Shown in pieces: positions 1 through 64,000 of a stretch of 64,000 bases of DNA. A model generated the notes under the pieces. It did no database searches and was not told the origin of the DNA. It worked only from the letters and a program-made list of their open reading frames with translations. The DNA is taken from positions 509,794 through 573,793 of the forward strand of contig NW_015163613.1 of assembly GCF_001447785.1 (NCBI RefSeq), written 5' to 3'. Within the stretch, counting starts at the first letter, position 1. The number at the start of each line of letters is the position of its first letter. The translations under genes and the position numbers were made by a program. This stretch comes from Gekko japonicus (lineage: Eukaryota).

Positions 1-1204
1 TGACATCATTCTCCTCTCCCAACTGAAAATTCCAACTGCCTTGCAGGGGGGGGTGTGAGTTTGAGGTGTGGAATGGAGTGTAGTCCAATCAGCTTCCATA
101 TGTAAATGACCTTGGAACGCTGGCCGGGACTGCACAAAGCAGCCAATGAACCCAACCAGTGTCTTCCGAGTGGCAGTTTTTTCGGCCTAACACTAAAGGG
201 GCCAATTTTAGAATTCTGGCACCCAAAACTCTTTTATAATAAGGGAGAGATTTATGATTTCATAATTTTTGTGTAAAGTCTTCAAACTTATTTTTAAAGG
301 AAATTTCTGTTTCTTTAAAAAAAAAAACCACAATGGAAATGGGTCCGCACCCCAAAAGAGGTACTATTCCAAACTCCATCAATCTAATTAATCCCATTCT
401 GCCCAGCTGCATTTTTCGCTGACTCAGAGTGGATTTTCCAACAAGGAGGTCTCCAGCCCTTTTCTTAGAGCTGATAGTAGGAAATATTGTTCCATAAGTT
501 GGCCATAAATATGTGTGTTGGCCATTTGTTACTATAATAGTGCTTTTCTATTGTTTTTAAAATGAAGAACTCATTTTATGACCATTAAGGAAACTCAGTT
601 CCACTATATAATGTATTTGTGCATTGTTATCTGTGTTTCAAGTGGGTCAGCAAAGGGCAGGCCTATTAAGAGACCTGCCTAAGGTCACAGAGCTAGCTGG
701 TAACAGAGATGGCAAGGCAGTAATTCTACCAGCTGTCTCAGATATTTAGGCCACTAAATGGCACACTGGCTTTTTTATCTAATCTGGATAAGTGGGTCAC
801 TGAGGTGAGTCAGGATATCAGGTCAGTTCCTGCCATGCTTGCTTGTTCTTTATCTTTATGTCTATTTAAAAGTGCTTATCATAAAAAGACAGGTGGGGGA
901 GGGATGGTATTCAAAGCAGATGAGATGTCATCTGTAGCTGTCACTGGTAATGAATATCCCAATTTATGGACATGAATTGTTTCCCTCACTGGGGATTATC
1001 ACTAGGGTTGAGCCAAAAAAGACACAAAACTGACATGGGTGAATCCATCACTGTTATCACTAATCATTTTGTTAGTGTTAGGAACAGAGCAGGGAATACA
1101 TCAAGGAAGTAATGTTAGTTTTGCTTCATAAAGTGAGCACAGGGTTACTCCTCTTTTCAGTGAGCTTTTCCTTTTTGGGTTGTTGTTTTTTAATTCTTTT
1201 TCTT

Positions 1205-1428
1205 GTGTGTGTGTGTGCGCGTGCACACCTGGAAGTCATGGTGACCTCTGGTGACTGACCCTTACTGGGGGTCTGGAGGATATTCAGAGAGGTGGCTGAA
1301 TAAAGCCTGCCCCTGCCTTCCAACTGCTGGTATTTCAAGGAGGTCTCCCATCCAAATATTTGCCAGGGTCGACCCTGCTTAGCTTCTGAGACCTGATGAG
1401 ATCGGGCTTGCCTGGGCTATCCAGGTCA
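1205..1428 (-). mobile_element. 5S rRNA-derived SINE (SINE3 / 5S-Sauria-like) with (CA)n tail
   Basis: The minus strand reads GCCCGATCTCATC...GAAGCTAAGCAGGGTCG...TTGGATGGGAGACC, i.e. 5S box A and box C, followed by a non-5S tail. Confidence 0.85.
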
Positions 1429-1459
1429 GATCAAAGCAAAGTGAGCTTAAGATAGCAAC

Positions 1460-4340
1460 CGGATCAGAGCCTTGAGAAAGAGCTCTGCCTGGACTTTTTA
1501 CAATTTCTAGTTAATGAAGCAAAAAAGAGCCCAGCTAACCCCCAGAAGATCAGAGGGCAGTCTAGAACTCTTTCAGGAACCCGTGGAACTGAATAGTCCA
1601 GCTGGTGCCAAATGTGGAGAACTGAGAGGAGGAAGAGAGACATGGAAGGTTTTCTGGAAGCCTCCTTGGAGTGGCCTGAGCTGTCTCATGCTGCAGTGTT
1701 TCTCAATCTACACTGACACCCTCTACTCTTACCGCGGGGGTTTTGAACCCTACAACGGCATCTCCTGCTTTAGACATAGCCCTGCAGGCCATAGCAAAGA
1801 TCAGCTGCATTACAGTAAGATCCAGCGGCACCCTATTGTTTGGGGCAACATTTTCCATGGCAACATTTTGGCTGCTCCCGGCCACCCTTGTCCCAGGGAG
1901 TTGGTGGTTATAGTGGGACTCCGTTGGTGGCTTGAGAGCTTGTGGAGTCCTTCAGTTTGGACAACTCCAATGCTGGGGATACCATGCTGCAGATGTGGAG
2001 ATATGTTGTGTTAGCAGCGTCTCCAGCTGGCCCAGAGGAGTTGATAAAGGATTAGACTGTTTGGGCACACCCTGGCCCCTAGAACTGACTCTGATTGTGC
2101 TGGGGGTGTTTGGCCATGCCCAGGGTTCCTTGGGCATCCATGTTTGTGCAGACATGTGTGCTCAGGGGTGGTTGGGCCTGGACTATCTCCTTAGGGGCCC
2201 AGAGTGGACCGTTGAGTGTCAAGAGTGGAAGGATGGAATTTGGATGTCTTCTATTGTATGGCTCCCTACCCTACTGAAACCCAGCAGAATATCCTGGATT
2301 TTTGTCATCATTGACTGCTCCTGCTGCACACAAAACATTTATTGGCTCCCCAGTTACATCTATTGGTGCTGTAAATTCTTCAAGTTGCTTCATAGAATAT
2401 TGAGTTTTTAATTAGTTTAGGGTTGAGGACCTAGTTTAATTTGATAGAATTAGACAGTGGGGTTGGGAGTTTTTTTTTCTTCCACTCAACATTTAAATTT
2501 ATTTAGCCTTATTAGCAGGTGGGAGGGGATAGTAAGTAGAGAGGATTAGGTGGGAGGATTATTGATTGGGGTGTTGTGTGATCTGTCTAATTAGAGTTGT
2601 ATGTTACTATTGATTGTAAATTAGTATTTATCTGGTTTGTTTAATTGCTGTGTTGCAGGTTGTGCTGTGGGCAGGGAGCGGAGTAGGGGAATGGATGCCG
2701 GTGACAACTTACAGGGTTCCAGTACTGGGCTGGGGTTCCCAATGATTGGGTGCAGGAGGAGGTATGGCAGTGGGAGAAGGTCTTGGAAGGGAAGGAGGCA
2801 AAGATATGGAGATGCTCAGTCTCCTTCCTACCTTAATCTCATCCCAAGTTACTTGACTATGAAGGCAAGGAATGTTTACCACTCTTCGTCACTCATGTGG
2901 TACAATGCCAAATCCATTAATAATAAGACCAACACTGCATGATTATCTTGCAGTGCAGAATATGGACCTGACTTGTGTGACTGAGACCTGGGTGAGGGAT
3001 GGTGAGACTGCCGCCCTACAAGAACTGACCTCTCCCCCCAGGTTTCTTGGTCCTTCACCAGTCACAAACTCAGGGGCAGAGGGGTTTGCCTTACTCAACC
3101 GGGAGGGTTTCTCCTTCAGGCCTCTCTCCGCACCAAAGAGGTATTGATTGTGTTGGCTTGGTGTGGGATGCTGAGGAGAGCTTGGGTGTCTGCTTAGTGT
3201 ACTGACCACCTAGCACACTGGCAGACAGCCTACAGAGCCTGTTGGAGGTGGTGACTCAGTGGGTTTTGGAGTTCCCGAGATTATTGGTTCTTGGGGACTT
3301 CAGCATCCATGAAGATGGAGCCACCACCACCAATTGGGCTTCAGACCTAGTGTCTTTCATGGCAGCACTGGGGCTTTCCCAAATTGTATCAAATCCCACA
3401 CATCAAGCAGGCCACATCCTGGATCTGATCTTTGGCATGGGGATGAATGTGGAGCTGGCTTCGAGGGAAGAGGTACCATGGTCAGACCACTTGGTCTTGA
3501 AGACCGAGCAGGGTGTCTCAGCCCTCCCTGTCTAGGCAGCAAGTGGATTTATGCTCACCTGTGGAGACTAATGGATCTGTGGGATCCAATGCCTTGTGGT
3601 GCATCATTGGATGAGCTGGTAGAGGACTTGAGTGTCCATCTCTCTGAAGCCATTGATGAGGTTGCCCCCTGAAATCCTCTCTGTTCCTGTCATCGAATGT
3701 CCCCCTGGTATATGGAAGAACTCAGGGGAATGAAGTGAGAACTCAGACAACTTGAGCAAGTCGGGCAGCGTGTTCGTAACAAAGCTACAAGAACATCTTA
3801 TAGGATATTTATGAGGTCCTATGAGGTGGCAGTGAAGGCTACATAGAATGAGTTCGACTCGGCCTCCATTGCTTCCACAAGCTCATGCCTGACACAATTG
3901 TTTAGGGTAGTTCGGCAATTGGCATCCCTCTCAGGAGGGACCCAAAATAGTAGTAATTTGGCCATTAGCTTTGAGGCTTTTGTGAGCTTTTTTGCAGAAC
4001 AAGTCCTGTCAGTCCACTGTGACTTGCCTGCCAGCATTAATACAGCAAGTGAACTGGAGGTCCCTTGGCTTGTCTCTGGATTCAGTCTTAGACAACTTCA
4101 GCCTGCTGTCCTCTGCTGATTTGACAGGATCCTGGGTGCTGTTTGACCGAACACATGCCCCCTGGATCTGTGTCTCTCATGGCTAGTGAAGGCTGGTGAT
4201 GAGAGGTTATGGGGCCCACTGGAGGACATTATCAGTCTGTTCCTGGAAACAGGGGTCTTTCCAGACGGTCTTAAGGAGGCTGTGGTCTTATCACTTTTAA
4301 AGAAACTGTCACTGGATCTATATGATCCAGCCAATTACCC
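1460..4340 (+). mobile_element. Decayed L2-clade LINE; endonuclease and pre-RT region at ~2880-4340, 5' part inferred
   Basis: Motifs NAKSINNKT, CVTETW, LVLGDFSIH, THQAGHILDL, WSDH and LKEAVVLSLLKK...DPANY spread over broken frames. The 5' boundary is uncertain. Confidence 0.8.
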
Positions 4341-4379
4341 ACATGCCCTGCCCTGCCCTGCTGCACAGACAGCACTGTA

Positions 4380-4540
4380 GCCAGCAAAAGGAGTTTATAT
4401 CGCTGTCTGGACTGTTAATTTATTAATCTACCTTGACACAGAGAGTATTCCATCTTTCTGTGTTTATACCTCTGAGGATGCCAGTCACAGTTACTGGCAA
4501 AACGTCAGGTTCTACAACGGCCACACATCCCGGAAGGTTG
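4380..4540 (+). mobile_element. Penelope-like element terminal fragment
   Basis: CTGAGGATGCCAG...CTGGCAAAACGTCAGG resembles the hammerhead-bearing Penelope terminus. Confidence 0.55.
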
Positions 4541-4694
4541 TAAATCGTCCAGAGCCTGCTTGCAGAGTGGGTGATTCATAAATATAAATAAAAAATATAA
4601 ATATTGCAGAGATTGTTGTTGGGCACTGTTATTCCACTTTGATCTGTTTTTCCATGAGGAAGGAGCCTGATGTAATAAGAGCCCTGCTGGATCT

Positions 4695-5098
4695 ACCTAA
4701 ACTGAAAAGTCCCAGATCCTTCAGCCTTTCCTTATAGGGAAGATGCTCCAACCCTGACATAATTTTGGTTGCCCTCCTCTGCACTTTTTCCAGCTCTGCA
4801 ATGTCCTTTTGAAAATACAGGGACCAGAACTGTACACAGTATTCCAAATGAAACTGCACCATAGAGCTATACAGGGGCGCTACAATACCAGGCATTTTAT
4901 TTTCAATCCCTTTCCTAATAATCCCTAACATAGAGTTTGTATTTTTCACTGCTGCAGCACACTGGGTTGACACTTTCATTGAGCTATCCACCACAACCCC
5001 AAGATCTTTTCCCCTCTCAGTTTCAGCAAGTTCAGACCCCATTAGCCTATACTTGAAGTTGGGATTTTTTTGTCCCACTGTGCATCACTTTACACTTA
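4695..5098 (-). mobile_element. CR1 LINE RT C-terminal fragment
   Basis: KDLGVVVD, QCAAAVK, HLEYCVQFW, LEKVQRRATK, YKERLKDLGLFSL. Confidence 0.92.
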
Positions 5099-5704
5099 CT
5101 GAGAAGTTAACTCCTTTTGTATATGAGAGCTGATATAAATCAACCACTTTTATAGGCTTATGGGAGTTCATATGCATTGTATATAACATTGTATATATAT
5201 TGTACAAGAAATGTTTTAAAGTACATGTTGTATTTCAAAAGTCATACTTTCTTAAACTATTGTTATGTATTCAAAATACTGTTGAATCAGCTAAAAGGGG
5301 GGCATTTTAGGTCATGTGAATTCTGTAAATATAGGATCAAATAAATTGAGGTGAAGCTGGAAAGTAAACTCCAGATGGTGGTGCTCAAAACAGAGACCTG
5401 ATTCTTAGATTAAAACTGCTACTGATGTAGGACATATTCTAATGTCCACATACATCCCGACAACACCAGCCATGCATAGTTTATTTCAGACATGCCCAAT
5501 TGTGCTGCAGAAATACCAGCTATCTTTGAGGAAAGAGATGACTGACAAGCACTTTAGTTCAATTCAGGTGGGTAGCCATGTTGGGCTGAAGCAGCAGAAC
5601 AAAGTCCAAGTCCAGTGGCACTTTTAAGACCGACAAAATTTTATTCAAGGTATAGCTTCCATGTGCACGCACATCTGAAGAAGTTGTTCAAGCACTTTAA
5701 CGTT

Positions 5705-5989
5705 AGGGATGGGCACAAACTGCATTCTTTTTTTTTTGCAGTTTGTGCCCATCCCTAACTGAACCATGAACCAGTAGGCCAGTTCATGAACCAAACTGAT
5801 TTATATCCATTCATGAGATATTTCAAGTTCAAACCCCTGCTTTCTCCTCTTCACAAACCACCATAATCTGCATCAATATTTGTGGTAGTTCATGGCAGCT
5901 CTTCAGTTCATGAAAGTCACTTCCCAAACTATGAACCAGCCAGAATTTGTAATGAACTTTAGTTCATGAGCCGGTTTGTGCCCATCCCT
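5705..5989. mobile_element. hAT-like MITE with AGGGATGGGCACAAAC TIRs and an extra internal TIR copy
   Basis: TIR copies at 5705-5720, 5741-5756 and 5974-5989; GAACCA/GTTCATG subterminal repeats. Confidence 0.7.
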
Positions 5990-6495
5990 GTTTAGTGTAT
6001 TATGACCCTGCTGTGATACCCCCACATCATGAAAGGTTTTTTATTGACCTCCATGTGCGGGCTGTAAATGCTGAAGTGGCCATTAGGCTGGTGTTTTCTC
6101 AGCATTTGGCATGTAGAAGTGCCCTAAAATGCATTTCAGTCAAATAATCAGGTTTCCAACAGCTATCTAGCAGGCAAGTGTTGTGCTGTGCTCTACAACT
6201 TGACTTTAATTAACACGCCAAAATAGTTTTCACAGAGTTTTAGTTCAAGAATGCTCAAATATGTGGAACTGTAGCAACTGTAGCAGTTTTGAAATTGTAG
6301 TTATATACTCTGTTCACTAGGCAAATGTTCCTCAAAGCATATGCTAGCACATCTGTTCTTTCCCCAAAATTCTTATTGGGTGGCTGGATGTTTAAAGTAT
6401 AGTGATGAGTCAAATAAATCTCTAACAACACTTACACAGCCCAGTACAAACCACTGACATGGGGAGGTGGCACAGGATTACAAATTATTACAGCC

Positions 6496-8204
6496 TTATT
6501 AAAACAAGGAATTCTGGGTCAAGAACAAATAGGTTTTTGTAAAGGAGAATCTACCCTAAATCACTGCATGACATGCACCTTGTAAATAAGTATAAGAGAC
6601 AAAAAGGCACCAAAGTATATGCAGCCTTTTTAGATCTAAAAGGTGCTTTCGATTCAATCATAAGAGAACGTCAATGGAAAAAACTTAAGTTGATGAGGAT
6701 GGAAGCAAGGCTTTTATATTTAATAACGAAGCTTCATCATAATATTACCTGCCAAGTTAGACTTAACAACGCTGGTGACCTGACAAAATTCCAATTAATA
6801 TAAAAGTCAAACAGGATTGCCTTCTAGTGCCTTTTCCATTCAAACTGTTTATAAATGATTAGCACCCACCTGAGATCTGATCCATGGTCACAGCCCTAAA
6901 CTTGGCTCGATCCATACCCCTTTACTCCTTTATGCCGACGACACAGTGTTATTGTCCCTAACCCATATAGGGTTGAAACGCCTGCTGAAGAGCTTTGTAG
7001 ATTATTGTGAAAAGAATAGGCTAGTTCTGAATTTTGAAAAATCCAGAATTATGATCTTCAGCAAGAGCTGGAAGCCATCTAGATGGAACATCAGAGGACA
7101 TTTTATTGAACAAGTCAAAAGCTGAGCCGCTTCGGCGGGAGGGCGGGGTAAAAGTCTAACAAATAAAAATAAAAATAATAAATAAGTACTTGGATATCCA
7201 CTTTTACTATAACACCAGATGGGTCTATCATATAGAGAGAACAATTGAGGCAGTGAACAACATCACTGCAGCTATTATATGTTTCTATTATACCTGGGGC
7301 AACCAGTATGTGCCGGTGGCCCTTAAAGTTTTAATGCCAAATTAGCTGCCAATCTGGATCGGAGCCTTAACTTGGAAGGAATACAGTCCAGATTTTTATG
7401 GAAAATTCTTGGACTTCCCTCGTGTGTTCCCTATGCAGTTCTACACTTAGAAACCAACCAAAGACTTCTATCAACCAGAGCATGGCTGATAACAACTCAG
7501 TTTTGGCGTAAACGTCACTTTCATGCTAAAGCTAAAAATATTATTACTCACATGTTAACTGAGTCCCATCTTTCTCCATGGCTTAGATATGTAGAGGAGA
7601 AACTCTGTACAATGGGAATAGCCCCAGATTTTTTAGCCCCCTTTTCGGATAAACAAGCCTATGCTACTATCAAAGATTTCTCAATATCGAAAGGCAAGAA
7701 CTTAGGGAACGCGCTGCTAGCAGATGCTCCCCAGGTAGGTTGGGGACCTCTTAGGGCTCTATTGCAAAATATCTGTTATGTTTAACAGCCTCACATCTTC
7801 GCAGAGCATACATGCTTGCACGCTTTATAGTTTTGCCATCAGAGATGCTTCTAGGGAGGTACCGCCAGATACCATATGCAGACAGACTTAGTCCTTGTTC
7901 TCTAAAAGATATAGAATTCACTACACACAGCATACTTTATTGTCCCTTTTATAGGGATATTCAATCTCATTTGATTACTCCACTTTTAGATGGTAAGAGT
8001 TGGCATTCTGACGACTCAGTTATCCACTTTCTTCTGTTTAACTCTAATTGTAAAACAATGGAGGCTGTTCCAAAATTTTTACATTATGCAATCAGAAGAC
8101 GGGGTTTGAATAGCCAAAGTGTAAGTGACTGATGTTTCTTGGTATTTTGCTGTATTCCCATAATGTTTTGTCCTCTCAATGCCAATAAAGGTTTGTGTTT
8201 GTTG
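6496..8204 (+). mobile_element. 5'-truncated non-LTR retrotransposon (RTE-X-like), RT plus C-terminal Cys/His region
   Basis: AAFLDLKGAFDSI and LLYADD motifs; AATAAA plus (TTG)n tail; TSD TTACAGCC (6488-6495 and 8205-8212). An L2 tail is inserted at ~7120-7185. Clade assignment is tentative. Confidence 0.78.
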
Positions 8205-8683
8205 TTACAGCCATCATGACATGTCAAATAGATGACAAATGCTTATTTATGTCAAATAAATGTTCAGTGTATTTATTCTGAAGATACAGACTTTGTGCAT
8301 AACTAAAGATCATTATTGTCTACAAAAAGGCATATCTTGACATTTGAGTCTCCTGTTTAAAATGAGCTGGAAATTTTGGACACAGTTTGGTTCTTGGAAG
8401 GTAGTACAACTTACATAACAGAGGTTGTGGTTCCATAATTTCCCATGATTTTAGGTGATTTTCAGCAGCTGTAGAGGCTACATTTCAAAAGAGGAGAACC
8501 AGTGTGGACAGGTCCGGTGCCAGGGGTTTTTTGCACACTAGGTGAGGCTACCTTCTGTCGCCCCCCACCCCATGCGCCCACCAATTTTCAAACATAAATG
8601 CATTTTAGGAAGAATGAAAAATGCAAAATTTGAAATTGCTAATTTCTTTTTTACATTTACAGAGAAAGCCCTGGCCCTATTCT

Positions 8684-8855
8684 CATAAGAACATTAGAGA
8701 AGCCATGTTGGATCAGGCCAATGGCCCTTCCAGTCCAACACTCTGTGTCACACAATGGCCATCAGGAGATCCACCAGCAGGGCCAGAACTTCAGAAGCCC
8801 TCCCACTGTTGCTCCTCACACACTAAGAAGACAGAGCATCGCTGCCCCAGACAGA
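8684..8855 (-). mobile_element. CR1-type 3'UTR/tail fragment
   Basis: CATAAGAACATTAGAGAAGCCATGTTGGATCAGGCC is the reverse complement of a CR1 3' terminus. Confidence 0.65.
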
Positions 8856-10450
8856 GTATTTGTAGAATCACAGCATTAGATTCAGGACCTCCAGGAGACC
8901 TAGGCAGCTAAGTGGGAGAGTTATAATGGTGTTCCACATATCAGACCATAGAGTCTGTATAGGTATTAACTCACTTTCCAATGGGGACATAGACAAATGA
9001 GGGGAGGAGCCAGAGAACCCAGAGGGAGCCTTTGGGACAGGCCAAGGGAAGTTCCATGGCAGGATCCAGGAGCCATGTCTGATGAATGGGAACAAAAAAA
9101 GTATGGAGAACATGATCTATAGTGAGAAGAAGTGAGGGAGATGCCGCTGCTACCTGCTTCTTCTACCAAGAAGGGGGGGCGCCAGGCCAGCAGGGTGCCC
9201 TCATAAAACGGTACTCCTAGCCCTGAGTGTGGAGGAAGTAAGAACATGTAACTGTTTCTTCTTTCTCATTTCCATACCTCAAATTGCCACTCCCAAACTG
9301 TTTTTACTTGTCTTTCTCTCAAAGTGAGGGTAAAATGAGGTTGGGTGGTAATTTTGGTTGAGAATGTTACAGCTCAAATCCCCAAACCATGCTGCTGCAT
9401 TATGTTTTCTTGTTTTGTTGTTTGTAAACTACATATTACACGTAGTCCCTCCCTAAGAGGCTGAGCTACTGATCTGGAAGTCTCAAGTTCAAATCCCCAC
9501 AATTCTTCCAGGACCTCATTAAGTGCTAGCTTAAAGTCTCATTAGGCAGTATGAAGATGACAATACAACATTGTTGTGAGGCTTACAAAGTAATGTATGT
9601 GAACCTTACCACGCTCACGGGGCAATCAAGCTGTATTTTGAATATGCCTATTCACATAGCATTGGATATTCATGGCAGGTGCTTTCAGAATGTTTTCCAT
9701 TCTCTCAGTTTTGTAAAATATTACATGTAGACATTATGTGTATACACTACTGTCTTGGTGTGATTCTGGTGATACCTTTTGGTGGTTTCTTTACTGAATC
9801 TGTAGATGGAAGAATGACTTTCCAAATTATACATATATTTTGACAGTGAGTGTTTGGGGTTGTGGTGAACTATATCCTCTCTTTTTCAGCATTCAGCTAA
9901 ATGAGGAACAATGAGGATCCACAAGTCAGTAGACATTGTGCCACTGAAATCATTCTCTTTCTAGATTTTCCTATCTATAGCTTGGAATAGTTTTGTTCTG
10001 ATCATAACTGCCTTCCACACTGTTTACTGCTATCAAATGCTTCATAGTTGTTGTTTTTTGGGGTGGGTGAGTTAAGTGAGCCAGTTTTCACTGTCATTTT
10101 CTGGCAGTCCCCATTACCACACTCCTCTTAATGAACACATCCACTAACCCTGCACCCAGTTACCATGCAGCAACTTGTACAATCTCCACCACCACAGGCT
10201 GTACCAAAATTTCAGTCAACTCTACCCTCTCAAATTCAAATTTTCACCTTAAAAATACAGTACGAAATGGCATTAATTTTCAACAGTGTTATTTTTAAGG
10301 CAATCAGTAGCAATTGTTTCATTGCTTGGAGATAACAGGAAACAGGGTAGGAAGCTATAGTGAAGAAAGAACAGGAGAACTGCAGATTTTTAGTGATGCT
10401 GTCTGGAACCACCATTATAAACATCAGTTTTATAACAATTGACTGGTGGG

Positions 10451-10659
10451 CAGGGGTCATTTTGGGGGGGACGCGGGGGGACGCTATCCCCCCGGGTGAG
10501 GTGCGGGAGGGTGGGGCCTGGAGCTCCCTGCTGGTGCCCGCTGGAGGTCGCCGCCGGCTGTGGGAAGGACACACTTCCGGTGATGTCAGGGGGTGTGGCA
10601 TATGCTAATGAGTTATGCTAATGAGTCCCCCTAGCTCTTTTTCTACGAAATGACCCCTG
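10451..10659. mobile_element. hAT MITE, CAGGGGTCATTT family
   Basis: TIRs CAGGGGTCATTT/AAATGACCCCTG; 8-bp TSD CTGGTGGG. Confidence 0.9.
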
Positions 10660-13600
10660 CTGGTGGGGAAGAACCTGTTGTTTGTTATTGTACTCTTATG
10701 CTGTTGTAATGATTTTCCTGCTAAATCTAGGGCTGCAGCCATACATCATATAACTAGCAAGCATTCTCCTCTTGAATTGTCTTGTCCAGGCAGAAAAATC
10801 TAGATATGTATATGAAGATAATGCAATGATACTGCAATATCCAGTGATGTGAGGATGCAACAGTTTTTAAAGTCTGCCCTCATCTGCATCTTCAGGAAAA
10901 CTCTGGACTAAAAAAAATTGTAATCTTTTCAGATACGAGTGTCTGTGAAATTGTTTTAGCTGGGTTTGATCTTCACATGACAAAGAATATTAACCTTGTC
11001 TACTTGGATGTAAGTTCCATTGATATTAGTAAGGCTTACATCCAAGGTGAATGGTTGAGATTGTCACATGAAGAGCAAATCTCACAGGTACATCTCTAGA
11101 ATGATTTAGAGCAGCTTTTGTCTTATTAGCATTATGGATTAATGTATGCACAGAAAATACCTTCTTTTCATTGTTTAAACTGTTTTGATACAGAACTTTT
11201 AAAAGTTGTCTTTTTTGGGAAGAACTTTACGAATTGCTAAGAACAACTAGCAAACTAAACAGTTTACAAGTTCCCTTCTCAGTCCCAGTGTTCTTCTCAT
11301 GGCCAAATATATGTATTTGTTAGTGGAGCTAGGAAGAAAACGTTCCTCCAAAATTAGTCTCAGTAATGCTGCAACGAAGAGGAAGGAAAATAAACTGATA
11401 GATAAAATAGAATGGAAGAAATATTTATGGAACAATGAACTATCAAACTATTTCAGTGAATGGAGGAAAGTCTCAACTGAGAGAAATGTATGGTGTATAG
11501 AACAGGGTTTTGTTTTAGTTAAACTTAAGGGGTCCATTGTTTTTAAGGATATCCATCTATCCTTACAATATGCTAATCTCTCAGCAAGGGTTTGAACATT
11601 CACAGTAATTAGGGAGGAAATAGTGGAGTTCAGTTAGATGTCTGTGACTTACTAGAGGATGTGCTGATGGCTGTTGAGATTTTTGTAGCCTGGACGTCTA
11701 TAATCCTTAAGGAATCCTTTCCCCGCTTTGACTTACTTATGAGACTTTCTTCTTAAAAAATCTTGCATGCTGTCTATAAGCTCAAGACTTCAGTATGCTT
11801 TAAAAGCAAGTATCAGCAAATTCAAACCAACCCACTGAGTTTCCCTGGGCATTAATACCATGTGAGCTCACACCCCATTAGCTTAACTGTATAGAAACTA
11901 TTTAGTAAAAGCTGAATGCACAGAGGACAAAATGCATCCCACCTAATAGGAATATTTGCTTTCTTCAAAAGCCATTGTATGTGCTGTAAGCCAAAGCCAA
12001 CATCACCCCTTATATACTTCCCCTAAGATTAATTGAATTTACCTGCCGAATAGCATGAGATATTTCTTGTCAAAACTAATACAACCCCTTCCTGGCCCAG
12101 TGCATAATTTACAGGGAAATTTATCTCTCTGCTGCTTATTTTTTCTTGCCTTCCTAATTTCCCAGTTTCAGTGCTAAGTAGTGCATGTATACATAACTAG
12201 TTTGAAAATGGTATACTGATGTTTAACAGAATTCTTGCTAGAAACTCAGGTCTTTAGTAGGCCACTGGATCCTAAGAAGACAGAAATCCCTGGATATGAT
12301 TATCTTTCTTCCGCAAAGTTGTAATAGAAATAACTCTCCATTTCTTTTTGGCAAAATTGGCATCCAGTGTGATTTGTCCTTTCAGTGCTGCTTGTAAGAA
12401 GCCAAAATTGTCCTCTATCAAAACTGATAAGTGAGAAGACAGTGGGGAGTGCAATTTTATTTTGTTAACGGCAAAGCTGCCAGCAGTTCCAGCTTGTTTA
12501 CATCTAGACTGCCTTGCTCCATAGCTTTTCTGTTTCTATCCAGATAGTCACAAATACATTGTAGATGAGGCTGTCTCTGTAAAAATCTGCATGATGTAAT
12601 ATATTGTGAGTGTTAAAGAGAAAAAGCTGGATATTTCATTAGGCTATTTTCGCATGTATAGGATTTCAGTGGCTTTAAAAGTGAACTTTAACTTGACCAT
12701 CTCTCTGTAGACGTTTTGGCAGGATTGGTTGTAAATTCTGCAAAATAGAAAAGCTCTGGGGTGACTAGGATGAGAGCTGCTACAATTCTAAGATACTCAT
12801 TACCTTCTACAGTAAAAATGTCTAAGAGTTTAGCTCTATTTTAAGAAGATCATAGAGACTGGTTTTCATTAAAAACATACAAAATGTGGAAATGCAAATA
12901 TATTTCTCAAATAAGGAGAAAATAGAACATTGTGATAAATCATTGTAGGAAGCATTCATATAACCAAATTCCAGTTGTATGGCACAAGTCTTGGAAGACT
13001 TTGGCCTCATGCATGCAAAAATTGAAAAATTCAGGTTTCTAACAAACCACAATTTGTTGTAACCTCTAAATTAGCCAAAATGCAAATGGTACTTGTTTCT
13101 TCCTTAAACACCAGCATTACAGAATTTAAACATAAGTTTCCCCCCAAATTGTGGGTGTTCCTGTATTGCTTATTCCCCTTTTTAAAGTCCTTTTAAAAAC
13201 AACTTTTTAACGTAATTGATGCAGAAATGGGTAAATGTAACAGGAAAACTTGGTGCAAGTAAAACAGAAAACAGCAGAAAACAAAAACTTATAGACTTGG
13301 CTCAAACAACACATAAGAAAACTACAAAACAGGAATTTTTAAGTGCAATCCTATCTAAGGTTATACCTGTTTAAACCCATTGATTCCAATGGTTATTGAC
13401 TGGATTAACTTTACATGGCATGGCACTGTCACATTCATATATCAAAGGTCCCAGCATTTCCCAGATGATAAGAAAGATGCATCTCCTGAAATTTTAGGAA
13501 GTATTCCTAATTAAAAAGCAGAAATCTTTCTATTCATGAGCCATACATGAATGAGGGAGGAGGAAGCATATGAACTCAAGGAGTTCTGAAATGTGTTCTC

Positions 13601-16600
13601 TAGTAGGACAGCTGTGGTTGATAATGGTTTCATTTATCTCATTTGTGTATGGATACCCCCCCAAAAAAATCATAATCTACATTTACTAAAAAAAACCTGC
13701 TTTATATGTCATGATTTTTAGCATTTATATTTATATCTGTGTCAGAAAACACATATGCCTTGAAACAAACAGATGGTTGTATGAGTGACTTTTCTGCCAT
13801 AGGTCCAGATTTTGTTCACCTCTTGCAATGACCGCTGATCTCTGCACCTGTGGTAGAAAATGCCCTGTACTGCTCTTTATATTCTTGCAAGTTTACTGTT
13901 AGATTACTGTGAATGGGTCTATTGCAATGGTTTTGCCTTAAAATGACACCTGATTAAAATTAGGGCAATTAACAACATAATGTTATAGTACAATCCTGAG
14001 CAGTTACTCCAGTCTAAGCCCCTTGAAATCAATAGATTTAGACTGGAGAAACTTTGCAAAGAATTACACTGTTAATGTGCTTTAATCAGACTATTTTAAA
14101 GAATTTAAGACTTCCTATTCCATGTCACTGTATCCAGTATCTTTTTTTCTCTTTTTCTCATTTGGAGGAAAAAGTCACTGTGCACAAAACGTTTTCGGAA
14201 TCCATATATATGTTGCATCAAACAGAGTTTAATACTGTGGTATGTTAAGTTTTTATGTACTAAAAACTGAAAAAGAAAAATAATATTGGAATCACTTGTA
14301 GTTCTTGCAACAAATGAGATCCCCCCTTTGGGGGGGGGGGGGCTTTTGGAACTCAGGTTAGTGTGCTTCTGAAAACAAAATGGAGTCAGGTGATTAAGAA
14401 TATTTCCTGAACAGGCTTTCAGTTTGCAGGGGTATGATTAGAGAAGAAGGCTTGGCAAATTTGTGTATGGGAAACAAAGTTGGCAGTTTTTGAAAAACAC
14501 AGAGAACAACAGATTTTGAGTTTCCTGAATATGAAGTGTATTGGGAGTAAGGTATCTCTGTGCTTCCTCTCATGTACCTTGCAGAAGTACACTTTGTTCC
14601 AGTTATGCTCTAGCTATATATTTATAAATAAAACAAGCATTACAAAAGCATTACAAAAAGAGCATTACAAAGTCTCTTGGATTTTCATTGCTTAGAGAAA
14701 AGACCAGTGTTTGGCAATATCAATTAAAAAAAAGACAAATCTTCAATTCCTGCACCAGTAGACTAGTTGGTATGGGATCAGGAGGAAAATTTCTTTCAAC
14801 ATGTTTCCCCAGCATCTTCTGCTGTAACAATATGCTGTGTTTATGTTTCGGAACTATTAATTCATAAAGGAAACTGACTCTTTGCTTTTGTAGAGACAAT
14901 AGGTCTAAAAGGATAGGCTAGTTTGTTGTGACAACACCTTCTCAGGCGTCTTGCAGTCTAGAACTCCATGTATTATACATGACAGCATTGACAAGTATGG
15001 ACCTTCCATTTGTCATGCAGAAGAATGTTTTGAAAACAAGATACATCCCTTGTCTGCTAATTGACTGAAATAAATATTTTAGTTTTATTGCAAATACAGT
15101 GGAGCTGGATTTAATGCATTTCACATACAGAGATTAAAGACAGGAGGGAATTGTGTTGTGAAGACAGAATTCAACATTTTCTTCCACAATAAAACTAGTC
15201 CATCAAATGTTTGGGGCAGTGTTTACTCATGTTTGGGCATGTGTTTACTCAAAGCTAGTTGTATGCCATGATCAAGTGTGAAGGAATAAAAGAAACATAG
15301 AAATTATATTGAGTGCAAAAATAAGCATTGTGATTTTGGAGAGATGAGGGCTAAAAAAGAAAAACTCTGGCCTTTATATATGTGAAAACAGGACTGAAAA
15401 TAGCTATTTAACATTTACTGAAATCATCTCTCTGGAGGAGTGGGGTTCAGGGTTTTGACTGTTCAAGAAGTGGGGGCTCAGTGCCTAGGTATTTAGCCCT
15501 CAATTGTTACCCAAATAGGTGGTCTCCTAATTAGTTGGAGGAATTAGCTTTAAGGAGACAGAGCAAGAGGGGTAACTGGGATTCTCCACCTATATTTACG
15601 GAAGATTTTCCCTTTAAGAGAACTCTCAAAATAAACCAGGCAGATGTTTAACCAGAAATGTTTTTGTTAAAAAGAGAAAGAATAAAACAAGATGCACACA
15701 ATAAACACACATACAAGAGCTAATGAAGAGAAACACAGAGAGGGGAGGGGAGAGAGATCTTAGGGAAGTCTCAAAGAAAGAGTGGAGATGGATTTAATGC
15801 ATTTCACATACAGAGATTAAAGACAGGAAAATTGTGATGTGAAGACATGATTCAACATTTTCTCCCACAATAAAACTAGTTCATCACATGTTTAGAGCAG
15901 TGTCTGCAGAAGCAACAATAGACCAGCATTTTGTGAGGAGAAGAGAGCCAAATGAAGTGGGAGTGTATGCAGAAGATCCAAGGTACGCACACAAACTCCA
16001 CCGGTGGCTGGGTGCTCTTGTTATAGGGCAAAATGCACCCTGGGGCACCTGACATATTCGCCCGAAAAACAATAACTTTATGGGTTTTCCTAAGGTGGAC
16101 AAAAAGGTGTGGGAAAAGCTTGATGACCCTGCAAGTACCAGATGGGAAAGCTAATGAGTTTGGTGAACAGAATTAAGATTGGTGCTTCATTGGTGCTTAA
16201 TTAGGGTAATTGGGCACAGTGGAAGTAAGGTTGGACTTGATGAGATTAGTCTAAGGGTGAGTCAATAGGTTTTGGGAGACCCATTGTTTTATAATTATGC
16301 ATCTTTCCATGGCATGGAGGCGATAGTAGACAGCTGCTTTGACTTGCCTGCTGAAATACTTTTCCAGGCTTGTTTCTGACTGGCATTTTGGGCCAGGCAG
16401 TGTCTTGCCTTATGATTTTTGAGATGACATTTTAAGAAGGGTGATATGGCTCTATAAGCTATAAAATTCCCCTCTGCGAGATGAGGGGTCTGACTGCTAA
16501 CACAATAAGCAGAAGTGGAATTAATTTTGTACATAAATGTATGTGTGCATATTTGCTTAATTTGTATAATCGATACAGGTAGCACATTTCTTTTAAAGCT

Positions 16601-17517
16601 CATACTGAATCCAGTTAATAAACATGGCTATACATGGATTTCCTAGAATTAAAGCAGAACTGTTAATGAAATCCCTTTATCTGAAGATACTGAAGACTGA
16701 AATTAAGAACAGTCTGGAAACAAACCACTGATCAGTTTATAGTTGAGCCATTCCAGACATTTAACTTTTCTCAGTGCACAATTTGGCTTTTAGAACAGGA
16801 GGGATGGAAATGATGGGTTAGTGATATGTTGCATATTGCAAAAAACAGGGAGCTCCTACATTGATGGAGGTAGGATCAAGGTATTTTAATGGGCCTTTAA
16901 CAGGTATGTAAACAATAAATCTAAAGGATATTCCAATCATACATAATAGGTGATAGTAAATAAATTAGTGTAGTATAAGAATATGAAAACAACCATGCTA
17001 GAACAGACTAATGGTCTATGTAGGCTTCCAAAGGACATGAAAACCGAAGCCCTGCTACTCAGAAGTTTACTCAGAAGGTTACAGAGGTTTGATTTAGTCA
17101 TCATGGCTAACAGTCATTGATGGACCTAACCTCCATGAAGCTTTCTAAGCCCCTTTTAAAGCCAACTAAGCTAGTGATCTTTGTTTTAAAATGCCCTCTT
17201 GAATATTATTATTTTGTGCATTCTGAAGAAAGATAGAATGGTGGGAGCCTTCCTGACCTTCCCAGGCAGGCCATCCCACAAAGTAGGGGCGACCACTGTA
17301 AATGCATGTGAATGGGCAGCTGCCAATTTTACCCATTTTCAGGGTGGCACCCTTTAGAAGACTTTAGTCAGATAAGCGAAGCTGTTGCAGAACAGCATAG
17401 TGGGAGAGGCGGCCTTGCAGGTATGTGGGTCCAGGACTATTAAGGGCATTATAGGTGACAACCAGAACTTTGAATTGAATTCCATAACTGATGGATAACC
17501 AATGGGGTGTCTGCAGA

Positions 17518-17699
17518 ATGGGCTCTTTTTGTAGCAGGAACTCCTTTACATATTAGGCGACACATCCCTAATGTAGCCAATCCTCCAGGAGCTTACAGTA
17601 GCCCCTGTAAGAAGAGCTCTGTAAGCTCTTGGAGGATTGGCTACATCAGGGGTGTGTCACCTAATATGCAAAGGAGTTCCTGCTACAAAAAGAGCCCAT
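17518..17699. mobile_element. Fold-back (near-palindromic) MITE
   Basis: Arms ATGGGCTCTTTTTGTAGCAGGAACTCCTTT... and ...AAAGGAGTTCCTGCTACAAAAAGAGCCCAT pair over about 80 bp. Confidence 0.85.
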
Positions 17700-20600
17700 G
17701 TTCCACCTGGTTATACAATAATTCAATTTTTAAATTTAGCATAATAACTATTGTTGCAAGGAATTTATGAAGTACTTCAGTTATTAGGATTGTCATATTC
17801 TATAACCAACATTAGCTGTTAACTGGCATTTACATACATTGATGAACAATGTCTAACATAAAGATGTTTGTATCTACATATATACCTGATGTAATTTAAA
17901 GGATTTCCAACCTGCCTCCATCACCCCCCAAAATGTGTATATAGATCTTTCATTCTGTGTATAGGAGTCCCTCCCCCTTTTTTCTTTCCTTCCTTTATTT
18001 TCAACGTACAGTGGGTCCTTCAGATCACTTACTCTCCCAGTTTCCCATTTGTTGAGCCCAGTACTTCTCCCATCCTCTCCATCTCCCCATCCCAATGTTT
18101 GATTTCTGTACTGTGAAAAAATCTTGTTGAAAACACTATATAAATAAATGAAAACTCAGACTAATATGAAATATGTCATTAATTTAATATTGGGACATTA
18201 TGAGCCAGAAATGAACCATCTTGATATGTAGAATTTATCAAGGGATTTCCCCCCAACTGGGCTTTAAAGATTTAGTCATAAATTCAGAATCTAGGAAGAA
18301 AGCAGTATATAATGTAGATCCCCATTTATTTCTACCTCATAGATGCACAAGACAATTTTTTCCTGCCTGGTCTGGAGCTAATATTCTTCCAAAATTCTTG
18401 TGAGGAATGTTGAGGCAATGGAAATTTAAATATACTGTAAGTCAAGTCACAAAAATAGTTATCCAATTTATCTACATACATCATAGAATGAAAGAAGAAG
18501 CCAGAATTAGTGGAATAAAGCAATGTCCTATGTCTAGTCTTAATAAGTAACTTAACATTTAATAAATCCTATGGGAAATTCACAACCAGCAAATGTGAAT
18601 CCCCCTATCATGTCTCTCTATAGAGGTATTCTATCACATTAATTCCATTTTAATTGCCTTTGTCAAACTGGGTTTCATCAGGACTACAAATGTTTTTCTC
18701 CCATCTTTTGACCTTTAAGGATTTAAAAACAATGTTTGAAAGAAATATTTCTTTAATAAGTAAATCCAGGATGTGGCATTTCTACATAGGACAATTATAT
18801 AGAGAATCTAGATGCTAGTATCTTCTAAAACAGTTTACTTCTATGCATACATGTTCACTTATGTGAGGTTCAAGAGTTCTACTGTGACCTGAAAGCAAAC
18901 TTTTACAGAATCCCAAGGTACAGCACACAATCATCTTCTTTCAAGAAGTAAGTCACAGAAACTTTTAACACAGTGGATGACATTTACAACCTACACTTCT
19001 ATCACCTGAAGAAATTGCAGTATTAACCCAGTTGCTGAAGGGAATAATGACTTTTAACCTAGTAATAGAAGGTTATGGTCTTCAACCCATGATTCCATCA
19101 CCCTGGAGGATGAACAATTTAACCTCTTATCCTGTCCTTCGAGAATATAACCTCTTCAGCTTTACATACTTTGCCAGTTCAAAGATGACCTTTACTTAGT
19201 TTCTCATCTTTCATAGGATAAATCAGTCATTTAATTAATTGTTTAAAAGGTCATTTTTGTGGCCAAATACTGAAAATACTATGTTCACTAAGCTGCATAA
19301 AGCAGTACAGAAAATCAGACACTTCTGCCCAAGCATAGATAAGTGGAGATGGAGAGGCGGTATGGTGGACTCAGACCAAGAAGAAGTAGCATCCAACTTG
19401 ATCCTAACCATAACGACTACCCCGAGTCCCATGAAAATAGACTGGGATAGAAACAGGATGAATCCAGCAACTCTGTCAGTGCCTTGGTGGCCATTTGGTC
19501 TGACCCTTCATAGACAATGGTAATTGGTGTCAGCTCAACAGTTATTTCTTCTAACACTGTTGCCAGTTTGCAAAAGGAAGCAATGAACAAGCTAATGTCC
19601 ATTGTTGGCAGTGCTGAACTGAGTGACCTTTACAGCATTAGCTTGTAGCACTTCAGGAACCACTCAGCTTCACATGCGCCAGGGCCATTTTCACTTCCTA
19701 GTCTACTCCTGGGTGCCATGCTTTCAATTTGTACATCTTCCAACCTATGGAAAGCACCACTGTTATTTCACAATGCATCCAGAAGATCAGTATAAACTGT
19801 ATTGGGGGGAAGAATGTGGCCACACTTGGAAGCATCTTGAGTTGCTCTCACACTTTCATGGGAGCTAAATCTTTCAATAAATCAAATCAGCTTTCTTTAA
19901 GAGTTAAATGCCATTTCACACAACTCTGGTCTGAAGAAACATTTTATAATAAATGGTGCTGAAAGAATACCAGGGTCACTGTGTAGTCCCATACAATGTT
20001 ATTATTCACATGCATATATGATGGTTTACAAAAGACAGACCTTGTCTGTCTTGATTTGAAGGGGTTTCTGCTAACTGGACAATGGAGGTAAATGGATTTC
20101 AGCTTGTATGCTATTTCTTGTTAGCCATGATTTAAAGTCCTCTGTCTCTGTCCGTTATGGCATATTTAGACTTCCTTATAGGCCTCAAAGGGGCCACAAG
20201 CTTTTTTGTTTCTGAAATGTATACCTTGTTACTGTAGTCGAAGCCATTTTTGTTGCTGTAATTTCATCCTGCTAACAGTTGTAGTTAAATATTCACTTCC
20301 TTCAGAGACAGACTCCAATTATTAAAGATTATGAATAAGACTGCTATTTGGTTGGTTTTTTCTCTCCCTGTGACCTACTAGTTAATTATTCATAGCTATC
20401 TTTCCTTTAGAAATAATATTTCATACTTTCAGTGCATTCCTAAGAACAATTGCTTAGAAATAAACCTCATTAAATCAAATGGTGTTTTCTTCTCCATAGA
20501 CCTGCTTCGGATGACTCCCTTACTGTGGTTTAAAGGGATACCTTTCATGTTTCTTCAGTACTCTATGTATATCTAACTATATAAAGAAAAAGAACAAGCA

Positions 20601-21054
20601 GCCTACTTGATTTTTTTTTAAACCCCGAAGGAATATTTTTATTTTTGCATTTGCCCCCCCAGCCAGAATAATGAGACAGACAACGGTTTGGAATTAAACA
20701 AGGGCCACTTTATTAACTACAAGTAGAGACCCGCAAGAAACTTGGGGAATGGTTATCCTATTCCTCACACCTTTGCTTCCTCCTGTCTCCCTCTACCTCT
20801 CTCACACTCTTTCTCCCTTCTGCCCCCCCTTTTCTTTTTCTCCTCCAGCTATGGCATTATACTGATCTGTAGTTCCTTCCCTCCTCAAATCCCACCCTCC
20901 CCAGGCTCCACCCCACAAATGTCCAGGAATTTCCCAACCTGGAGTTGGCAACACAATTTCCTTCCCACCCAACAGCCAACCTACCTTTATCTGCCTCTCT
21001 GTCTGCAACTTTCCATCTCCACACCCCTCCCCCACAGCCTCTACCTAGGAAAAT

Positions 21055-21260
21055 TACAGTCTTTCTCCACAGTGGGAACCAAAGCAGCTTACATTATTCT
21101 CTCCTCCTTTTTATCTGCACAACAACCCTGTGAGGTGGGCTAGGCTGAATGTATGTGACTGGTCCAAAATAACCCAGTCAGCTTCCACCGCAAGATGGGG
21201 ATCTGAACCTGGGTCTCGCAGACCCTAATCTGAAGCTCTAACCAATGCACCGCACCGGCT
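21055..21260 (-). mobile_element. tRNA-derived SINE (Squam3-like), degraded
   Basis: ACAACAACCCTGTGAGGT...GGGGATCTGAACCTGGGTCTC, which is a reverse B box plus SINE body. Confidence 0.65.
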
Positions 21261-21354
21261 TTCATAGGGTGGCTGCTGATGAACAGTAGCAAGCAGCTGG
21301 GCCTACTTGAGTCATGCAAATCAGGTGGTATCAAGTCACCCAGAGGGTGCTGCC

Positions 21355-21602
21355 GAGGGATGCCAGCCTCCAGGTGGGACCTGGGGATCCCCTGTAATTC
21401 CTGCTCATTTCCAGACTACAGAGATAACTTCCCATGGAGAAAATGGATGCTTTGGAGGGTGGACTCTGTGACATTGTACCCCACTGAGGTCCCTGTCCTC
21501 CCCAGGCTCCTCCCGCAAATCTCCAGGAGTTTCCCAGCCTGGACCTGGCAACCTTATCCAGAATCCCCTGTCGGTGGCCAGGGGGGGAACCTGGCAACCC
21601 TA
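21355..21602. mobile_element. TAGGGTTGCC-family hAT MITE (other pieces at ~20880-20952, 46070-46130, 51143-51882)
   Basis: CTGGCAACCCTA terminus and a shared CAAATCTCCAGGA.TTTCCCA internal block. Confidence 0.7.
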
Positions 21603-21652
21603 AAGTGCTGGCAGGCCTAGGCTTGGCAACCTCTAAGGGGGGCCTGAAGGAA

Positions 21653-22007
21653 NNNNNNNNNNNNNNNNNNNNNNNNNNNNNNNNNNNNNNNNNNNNNNNN
21701 NNNNNNNNNNNNNNNNNNNNNNNNNNNNNNNNNNNNNNNNNNNNNNNNNNNNNNNNNNNNNNNNNNNNNNNNNNNNNNNNNNNNNNNNNNNNNNNNNNNN
21801 NNNNNNNNNNNNNNNNNNNNNNNNNNNNNNNNNNNNNNNNNNNNNNNNNNNNNNNNNNNNNNNNNNNNNNNNNNNNNNNNNNNNNNNNNNNNNNNNNNNN
21901 NNNNNNNNNNNNNNNNNNNNNNNNNNNNNNNNNNNNNNNNNNNNNNNNNNNNNNNNNNNNNNNNNNNNNNNNNNNNNNNNNNNNNNNNNNNNNNNNNNNN
22001 NNNNNNN
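21653..22007. other. Assembly gap (355 N)
   Basis: Run of N. Confidence 1.
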
Positions 22008-22614
22008 GTGAGCCATTTACTCTCTGGCTCGTGACCAGCAGCCCAGCAACTGGTTGCCTCCTAGGAGCGCCTACCCCTGAAGCCTTCCAACCTGCAGGGA
22101 GGAGCCTGACCTAAAAGGTTCCCAGTGGAGGTGATCACCATTCCCCACCCAGGACCCTGAAATCTGAAGGCAGTTCCTGATGACCACCTGTTCCCCAAAC
22201 GGGATATGCCAAAAGGTGCTCACCAGTTCCGTTTTGCTTGCACAAACCTGCCAAGTGACCAACCTACTTAATGCCGTCCACCATAACATCCTTTAAACCA
22301 CTGTCCTCAGTGCAAGGTAGGTGAAAACACCTCCACCCGTTCAGCCAATCTGGGTGAAAACGAAAAATTCCTACCTGGCCCCAAATGGCGACCAGCCACA
22401 GCCTGTACTAATAAACAGGGCGGGAGGGTGGGCGAGCACACGGAGCAACTGACAGAGGGCGGGAGTGGAGCCTGGCCCTTTGCATTGGCCGGCTCCTCCC
22501 CCCGCAGCATCAGGACGCATAGCATCCTCTACGTTGCCGTCTCCCTTCTTCGGAGTGGCAAAAGAGTCCCCACCCACCAGCGGCGTTGCCGGGCGGGCGG
22601 GAGCTCCATAAACT

Positions 22615-24425
22615 ACAAAACTACAAAGAAAATATTGGGAAGGGTACTACATCTAGGGATAAAGGAAAGATAACCACACTAAACTAAAAAATATTGGGAA
22701 GGGTACTACATCTAGGGATAAAGGAAAGATAACCACACTAAACTAAAACCCCAAGAGGAGGAGATCTTATCCCTGTTAGTGTAAATGTTAATACTATAAG
22801 TGTTAGAATCACAATATACTTGTAGAGTTCTTGTTTATCTTATCTTCAATATTTATATGTTAATATGTTAGTTGTTATGAGAGAACTTTTTGATCATCTT
22901 CTTGTTCTTCACTTCAAAAGGCTATTTTCCAAGTCCTTCTGCCTTTACTTCGGCTTTCTGTCTCTAAAGTCATATACAACCCTGGCAGCACCTGCTCCTG
23001 TTTCAGCAGCAGAGTCCTCTTCCGTTCCAGAGGTGGCAGAGTCACTAGATTTCGTTTCTTCCTCCTTGGACTCTTCCTCCATTCCCAGCTGACGCCACAA
23101 AAACTCTTTAGCTTTGAAAGTGGAGTCTATCTTCTCTCTTTTATCGCTTATCTTAAAGATGACACCCTCCGGGATCGCCCACCTGTATGATATTCCATTA
23201 GTTTGAAGGAAAGAAATTAAATCCTTATAATTTTTCCTCTTTTGTCGAATTTCAAATGGAATGTCTTTTAAAGTTTTGATAGTTATATTTCCCATTTCCA
23301 GTGGAATTGCTGATGTCGCTTTTAAAATGACATCTCTGGTCTGTCTTCTTGAGAATCTGATCACAATTTCTCCAGGCAGGCTATTTTTTTAATATAGTTG
23401 GAGTATGCCCTGTAGGCTATCTCCATTTCTTTTATGAGCTCATCCGCTGTTAAGCCTGTTACTGGAGTGATGATCTCGCTAAGCAACTTCCTCAGGTCCT
23501 CTTTCTCTGTTTCAGGAACTCCCTGGAACCTGAGAATCATGTTAGCTTTTTCCATCTGTAATTGCAGCAAACGGCTTTCTTGGAAGTTCTGCTTTGTTTC
23601 CACTTCTCCCATTCTTTTCTTCAATTTCTTGCTTGTGGTGTCTATCTCTTTAATTTTCTCAGTTGCCTGCTCCTCTTTCTTCTCCGTTTCTTTCAGCTGG
23701 AGCTGCTGAGATGCAAAGTTCTTATTCATCACGGTCAATTGCTGGTTAATACCATCAAGTTGTTCCATCACCGGCTTAAGCATATCCGCTAACATTTTAA
23801 TGACGTCTGCTCCCTCTTTCAGTTTAGGGCTCTGACTGCCCGGCGGTTTCGTTTTCAGCTTTCTCTGCTGGGCCGCCATTTTCTCCAATTTGTTTACAGT
23901 TTCTAATGTTTCTTCCCAACTCGAGAAATTCGCCCCATGATGTCGATAGTCAAGTAAGTCTCTCAAAACACTCATGTGTTACCTCCCCTCTCCCCCTTCG
24001 TGTCGTTTATCGGTTCATTTGCATAAGAGGCGTCCCTCTTTGTGTCCACTCTTATCAGCGGGGGGCCCCCACTTTTTCAGTAAACTGGTTTATTCTGAAC
24101 TCACGTTAATTGTCGGTCAGTTTCTCTGACCTCGCTCACTTTAAACGCCATTCTGCTCAATCTCCAGTGCTTGTCCCGGTCAAACCAGCTAGTGGTCGAA
24201 GGCCACACAGTGACTGGACCGACAGGGTGGAGGGGAGCCTCAATTCTCCAGCATTATGCCATCAAAGAAGCTACCCCTCAAAAGCCCTCTGGCCTGGAGC
24301 CTATAGCAAAGGCTCCGTGGGGGTGTCACTTGAGGTGGCACCCCTCAAAGCCGCTGGTGTGCGGATCACTCTCCCGCAGTCCGGGGAGAGCGTCCGCCAT
24401 CGCTGCTTCATAAACTGGAAGTCCA
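22615..24425 (-). mobile_element. L1-clade LINE 5' portion: 5'UTR, frameshifted ORF1 (~23975-22945) and inter-ORF spacer; no ORF2
   Basis: The minus strand begins GGACTTCCAG...GATGGCGG, typical of an L1 5' end with a YY1-like site. Coiled coil followed by ILRFQGVPETEKEDL and YRWAIPEGVIF (ORF1p RRM/CTD-like). Confidence 0.8.
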
Positions 24426-24874
24426 GCCTACTTGATTTTGTGCATTTTAAGAGCAAATAAATTATTTTGAATATATGCAGATCAAAAGCGGAGCTAGTAC
24501 CTATCAGTCAGCATTTTCTATTTTTAAAATGTGTTAATATATCCACATTCTGAATTCTTTTTTTGTTTGTTTTACCCTATATTTTGAAGGTCAGCACAGA
24601 TCTGCATCAAGTCTAAAACAATTCCCAAAAGTGTAATGACACATAAACAAGATTATAACTCCAAGCTTCTGCTCCTGAATAACTGAGTAACCCACTGAAT
24701 AACTGAGAAGGAAATATTCTCCTGTTCCTAGAAGCAATACTCCTTTTTCTGTTTGGATAGACTGGCAGCTTCAACCCACTGAACAATCCCTCTTGCCAAA
24801 AATGACCCCAGTTCTTGACACAGTGAAATAAACAGTTTTCAGTTTGGCTAAAACGTAGACTAAAATTCTTATTT

Positions 24875-25224
24875 GGAACTTTTCCTCCCCCCTGGCTCAA
24901 GTGGCGAGTATGCGCTGAACTCATCTTCCCCCCTGCCTCAGGCACCACCGATCTCCTTCCCCCCTCCACTCTGGCGGCGAGGTTCAAGTGGCTTCCAGCT
25001 GCCGGCCCGCCAGTTCTCAGAGCATTCTCTGCGCATGTGCAGGGAACGCTCTTTTAATTTTTACTTTTTAGGTAATTCAAATATTTTTCCAACTTTTCAT
25101 ATTTTTCTGCACACCTGGGCATTGCCCCACGTGTGCAGGAAAATCTCCCTGCCCCCCCAGGTGCCCCCGATGTGCAGATTTAGATATCCGCACACAGGGG
25201 GCGGCTTCGCTATTAGTATATAGA
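24875..25224 (-). mobile_element. Possible Helitron-like non-autonomous fragment (5' end)
   Basis: The minus strand begins A|TCTATATACTAATAG and the body is GC-rich. No CTAG 3' end was found. Confidence 0.35.
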
Positions 25225-25540
25225 TGTTATTTGTATCATATTAGAACGGTGTATCTGCATATGAACTTCAAAAACACAACTGAAATTATGGAATAAGTTA
25301 TATTTCTAATTACTGTTTATCTAGCACTTAACAATATACTAAGATCAGTATCTGATATAGCAGGTGAGGCAGACTGTCAAGGGTTATCGTTCTAACAGAG
25401 TCTGAGAACCTTTGAGTGACAGGCTGTTCAAATGGAATTCTGTGGAGAGAGTCAGTTAAGAAGTGACAGTTGGGAACTGACAGTTGAAGAAGTGACAGTT
25501 TAGCACTGACGGCAAACTGGGAAATAGTCTGAAGGACTAT

Positions 25541-25839
25541 TGTCACACCCCCTGACATCACCGGAAGTCTGTCAGAAGGGAACACCCACCGCTCAGGCTC
25601 CACTGGACTGTTTTGGATTGCTAGCTGGGGGGGGGCGGCGCACAGATCTGCCCTCACAAAGGAGGGAGAGCTTGTACCTGAAGGGGGGGCTCTGCTACTT
25701 ACCTGGCTGCTTCATGCTCATTGTGGCCCAACTGAGGGCTGCTGGGAGCAGGGGGCGGGGCTTGTTGCATGTGCCTGCCCCCTGAGCTCCTTACTGCCAG
25801 AGCTCCACTCCTGTGCACTCCTGCAGGAAATGACCCCTG
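25541..25839. mobile_element. One-ended copy of the same hAT MITE
   Basis: Colinear with 38117-38461; only the right TIR AAATGACCCCTG remains. Confidence 0.8.
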
Positions 25840-25886
25840 ATCACAGTAGATCCCCATTCAAGCCAAAAAGGGACAGAGCTTCTAGT

Positions 25887-26334
25887 TGTCAGCGAGCTGC
25901 CATTGAGTGCTGTGTAACCTGGCAGCCTTTTGGCTGCGATTCCCCTCCCTTCCCCCCTTCTGGTAGTTCCTTTCACTTCTCTGTAACTTAGGTCTGCTTG
26001 CTGCTACAGATAATGCCCAAGGTCGACAGCTGGAGGTGGGAAGGAGTTTTGGCGTTGCTTCGCTTATTATGTATTCTTTGCCTGAGAACTGAGCTTTTGT
26101 TTATAATATGGACCGTTGTGTTCCCAAGGGATGAGGCGCTCATTTAACCTGCTTTCCCGCACGCGGGAAGTGGACCCATTGGTCAAGACCTGGTTCAAGT
26201 TCGTTTATTATGTTGCCCCTCAGTGCCTGTAGTTATTCCTAACAATTCTTGTGTTCCTGTTTGCTCCATCGCTTTGTAATAAAATTCTACTTTGCTTCAA
26301 ACGTGGATTTATTCGAATGCTTGGGGATCGGACA
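25887..26334 (+). repeat. 5' LTR (448 bp)
   Basis: TGTCAGCGAG...TCGGACA; AATAAA at 26278-26283; direct repeat of 31439-31874. Confidence 0.96.
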
Positions 26335-26336
26335 TT

Positions 26337-26347
26337 TTGTTAGGAAT
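26337..26347 (+). promoter_or_regulatory. Self-priming primer-binding site TTGTTAGGAAT
   Basis: Exact reverse complement of ATTCCTAACAA inside the LTR (26235-26245). There is no TGG start as a tRNA PBS would need. Confidence 0.8.
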
Positions 26348-26384
26348 CCACCTTTCTTCATCACTCCGAATCTGATATTGCATC

Positions 26385-27902
26385 ATGAGCGGAGAAGAGG
26401 AGAAGCTACCTACCACTACGGAGGACTCAGGCACTTCCCCTGTCACATCAGCTACCCCAGTTACCACCGTACCGGTAACGGGAGCCGTGGGGGGAACTAT
26501 GCCAAAGCAGACTCCAGTATCGTGGCCGGCCACTCCGTTGAGGGGCCCCAAAGAACCCAGGCAAGCCTGGGACGATTGGACTATGTTTGACAATCGTGGC
26601 ACACGAGAGACATTTTCGCTCCGCGGGAGCGGATTGCGAGATAGCTTGTTTGAATAAGGGATGTACCAAGCCAGGGGTTTGGGCAGCCTGGGAAACTCGC
26701 TTGAGGGATCCGCAGATCCATGGGTGACAGGTCGGTCGAAGAAGCAGGACAGTCGTACCGCAACTGATGAAGAACGGGACGAACTGGCCGAGAGGGTAGA
26801 GGATATCTACCGAACGTTGCAACAATTAATGCAGACGGTGGGCGCAGTGTTCGACGGCCTTCCAGACATGTTGGACCGGTCGATCATGGCAGCACTGGCG
26901 AGGCAAGCCGGCCAGCAGCCGCAGATCCTGGCCCAGCCACCAGCACAGCCCATCCCCGGCCAACAACCCGCGCAGCCCGTCGCTCCGGCGGCCCCGCTGA
27001 TTCCGGCTCCCGCGGGGCCGGGGATCCCGCAGCCGGGACCGACGGCCCCTCCCGGGGCTGCGAGGCCAAAGGATTTGCTGGAGGCGACCTTTGATGGCAA
27101 CCCAGAAGACCTGGTGTACTTCACGGTGAGAGTGCAGAAATTCGTGGTGCAACATGGGCACCTGTTCCGGGATGACAGTGGCCGAATCGATGTGATCGCT
27201 GTGAGACTGAAAGGCACGGCAGCGACCTGGTATGTTGGGTTGCACAACCGCCGCGGCCCCAAACTGCGTAACCTAAGAGAGTTCATGTGGGCCCTGAGAA
27301 GCCGGTTTGAAGATGTGAATGCAGGACAAAGAGCTAAGGCGTTTTTGCACACCTTCAAACAAAAATGCCAGTCGGTGCGGGAATACTCCGCGGAATTCCA
27401 AAATCAAGCGGCAAAGCTGGGAGACTGGCCAGATCATATTCTTGTTGAAATGTATCGGGTTGGGCTCAACCCGGAGATCAGGGAAACGGTGCTGCGATCC
27501 GTGGATCCCGTGTCACTGACAGCAGGGACCCAAGAAGCGGAGAACGCTGAGAACAGGCTACAAACGTTGCGCTTGGATATGGCAGCTGGAGGCGGGAAGG
27601 TGACCCAGCAGCAAACCCCAAAACCGAAGTCATCGCGACTATCAGAGGCAGCCAGAGATCTGAGGATGAAGTTGGGGCTCTGCCTCAAGTGCGGAGGGAA
27701 AGGCCACTTCGCCGCGGATTGTGGCCAACCACAACCACCGGACAAGACTACACCATCCAAGTCGAAGCCAGCGTCGCCAGCGAAGAAGGGAGTCGCCAAA
27801 CCCAAATTCGCAAAGGCACTGCAAGTGGCTCCGGAGGATGCTCTTGAGGAATCAGCCGACTCAGAGCCGGAGGTGGCGGGAAACGAGCAAGTCCTGTTGT
27901 GA
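26385..27902 (+). pseudogene. Gypsy gag (PEG10/RTL1-like capsid plus CCHC knuckle) with one in-frame TAA at 26655-26657
   Basis: ORFs 26385-26657 and 26661-27902 share a frame. Motifs FDGNPEDL, LKGTAATW, SVREYSAEF, YRVGL; zinc knuckle CLKCGGKGHFAADC. Confidence 0.9.
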
Positions 27903-27916
27903 AGGGCGCACAACAG
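27878..27916 (+). promoter_or_regulatory. -1 ribosomal frameshift signal: G GGA AAC plus downstream stem-loop
   Basis: Slippery heptamer 27878-27884 in the gag frame; 9-nt spacer; perfect 8-bp stem CTGTTGTG/CACAACAG (27894-27916). Confidence 0.8.
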
Positions 27917-30900
27917 CAAGGCTTAACGTCGGAGGCACCTATAGTGGTGAGAGAACCCCCCTCTCTTTTTTTCGTGACTGTATCTTTGATTAACCCGATT
28001 CTGGGGACTCGTGCGGGTGAAAGCACTGATTGACTCGGGGTGTGGCAGAGACTTGATCAGCCCAAGTGTAGTAACAGGGTTGGAGGCGGGCATCAAAAGA
28101 TTGAAATCCCCCATCATTTTTACTCAGATGGATGGGGCCCCAATGAAACCTTGTGCCCATGAGACTATGCCTTTGAGATTGGGGGCTGGGGAGCATTGGG
28201 AGCAACGCACGTTTATTGTCACCCCAGACTCCCAATTTGCGTTGGTGTTGGGAGCCCCGTGGTTGTATAGCCATGACCCATACATTCTGTGGGAAGAAGG
28301 GAAAATTGATTTCATGTCGCCCAAATGCCGGCTGCATACGTGGGACGGAGAGTGGGGAGATCCTCCGCCTGTTACATTCCCTTGTGCAGTGCTAACTAAT
28401 GAGGACATGGCAGCTCTGCCTCTGGAGTATCACGACCTGGCCCCAGCATTTGGGGAGGAGGAAGCGGATGAGTTGCCACCCCATAGAAAAACTGACTGTA
28501 GCATCGAACTCATCCCAGGGGCGAAATTTCCCAAAGGGAAAATTTATGCCATGGGGCCAGCCGAAAAAGCTGAGTTGCGGAAATTCATTGATAAGAACCT
28601 GGCCAGGGGTTTCATCCGGCCGGCGTCATCCCCGTTTGCAGCCCCTGTCCTGTTTCGGAAGAAGAAAGACAGGGGGCTGCGCTTATGCACAGATTACAGA
28701 GGATTGAATGCTGTTTCTACATCAAATGCCTATCCCCTCCCTCTCATAAAGGACTTGCTTGCTGAAGCAGCGAAAGGGAAAATCTTTTCTAAACTTGACT
28801 TGCGGGATGCCTATTTCCGGGTGCGGATTAGGGAAGGGGATGAAGGGAAGACCGCATTTAACACACCATTGGGGCAATTCGAATATCTTGTTATGCCGTT
28901 CGGACTTCAGGGGGCTCCGGGGGTCTTCATGAACTTGATTAATGAGGTCCTACATGACTTTTTGTTTAAAGGAGTGATTATTTATTTAGATGACATTTTA
29001 CTGTACTCCCAGGACCTCCCCTCCCACATTCAATTGGTCAGAAAGGTCCTCAAAACATTGCACAAGCATAAACTGTTTGCTAAGCTGTCCAAGTGTGACT
29101 TTCACAAGACTAACATTGACTTTCTGGGGTACCGCATCTCGGAGGGAGGGTTAGAAATGGATCCTGGGAAGATCAAAGATGTGGTAGAATGGGAGGCCCC
29201 CAAAACCCGCAGACAACTCCAAGGTTTCTTAGGATTCGCCAATTTTTATCGCTCATTTATCAAGGGGTTCGCCCAGATTGCACTTCCCCTCACTGACCTA
29301 CTAAAGACGAAAGGGAAGGGGTTTGACGCCACGAAGCCAGGGCCCCCGCTGAAATGGTCAGCGGAGTGCGAGGAGGCTTTCCAATGCCTTAAACGCATGT
29401 TCACATCTGAGCCAGTTCTGGCACACCCCGACGAGACGAAAAAGTTCATTGTGCAAACTGACGCGTCTGATGTAGCCATGGGTGCAGCTATTTTACAGAA
29501 GGGGGAAGATGGGCTTTTACACCCCCTTGCTTATGTCTCACATAAGTTTTCAGATGCTGAGAGACACTGGTCGCTTTGGGAGAAGGAGGCGTCAGCGATC
29601 CGGTTAGCGTTATGTACCTGGCGCCATTGGTTGGAGGGGGCGAGGGTCCTGTTCGAGGTTTGGACTGATCACAAGAACCTCAAGACTCTTAAATCACCCA
29701 AGTGCTTGAATGCCAAGCAATTACGGTGGGCGGATTTCTTCTCCAAGTTTCAGTTCACATTGCACCATTTCCCAGGCTCTGCTAACTCCCTAGCTGATGG
29801 GTTGTCCCGCCTACCGCAACATGAGAGCTTGCAGGACGTCATCATTGACTCGATCTTTACACCTGCCCAGTTGGGCGGAGCGGTGGTGACTCGCAGTCAG
29901 GCACGGAAACTCCCCCCGGCTACTCCGACTCCTCCTTCACTTTCCCCCTCCCCGTTGCCCGGCAACGATTGGAAATCCCGCTACGCGGCTGAATTCTCTG
30001 AGGAGGATGCGACCCTGGTGGGGGGGGTTGGAAGACTGTGTCCATAGCCCGGATGGACTGTATTATGCTGGGGGAATACTCTATGTACCTATTTCTCTCT
30101 GCAGGGAAGTCATGCATGCGGCCCATGGGACGAAACTGGCAGGGCACTGGGGCTTTGTGAAATCCCTGCAACTGCTGCGCCGGCAATGCTGGTGGCCACA
30201 CATGCGCAAAGATCTGTTGGACTTCGTTCACACTTGTCAGCTGTGTGCCTTGACTAAGCCAAGGGGGGGGGGGTAAGACCCCTGGTTTGTTGAAACCATT
30301 GCCAACTCCGGGGAAGCCATGGGACGTCATCTCTATTGATTTTATCACTGACTTGCCCCCCAGTAAAGGAAAGTCGGTGATTTGGGTGGTGGTTGATTTG
30401 TTTTCCAAACAAGCGCATTTCATCCCCTTCCCCTCACTGCCTACAGCACAACGACTGGCTAAAGCTTTCCTATCTCACGTCGTACGCCTCCATCTTCTAC
30501 CTTCTAAGGTGATCTCCGATAGGGGTACACAATTCGTTTCTAAATTCTGGAAAGAACACATGAACATCATGGGGGTGGAGCAAGGACTCAGCAGTGCTTA
30601 CCACCCAGAAACTGATGGCCAAACCGAACGGGTTAACCAAACCCTGGAGCAATATTTGCGTTGTTATACCAACTTTTTGCAGAATGACTGGTCTGATTTG
30701 TTGCCTTTGGCTGAATATTGCTATAATAACAGTTTACATTCTTCCATTGGGATGTCGCCTTTCAGGGCGGTATATGGCTATGACAGCCCACCCCTTCCTC
30801 TCCTGGGGGGGGGAACCTCTGCAGGGGGGTGATGCGGTGGAATGGTGTAAGTCTTTGCAAGAAGCATGGCCTTTATTATGCCAAACCTTGGAGGCTGCAA

Positions 30901-31415
30901 AAGCCGCGTATAAGGCTCAGGCTGATCGTGACAGGGTGGTGGGTTGGGGTCTTCAGCCTGGTGATTATATGTATGTATCCACGAAAAACATTAAAATGCT
31001 GAGGCCTAGCAAGAAATTGGGATGGAAATACATTGGTCCTTTTAAGGTACGAAAGATCATAAATGATGTGGCTGTTGATGTGGAATTGCCTAAAAACTTG
31101 AGATCCTTACATCCTGTATTTCATTTTAGACTCCTTAAAAAGGATACCGGTCAATCAAAGTGGCGACCTGTACGTGAGCCGCCTCCCCTTGTGTTGGTGG
31201 AGGGCCAAGAACATTTCGAAATTGCTGACATCTTAGATTCCAAACTGAAGCGTGGTAAACTGTGGTATTTGATCGAATGGATTGATTTCGGACCCCAGCA
31301 CCAGGAATGGGTGGAAGAAGGGGATATTCGGGCCCCTTATATGCTCAGAGACTTTCACAAGAGGTTCCCGGACAAACCGGGAGGTCTCCCGCCCAAACCG
31401 GGAGAAGGTGGTTAG
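27878..31415 (+). pseudogene. Gypsy pol: protease, RT, RNase H, integrase, chromodomain; four frame breaks
   Basis: ALIDSG (PR), YLDD (RT), TDASD (RH), H..H/C..C zinc finger, SIDF/ISDRG/GQTERVN (DDE), GPF motif, chromodomain FEIADILD...WYLIEWIDF. Frame breaks near 28010, 30020-30027, 30263-30273 and 30805-30829. Confidence 0.93.
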
Positions 31416-31425
31416 AGGTGATTTT

Positions 31426-31438
31426 AGGGAGGGCAGTA
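31426..31438 (+). promoter_or_regulatory. Polypurine tract AGGGAGGGCAGTA
   Basis: Purine-rich run abutting the TG of the 3' LTR. Confidence 0.8.
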
Positions 31439-31874
31439 TGTCAGCGAGCTGCCATTGAGTGCTGTGTAACCTGGCAGCCTTTTGGCTGCGATTCCCCTCC
31501 CTTCCCCCCTTCTGGTAGTTCCTTTCACTTCTCTGTAACTTAGGTCTGCTTGCTGCTACAGATAATGCCCAAGGTCGACAGCTGGAGGTGGGAAGGAGTT
31601 TTGGTGTCGCTTCGCTTATTATGTATTCTTTGCCTGAGAACTGAGCTTGTGTTTATAATATGGACCGTTGTGTTCCCAAGGGATGAGGCGCTCATTTAAC
31701 CTGCTTTCCCACACGTGGGAAGTGGACCCATTGGTCAAGACCTGGTTCAAGTTCGTTTATTAGTGCCTGTAGTTATTCCTAACAATTCTTGTGTTCCTGT
31801 TTGCTCCATCGCTTTGTAATAAAATTCTACTTTGCTTCAAACGTGGATTTATTCGAATGCTTTGGGATCGGACA
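31439..31874 (+). repeat. 3' LTR (436 bp)
   Basis: Differs from the 5' LTR by about six substitutions and one 12-bp deletion (compared by eye). Confidence 0.96.
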
Positions 31875-32247
31875 CTAGTCAAGAGAAGTAATCTCTGCCC
31901 AGTGAAAAGGCAGATAAGTCTTAAAAGAGGAGTGATCCCTTGTCTGTGTAGAGAGAAGGATTTTGGGAACTTGTTTGTACATTCCTGCCTTCTAAACATG
32001 AAATGTCAGTGAAACTCAGAAACCTATGCTTGCAAGTTAAAGGAGACACTGAAAATAAAGCCTCTCTTTTCAAAGTTTCAAAGACCTTGTTGAAAAGCAA
32101 GAACTCTTACTTGTTGACAATATATTAGCTGGATTTAGTGTGACTACAAAGTTCCTTCAGTTTTTATTATTGGTTCACCTCATACATCCTACCCCTGAAT
32201 ACACCTGACCTTTCCCCCTCCAAATTAAATAAACAATTTTGCTTATT

Positions 32248-33953
32248 TTTGAACTCATTCAATACCTACATGCGCCCCCTCGCCCATATTATCTGGAGGT
32301 ATAGGCTGGGGTGTCGCCAGTATGCAGATGACACCCAGCTCTATCTACTGATGGACGGTCACCCGGACACGGCCCCTGGAGATCTGGAGGAGGTGTTACA
32401 GGCCATGGCTGGATGGTTGCATCAGAGCCGACTGAAGCTAAATCTATTTAAGACGGAGGTCCTGTACCTTAGTCGCAGGGGATTGGGACAGGGGATCAGG
32501 CTCCCAGCCTTCGATGGGGCTCCATTGGTCCCGACCGAGGGTAAAGAGCCTGGGGGTGTTCCTGGATGCCTCCCTCTCTATGGAGGCCCAGGTCACAGCC
32601 ACTGCCAGGTCTGCCTTCTTCCATCGGAGGCAGATCAGGCAGCTGGCTCCACACCTCACCTCCCAAGACTTAGCTACAGTGATCCATGCAGACTTCCAGA
32701 CTGGATTATTGAAACTCTCTCTATGAGGGGCTACCGTTGACCCTGATCCGGAAGTTGCAGCTAGTGCAGAACACAGCAGCGTGGATGTTGACGGTGATGC
32801 CTGTGCAGGCACACATCCACCCAGTGCTGCGCAACCTGCACTGGCTGCCTATTAAATTCCAGATCCGTTTCAAGGTGCTGGTACTTAACTTCAAAGCCCT
32901 ATACAGGCAGGGGCCAGCATACCTTCGAGACCACATCTCTCCATATGAGCCCCGTAGAGCACTAAGGTCCACCAATCAACATCTTTTGGTGGTCCCCAGC
33001 TTCAGGGACGTCTGACTTGCCTCAACCAGTACCAGGGCTTTTTTGGCCCTGGCCCCTGCCTGGTGGAATGAGCTCCCGTGTGAGATCAGGGTCCTGCGGG
33101 ATTTTATTTATTTATTTATTTATTTTATTTGGGATTTATATCCCGCCCTACCCATACGGCCCAGGGTGGCAAACAAGCGGCAACGCCGGAAATAAAACAT
33201 AAATTACAATAAAACCTTAATAAATACAAACTAAAATGGTGCTCTACAATTCATTTAAAAATTCAAGATGGTCGATGTCCCTCACTGGCGGCCAATGATA
33301 TAGAAGCAGGAACGCCAGAGTAATGTTCCTCTTGTGGGCAACGTCAGCCCCTGCCCAAAGCCAGGTAGATGGCAAATCAAGCCACGGTGGTGGTATAGTG
33401 GCGGCGGCGGCTCCTACTCGAAAGCCTGGCGGAAGAGCTCCGTCTTGCAGGCCCTGCGGAACTGTACCAGGTCCCGCAGGGCCTGGATCTCCACCGGGAG
33501 CTCATTCCACCAGGTAGGAGCCGCCACCGAAAAAGCCCTGGCCTTGGTTAGGGCAAGCTTGATATCCCGAGGGCCTGGAACCACTAGGAGGTCCAGACTC
33601 CCCGATCGCAGCGCTCTTGGGGGAACATATGGGGAGATTTATTACAATTCCGCAGGGCCTGCAAGACGAAGCCCTTCCACTGGGCTTTCGGTTGAGGCAG
33701 CGGGTGTTCCCCTCCTTGGGTCAGCCTCCATTTGTAGACTGGGTCTGAGATCCTAAACTTTATAGATCTTTGGGAAATTTAATTGCTAGTACCATTGAGA
33801 TATCTGGCTTTTTACTAGAGCTGTATGGCATATATGAGTTATGTTATTTTATATTGTGTTTTAATGTGGTTTTAATTGTATTGTATTTTATGCTGTTGGA
33901 ACCCGCCCTGAGCCCATTAAGGGGAGGGAGGGATGTAAAACCAAATAAATAAA
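32248..33953 (+). mobile_element. L2 LINE 3' fragment interrupted by an antisense L2 3' fragment (~33103-33636)
   Basis: QYADDTQLY, KLQLVQN and LHWLPI motifs; (TAAA)n tails at ~33943-33953 (+) and ~33103-33130 (-). Confidence 0.88.
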
Positions 33954-33973
33954 TACTTTCAAAAGCCTCTTGC

Positions 33974-34651
33974 TGTCATGCCTGCCCCTGACGTGTCTAC
34001 AGAAGCAGAGCCTGACAGCCAGGAACAAGTGGACTTGGCACCTTTAACTGAGGAAAATGTAAGTCCTGAGGAGGATAGAACTCCCCAGGAGACACCTGCG
34101 TCTGATCAGGCACTGCCTGGCCCAAGTGGATCACCACCCGAATCTCCCCCACCTGTTAACCGGGTCAGAAACCAAAGACGACAGGAGCTGAATGAAAGAA
34201 GGAAGGCTGCACACATGCGCAGTCGATGCTCATTCAGTCCTGAGTTTTGACAGCAGCCTGGACCTTGTTTCAAGGAGCTAATGAATTAATGAGCCAGCAC
34301 ACTATTTCAACAAACCTGGTGCTTTGAGCAATTCGTGCTGGCAACTTCGGTTGACAGAACCAGGCACTCTGTGCGACCTTGCTTCGGATCCTTTGACTTC
34401 TTGGCAGTTTGTCACTCGGCTTCGGAACTCTGGCTTCTTGACCCTCGGCATCGTGTTTTGACTACGGCTTTGGCTCTGCGTTTATCTGACTTCACCTGAT
34501 TTATGGACTCTGACCTCCGGTACGTCTGACTCTGGCTGTGTGAATTGTTTAGGACTTGTTTAAACATTTTACTGACAAACTCTTGGCTGAATCCCGGACT
34601 GATTATTGGACTTGCTTTGGTTAATCTGCGCTCCCTGGCTCTGCCTTGACA
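33974..34651 (+). mobile_element. Solo LTR (678 bp) of a second, probably Gypsy, family; contains a 90-aa ORF (33978-34250)
   Basis: TGTCA...TGACA termini; 5-bp TSD CTTGC (33969-33973 and 34652-34656). Strand is inferred from the ORF. Confidence 0.85.
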
Positions 34652-35348
34652 CTTGCGTAGAATATTAGCAGGTGATTTTTGTCTTTTCCCTCAAGTCCCT
34701 GGTTTGTCCAGCATCAAAATATATAATAATGTGACAAGGTGGGACAGCCATAGACCAGCAAATAAGAAGAAAATAGATATAGGGGCTGCTCAGCAAGAAA
34801 GAAAGAAGAAACAAATGGAAAATTCTGTGTGAGTGGGAGGGAAGAAGGTGAGATTGCCATAGCAGGTAACTGATTTTGGTTTATGGCCTCAGAGACTGAT
34901 GGAAGACTGACACTGGCAGATGACTGATTGATGAATACTTTTTCTTTTGTCCCATAAATCAACCATTGGCTTGACAGAAGTAAAATGACTGGGGTGATAA
35001 ATTGTTAGCCTTTAAAAAAAATGGATTCCTGCAGATTCAACACAGATTCTTGATTCTGATATGCCACATTTTGAGGTATACCAATTTTTGTTCATTTTGG
35101 GTGCATGTATCTAAGGCAGGCATTTGTCAATAAAACAGGAAGTACAACAATACTGAAGGAAAATAGCTTTCACTATTCTTATCCAGAAATATTTAACTTT
35201 GAATCAAATAACTGAGATAAAGTGATTGGTAAATACCATAATGCAAATATTGTGAAAATGCCTCAGTTATTACAGAAGTAAATAAGATGACTGCAGCAGA
35301 ATTTATTGCCAAAATAGATGCTGTAATGCGTTGTACTTTATCCTACAG

Positions 35349-35447
35349 GAGGTTGAACTCTGTCGTGTTAGCAGCCAAGAAAAACTGGGGTTGACTGTCT
35401 GTTACCGCACAGATGATGAGGAAGATGCAGGAATCTATATCAGTGAG
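35349..35447 (+). CDS. PDZRN4: PDZRN4 internal exon (start of second PDZ domain), [33 protein letters not shown]
   Basis: Acceptor tcctacAG and donor GTaaag; 99 nt, phase 0. LGL carboxylate-binding loop of a PDZ domain; matches recalled PDZRN4/PDZRN3 sequence. Confidence 0.95.
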
Positions 35448-35934
35448 GTAAAGATCTGGTAACAGAAATAAAAATAAGCATTCCATAGTTTGATTGGAAA
35501 AATTCTGGCTGTTTGTTGTCCACTGAAATTAGCAGATATAATTATGTCAACTGAGCTATATAATTGTTATTACTAGCTTGTTTGTTTAATATAAATACTT
35601 CAAACACAGCAGCAGCATTAGGGGGGAAATGCCCCAAAGGTTTGAATGTTCCCTGAAATTCAAATAGCTGGAGCCTCTTTCTTTAATTCCTTATATCTCT
35701 GGTAGTGTTTGCAAAAATTGGCCTGTGTCCATGGTCAGCCTTCTGCCTGAAGCTAATTGATAAATAAAAAAGTGATATTTTCTTGCAGCTGGATGTTTCT
35801 TTAAAAACGGAAAGTGTGAAATTGTTGATCTCCTAAGAAATAGACATAATTTGTCAGTAAAATCTGCCTTCTAACCAAAGAATTAGAAAGTATAAAGATT
35901 TTTTTAAAAATTGGGAATTAAGGGGAAAGCCTGG

Positions 35935-36410
35935 AAATTACAAGGTAGTTTACCTCACATTGGTTACAGGTGAATTGATGGAAAGCATTAGTAGAAGTAG
36001 AAGTATTAGGCATGCTGAAGAAAATGGCTTCTACAAAGGGAAAGCTTGCCTTATCAATCTTTTGGAGTTCTTTGGGAGTATTAACAAGAATGCGCATAAA
36101 GGAGATCTAGTTGATACAGTTGGATATCAAAAAAGCTTTTGACAAAGTACCTTGCCAGATATTGTGTAATCCTAGATGTCACAGAATAAGAGGATACATA
36201 ATTCTATGGTTTACCCACTGGTTAATCAACAGGAAGTATAAGGTAACGGTCATATATCACAACAAAAGGGAGGAAGCAGTGGGTTTCTGAGGGCAAATGA
36301 TCTTAACTTTTTCAGAAATGGTAAAATGAACGATGATATCAGATTATTCAGGATACTGAAAAGAAAGCAGGGTGTGAAGAATTCCAAGAGGATCTTCTAA
36401 ACTGGGTTTC
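35935..36410 (+). mobile_element. Old CR1 RT fragment
   Basis: GFYKGKACLINLLEFF and KAFDKVP-like sequence over broken frames. Confidence 0.7.
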
Positions 36411-37675
36411 TTCCAGGACTGTACAACTAAGTGAGCTTATCTGAAAGACTTTCCAAGCTTTCAGGTAAGCCTTTTATAAATGACAGCACATAGACTCAGA
36501 ATACCTAAACTGCACAACCCATGTAAGGATTATGCCAGTTCTTATGTTTATTAACACTAGCTCAACAATGTAGTAGAATCAATACAGATGGAAGTGAATT
36601 GGATAAATTGACCAACAACCAATAATATTGTCCTTTTAGATCATACATTAAGATTTGATAAAGCAATCCTCTACTTGTATTCATATTTTTAAAAAGCTTC
36701 CATTCCCATATTATGGTTTAATCCTGTTTGGAATCACTAAGCCTTTCCCTTCATTTAAGTGGATGTAATTATGTTGTCTTTCATACCTGATTAAACACTT
36801 CAAAATCATTTTCTCTCTAGCAATGCACAATGTGGTATAGCTAACATCTACTTGGAAATGTTTGGCTTGAAAAATAGTTCTTACCATGACAAGGTAAAAT
36901 GAATGAGTTACTATCAAGAAAAAGGTGATAGATAGTATTGCCCCTTTGAACAGTTGGTCATTATTTAAGAACAGCTATAGTGGCTCTGGGGAAGCGGGCA
37001 ACTTTAATGGAGCCCTAAATATCCATTTAGGGTAAAATGAAAGTTAAAAGAGTTAAACCAAGATTCATTATGTAATTATCAATGCAAAAGAATTTGTATT
37101 TCCTTTACCCTTCTATTTTACTTTGTGTTTATCCTGCTAGGTAAAATGCTGGTCCATAAATATTTTATAAAAACAGAAAAACTTCTTTTTGCCTACTACT
37201 TGCAGAAGCACACATCTGTTAGGCAGTAGGCTTACTTGTTATTGCTTCTCAAGCATCACCCTTATTTTTTGCCTATGAATCCTGCCATTAATACTGCATT
37301 TCACACGAGTTGTAAGCTTATGATTCTCGAACACCACCTCTTTCTAGAAAGCGCATTTCCAGCTCAAATAGAGCAAGGAAGACATTGTTGCCCATCTCCC
37401 TGGAGAAAATTAAAGAACCAGACGTGTTGAGGAGTAGTAATGGCAGCAGTTTAATGCAGCCATTCAGTTACTGGGACAGTTACTGGGAAGGCATACCTGT
37501 TTAAAGCCGTCCTGTCTTTCCAAAATGTGATTTTTACAGTAGAGTTTGGAGTTTTGAGACAAGGTATTCACCTAACTTGAAATGAATATGAAACTTAGTA
37601 CTTCAGTAAATTCTAAAAGGTGATGGATATTTGCCAAGTTTTTAGAGTTAATATTGGGATTTTTACCCTATGTAG

Positions 37676-37738
37676 ATTGATCCAAACAGTATTGCTGCCC
37701 GAGATGGACGGATCCGCGAAGGAGATCGGATTTTACAG
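37676..37738 (+). CDS. PDZRN4: PDZRN4 internal exon, [21 protein letters not shown]
   Basis: Acceptor tatgtAG and donor GTatgt; 63 nt, phase 0. Classic PDZ motif [14 protein letters not shown]. Confidence 0.95.
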
Positions 37739-37892
37739 GTATGTTACTATAAGCCTTGTTTCCTACTCCAGTGCTTAACAAAGAGTATACTCCATGGTTT
37801 ATATGTATAATTAATAATCATTTCTGTCTCAACATCCGTTCCAGAGTAGAGAAGTTATATAACCATTATAGACTGGTTGTTTTACTGTAGCA

Positions 37893-38615
37893 TAGGGTTT
37901 TACTGGAAGAGACAGTAATGCTAGGAAGAGTTGAAGGCAGCAGGAAAAGAAGAAGACCTACCATGAGATGGATTCAGTAAAAGAAGCCATGGCCTTCAGT
38001 TTGCAAGACCTGAGCAAAGTTGTTAATTATAGGATGCTTTGGAGCAGGGGTCATTTTGTAGAAAAAGAGGTGCAGGAGCTCATTAGCATAACTCATTAGC
38101 ATATCTTATTTGCATATGCCACACCCCCTGACATCACTGGGAGTGTGTCAGAAGGCAACACCCACCGCTTAAGCTCCACTGGACTGTTTTGGATTGCTAG
38201 CTATTGGGGGGGGGAGGAACGTGCAGATCTGTCCTCACAGAGGAGGGAGAGCTTGTACCTGAATAGAACTTGGTCTTAAAGGTGCCACTGGACTGTTTTG
38301 GACTGGGAGGCTGGGGGGAGCTCTGCAACTTATCTGGCTGCTTCTTGCTCTGACTGTGGGCCGCTGGGAGCAGGGGGTGGGGCTTGTTGCATGTGCCTGC
38401 CCCCTGGGCTGTTTACTGCCGGAGCTCAGCTCCTGTGCGCTCCTGCAGGAAATGACCCCTGCTTTGGAGGTTATTAATGTATAGGGTCACCATAAGTTGG
38501 AAGACAGTTGATGGCACTTAACACACACACACACACAAGGAGGGCCTGGCATGATGTGGTCCATGGGGTTGCGAAGAGTTGGACTCAACTGTGAACAAAA
38601 ACAACAACAACACCA
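37893..38615 (+). mobile_element. RTE-BovB 3' fragments with (CA)n and (CAA)n tails, split by a MITE
   Basis: MLGRVEGSRKRRRPTMRW and GTCCATGGGGTTGCGAAGAGTTGGAC (BovB tail). Confidence 0.8.
38045..38461. mobile_element. hAT MITE, CAGGGGTCATTT family, inserted in an RTE-BovB fragment
   Basis: TIRs plus 8-bp TSD CTTTGGAG. Confidence 0.9.
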
Positions 38616-38981
38616 CACACAAGGTTCCATAGACAAACTTTTATAAACACCAGATATATGAAGTATCTAGTTGTATTTGAGATCATGTTTTTCACAGAGT
38701 ATTTCATATGAATTTTACTCACATCTCAGCTAATGTTTATATGCAGGATTTCTCAGTTCATTCATTGAATCATAGAGAGAAAAACTGCTGCTTGTGAAAG
38801 TTCCCCTTCCCTTTTTACCTGGTCACCACTACTGATAAATTGCTGGTTGTTACAAGAGCATGCAATTGTCATGTTTGCTTGGATAAATTTCAGTTTGAGG
38901 ATTGAACAGAGTACTTGGGGAGATCCATGCCGCAACCTCCCTCCCTTAACCTTACCTTTCTTGACATATCAAGCTGTAGGG

Positions 38982-39437
38982 TAGGGATCGCGAACACTTT
39001 TGAGCCTGAGGGTACCTTTGGAATTCTGACACAGTATGGAAGGTACAAGCACAAATTGCAGGAATTGGAGCCAACCAGAAAATGTCTGTCATGGGAGGTG
39101 AAGCCTACCACAAAACGTCAGGGAATGAAGTTACTCTGATAATAACTCTTCAGTATTTCAGGCAGAAACTCTGTTTAATAGGATGCCTTTTAAAATGAAC
39201 ATATCATTTAAAAATATTTTCATGCGTGCGAACACAATATTGTGTTGAAGTTCCTTGTGCTGTGGTAACAGCTGTTGCTGTAGCAACTTTTTAAAAATTA
39301 CACAGTTGATCAGCTCTCCAGTAGCCAATCAGAAGCCCAGCTGGGCAAAGGCCCCACCTGGTTCCACCCACTTTCTCAAAACTCTTGGCAGGTGCCAGGA
39401 AAGGTGTTGGACACTGTAGTGCCTGTGGGGACCCCTG
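38982..39437. mobile_element. hAT non-autonomous element
   Basis: 8-bp TSD CTGTAGGG (38974-38981 and 39438-39445); degenerate TAGGGATC/GACCCCTG ends. Confidence 0.75.
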
Positions 39438-42059
39438 CTGTAGGGAACTGATTGGCTGGATCCAAGAAGCAGTGAATGCCTCTTTGAGAGATTAATAAGG
39501 CACAAAACCAACCCTAAAGAGCCCCTCCCCTGGAATGCCAAGGCTTTTTATGTCTGTTTCATCTATCTTTATCTCACCCTTCCTCCAGAGAGCCTAGAGA
39601 TTGTGTACGTAGGGTTTTATTCCCCCCCATTCAATGTTAGGTTTACAACAACCTTAAACTGAAGACTGAAAGAGTCAGTGGTCCAGTAAGTTTCATAGCT
39701 GAGTAGTGATTTGAACTGGTATCTCTCAGTTCGCATCCAACACTCTAGCCACTATGCCAGACTACACTTCTGATAGAACACACCAAACCCTGCATATCAT
39801 GTGAGATCTCCCCGTCTGTCATAATGCATGCAGTGGCTAATGAGAAAGTTGTTCCTGTCACCAGGCCAACCAAGGCATTACTTCTTTACTAGGGAACTGG
39901 CTAGTTATCTACTCCTATCCAAGAGCAGCAACTAGCACTTCCATGGTAGTTTGTTTCTGGCCCATTCACTTCTGTTGCCTTTGGAACCACGTGGTTGGAT
40001 ACAGGCCATAAAAACTGCATTTGAAGATCCAGGAAAGCTAGAGAGTGTGCCTGCAAAACTGAACATATAAAAACTTCAGACTGTAATACAGTTTTCTCTA
40101 GCAAGGTCTTTTTCAAGGTCTACGAGCCATAAATATCCTAAGAAGAATGTGCAGGAGGGTTTGCTCTGCTACACAGCAGGCTGAGAACTTGATATGTTAG
40201 AAGACGGAAGGTTTGTTTCTAAAACCTATACATGTTTATTTAATACATTTTTGGCAATGCTGATGTCAAAAGCATAAAATTTAGAATTCCTCTCAAGCAT
40301 TCTAATACTTTTCATTTTTGCTCCTGACCACTATTATCTGTGTGTGTACTTGCCAATTATTCTTTGGAGATGTTTGGGTGAATTTTCATTCACTTGTCTA
40401 GCAGTGCTTGTTGGCAATGGCAAGTTGGTTTTGTACAAACCTCCCTATAATTGCTATATATTAATTCAGCTTGCATGAAAGCCCACGGAATGTTTCAAGA
40501 TCAGTCTGATTCCATCCCAACAGTTCTTTCATTTCCTCAGGAAACATCTTTGCTGAAAACATAGCTTTATTTCTTACTGCACTATCAGATCAGGGAATCA
40601 AACAAATCTCTGGAACACAATAAAAACTGCAAGTTACCTGAATGAAACAGCCCTTACTCTGAAGGAAAATTATAAGCCATGGTTGAGTATGAAGGCTTGT
40701 GCTGGGATACGTTATTTTATTTCTTTGTCTTGTAGAGAATATGAAAAAAGGCTTCCTAGTATCCAAATTGTAGAGTAAAAATTACTTATATCTCAGTACC
40801 TTACTTTGATTGGATGTTTGAGTGATATGAATTTTAGATGCACCAGAATTGAAAAGCAGTGGGCCATGTAACAGATCTGTCCGTGTCACTGCACAAGTTT
40901 TTATATTCAGGGTACTGGCTTTATATACTCTGTGCTTTAAAAAAAATTACCAAGATAACCAAGGTCTGTACCAGGGCAGAATAATCTGTATAAACTATGT
41001 AAACTAAACTTAGTCACACACATTTGCATTTTTTGCTTTGTCTAGTTCTAGAGAGAAGCTCCGACCCCTCTTTGCCTTTTGAGACTTCATTAAATATTGT
41101 CCACGTACATGCTTATGCAAAGCATAGGACTAGCACCTTGGGGTTTTTTTAAAAAAAAAATGAAAGTGCAAATTGCTGGAATATTGAATTCTGCCACAGT
41201 TACCAAAATCTGTGGGCTTTGTGCTTATAGGACAGGCTTTTTTCCATGATATTTTCCTTGAATGTATTGGAAGGTATAGGTACAGCATACACTGAATACC
41301 TTTTATAATTTGCCTTGATGCCTAAATAATCTGTTGGGACTAATGATGGAGAAGTCCAAATACAGGGGAAAATATGCTAGAAGAGACAGGGCTTTTGGCA
41401 AATGATATATCTGTTGTATATGTGGCTGTGCTAATATATGGGCAGGAGTCTGATAATTAAGATTATCACAAAATTAATGGGGGGTTGTCTTTCACACTGG
41501 ACAATGTACTGGCTCCCTGCCTACCCTTGAGATAAATCAGAGGAATAGAATTTGGCAATCTTATTTTGCAAGGATGACGTTAAAGTAATTGCAAGATTTT
41601 AGTGATACAGAATTTTCTGAAGGACAAGTGAAGTCTCTGGAAACCCAGTTACTTCTTTCCGGGTTTTTCTCCCAACAAAATATCCTGTATTTTCCTTATA
41701 AGCTTCCGTTAGCATGATTTATGTAGTACTTTCTGCAGTATGAGATATAAATTTGTTATATTTGTATATTAGGATTCTGGTTGCAGTTCAGTCCTGGATT
41801 ATGGTTGTACTTCAGTCCCTTTGAAATTGATGGTGGGGAATCCAGTCGTTCTAGTAGATCTGAATTACAGCCACAAAATAAAACTATAAAGGCCCTTGTA
41901 AAATCCTATTTGAATCCACAGACACCTGTGTTTGTTCTGTTGCTTATGTAGAATCACTGACATCTCTGTTTCTATTCATGGCAGGGTGGCTGGGTTTAGT
42001 GGTCTCAGTAGCATAAGGTATCGTTAACAGGACTGTGATCCAGGGTGCGATTAAATGAA

Positions 42060-42543
42060 CCAACTACTTAATTGTAAAAGATGACTGTTGTTCAGGGTTT
42101 GTTTGATTTACTTCACATTTATATTTCTGAATAAGTAAAAAGAGTAAGCCCTCAGAGATTTTGACTAGAGTTTGAGGGTATATATAGCACCTAGTGATGC
42201 GGTCCACGCTGGTGTGACAGGGTGTTTTGTTTTGTTTGTTTTTTGTGATGGTACTAACCATTACTGAACACCTTTTTGGAAGGCTCTCTTGTCAGGATCC
42301 AACTACTTAATTGTAAAAGATGACTGTTGTTCAGGGTTTGTTTGATTTACTTCACATTTATTTTTCTGAATATGTAAAAAGAGTAAGCCCTCAGAAATTT
42401 TGACTAGAGCTTGAGAGTATATATAGCGCCTAGTGATGTGGTCCATGCTGGTGTGACAAGATATTTTGTTTTGTTTTCTTTGTTTTTGTGATGGTACTAA
42501 CCATTACTGAACACCTTTTTGGAAGGCTCTCCTGTCAGAATCT
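42060..42543. repeat. Tandem duplication of a ~239-bp unit
   Basis: CCAACTACTTAATTGTAAAAG...AGGCTCTC.TGTCAG starts at 42060 and again at 42299, with scattered substitutions. Confidence 0.95.
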
Positions 42544-43429
42544 ATGTGCACCTGTGTGCCCTATTCAGCCAAAGGAAGAGCGAGTGGACTTTCAGGTAAT
42601 GGCTCATTTAGAGCTAAGCCTTTGTTGCATTCCTAATACAGAGTATCCACTTCCTCAGACTTCTGCCAAATCCTTTCCATCAAACTTACCCTGTGGGATG
42701 ACAGTGGCAGGAAGTCCTCCCACCCGTAGAGGCATCAGGCTTAAGGCTTGAACAGAATATTCACAGATATTTTCTTGCAAAGAAGATGGAACTTGGTGGT
42801 GATGCCCACCTGCAATCTCTCTGCTAAGGCCCTGACCCATGGGCGAAAAGCCATCCCCTCAGGGCCCTGCTGCAGTGCAGAGGCTAGTGCCCAGTCCAGC
42901 CCTCAAATCGGGTATGACATATCTGGTGTCCTGGAAGGGCTTGAGGCCACACACCATTTGAAATATATATTTTTTAGTTTTGCTAACAAACAAAAACAAA
43001 CAAGAACAAACAAACAAGAGATAGAGGATAGACAGACAGACTACAATTATACATAAATGACCGTCTTTCATGAACACAAACATAAGCACTAGGGATGGTC
43101 ATGGACCAAAATATTGAGGTTCATGGGGGTTCAGGGTTCATGGGTTTCATGAACCACAAACATTTCCATTTTATGAATTAATTCATGGTTCATGAGTTTT
43201 CTGATGGAGGGCTTGCAAAAACCATTTAAAGGGATGTGTTCCCCACCACAACCACTGTGGTGATGCCATGCGGAAGTCAACTCAGAAGACATTTGAGTGC
43301 CTTTTGAAGGCATTTAAATGCCTTCTTAGTCCACTTCCACATTGTGTCGCCACCGCAGCACAACGCAAGGTTGCTCAGAAGGCATTTGTTTGTTAATTCA
43401 AAATGTCTTTTTTTAAGGTATTTTACTTT

Positions 43430-45360
43430 TTTCTGCACTTCTACTTCTAACAAATCCAATTGGTTTTAAGTTGTTTCATCTCAGCTTGTTCTTATTACCA
43501 GTGGTTTTGAATTCTTGTTCCAATACCATTGTTTTATCTGTTATTTTCTTTATGGAATCTTGTTTTTCTTTTTTCTTTCTTACAGTTATTGCCAATAAAG
43601 TTCCCCTGATATAAGCCTTGCTGGCTTCCCATATTGTTGATTATGTAATTTTATTAGTATTGTTAACATTGAAGTATTCTGTTAGATCTTTCTTGCATTG
43701 TTATTTTACTTCCATCTTGTAGTAAGAGTGTATCATTTAATCTCCATCTTTCTTTCTTTCCTGCTCCCACTCTTCCAAGTTAATTCTATTGGATTGTGGT
43801 CCACTAGAATCTTGGGTAAAATCTCCACTTTTCTCATTTTTGTAATTAAAGTTTTGGATATTCAGTACATGCCAATTCTTGAATATGATTGATGTCTGTC
43901 CAAAAAAGTACATAAAGTCTCTTTCATCTGAGTGAAGGGTTCGCCAAATATCTTCCATTTCTAAAATTGCTATGTATTTGAATACATTCTTTGGGAGTTT
44001 TCCACCAACATTTTTAGATCTGTTTTTTTTAGGATCAAGGTCCCCATTCATATCTCTGCATATCAGAATTTCACCTTTGTAGAAGTCTGACAGTGTTTGG
44101 TAGAGCTTTTCAAATAATTAATTCTTATTTTCAATTGGTGCATATATTGATGTCACTGTCCAAATTTGCCCTTCTGGTACTCTGATCTTCAGAATAAGCA
44201 GAGGTCATTTCGGGGGGGGAACGCGGGGGAACGCAGTTCCCCCGGGTGAGGTACAGGGGGCACATGATGAAGCCCCGCCCCCTGCTTCCGGCCGCCCTGC
44301 TTCCGGCCCTCATTCAGCCAGGAGGAGGCAGGAAAAGAGGGAGGGTAAGTTGCTTCCTCCCTGCCTCTTCCCACCCCTGCCCGCCTGGGGCCAGGGAGGG
44401 CCTTCACGGGGCTTCCTTGCACTCCTGCCGGCCTTGCAGGTCCACCGCCGGGCCCCTCATGGGGCTCGGCAGTGGAGATGCAAGGCCGGCAGTGGCGGCC
44501 GGGACCGTTGGGGGCGGGGTGTGTGGCCTTATGACACATTTCCGGTGATGTCAGGGGGTGTGGCCTTATGACACACTTCCGGTGATGTCAGGGGTGTGGC
44601 ATATGCTAATGAGTTATGCTAATGAGTTCCCCTAGCTCTTTTTCTACGAAATGACCCCTGAGAATAAGATATCTTCCATTCTGGTCCTTTAATTCTTCAA
44701 GGTCTTCTAGGCTTTGATTATTGATATGTATTGCTATGCCTTTTTTCTTAGTTCACACAGAGGCAGTATAGACTTTACCCAATCTTACACAATTTAATAA
44801 ATGTTCTTGATTTTTTTGATATTGGTTTCTTGGATACATAAGGTATCTCCTCTGAATGTCTTCAATTGATTAAAGGTTTTTCATAGTTTAGATGGAAAAT
44901 TTAATCCATTCAGATTCACAAAGATTATTTTGAACTCATTTATTCCCCCCCTTTTTTTCTTTGTTTCCCCTTCCTCTTCTTTGGGTGAGGGCCCAGGGTC
45001 ATCACATCCTGAGCTTTGATTGCTGTCATTCACTGTCAATTGCTGCAGGAGTTCTGCTGCCTGTTTCAGTGTTGTTGTTCTTTTATTACCTTTTGCTGGT
45101 AATTTCTATATGTTTGTATTTCTTATCCTTCAATTTTAAGTGGTCCTCTCCTGTGTTGTAATAAAATTGGCTTATTTCTTGCAGAGGAAATCTCAGTCCT
45201 TATTTTTTTGTATGTTTTCTTTGGTGTCTTGTTGAAGTTGAGTTAGCAAGCCTGTATTCTCTGGTTTGAGTTCGGTTGCCAAGGTTTTGATTTGTCAAAA
45301 GAAGGATTTCTCTAACTTTTCAGTAATAATATCAACAGGCCTGTAGCCTGTTCAATTTAG
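43430..45360 (-). mobile_element. Decayed L1-clade fragment (end of ORF1 and ORF2 endonuclease), interrupted by a hAT MITE
   Basis: Very A-rich minus strand; EN-like peptides NLNGLN and MEDIWRTLHSDERDF. Confidence 0.65.
44199..44660. mobile_element. hAT MITE, CAGGGGTCATTT family, inserted in an L1 fragment
   Basis: TIRs plus 8-bp TSD AGAATAAG. Confidence 0.9.
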
Positions 45361-46129
45361 GGCACTTTTTAGAAAGTTGGAGGGCACTGAAATTTGTGCA
45401 TGTCCCCCATGCGCAACCCATCTTCTTCCCCAAAACATTTAAACTTTAAATGCTTTGGGGGAGAAGCAGGGGAAGGCTGCATGCACACCTGGACTCCAAG
45501 CTGTGAATTGGGGGGGGGGAAGGGGAAAGTCTGCCCGCCTCCCCTTCCCCTCCCCAGCCAACCCATTGCAGCTGGCTGGCTGGGCGGGCTGGCTGGGCGG
45601 GCAGGCAGACATGGAGAAGATTGGGCAGGGAACCCAGGCATGTTTAAAATGCCTTTCTTTCCCTTCCCCATCAGGGGAGGGGGGGAAGGCATTTAAACCT
45701 CCCCAGGCGGGGGGGGGGGTTCTGCAGGCCTTCCCTGGCACTTCGGCCTTGGCAGGCGGGCCAGGAAAGGCAGGGGGGGGTGCCCCTGGGCTTCTTACTG
45801 TCGGAGCATTGTTCTGCCATGCTCCAGCAAGAAATGTTTAAAAATTCTTCTAAAATAGTTGTCTCTTAAGTTCAAGCCAATTTTTTGTTGTTCCAAGTAA
45901 AAAACAATTATAGCTTTGTAAACTTGGGGTATTTTTCTATCCCACAAATATATTATCCAGGTTGTCAGGAAGGGCTGTATCTCTGCAGAACACTTAAAAT
46001 GGTTCTTTGGATCACATTTTCCTTAAAGAACTCCTGGGATATTTTTTACTCCAGTATATTAAATAGTGGTAGGCTCGCCAGCTCTGAGTTGGGAAATACC
46101 TGGAGATTTTTGGGGTGGAGCCTGAGCAG

Positions 46130-46230
46130 TGGGTGTTGCCTTCTGACACACTTCCGGTGATGTCGGGGTGTGTGGCATATGCAAATAAGTTATGCTGATG
46201 AGTTATGCTAATGAGCTCCTGCACCTCTTT
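46130..46230. mobile_element. Partial copy of the same hAT MITE fused to a TAGGGTTGCC-family fragment
   Basis: ACACTTCCGGTGATGTC...ATGCAAAT...ATGCTAATGAG block shared with the other copies. Confidence 0.7.
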
Positions 46231-47626
46231 GGCAGAAGTCTGAGGGGTGGATACTCTGTATTAGGAATGCAACAAATGCTTAGCTCTAAATGATCCATTG
46301 CCTGAGAACAGGTTGATCTTAAACAAGTGAAACTGAATCTGAACTGAGCATTTGAATGAGAGTCAGACTATATCTGATGGCATCCACAGGTCAAACCTAT
46401 GGATGCCATTGCTGGTTTTAAAAGATTTAAATATGCTGCAGGTGAGTATGACAAGCTGAGGCACTCTTGTTGTCACACACCCCTTTTCAAATTGTGTATT
46501 CAAAGAGACAAGAATGCCTCATCCTGCCACACTGTGGACACAATCAAGATCAAGCCCTCACAATATTTTAAAATATTTTTAAAATGGCAGCAGCATTCAC
46601 AGGTGGGACCAATGGACATTGTCATGTCTAGTTTGGCCTTGAGATTACAGCACTCCCAGTTGTGAAGTGGAGTGGGCTTGCCCATGTTTGTTATAATTAA
46701 GACTGATAGTACAAGCCTTATTTTCAGATTTAAATAATGTGCACATATAGTTTCTTTTGCCTTGCTTTTGTTCTCAACTACTATGACTATAAATTTGGGT
46801 AGAATGAGTTGTAGGTTCAGTGGGATTTGGAAAAGTTTATCTGTGCCACATACAGATATGTGTCTTTCTCTGCAAATGTGTACACAAATACATTTCAAAT
46901 TTGGCAGCATTTCTGTGCATTGTTCATCTGTTGTCTGCATTTGCAATTCCTTATTTAGGCATAATTAGTATATACTACAGGCACAATCACAGAACTATGC
47001 TCAGAAGCTGGAAGAAAACATGGTTTTTACTTTTTAATTTTTACTGAAGGTGCCTTGTTAACTTCCACAGTATACATTTATTATAAATTTTGGCCCTCAA
47101 CCACACATGTGTGTTGGTAGTGTATGTATGTGCACACATATAAAATAATTAAACAAAACAGCAGTGGACTGTAAGTATTGCCTAGTGAGAGATAATACTG
47201 TAGACCTCTAATTGGCTCTCTCTAAGCTTCCAGTGTGACTGATTTCAGCTGTAGTATTACCAGTCTTGCTTCCACCAGCACTATTATCCCAGACTGACAC
47301 TTCCATTACTCTGAACGGAGAAAGATGAACGTCACCTGTCAAGGGCTGGTTAATTGTGTTGCTAGATGTATGTTGCCAGGGTGCAGGTTGGACATTTATG
47401 AACATAACTGCTTCCTCTGATGTCCGCCATCCTTCAACAATCGATACTGCTCTTACAGTAAGCGCATAATTGAGTGAAGGCACTTACCACTGAGGGGGCT
47501 GAAGATGAGTCCATTGTGTGAGCTTCATTGTCCATACATTTACCACAAATGAGCTGATATTTGCTCTATATTGTGTGTTGTGCTGCGGAAATGGAAACTA
47601 ATGTGCCACTTTCATTTGTTTTCTAG

Positions 47627-47728
47627 ATAAACGGCCAAGATGTCCAGAACAGGGAGGAGGCAGTAGCATTGCTCTCCAGTGACGAATGCAAGAAAATTGT
47701 GTTGCTGGTAGCAAGACCCGAGATGCAG
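47627..47728 (+). CDS. PDZRN4: PDZRN4 internal exon, [34 protein letters not shown]
   Basis: Acceptor ttttctAG and donor GTaaga; 102 nt, phase 0. Completes the PDZ domain (ING...EAV.LL...LLVAR). Confidence 0.95.
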
Positions 47729-49766
47729 GTAAGAGTAAACAGATGCATTGAGAAAAGACTAGTTTGAAGCCGTAGATAATGAACAACTGAAAAATAGCAA
47801 TGCAGAGGTTTGTGTCAAAGTGGAGAAAATGAAAATAAATAGACTTTACTATTTCATAGCTAGAGACATAAACAACATTAATGAGAGCTTGATTATCAAT
47901 GAGTCTCTAAAATCAAATGAACCTACACATTATCTACCTGATATTCTAATGTTAATGAGATTCTTAACAAAAAGAAAGAGAGAGGTTAGGAATTCATTGT
48001 TGATTTTTTTTCATTACTGTGCCAGATGGTGCTGTATTTACTCGAAAGAAAGATGACCATGAATTTAAGACCCCTCCCCCAGTGTTATATATATACACAG
48101 ATACACACTAATTATTATTTGTGTAACTGTAACTTGTATGCAAACTTAAGACAAGTACCTCTTTTTCATGGCAGACTTGGGGGGGGGGGATGTAGTCTTG
48201 CATTTGACCAAATTCTGTATTGCTTCGTTTCAGAGGGTAGCCATGTTGGTCTGCAGTAGAACAGTAGATCTGACAAAGTGAGCTTTGACCCTCAAAAGCT
48301 CACACCCCGATAACCTTGTTGGTCTCTAAAGTGCTACTCAAATCTAGCTGTAATTGTTTAGGGTCTGCTACTTTAGAAGTTGACTGATACGGGATTGTGG
48401 CTTTTTTTTGTATGGCATTTGACTAATATTTACAGCAAGGTTCAGATTTCTACATAATACAATAAATAGATGAAACAATAAAAATTGTCTGTGTGTGTGT
48501 GTGTGTCCCATACTTTTCAAGCAGCATTTAAATGTTTAGCAAAAGGTGACTCTCTGCAATTTACAGAATCAAAATGTCCCTTTCGCTTTTATGAACATGT
48601 TTTGTGTGTGTGTGTGTGTTTGGGCAAAAGGAAATATTAGGCATATTACTAAAGAAGGAGATATAGTTGCAGAACTATTTGGGCTTCCTTTTATCCTGTT
48701 TTTAAACCCACAAAGCAAAAAGTACATTCTATTGACACTATTCAATCCATCTGTCATTGGTTGAGGCAAAGTTGGTTATATTGCCATTTGTCCCTCATGT
48801 TATTGATCTGATATCTTTCAGAGCTAGTAACTACACAATCTCTATAAATTACATCAAGTAAATGTAATTCAATGTCACCTGGAATCCCTCCTTGACTATA
48901 GTAGTTATACAAGATCACAGTTTGAAGCATATATTTCCTTTATAGTCCTGCACATTCTAAATGGCCCCAATAAAAGAAGCTGTATACCAGAGCAGAGGAA
49001 AGCAATTCACCTCAGGTTTATGTTGCTTGGATATGGCTCTTGTAGGCTTAGATAATTCTCCCAAACTATAAAAGGTTGCTGAAACAGCCCTCCTTATAGA
49101 CTTAAGGGCTTTTATATTACTATGGGATACATCTTTGTGGATTCAAATATATAACAAACAGCCTGCCATAAGTCTGTCCTTGCCAATATGGAAAAATGGC
49201 CTTAAAGCAGAAGGATTGGGCAATACTTTCTAAGATATGACTTCCAGTATTCTTTCCTGGGCACAGAAATGAAGGTACATCTACTTTGAAGTACATCACA
49301 TTAAGATTCCTGGCTCAAAGCTGCCTTTGCTGTTGCAAGCAGTCTCTAAAGGCTTTTTCAGTTTCTCTTTGAGGCCCAGTCCTGCTGTCCTCTAGATCAT
49401 AGGAGATTCTGCCAGAGACAGCAAAATGAAACAAGAAGTGAGGGGAAATACTTTATGGACAAGGCTCAGTTCCCAGGATCTCCACTTAAAAGGATCAGAT
49501 TGTACATGATATAAAAGACTTCTACTCAAAACCCCGGAGAGCCAGTGTGAGTCAAAGTATACAGTGGCGGCCGCAAGAGACCACTGGTCTGACTCAGTGT
49601 AAGGTAGCTTCATGTTTACATGACAGTCCTCCAAAAATGATCATCTGTAAATGTTCTTAAATGCACACCGAGAACACACTCATATTCTTAAACAGCTTGA
49701 TCTTATGCATTTTTATGCAGAAATGTGTTCCACTGAGTACATTAGGATTTGCATCCAGATAACAAC

Positions 49767-49970
49767 GTTTGAGCCCAGTGGCACCTTTAAGACCAACAAG
49801 TCTTAGTCATGGTATAATCTTTCATGTGCAAGCACACATCCTCAGATACCTGTGTGTGCTTGCACACGAAAGTTTATACCATGAATAAAACTTTGTTGGT
49901 CTTAAAGGTGCCACTGGGCTCAAACTTTATTCTGCTATTTCAGACCAACATGGCTAACCCACCTGAATCC
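49767..49970. mobile_element. Penelope-derived palindromic element (related pieces at 5562-5685 and 48235-48345)
   Basis: Inverted arms GTTTGAGCCCAGTGGCACCTTTAAGACCAACAA and TTGTTGGTCTTAAAGGTGCCACTGGGCTCAAAC. Confidence 0.7.
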
Positions 49971-50064
49971 TTCTTCCAGATAAGTATGTATAGAGCCACA
50001 ACTGAAAATCAGAGGCTGACTAATTAAAATTATGATTCACAGCATAAACAATATCAGATACATC

Positions 50065-50528
50065 CAGGGGTCGTTTCGTAGAAAAAGAGCTAGGGGAACT
50101 CATTAGCATAACTCATTAGCATATGCCACACCCCCTGACATCACCGGAAGTGTGTCATAAGGCCACACCCCCTGACGTCACTGGAAGTGTGTCATAAGGC
50201 CACACCCACCACTCAGTTAGTCTTAGTCTTAAAGGTTAGTCTTAAAGGTGCTATTTGAACTCTTGGACTATTTTGCAGCAACAGACTAACACAGCTACCT
50301 CAGGGAAGCTCCTGGATGGGGCTGGGAGTCCTTGCGGAGGCCACGTGGAGTGGCCTCGGCCAGGCAGAGGGGGAGGATGCCAACTTACCCTCCTGCTTCT
50401 TCCTCCTTCTGCAACAGAATGAGGCTGGAAGCAGGGGGCGGCTGGAAGAGGGGGGCGGGGCTTCGTCGTGTGCCCCGCCCCCTGCACCTCACCCGGGGGA
50501 ACTGCGATCCCCCCTGAATCGACCTCTG
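50065..50528. mobile_element. hAT MITE, CAGGGGTCATTT family
   Basis: TIRs plus 8-bp TSD GATACATC. Confidence 0.9.
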
Positions 50529-50851
50529 GATACATCTATATGGTTGTGTTAATTTTAATGAGTCCGCCAATGTTGGGGTATGTGACTGGTATCATTTCTC
50601 CATGGTTGGGGACAGAGAGAGGGTCTCGCCATGTTACCCTTTAGTATGCAGTGTCCCCAAGGGGTGATCCGCTCTCCTATGAGATTTAACATCTGTATTC
50701 ACCCCTCTCTCCTATGTAATTTAACATCTATATGCACCCCCTCACCCAGTTGGTCTGGAGTTTCAGGCTGGGCTGTTATCAGTATGCTGATGACACCCAG
50801 CTATATCTGTTGATGGGTGGCCAGCCAGGTACTGCCTGTGGCTGAGTGGTT

Positions 50852-51067
50852 AGAGAAGAAGAAGAAGAGATTGGATTTATACACTGCCCTTCAATACCCG
50901 AAGGAGTCTCAGAGTGGCTTACAATCTCCTTTCTCTTCCCCTCCCCACAACAGACACCCTGCAAGATAGGTGAGGCTGAGAGAGCTCTTTTGAGAACTGC
51001 TCATGAGAAAACAGCTCTGAAATAACTTTTAATTGACCTAAGGTCACACCAGCAGCTGCATGTGGAG
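50852..51067 (-). mobile_element. Squam3-like SINE lacking its tRNA head
   Basis: Colinear with 54983-55197; (TTC)n tail. Confidence 0.8.
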
Positions 51068-51205
51068 TTCTTTAAAACAATAATCAGGAGGGTATTACTT
51101 CTAAAATCTCTTGGCTGTCACCGCCAGGTAGGGTTTGGAAATTAGGGTTGTCACCGCCAGGTAGGGTTTGGAAATCTTCTGGAATTACTATGAATCTCCA
51201 GACAA

Positions 51206-51724
51206 CATGCTAGCACGGTTCAATGTTCTCCCCTCCGCCATTCTTGAGGGGAGATATAAGAAAATCCCTTATGCAATTAGATATTGCGGATGCAATAAGA
51301 GAGAACTAGAAACAGTTGAGCATGTACTTTTACGCTGTAACCTGCTAAATGACATTCGAGCAAAATTTCTGGAAGTCCCCCTTAGCAAGGTTGCATGCCA
51401 ACCGGATGGAAGCAAGCTACACTACCTCCTTACTTCCTGGGATTCGGAGATTATTGAATTGACTGCCAAGTTCTTTTATGCTCTTATAAAACGGAAAAAT
51501 GTCCCTGATCATTCTAACTGAGATCAATGAGTTGCATAATTTAATTCAAGGTTCTGCGGTTGGGCAAATTTTATCTTGCTATAATTTTAAGCTTATATAA
51601 ATAGCCATACCTTGTAATGCTTTTAGAAGTTATTTATTTTCCACAAATTTTAGAGGATTGTTTTACCCCAATGGCAACTGTTTAATATTTTATGCCAATA
51701 AAAGGTATTTGTTGTTGTTGTTGT
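51206..51724 (+). mobile_element. Short 3' fragment of the RTE-X-like LINE
   Basis: LARFNVLPS...CGC...EHVLLRC; AATAAA plus (TTG)n tail; 15-bp TSD TGAATCTCCAGACAA (51191-51205 and 51725-51739). Confidence 0.85.
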
Positions 51725-52881
51725 TGAATCTCCAGACAATGTAGATTTGTTCATCTCCTTTGAAAGGTGACCTGTATAACATTATACCCTGAAGAGATGC
51801 CTCCACTCCCAAAAAAACCGCCCTTCTCAGGCTCCACCACCAAAATCTTCTGGTATTTCCCAAGCAGGAGCTGGCAACCCTAATTACCATTGCAACATGG
51901 AGCTCTGACCTTGCAGAAACAATTTTTCACTACCTATCACATTGTTAGAGTATCATCTTGACCCATAGTGACACTGAGGAACGGGACAGAGGTGGCAGGT
52001 GAAATGTCTAAAAACACTCTCTTTGGATGAGCTTACACACTAGTACCAAATCTGAAAATGCAATGCGTATTTGCCTTTTGACACAAGGGATGCAGGCATT
52101 GGCACCCCTCTCTTCTTCTCTGCAACTCTCACTTAACATTTGTTTATTATAGAGAGAGATTTATTCAGATCCAGAATGAAGATCTGTCTGTGTAAAAGTC
52201 CTGCCGGTTAAGTTTACCAAAACAGGCCTCATTCTGCCGTAGCCAAGAGATTTTAGAAGTAATACCCTCCTGATTATTGTTTTAAAGAACTCCCCAAGTA
52301 ACAGTTGAAAAACAAAGTGTGCCTTATGGGCACCTTGTCAATCAATTATTCTGTTGTTCATGTTGTAGCTGCCATTACTGGAAGTTTACCTGAAAAAATC
52401 AATAGGACAAATGTGGTAGAAATATACAATGAGAGTGCTGTTGGAAATCCAAGCAATGAGACATGTTCCTACATAGAGGCTGTTAAGGAAAAAGAAACCA
52501 ACCGTCTCATGGCCTTATATTAGTATCTCTAGATTCTTTTAAAACTGATGCTCTCAGAAGTAAAGAACATGACAGCTTCGGGGTTATGCTGAATGTCTTC
52601 TGCACATTTTGAAAGGAAATAATGTTCTGTGCGTACAGTCTCCCTCATTATGAGAGAAAAATCAGTGAGACTGTTTCAGGAAAAGATAAAAAGCCTGAGT
52701 CCAATTTTTTTTAATAATCTTCCCCCCCCCGCCTTTTCAAAAAGCAAGCTCCAAGACCTCAGTATTCTGAAGAGAGTCATTATTATAAAAAGAACTAGTG
52801 AGGCATTGCCATTTGGATTTCCCTTATTTTAAGCATGCATTTCCACTAACCTCATGTAATGTACTAATGTATTCTTTACAG

Positions 52882-52998
52882 CTGGAAGAAGGATGGCTGG
52901 ATGATGAAAGGAATGAATTCTTAGAGGAGTTAAACTTAGAAATGTTGGAAGAGCAGCATAATGAAGCAGTGCAGTACACAGGCAATGAAGTGGAGCAG
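52882..52998 (+). CDS. PDZRN4: PDZRN4 internal exon, LEEGWLDDERNEFLEELNLEMLEEQHNEAVQYTGNEVEQ
   Basis: Acceptor ctttacAG and donor GTaggc; 117 nt, phase 0. Lies inside track ORF 52798-53013. Confidence 0.93.
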
Positions 52999-53624
52999 GT
53001 AGGCTCAACATAAAACATGTAGCTTGAAATGTTCTGAAGTGAATATTTTTAATAAACAGACAGTGCAATGAAAGAAAATAAGAAATTATATTCCTAGGCT
53101 TCACTACAACATTTCCACTAAGGTGCACAAATGGTAACAAATGAGAGTGATATATTTGGGAAGTAAACATGAAATATTAAGGGGAGAAGAGTAAGATTTC
53201 TTATTCACTCATGGCACTCCTATTATCTTAACTTCTCACCACATTAATTTGGCTTACTCCTTCTGCTCCTTCCACAATAATGTCCTGATATGTCACAAAT
53301 GTTTTCTTTTTTATTAAGTTTATGTGCATACCATATCTTCAGTAATGAAGCACACATTAACTCTGCCTTTAAAAAAAGACAAAACGAACCTGATTTCCCA
53401 GGTGCTGGGGTCTTTCCCCCACACATGAATGCTATATATAATCAGGATGCTATTGTAATGTTCCAGGTGTAGTGTTCGAATCACAGTATTAACCGCTAGC
53501 AAATAGTCAGGAGAATTATAAAGCAGCTATACACACCTTTCATTTTGAAAGGGCCATTGAGAAAGTGATTTCTCTTGTCTGCGCTTGCTTCAGAATTCCA
53601 CAAGTACCAACAGACGTCAGTTAA

Positions 53625-54810
53625 ATTTATTTTATTTATTTATTTTTAAACATTTTTACCCCGCCCTCCCCGCAAGCAGGCTCAGGGCGGCTTCCAGGGG
53701 GCTACAGCCCATACATAAAATCCATAAAACTATAAAACATAGCATCAATTAAATATAACAATAAATAAATAATGTTTCTTAACAAGATGGTCTTCAGCAA
53801 GATGGCGTCTCTGATCTTCAGTCAGTCCAATTGGGGTGCCACTCTCCAGTAGGTATTAATGTCGCGCAGGGTAGGCCGTACATCCCAGGGTGATCCAAAT
53901 CCCGTTGGAAATTCCACCGTTGGTGGTGGTGGTAGCGGCGGCCCCTACATAAAAGCCTGGTGGAAGAGCTCCGTCTTGCAGGCCCTGCGGAACTGCACAA
54001 GGTCCCGCAGGGCCCTGATCTCATCCGGGAGCTCACTCCACCAGGTAGGGGCCACCACTGAGAAGGATCTCGCCCTGGTCCATGCAAGTTTTACCTCCCG
54101 GGGGCCCGGAACCACCAACCGGCTCTGGGTCCCCGACCGAAGTGCTCTTGGGGGTATATGCGGGGAAAGGCGGTCCCTCAGGTAGGTCGGACCCTGGCTT
54201 TATTCTCACCCCTGTCTCCTCTTCCTTGGCAAAACCAGGAAATGGCCCCTCTGCTTCTTTTTGTCATCATCCTTGGGATCAGTAAATCTTGTGGGTATGT
54301 TTCACTTTTATTTCCCTGACATCCCAGCCTTCATTCTGTTGAGTTACTGGAATTTTTATTTATTTACTTTTTATTTTATTGGTCTTGTATCCTGCCGTCC
54401 CCGCAAGCAGGCTCAGGATGGGTTCCATCAGTCTCAATACAGTACACAATACATTTTAAAAACAATTTAAAACAGCAATATAAAACAACATTACTCTTAA
54501 AGAGCCATATATAATTTAGCCAGATGTCTCAGCAGTAGATGGTTCCTGGATCCAGGCCACCGAAAGAAGATCAACCGGGGGGGGGGATGTCCGCTGCCTC
54601 AGTCAAAAGCCTAATGGAAGAGCTCCATTTTACAGCCCTGTGGAATTGTAATAAATCCTGCAGGGCCCCGATCTCATACGAGAGCTGATTCTACCAAGTA
54701 GGGGACAGGGACTACCAAAAGATGTTGGTTGGTAGACCTCAATGCTCTACGGGGCTCATATGGGGAGAGGCGGTCCCAAAGATATGCTGGCCCCTCACCG
54801 TATAGGGCTA
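53625..54810 (-). mobile_element. Two tandem L2 3' fragments (~53625-54195 and ~54355-54810)
   Basis: (TTTA)n tails on the + strand; body similar to 33420-33630. Confidence 0.8.
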
Positions 54811-54982
54811 AATATCCCAACATTCATAATAATTGGAAATATTCAGTACATACCAAATATACTGTGAATTTCAAATACTTCCAGATCCTTATTGCACATC
54901 CCTAGTATTCATCTGATAATTGTGTGTGCGTGCACTGTCAAGTCACAGCTGACTTATGGCGATCCCGTAGTCCTATTGTTTA

Positions 54983-55266
54983 GAAGAAGAAGAAGAGATT
55001 GGATTTATACCCCGCCCTTCACTACCCAAAGGTGTCTCAGAGTGGCTTACAAACTCCTTTCCCTTCCCCTCCCTACAACAAACACCAGTGAGGCGGGTGG
55101 GGCTGAGAGAACTCTGACACAAACTGCTCTTTTTCAAGGACAGCTGTGCCAGAACTTGTGACTGACCCAAGGTCACATCAGCAGGTGCAAGTGGAGGAGT
55201 GGGGAATCAAACCCGGTTCTCCCAGATTAGAGTCCGCACACTTAACCACTACACCAAACTGGCTCT
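54983..55266 (-). mobile_element. Full-length tRNA-derived SINE (Squam3-like)
   Basis: Minus-strand box A TGGTGTAGTGG and box B GGTTTGATTCC; (TTC)n tail. Confidence 0.88.
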
Positions 55267-58200
55267 AGTTTAAAGACTATGCCGAACTTGCTGTCTTAGA
55301 ACAGCCACCATCTTTGTCGGGGAGGAGGATTGGCAGAATATGGTAGAGTGTCCTATGTTATTCTCTACCCCCTGTGTTTGTGAGTTCAAGTGCAGAAGAG
55401 CACATGTTTATGTGAAACATAAATGTTTTCATTGAAAAGACAACTCAGTATTGAACAGTTTTATGCTGTAGCTGATAGATCATTCTAGCTGTGCTAAATT
55501 CTGTATAGCAGATTGAGAGGACTGTGTTTCTTCCATCAAATGGTGATTAGAAAAGCCACTGTGCAGTAATATCCCAGTTTGTGGGTAGAGGTCTGGGAGT
55601 CCAATGGATTGTTTTGCATCAGGTTCCGTATGATTCATTCCCAGGGCTCAAGCCTAGAGTATATGCCATGATATGTATAAAAAGAGTTTCACTTAGCACA
55701 TGTGGAAGCTGTATCCCATACTTCTAGGGGAAATTATTTTCAGGATGGAAGGCATGGCAAACTTGTAGACAAACTTTAGCCCTGCCAACTCTCATGTTAG
55801 AAATCTCAAAAGTCTTGCTTTGTTGAAGCAGGTGGCATGAGAAAGGCCAATACATGCCAACACAACAGTTCAACAGTGGGAATTGGCATGAAGATCAATC
55901 AGATTGTAACCTTGGCACGGGAGAATTTGATGATAGACACCTTGAAGTGCTCCCTTCACTCAGAATTTATCATGTAGATACTTTTTGCCAACTTTCTGAT
56001 TTCATTTTTAATTTAGTTTACACTCGAGCATACTTTAATTGCTTTTATTCTAACTTTGGTGACCTATTGGCATCAATCTCTTCTAACAACGGTGCATAAA
56101 AGACTAGCTGGTGGGCTTGTGCTCTTGAAGGTAATAATGAGGCTTTTGTGTGTATGTCGCTAATTTCCCCCCCTGTCCATCACTATATGTCTGGATAGAG
56201 GAAAATAGCAATTACTAACGGAGTAGCCAACCTCTTTGAATCTGGTTCCCTGTTACTAGTATGCTGCATTTCCCCCACCCATCGCATTTGTTATTACTAG
56301 CCATTATGCTTAATTATGTAATTATACCTCTTAAAGGAGAAACCACATTTGCCTGGTGCTATGTGCACTTAGATTTATTGTAAATAGACTATGTGCACTT
56401 CGGATGAGAAACTGGGTAAGTGAAATGGGACAAAAATGCCTTCAGCTCTACTATTCAGTCTGAAAACCCTGCACCTCTTCAGTGCTCTGACAACTAATGC
56501 TTTTTGCATTAAAAGGTGCAATAAATAAGTGCAATTAATGCAGGGTGAGTTAAAAGGGATCCATAAAAATGCTTGACCTAATGCCCAAAGTAGGCAGACC
56601 ATTTTGTTTTAACTATATGGAAACCCAGCATTTAAGTTTTAACTCTTTTAATGTTTAACTCTACATTTTCTATGTAGAAAATCCAGTGACACACATAACA
56701 TTCTTTTGGGGGGCATATTCAAACCCAGGAACATACATTAGCAGGAAATTAGGGATCAAGATAAAGTGCTAGTAGCACATTACCCAGACTGCAAAATAGG
56801 TAACCTGCCATTTGGGTCGGTGAGTGACTGCCAGCTGTGCACTAACACTGTAGCTAGTGTTTGCACTAGACTTGATTTTTAGCAGAGCTAGAGCCACAGG
56901 GCCCGTTTACACGAGGTACATTTGCCAGAGTCAGTGGGAATATTCATTGTAGTATCCACCAAAGGACAAATATTACTCCTATTACCATTCCACATAGTAG
57001 TGGAATGCATAACTAGTGTATTTGAAATGCAGCAATGGGAAATCACAATTTGATTTCCTTATGGGATAAACAGTTACCACAGCCTTTCCTTGTGTCCAGT
57101 TCTGTCTATCAGAGGGATTTGTTAGCTTGATACACAAAGTCTAGGTGGAGAAATATTGGTTGATTGTACATCAGAAGGTGTATCTAAGTATAAATGTCAG
57201 TGCTGGATTGCTTTCAATAGAATGCACATATTGATGTATATTTGAATGTGTATCCCCCCCTACAAGTAATGATATTGCATGCGCTAGCCACCACTATAAC
57301 CCACATCCCTTTTCGAAAGTGCATCTTCAGGAAGAAAACTCCTACACTACACACATATACAGAAGTTGTTAAAAAACAAGAGTTACATGACTGTCCTCAG
57401 ACTTTGTTTGGATATATGTGGGCATTGTCCAAAAGATTTTTGAGGCAGAAAACTCTTCAGAAATAAGGGGGCAGGTTTCACACATCCAATTCAGCAAATA
57501 CCCCGTATTTCTTTGGAGGGTTTTGTCCAATACCATATGGTGATAGTAAACAGGTTGTATTTATGAGGATAGTTTTGTGCCAGTCCTGGTGCATTATCTT
57601 GTATTCCATCTACATGTACAATGGCTACTTTCCATTTTAATCTACTCTATCTTATTGGCCCACATTTATCAGAAGTTTTAAATCTTCTTAGTGAGGAAGG
57701 CAGGATTGTCATACACAAAGCCGTACTTGCTTGACAGTGGCAAGGTTCAAGGATGAGTTTATCAAAATGAGTTAAGTTGATTGTTATGAAGAGGTACTAA
57801 AGAAATATTTGTAGCATCCTTTTGAAATACGGAATCTGCATCTATGCATTTTATTACAGAAGTCTGTGACTAGTACAATAAAATCTGGATTGTTAATCCA
57901 AAGCAAAACAAAGCCATTTATCTAGTCAACTGCTTCCAAGAACTGCCTTGTTTCAGTTTAAATAAAATACATAATTCTTATCTTCATATTAAAATTCAGT
58001 GTGGGCCATTCATTCTAAGGCATTTTAATGCCTACAGTTGTGGAAGTGGTGATCCATATTTATCATATAAGAATAATTCATGCAATCCTGATCTTTGAGT
58101 TACTTTGTTGAGGAGGTGTAAAGAACAAAATGTCCTTTATGCCCTAGGATAGACAATGAGGCTGACATTGATATCTGCATCGGTGCTATATAGCACATGT

Positions 58201-58802
58201 GCAGCTGAGCATAGTGTGCTGTGTAGCTGTAATTGGGGCAGAACTGTGTAGTGGACAGGGAGTCACACATTTAACAATGTAGCTCCTAGATACTATTTAG
58301 AAGCTCTTGGACCTGTAATTATTTGTGTATCTCTGCCTTAGATGTTTAGTGGTAAGGTGAATGAAAGGGATGGAATTAATTAGAAACGTATTACTAGATG
58401 TGCCCCATTTAGAAAGAATAAGATATAGGGTCAGTGCAGTAACTTGAATTGTACTATGCACAGATACAACCAAAGGGGGAAAATGAAGAATTGTTCGATG
58501 AATGCTTTTAATGCTTTTTTACTTTTTTTTTAAACCATGTAAGGCAAATCACTATTATTCCCTTTTTACAGAAAGAACAACTAAGGCAGGAACCATGCAA
58601 TTTGCCCCAATAAATTTATATTTGAATTCAGTCCTGTCCCTGCTAGTCCAAATTCGGTACCCCTTTCCCACTGCACAGTACCAACTAATTCCCATAAACA
58701 TGCAGGTGTTTATATTATTTTAACTATGAGAAAACAGGAAGATGGATCTTACATGTAATGACTCTGTGATGTTTAGTGATCATGACCTGTTTGTTTTCCC
58801 AG

Positions 58803-60332
58803 CGAAAGAAACATGAGGAAGAAGATGGCACCACAGACACTGCTACCTCATCATCCAATAACAATGAAAAAGACAGTGGAGTGGGACCCACTGATGAGAG
58901 TCAGCGCAATGACGAAAGCTCAGAACAAGAGAATGTTCCAGAAGAGCAGAATACCACAACCCTCCAGAGCCAACAGGAGCTTGGAAAGAGTCAGGACACT
59001 TTGGGAAGCATCGAACTCCAGTGCAAAGAGAGCCTAGTGTCTGGTGAATACATCGAATCGGATAGTGTTACAGGTAACCAGAATGAGGACTGTGAAAGGT
59101 TTCGCCAACTGCTGGAGCTTAAGTGCAAGATCAGAAATCATGGAGAGTATGACTTGTATTACTCAAGTAGTACAATAGAGTGTAACAGAAGACAAAAAGA
59201 TGGGGTTGAGCATGAATTGCAGTTGCTTAACGAGGAACTAAGGAACATTGAGCTGGAGTGTCAGAACATTATGCAAGCTCACAGGCTTCAAAAAGTAAAA
59301 GATCAATATGGGGACATTTGGTCATTGCACAGTGGTACATTCAGGAATTTTAATACCAGCATAGACCTTCAAGGAGGAAAACTGGATGACATTATAGAGC
59401 ACCCAGAAAAATCCGACAAAGACACTTCCAGTGCTTACAATACAGCAGAGAGCTGCAGAAGCACTCCACTAAATGTAGATCGATCTCCTGATAGCTCTCT
59501 CCAGAGAATGATCAGCATTACCAACAGGAAAAATCTGAGGAGTACCATTGTGGCTAACCAGTTTTCTTCAAGACAGAATAGCAGGGATACAACCCCAAAC
59601 AAAACCAAAGCTACTGAGCAAAACAGTTCTCTCGAAGAAAAGGAAACAGTTTCAGAAAGTAGCAAATCAACAGAGCAAGAAAGGCAAAGCCCTGAGCATA
59701 TTCCTTATCTGTCCCCATACCATAGCTCTTCATACAGGTATGGGAACATACCCACACATGCTAAGCATTATCAAAGCTATATGCAGCTGATCCAACAAAA
59801 ATCTGCAGTGGAGTATGCCCAGAGCCAGCTTAGTTTAGTGAATATGTGCAAAGATTCACAGAAGTGTACAGAGCCCAAGATGGAATGGAAAGTGAAAATA
59901 AGGAGTGATGGGACAAGGTATATTACAAAAAGACCAGTAAGAGATAGAATCCTTAAGGAACGTGCCTTAAAGATTAAAGAGGAACGTAGTGGGATGACGA
60001 CAGATGATGATACAATGAGTGAAATGAAGATGGGTCGTTACTGGAGCAAAGAGGAACGGAAGCAGCACCTAGTGCGAGCCAAGGAGCAGAGACGACGTCG
60101 GGAATTCATGATGCGTAGCAGGTTAGAGTGTCTTAAGGAGAGCCCTCAAAGTGGCAGTGAGGGCAAAAAGGAAATTAATATTATTGAACTCAGTCACAAA
60201 AAGATGATGAAAAAGAGGAATAAGAAGATATTGGACAACTGGATGACCATCCAGGAACTTATGACACATGGTGCTAAATCTCCAGATGACACAAGAGTGC
60301 ACAATGCTTTTTTATCAGTTACTACTGTATGA
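58803..60332 (+). CDS. PDZRN4: PDZRN4 terminal coding exon (509 aa + stop), ending in class I PDZ-binding motif VTTV
   Basis: Acceptor ttttcccAG at 58801-58802; uninterrupted ORF. Carries LNX3/4-family blocks [54 protein letters not shown] and LDNWMTIQE; linker regions match PDZRN4 rather than PDZRN3 as recalled. Confidence 0.97.
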
Positions 60333-60980
60333 AATCAACTGTTCTGAAAAAACAAGCCTACTACCAGTTTTGGTAGAGTACGATTGCCTCGTTGAAAGTG
60401 GCATTTTTATATATTTTGTGACTGTTTATATTTTGATCTTTTTTGTAAGCAAATTATTTGGTAATTTTGCATTTGTTTTTCATACAATAGTATTTTCTTT
60501 AACTGATAATTTTGCAGTCTTTCTTTACTCTGTAATATATTCATAATATTCCTTTCTATTTAAGAAAAATCCAAAAAGGGAGGAACTAATTACTTTCATA
60601 ACCAATTTTATGTACCGGAAGTTAAGAACTGGGTCTTTTCCTCTAGTTTTCTTTTTTAATACTTAACTAAAACTCCGATGCCAAAACAAAACTGCTTTAT
60701 ACTGTCTTCTTGCTTAATGGCAGTTTAAATTTTATACGTAGTAGATTGCATTTGTTCATAAATCACATACCTCATCTCCTCATGAGGCTTAAGAATGACA
60801 TTTTGCTCAACAGCACACTGTACAGTTAATTTAATTTTAAAATTGCAATTGTCTTAGTCCAAGTAAAGTGTAAGTGAGCAATCCTCCTGTGATATGTAAT
60901 GGCATTGGTCGTGTAGCTAGATAATCTGTGGTAATTGTGAAGATCAAAGAGAAATAAATTATTTCTTATCTTTAAGAACA
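60333..60980 (+). promoter_or_regulatory. PDZRN4: PDZRN4 3'UTR with candidate poly(A) signal AATAAA at 60953-60958
   Basis: AU-rich sequence after the stop codon; AATAAA followed by T-rich sequence. The exact 3' end is inferred. Confidence 0.6.
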
Positions 60981-61194
60981 AATATTAAGGGCTGCTTTGA
61001 TTTTAGTTTAAGTTACTCCTGCATACATGATCTTTGAAGGCTAGGTCAAAGGTATTTGTTTATACATGATGAATATTCATGTGGAATCCTTATTTATTTG
61101 TCCCTCACAGTTTTTTAGCAGATTTCCAACAGTACAACTATGTTCAACAGATATCATCTGGAGACAGGAGGAGGGTGGGATATAAATCGAAATG

Positions 61195-61195
61195 G

Positions 61196-61235
<40 letters not shown>
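61195..61235 (+). repeat. (GAT)n microsatellite at the end of a SINE remnant
   Basis: About 13 consecutive GAT units. Confidence 0.9.
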
Positions 61236-61236
<1 letters not shown>

Positions 61237-64000
61237 CTAATTCTGTAGAACAAACATATAACTCATACACATTTTCCATCATTGATCTCTTGATATAATA
61301 CAAAACCCATGTACACCTTCATGCTTGTCCTTTTGATGCTACTATCACATGTTCTGGATTCTCACAGTGTCATTACATATGTTTGTGATGGGCCTGTACA
61401 GCTGTTGAGAGATATCTTCATAGCATATTAAGGTGTGAATTCTGGTAGCCTTAGGGCCAAACTACACCTTCATGTTTTTTACGGAGAAGGATTCAAGTTC
61501 CACAGTCCCAACTCAGGTTCACCACAGCCACACAGCAGCTGCAGAGAATGGCTTTTTTAAAAAAAATAAAAGTGAGCCCAAACAGGCTCAGAATGCCACC
61601 ATGTGGGAAGGAAGGGCTCCTGTCTCCCTCCAAGCTGTTTTCCTGCATGGGGGGGATTATGTACCCTTTTTGGCACTCCGCATGCACTATATACTCCACA
61701 TAGAGCAGCAAAAAACAGGAGAAATTAACCCCCATGTTGTTTCTGCAGTGGAAAAATGGCTTGGGAAGGAATACTGTGCCATTGTGGTGGCATTCCCAGC
61801 CCATTTGAGCTCTCCTTTATTTTTTAAAAAGCCGTTTCCTACAGCTGCATGGCTTCAGAGAACCCACAGGTCAACTGGACCTAATTCTTTAAAATACAAA
61901 TGCTCTCAAACAGTACTGCAAATTGTGGATCTGATCCAAGCTTGGTGTGCACTCTGATACATCTTCATTATGCATAGGCATCTCATTGTTAACATCCACC
62001 ACTAGATTTACTCATATGATGCTGTGTATCAGATAACTAAACATCCATGTGTTGTGTTTCTTAGGTGTACATCTAAGAATTGTTGTAAGTGCACATCTAA
62101 ATTTGTGAAGTGAAAATGTAGCAAGCAGGCTTGGAAACACAAGTACACTAATCAGAGTGCTGGTATTGTTAGTAGCTCTCCGTAGATTATAGACTCAAGA
62201 GCAAACCTGGGTTTCTGGCTTGTGACAGCCTATCCAGTTTTCCAGGACTGAACAAACATCACTTATTAATGGAGAATTATAGTGGGGAGTACTAAAGCAT
62301 GAGAAAATAATGTGATTTTCCTAAAAAAAATTTGCGGACTTAATTTTCAGGCTATACCAGTAATGAGCCAAGCGCAATCAGAACATGAACTAATAACTCT
62401 AGCAAAATTTGCCACACGAAAAGAAACTTCATTCTGTAATAACACATAGACATCAGTATGTAATTGAGAAATGTTTTGGAAAAAGAAGTTATACTTTCTA
62501 GTTGAATAACATTTTTCTTCTTCTTTCCCTTCCTGGAGGAAAATTAGTTTTTGCTTGCAAACCCCCCCCCCCATTTTTTCACATAATATCAATGGCAACA
62601 TGAAATGTGTCATGTCTTTTTCTTTTTTAACAGATCTTCATGCTAAAAGTGTTATGTTCCACTTTAAAAATCGACATTGGTTTCTTTGAAAAAAAATTGC
62701 TTTGAAAGGAACTGCAAAAGATGTGTTGATTCTTCATTCTACTGTTAAAGAATTATGAATGTCTGTGACCAAAACAAAACGAATATTAAAAACAACATTA
62801 AGGCAGTATTTCTTGGTTTCTAAGCCCGGTTTGTGACTTTGTGGAGTTCACTCAAAGCATTTACATTGCTGTAGTTTGTATGAAAATGTTGTTGATTTAC
62901 ATGCATGTGATATCTGCAGGTTACCTGTTAGCCATTCAGTTCATTAAACATTTTCTGTTCTCTGCATTGATTAGTTTGCCAGTCCTACATAAACCGGCAG
63001 AATGACTGAACAGTTACTTTGCTATAAGCTGCTTTGCAGAAGTGTTGATAGCATGCTGCTGCTAAAATTAAATAATCATAAAAGTCAACAGATTAAAACA
63101 TTATCCAAACCACAATAATTAACAAAAGTTTAAAATAAGAAATGGGCATTTAACCTATTGTAAACTCAGATTAAAACATATCAAAACCCTTGCAAAACAG
63201 GTTTTCACTCCTTGCAGAATGCCTGTAATAACTGGACCCAAACACACTCAGAACATAGAGTTTCAGAGCAGTGGCGCAACTATGAAGACAGCCCTGTAAC
63301 TCCAGCCTTCCCTGCTCAATCTGATCTGCCTCATCTGCCTGTGGGCACTGCCTATAACTACTTGGCATTAATTACTGACAGGAAATGTGCCCTCCCTGAT
63401 GTTGTGGCAAGCACTTTTGTTAGAAACTTTGAAGCTGCCATTAGGGACTGTTTTTAAGTACCTAATTTTACCTAGACATGTTTCATGTTTTTATGAATTT
63501 GCCATTTATCTTGTTGCAAGCCACCATGATCCCACTTGTGGGATAGGGTGGGATATAAGCTGAATAAAATAAGTAAATAAAGTAATAATTAAGGGCAGCC
63601 GTGTGTGAAACACGTTGCAGAGGGATTCCCCTATCATCAAAAGAGTAACGATGCAATTACATGACAGATTTGCAATGGGAAATGTCACCACTGGTAGCCA
63701 AAAAACAAAACAAAAACCTTCTCTGTAAGTTTCTAATGGTTACTTAGTTTTATTAATTCTTGGGAAGTAGACAAAATTCCTGTCCTCTAGGTAATAGCTG
63801 TATCTTAGTAATGTAACAAAGGCATGTACTTATGACACAATTATCATGGAGAAATTTAAGAGCTTTTTTCCTTCTGGAGGTGACATTTTCATATTAAAAA
63901 TAATAATGCTAAATTTATCCAAATAGAATGCATTTACTGATTACAGAAATGTGGGTGGAGGAAGAGTGTAAAATGATGAAAAAAGTGATTTTGCTACCAT

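Follow-up and report, generated by a model that had tools for sequence, protein, structure and literature searches.

Tf1 of Schizosaccharomyces pombe primes reverse transcription from its own RNA; the first 11 RNA bases pair with the element’s primer-binding site (PBS) and are removed by RNase H (accessible part of PMC7175516), a precedent that a sequence-only reading of the locus described here had named correctly. As far as the literature examined shows, self-priming has been proven by experiment only in fission yeast. In the sections available to us, three papers treat it as a common trait of Tf1/sushi elements from fungi to vertebrates, and cite Butler et al. (2001) for the proposal that vertebrate sushi elements self-prime and adopt a pretzel fold (PMC6317226, PMC4600332, PMC10085805). 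Vertebrate self-priming has so far rested on complementarity in single elements. Hairpin priming is mentioned in PMC3601003, neither kind of priming site was found in one lycophyte element (PMC2864245), ‘self-priming’ in PMC4340606 denotes a PCR artefact only, and PMC7472051 yielded nothing on the priming of sushi elements.

Among reptiles, full-length chromoviruses are present in Anolis, other squamates, turtles, tuatara and crocodiles. A 2009 study reportedly described a full-length Anolis chromovirus, and may describe its PBS. Squamate full-length elements have already been named as the extant relatives of the elements from which domesticated genes of mammals arose, and priming is not mentioned in the accessible part of that paper (PMC3670739). 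We found no reptile case of self-priming and no covariation study in the literature searched, which lay mostly outside the subscription journals; Repbase reports or older papers may hold one.

The element described here shares with Tf1 and Tf2 of S. pombe (and with Tj1 and Tosmo1-3) the organisation of a chromodomain Ty3/gypsy element and a PBS complementary to its own LTR, and the length of its predicted primer, 11 nt, is that of the Tf1 primer. With the vertebrate Tf1/sushi elements (sushi-ichi, Amn-ichi/ni/san; the GyDB V-clade) it shares proposed self-priming and a -1 frameshift at the gag-pol junction, here a predicted one. It also differs from Tf1, in which self-priming is experimental, whereas here it is read from sequence; Tf1 is a single-ORF element that lacks a CCHC finger (accessible part of PMC10085805), whereas ours carries such a finger together with a predicted -1 frameshift; and Tf1 requires a three-duplex pretzel, whereas the two flanking helices drawn here have no covariation support.

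Results

A full-length chromovirus close to PDZRN4 exons

The window, a stretch of 64,000 nucleotides from Gekko japonicus, contains a full-length Ty3/gypsy chromovirus at 25887-31874, flanked by a 5-bp target duplication (Table 1). The order of its genes (gag, then protease-RT-RNase H-integrase, without env; Pfam and reading frames) is that of Ty3/gypsy, its best match among solved RT structures is Ty3 (E 1.3e-66), and the C-terminus of its integrase carries the chromodomain that defines chromoviruses (PF00385, E 2.6e-5; at 24.5 bits, just below the 25.1 cut-off), preceded by a Tf2-like SH3 domain (Pfam, E 7.7e-16). As in Tf1/sushi elements, the PBS matches the element’s own LTR and not a tRNA 3' end, and, as in members of that group outside fission yeast, gag and pol are joined by a predicted -1 frameshift. 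The top database RT matches were fish, amphibian and squamate gypsy proteins (44-68%), and in a quick tree of 113 such database matches, built without named references (Tf1, sushi-ichi, MAGGY), the window RT paired with one Logan protein and then with Anolis proteins (support 86, not strong).

Between the two LTRs we counted 6 substitutions over 436 columns and one 12-nt gap, which bears out the earlier description of the element as young. At a rate of 1-2 substitutions per billion sites per year, the divergence suggests an age of about 3-7 million years. The 12-nt segment is absent from the 3' LTR of the window copy, and the long form is kept in other copies. The same reading had called the element near-intact, which is true of its structure but not of its coding capacity or its 3' LTR with the 12-nt loss: there are five coding breaks, namely the gag stop and four pol frame changes near 28010, 30027, 30230-30270 and 30800-30830 (three placed against a natural relative, the fourth from Pfam matches and reading frames). 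The window copy is dead, and the self-priming signal is a property of the family.

The claimed squamate host agrees with a PDZRN4 exon in the window that is closest to two squamates (90% and 88%) and then to turtles (86-85%). Five coding exons of this gene lie at about 35337-60332 (+) and match residues 415-1053 of the closest homologue (its last ~640 residues). The element lies upstream of these exons on the same strand and is therefore probably in an upstream PDZRN4 intron, the earlier exons lying outside the window; each of its LTRs brings a sense poly(A) signal into this setting. Around the element we observed a non-LTR reverse transcriptase fragment just after it (32144-32960, +; Pfam RVT_1, E 1.1e-4), which we take to be LINE-type; a dispersed repeat in two copies 86-91% alike (25541-25839 and 38117-38461), the element sitting just after one of them; and a perfect 59-nt tandem duplication at 22629-22746.

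Table 1. Features of the chromovirus and its leader, in window coordinates
Feature	Coordinates	Strand	Basis or remark
Target-site duplication, left copy	25882..25886	+	Same 5 bases at both LTR ends; right copy 31875-31879
5' LTR	25887..26334	+	448 nt, TG...CA
TATA-like box (octamer)	26204..26211	+	31 nt before predicted start
Initiator-like motif YYANWYY	26233..26239	+	A at 26235 = predicted RNA start; matches in 61/69 junctions
Predicted self-primer, first 11 nt of RNA	26235..26245	+	Complementarity, covariation
Inner-helix arm, candidate	26251..26256	+	Predicted fold; pairs with LTR end 26330-26335
Polyadenylation signal AATAAA	26278..26283	+	69/69 junctions, 40-46 nt after predicted start
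Arm of claimed second pairing	26303..26309	+	7/7 pairs in 2/69 junctions
Outer-helix arm, G-rich, candidate	26322..26327	+	Drawn pairing; candidate partner, pyrimidine tract at about 26348-26360
Primer-binding site	26337..26347	+	2 nt after LTR, no TGG, complement of 26235-26245
gag (capsid, CCHC finger)	26385..27902	+	In-frame stop at 26655-26657; Pfam Retrotrans_gag E 3.3e-12, Ty3_capsid E 2e-7
pol (protease, RT with YLDD, RNase H, integrase, Tf2-like SH3, chromodomain)	27875..31415	+	Pfam, reading frames
Predicted -1 frameshift signal, GGGAAAC and downstream 8-bp stem	27878..27916	+	gag-pol junction, pol in -1 frame
Polypurine tract	31426..31436	+	Before 3' LTR, from sequence
3' LTR	31439..31874	+	436 nt, TG...CA; lacks 12 nt between TATA-like box and primer copy

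The PBS is complementary to the predicted 5' end of the RNA

The 5' LTR ends at 26334, and the PBS 11-mer therefore starts at the third base after it, without TGG. This 11-mer is the exact reverse complement of 26235-26245, with coordinates and sequences just as the sequence-only reading had given them, and the absence of TGG that it had pointed out extends from the window copy to all the PBS contexts compared (0/24 with TGG). When we shuffled the dinucleotides of the LTR, a complement of at least 11 nt between the LTR and the next 25 nt arose in 6/5000 shuffles. The segment 26235-26361 was predicted to fold more stably than shuffled sequence (z -4.21; 0/200 shuffles as good), and the predicted fold holds the 11-bp duplex with pair probabilities of 0.64-1.0.

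The promoter geometry points to 26235 as the RNA start. The TATA-like box claimed at ~30 nt upstream begins 31 nt before that base in the window copy, and across the family its distance to the first paired base stays within 30-32 nt in 69/69 junctions (31 in 63/69, 30 in 5/69 and 32 in 1/69), with a column conservation of 0.94 in the box vs. 0.61 in the spacer. YYANWYY is the initiator consensus, and its A falls on the first paired base in 61/69 junctions. AATAAA lies downstream, at 26278, and the primer is therefore inside R.

Primer and PBS change together across the family

Genome searches for copies of the family returned at least 1796 and at least 3843 candidates. A profile run on the fetched loci gave 135 matches, 113 of them distinct, of which 70 extend past the PBS and 43 (3' LTRs, solo LTRs, and cut or rearranged leaders) do not; one of the 70 rows proved to be a 3' LTR and was removed, leaving 69 LTR-leader junctions, all from one genome. 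Among these junctions, whose selection required the profile match to run beyond the PBS and so left out damaged leaders, 61/69 pair at 11/11 positions, and they do so with 13 different primer/PBS sequence variants. One G-U pair was found in 2/69 and one mismatch in 4/69, and two copies stand apart. Copy L078 pairs 10/10, the same single base being missing from both arms. Copy L010 (7/11, with a TGG nearby) was considered as a tRNA-primed variant and rejected, as it is a solo LTR with a target duplication.

Between two and four kinds of Watson-Crick pair occur at each of seven of the 11 duplex positions (2, 4, 5, 6, 7, 8 and 11). When the PBS was shuffled among rows, perfect pairs averaged 18.6 with a maximum of 30 (10000 trials; a control that ignores kinship) vs. 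the 61 observed. To control for kinship, we excluded the 22 paired columns and constructed a tree from 67 rows, setting aside L010, L078 and the 3' LTR. Parsimony on this tree required 21 primer changes, 21 PBS changes and 24 for the two taken together; 18 are therefore common to both sides. Among 8907 variable column pairs, 6 of the 7 most complementary belong to the primer/PBS duplex, and own pairing exceeded cross pairing in all 20000 permutations, whether 35, 22 or 16 representatives were kept (three redundancy cut-offs). The covariation of PBS and R region among genomic copies, which the sequence-only reading had named as a check, is thus present, with 18/21 changes per side in common, and the primer/PBS match is under constraint across the family.

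Base pairs just outside the duplex are never Watson-Crick (0/69 rows). In a subfamily of 8 rows in which base 12 became A, the PBS is likewise preceded by an A, and this holds the duplex at 11 (one event only). A further subfamily adds a fourteenth variant, perfect in 3/4 of its 5' junctions and with a G-U pair in 1/4. A complete PBS is missing from four copies that have both LTRs (L094, L095, L097 and L149), in three cases through visible rearrangement; L094, L149 and L097, whose LTRs are 98-99% alike, have had the stretch that follows the 5' LTR replaced or cut, L097 keeping 8/11. At the 3' end of another copy, L092 (about 6580, minus strand), the integrase tail runs directly into the 3' LTR at a point two bases upstream of the predicted start, and U3 is gone; this single case may be either a chance deletion or a strand jump to the RNA start.

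We also compared the PBS with tRNAs, as had been suggested earlier. Among 32 tRNA-like sequences of few isotypes, the longest complement was 6 nt for the window PBS and 9 nt for any variant. Most of the Rfam tRNA matches in this genome (L110-L130) have anticodons unusual for vertebrates (e.g. Ala-GGC), and these may be tRNA-derived repeats.

Other pairings in the leader

The sequence-only reading had also proposed a second pairing, and 26345-26351 is indeed the reverse complement of 26303-26309 in the window copy, but the pairing is complete in only 2/69 junctions and absent from the predicted fold. We rejected this pairing, which overlaps the PBS by 3 nt and whose own pairing is no better than cross pairing. 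A G/U-rich element lying downstream of the poly(A) signal is the likelier identity of 26303..26309.

Tf1 requires three duplexes (accessible part of PMC10085805), and an inner and an outer helix can be drawn around the primer/PBS duplex here. In 61/67 rows the tract that follows the PBS has as its best partner a segment terminating no more than 15 nt from the PBS, and the outer helix beats its own shuffles in only 22/67 rows. Covariation was sought for both helices by comparing own with cross pairing, and none was found; the two helices remain candidates for a Tf1-like three-duplex fold.

A second family with a 10-nt primer is closer to PEG10

The genome holds a second chromovirus family (loci L081, L083, L090, L098, L133 and L182-L210), which is 46-48% identical to the window element in RT and which, sushi-like itself, sets the window family apart by a divergent capsid (25-30% identical). 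Its PBS is 10 nt long and sits at the same offset (2 nt after the LTR), with a complement 231-376 nt upstream. Pairing is 10/10 in 19/33 rows and 9/10 in 6 rows; among the 8 worse rows are some whose LTRs are gapped or deleted and one that lies on the wrong strand. There are four compensated primer/PBS variants, and the initiator and TATA matches are weaker. This family includes a young burst, with dozens of matches of near-identical score. Primers of both families have CAA or CAG as their last three bases, and the PBS lies 2 nt after the LTR in each, despite the unequal primer length; the CAA/CAG end is possibly the cut signal.

The sequence-only reading had made the window element a relative of the PEG10/RTL1 ancestor, but for PEG10 the link is a distant one in this family. 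PEG10 is the only solved chain that the window capsid matched, and it did so weakly (18.8 bits, E 0.011), vs. 80.6 bits and E 1.2e-21 for the second family. Pfam DUF4939, which we take to be the LDOC1/RTL domain, likewise scored 19-22 bits in the window family vs. 52-58 bits in the second, and a search for longer capsid homologues of the window family found none at E 0.001 among 929 candidates. Judged by the PEG10 capsid match, the second family is the better stand-in for the PEG10 ancestor because of this difference in E value.

What the window family does have in common with PEG10 and the RTL (SIRH) genes is the slippery site GGGAAAC, the heptamer that PEG10 uses (accessible part of PMC11299033). 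It is present in 31/42 distinct window-family copies, the rest being mostly one-base variants. In the 42 copies the frameshift stem shows compensated variants by eye, and a pseudoknot is possible. A slippery site with a stable stem was sought in 6 second-family loci with a narrow pattern and was not found.

Discussion

We observe directly where the PBS lies, its complementarity to the LTR, the covariation of the two across subfamilies and the fixed distance to the TATA-like box; taken together, these make it likely that the family primes reverse transcription with its own 11 nt, independently of tRNA. Self-priming with a start near 26235, as the sequence-only reading had proposed, appears strongly supported by family covariation and by the promoter geometry. 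We propose that the RNA would start at 26235, its 11-nt 5' end being the primer; that this end would fold back onto the PBS; that, on the model of Tf1, the cut by the element’s RNase H would fall after base 11; and that the freed 11-mer would prime minus-strand DNA, its extension crossing the 2-nt spacer and entering U5 and R. The tight coupling of the two sites could arise if the primer is copied into the plus-strand PBS in each cycle, or if uncompensated copies fail to replicate. For the tRNA primers of LTR elements, copying of the primer into the plus-strand PBS is established. The plus-strand step is described in the accessible part of PMC7175516, and the near-perfect compensation and the common one-base loss fit such copying, although selection alone may also yield the compensation.

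Covariation demonstrates pairing; it does not say that both arms belong to the same molecule, or where the RNA starts. The 11-mer might thus serve as primer in a way other than that of Tf1, being excised at both ends from an RNA that starts elsewhere, or being supplied by a second RNA copy in the particle. Tf2 has alternative start sites (accessible part of PMC5341516), and the flanking helices that hold the Tf1 fold show no covariation here. Against this, the TATA spacing and initiator put the predicted +1 exactly at the base where pairing begins, no complementary pair precedes base 1 in any of the 69 rows, and the single-molecule fold is favourable (pair probabilities 0.64-1.0); we regard such a route as unlikely. 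The duplex might instead be an RNA structure for packaging, dimerisation or translation control, with priming by another route, and the leader is indeed highly structured overall (z -4.21); yet in both families its 3' arm coincides with the place of a PBS, 2 nt past the LTR end, no other primer site is visible, an ordinary helix would tolerate more G-U pairs than the 2/69 seen, and the near-perfect Watson-Crick compensation, with the common one-base loss, fits templating or priming better. A purely structural role therefore seems very unlikely to us.

A host tRNA, tRNA fragment or small RNA as primer, with the LTR match a matter of chance or a relic, is the least probable of these explanations. 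The tRNA control drew on a small set, 32 tRNA-like sequences of few isotypes taken from 30 of 59 matches, so that for any single variant an internal match in some other tRNA is conceivable, and one PBS context had a 9-nt match and another an 8-nt match; the window PBS itself, however, reaches 6 nt at best, TGG is found in 0/24 contexts, and a chance match to the LTR is as rare as 6/5000 for the window copy alone. Moreover, the 13 PBS sequences track the LTR, and since they change in step with it they cannot serve one host RNA, which could not follow them. Covariation appears largely to refute a tRNA primer, and we return to priming by the element’s own 11 nt as the preferred reading.

Self-priming here is not a new mechanism; rather, the comparative evidence for it is unusually strong. 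The proposal made for vertebrate sushi elements is here backed by compensatory changes in an amniote, and the window family turns what had been complementarity in single elements into a covariation result. We also put forward, with some hesitation and as slightly more doubtful than not, a broader reading in which tRNA-independent priming in an amniote would have its first evolutionary proof in this genome: in two separate lineages of chromovirus, whose self-primers are 11 nt and 10 nt long, each cycle would rewrite the PBS from the RNA’s own 5' end, the primer drifting within the limits of a 5' initiator and of CAA/CAG at its 3' end, the latter perhaps marking where RNase H cuts; and since the 10-nt lineage is close to PEG10, the PEG10 ancestor would probably have been self-priming and beyond the reach of tRNA-fragment silencing. 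The PEG10 question shifts to the co-resident 10-nt family, and the window family offers a precise prediction (a start at 26235 and a cut after base 11) and a natural series of variants that shows which primer positions matter.
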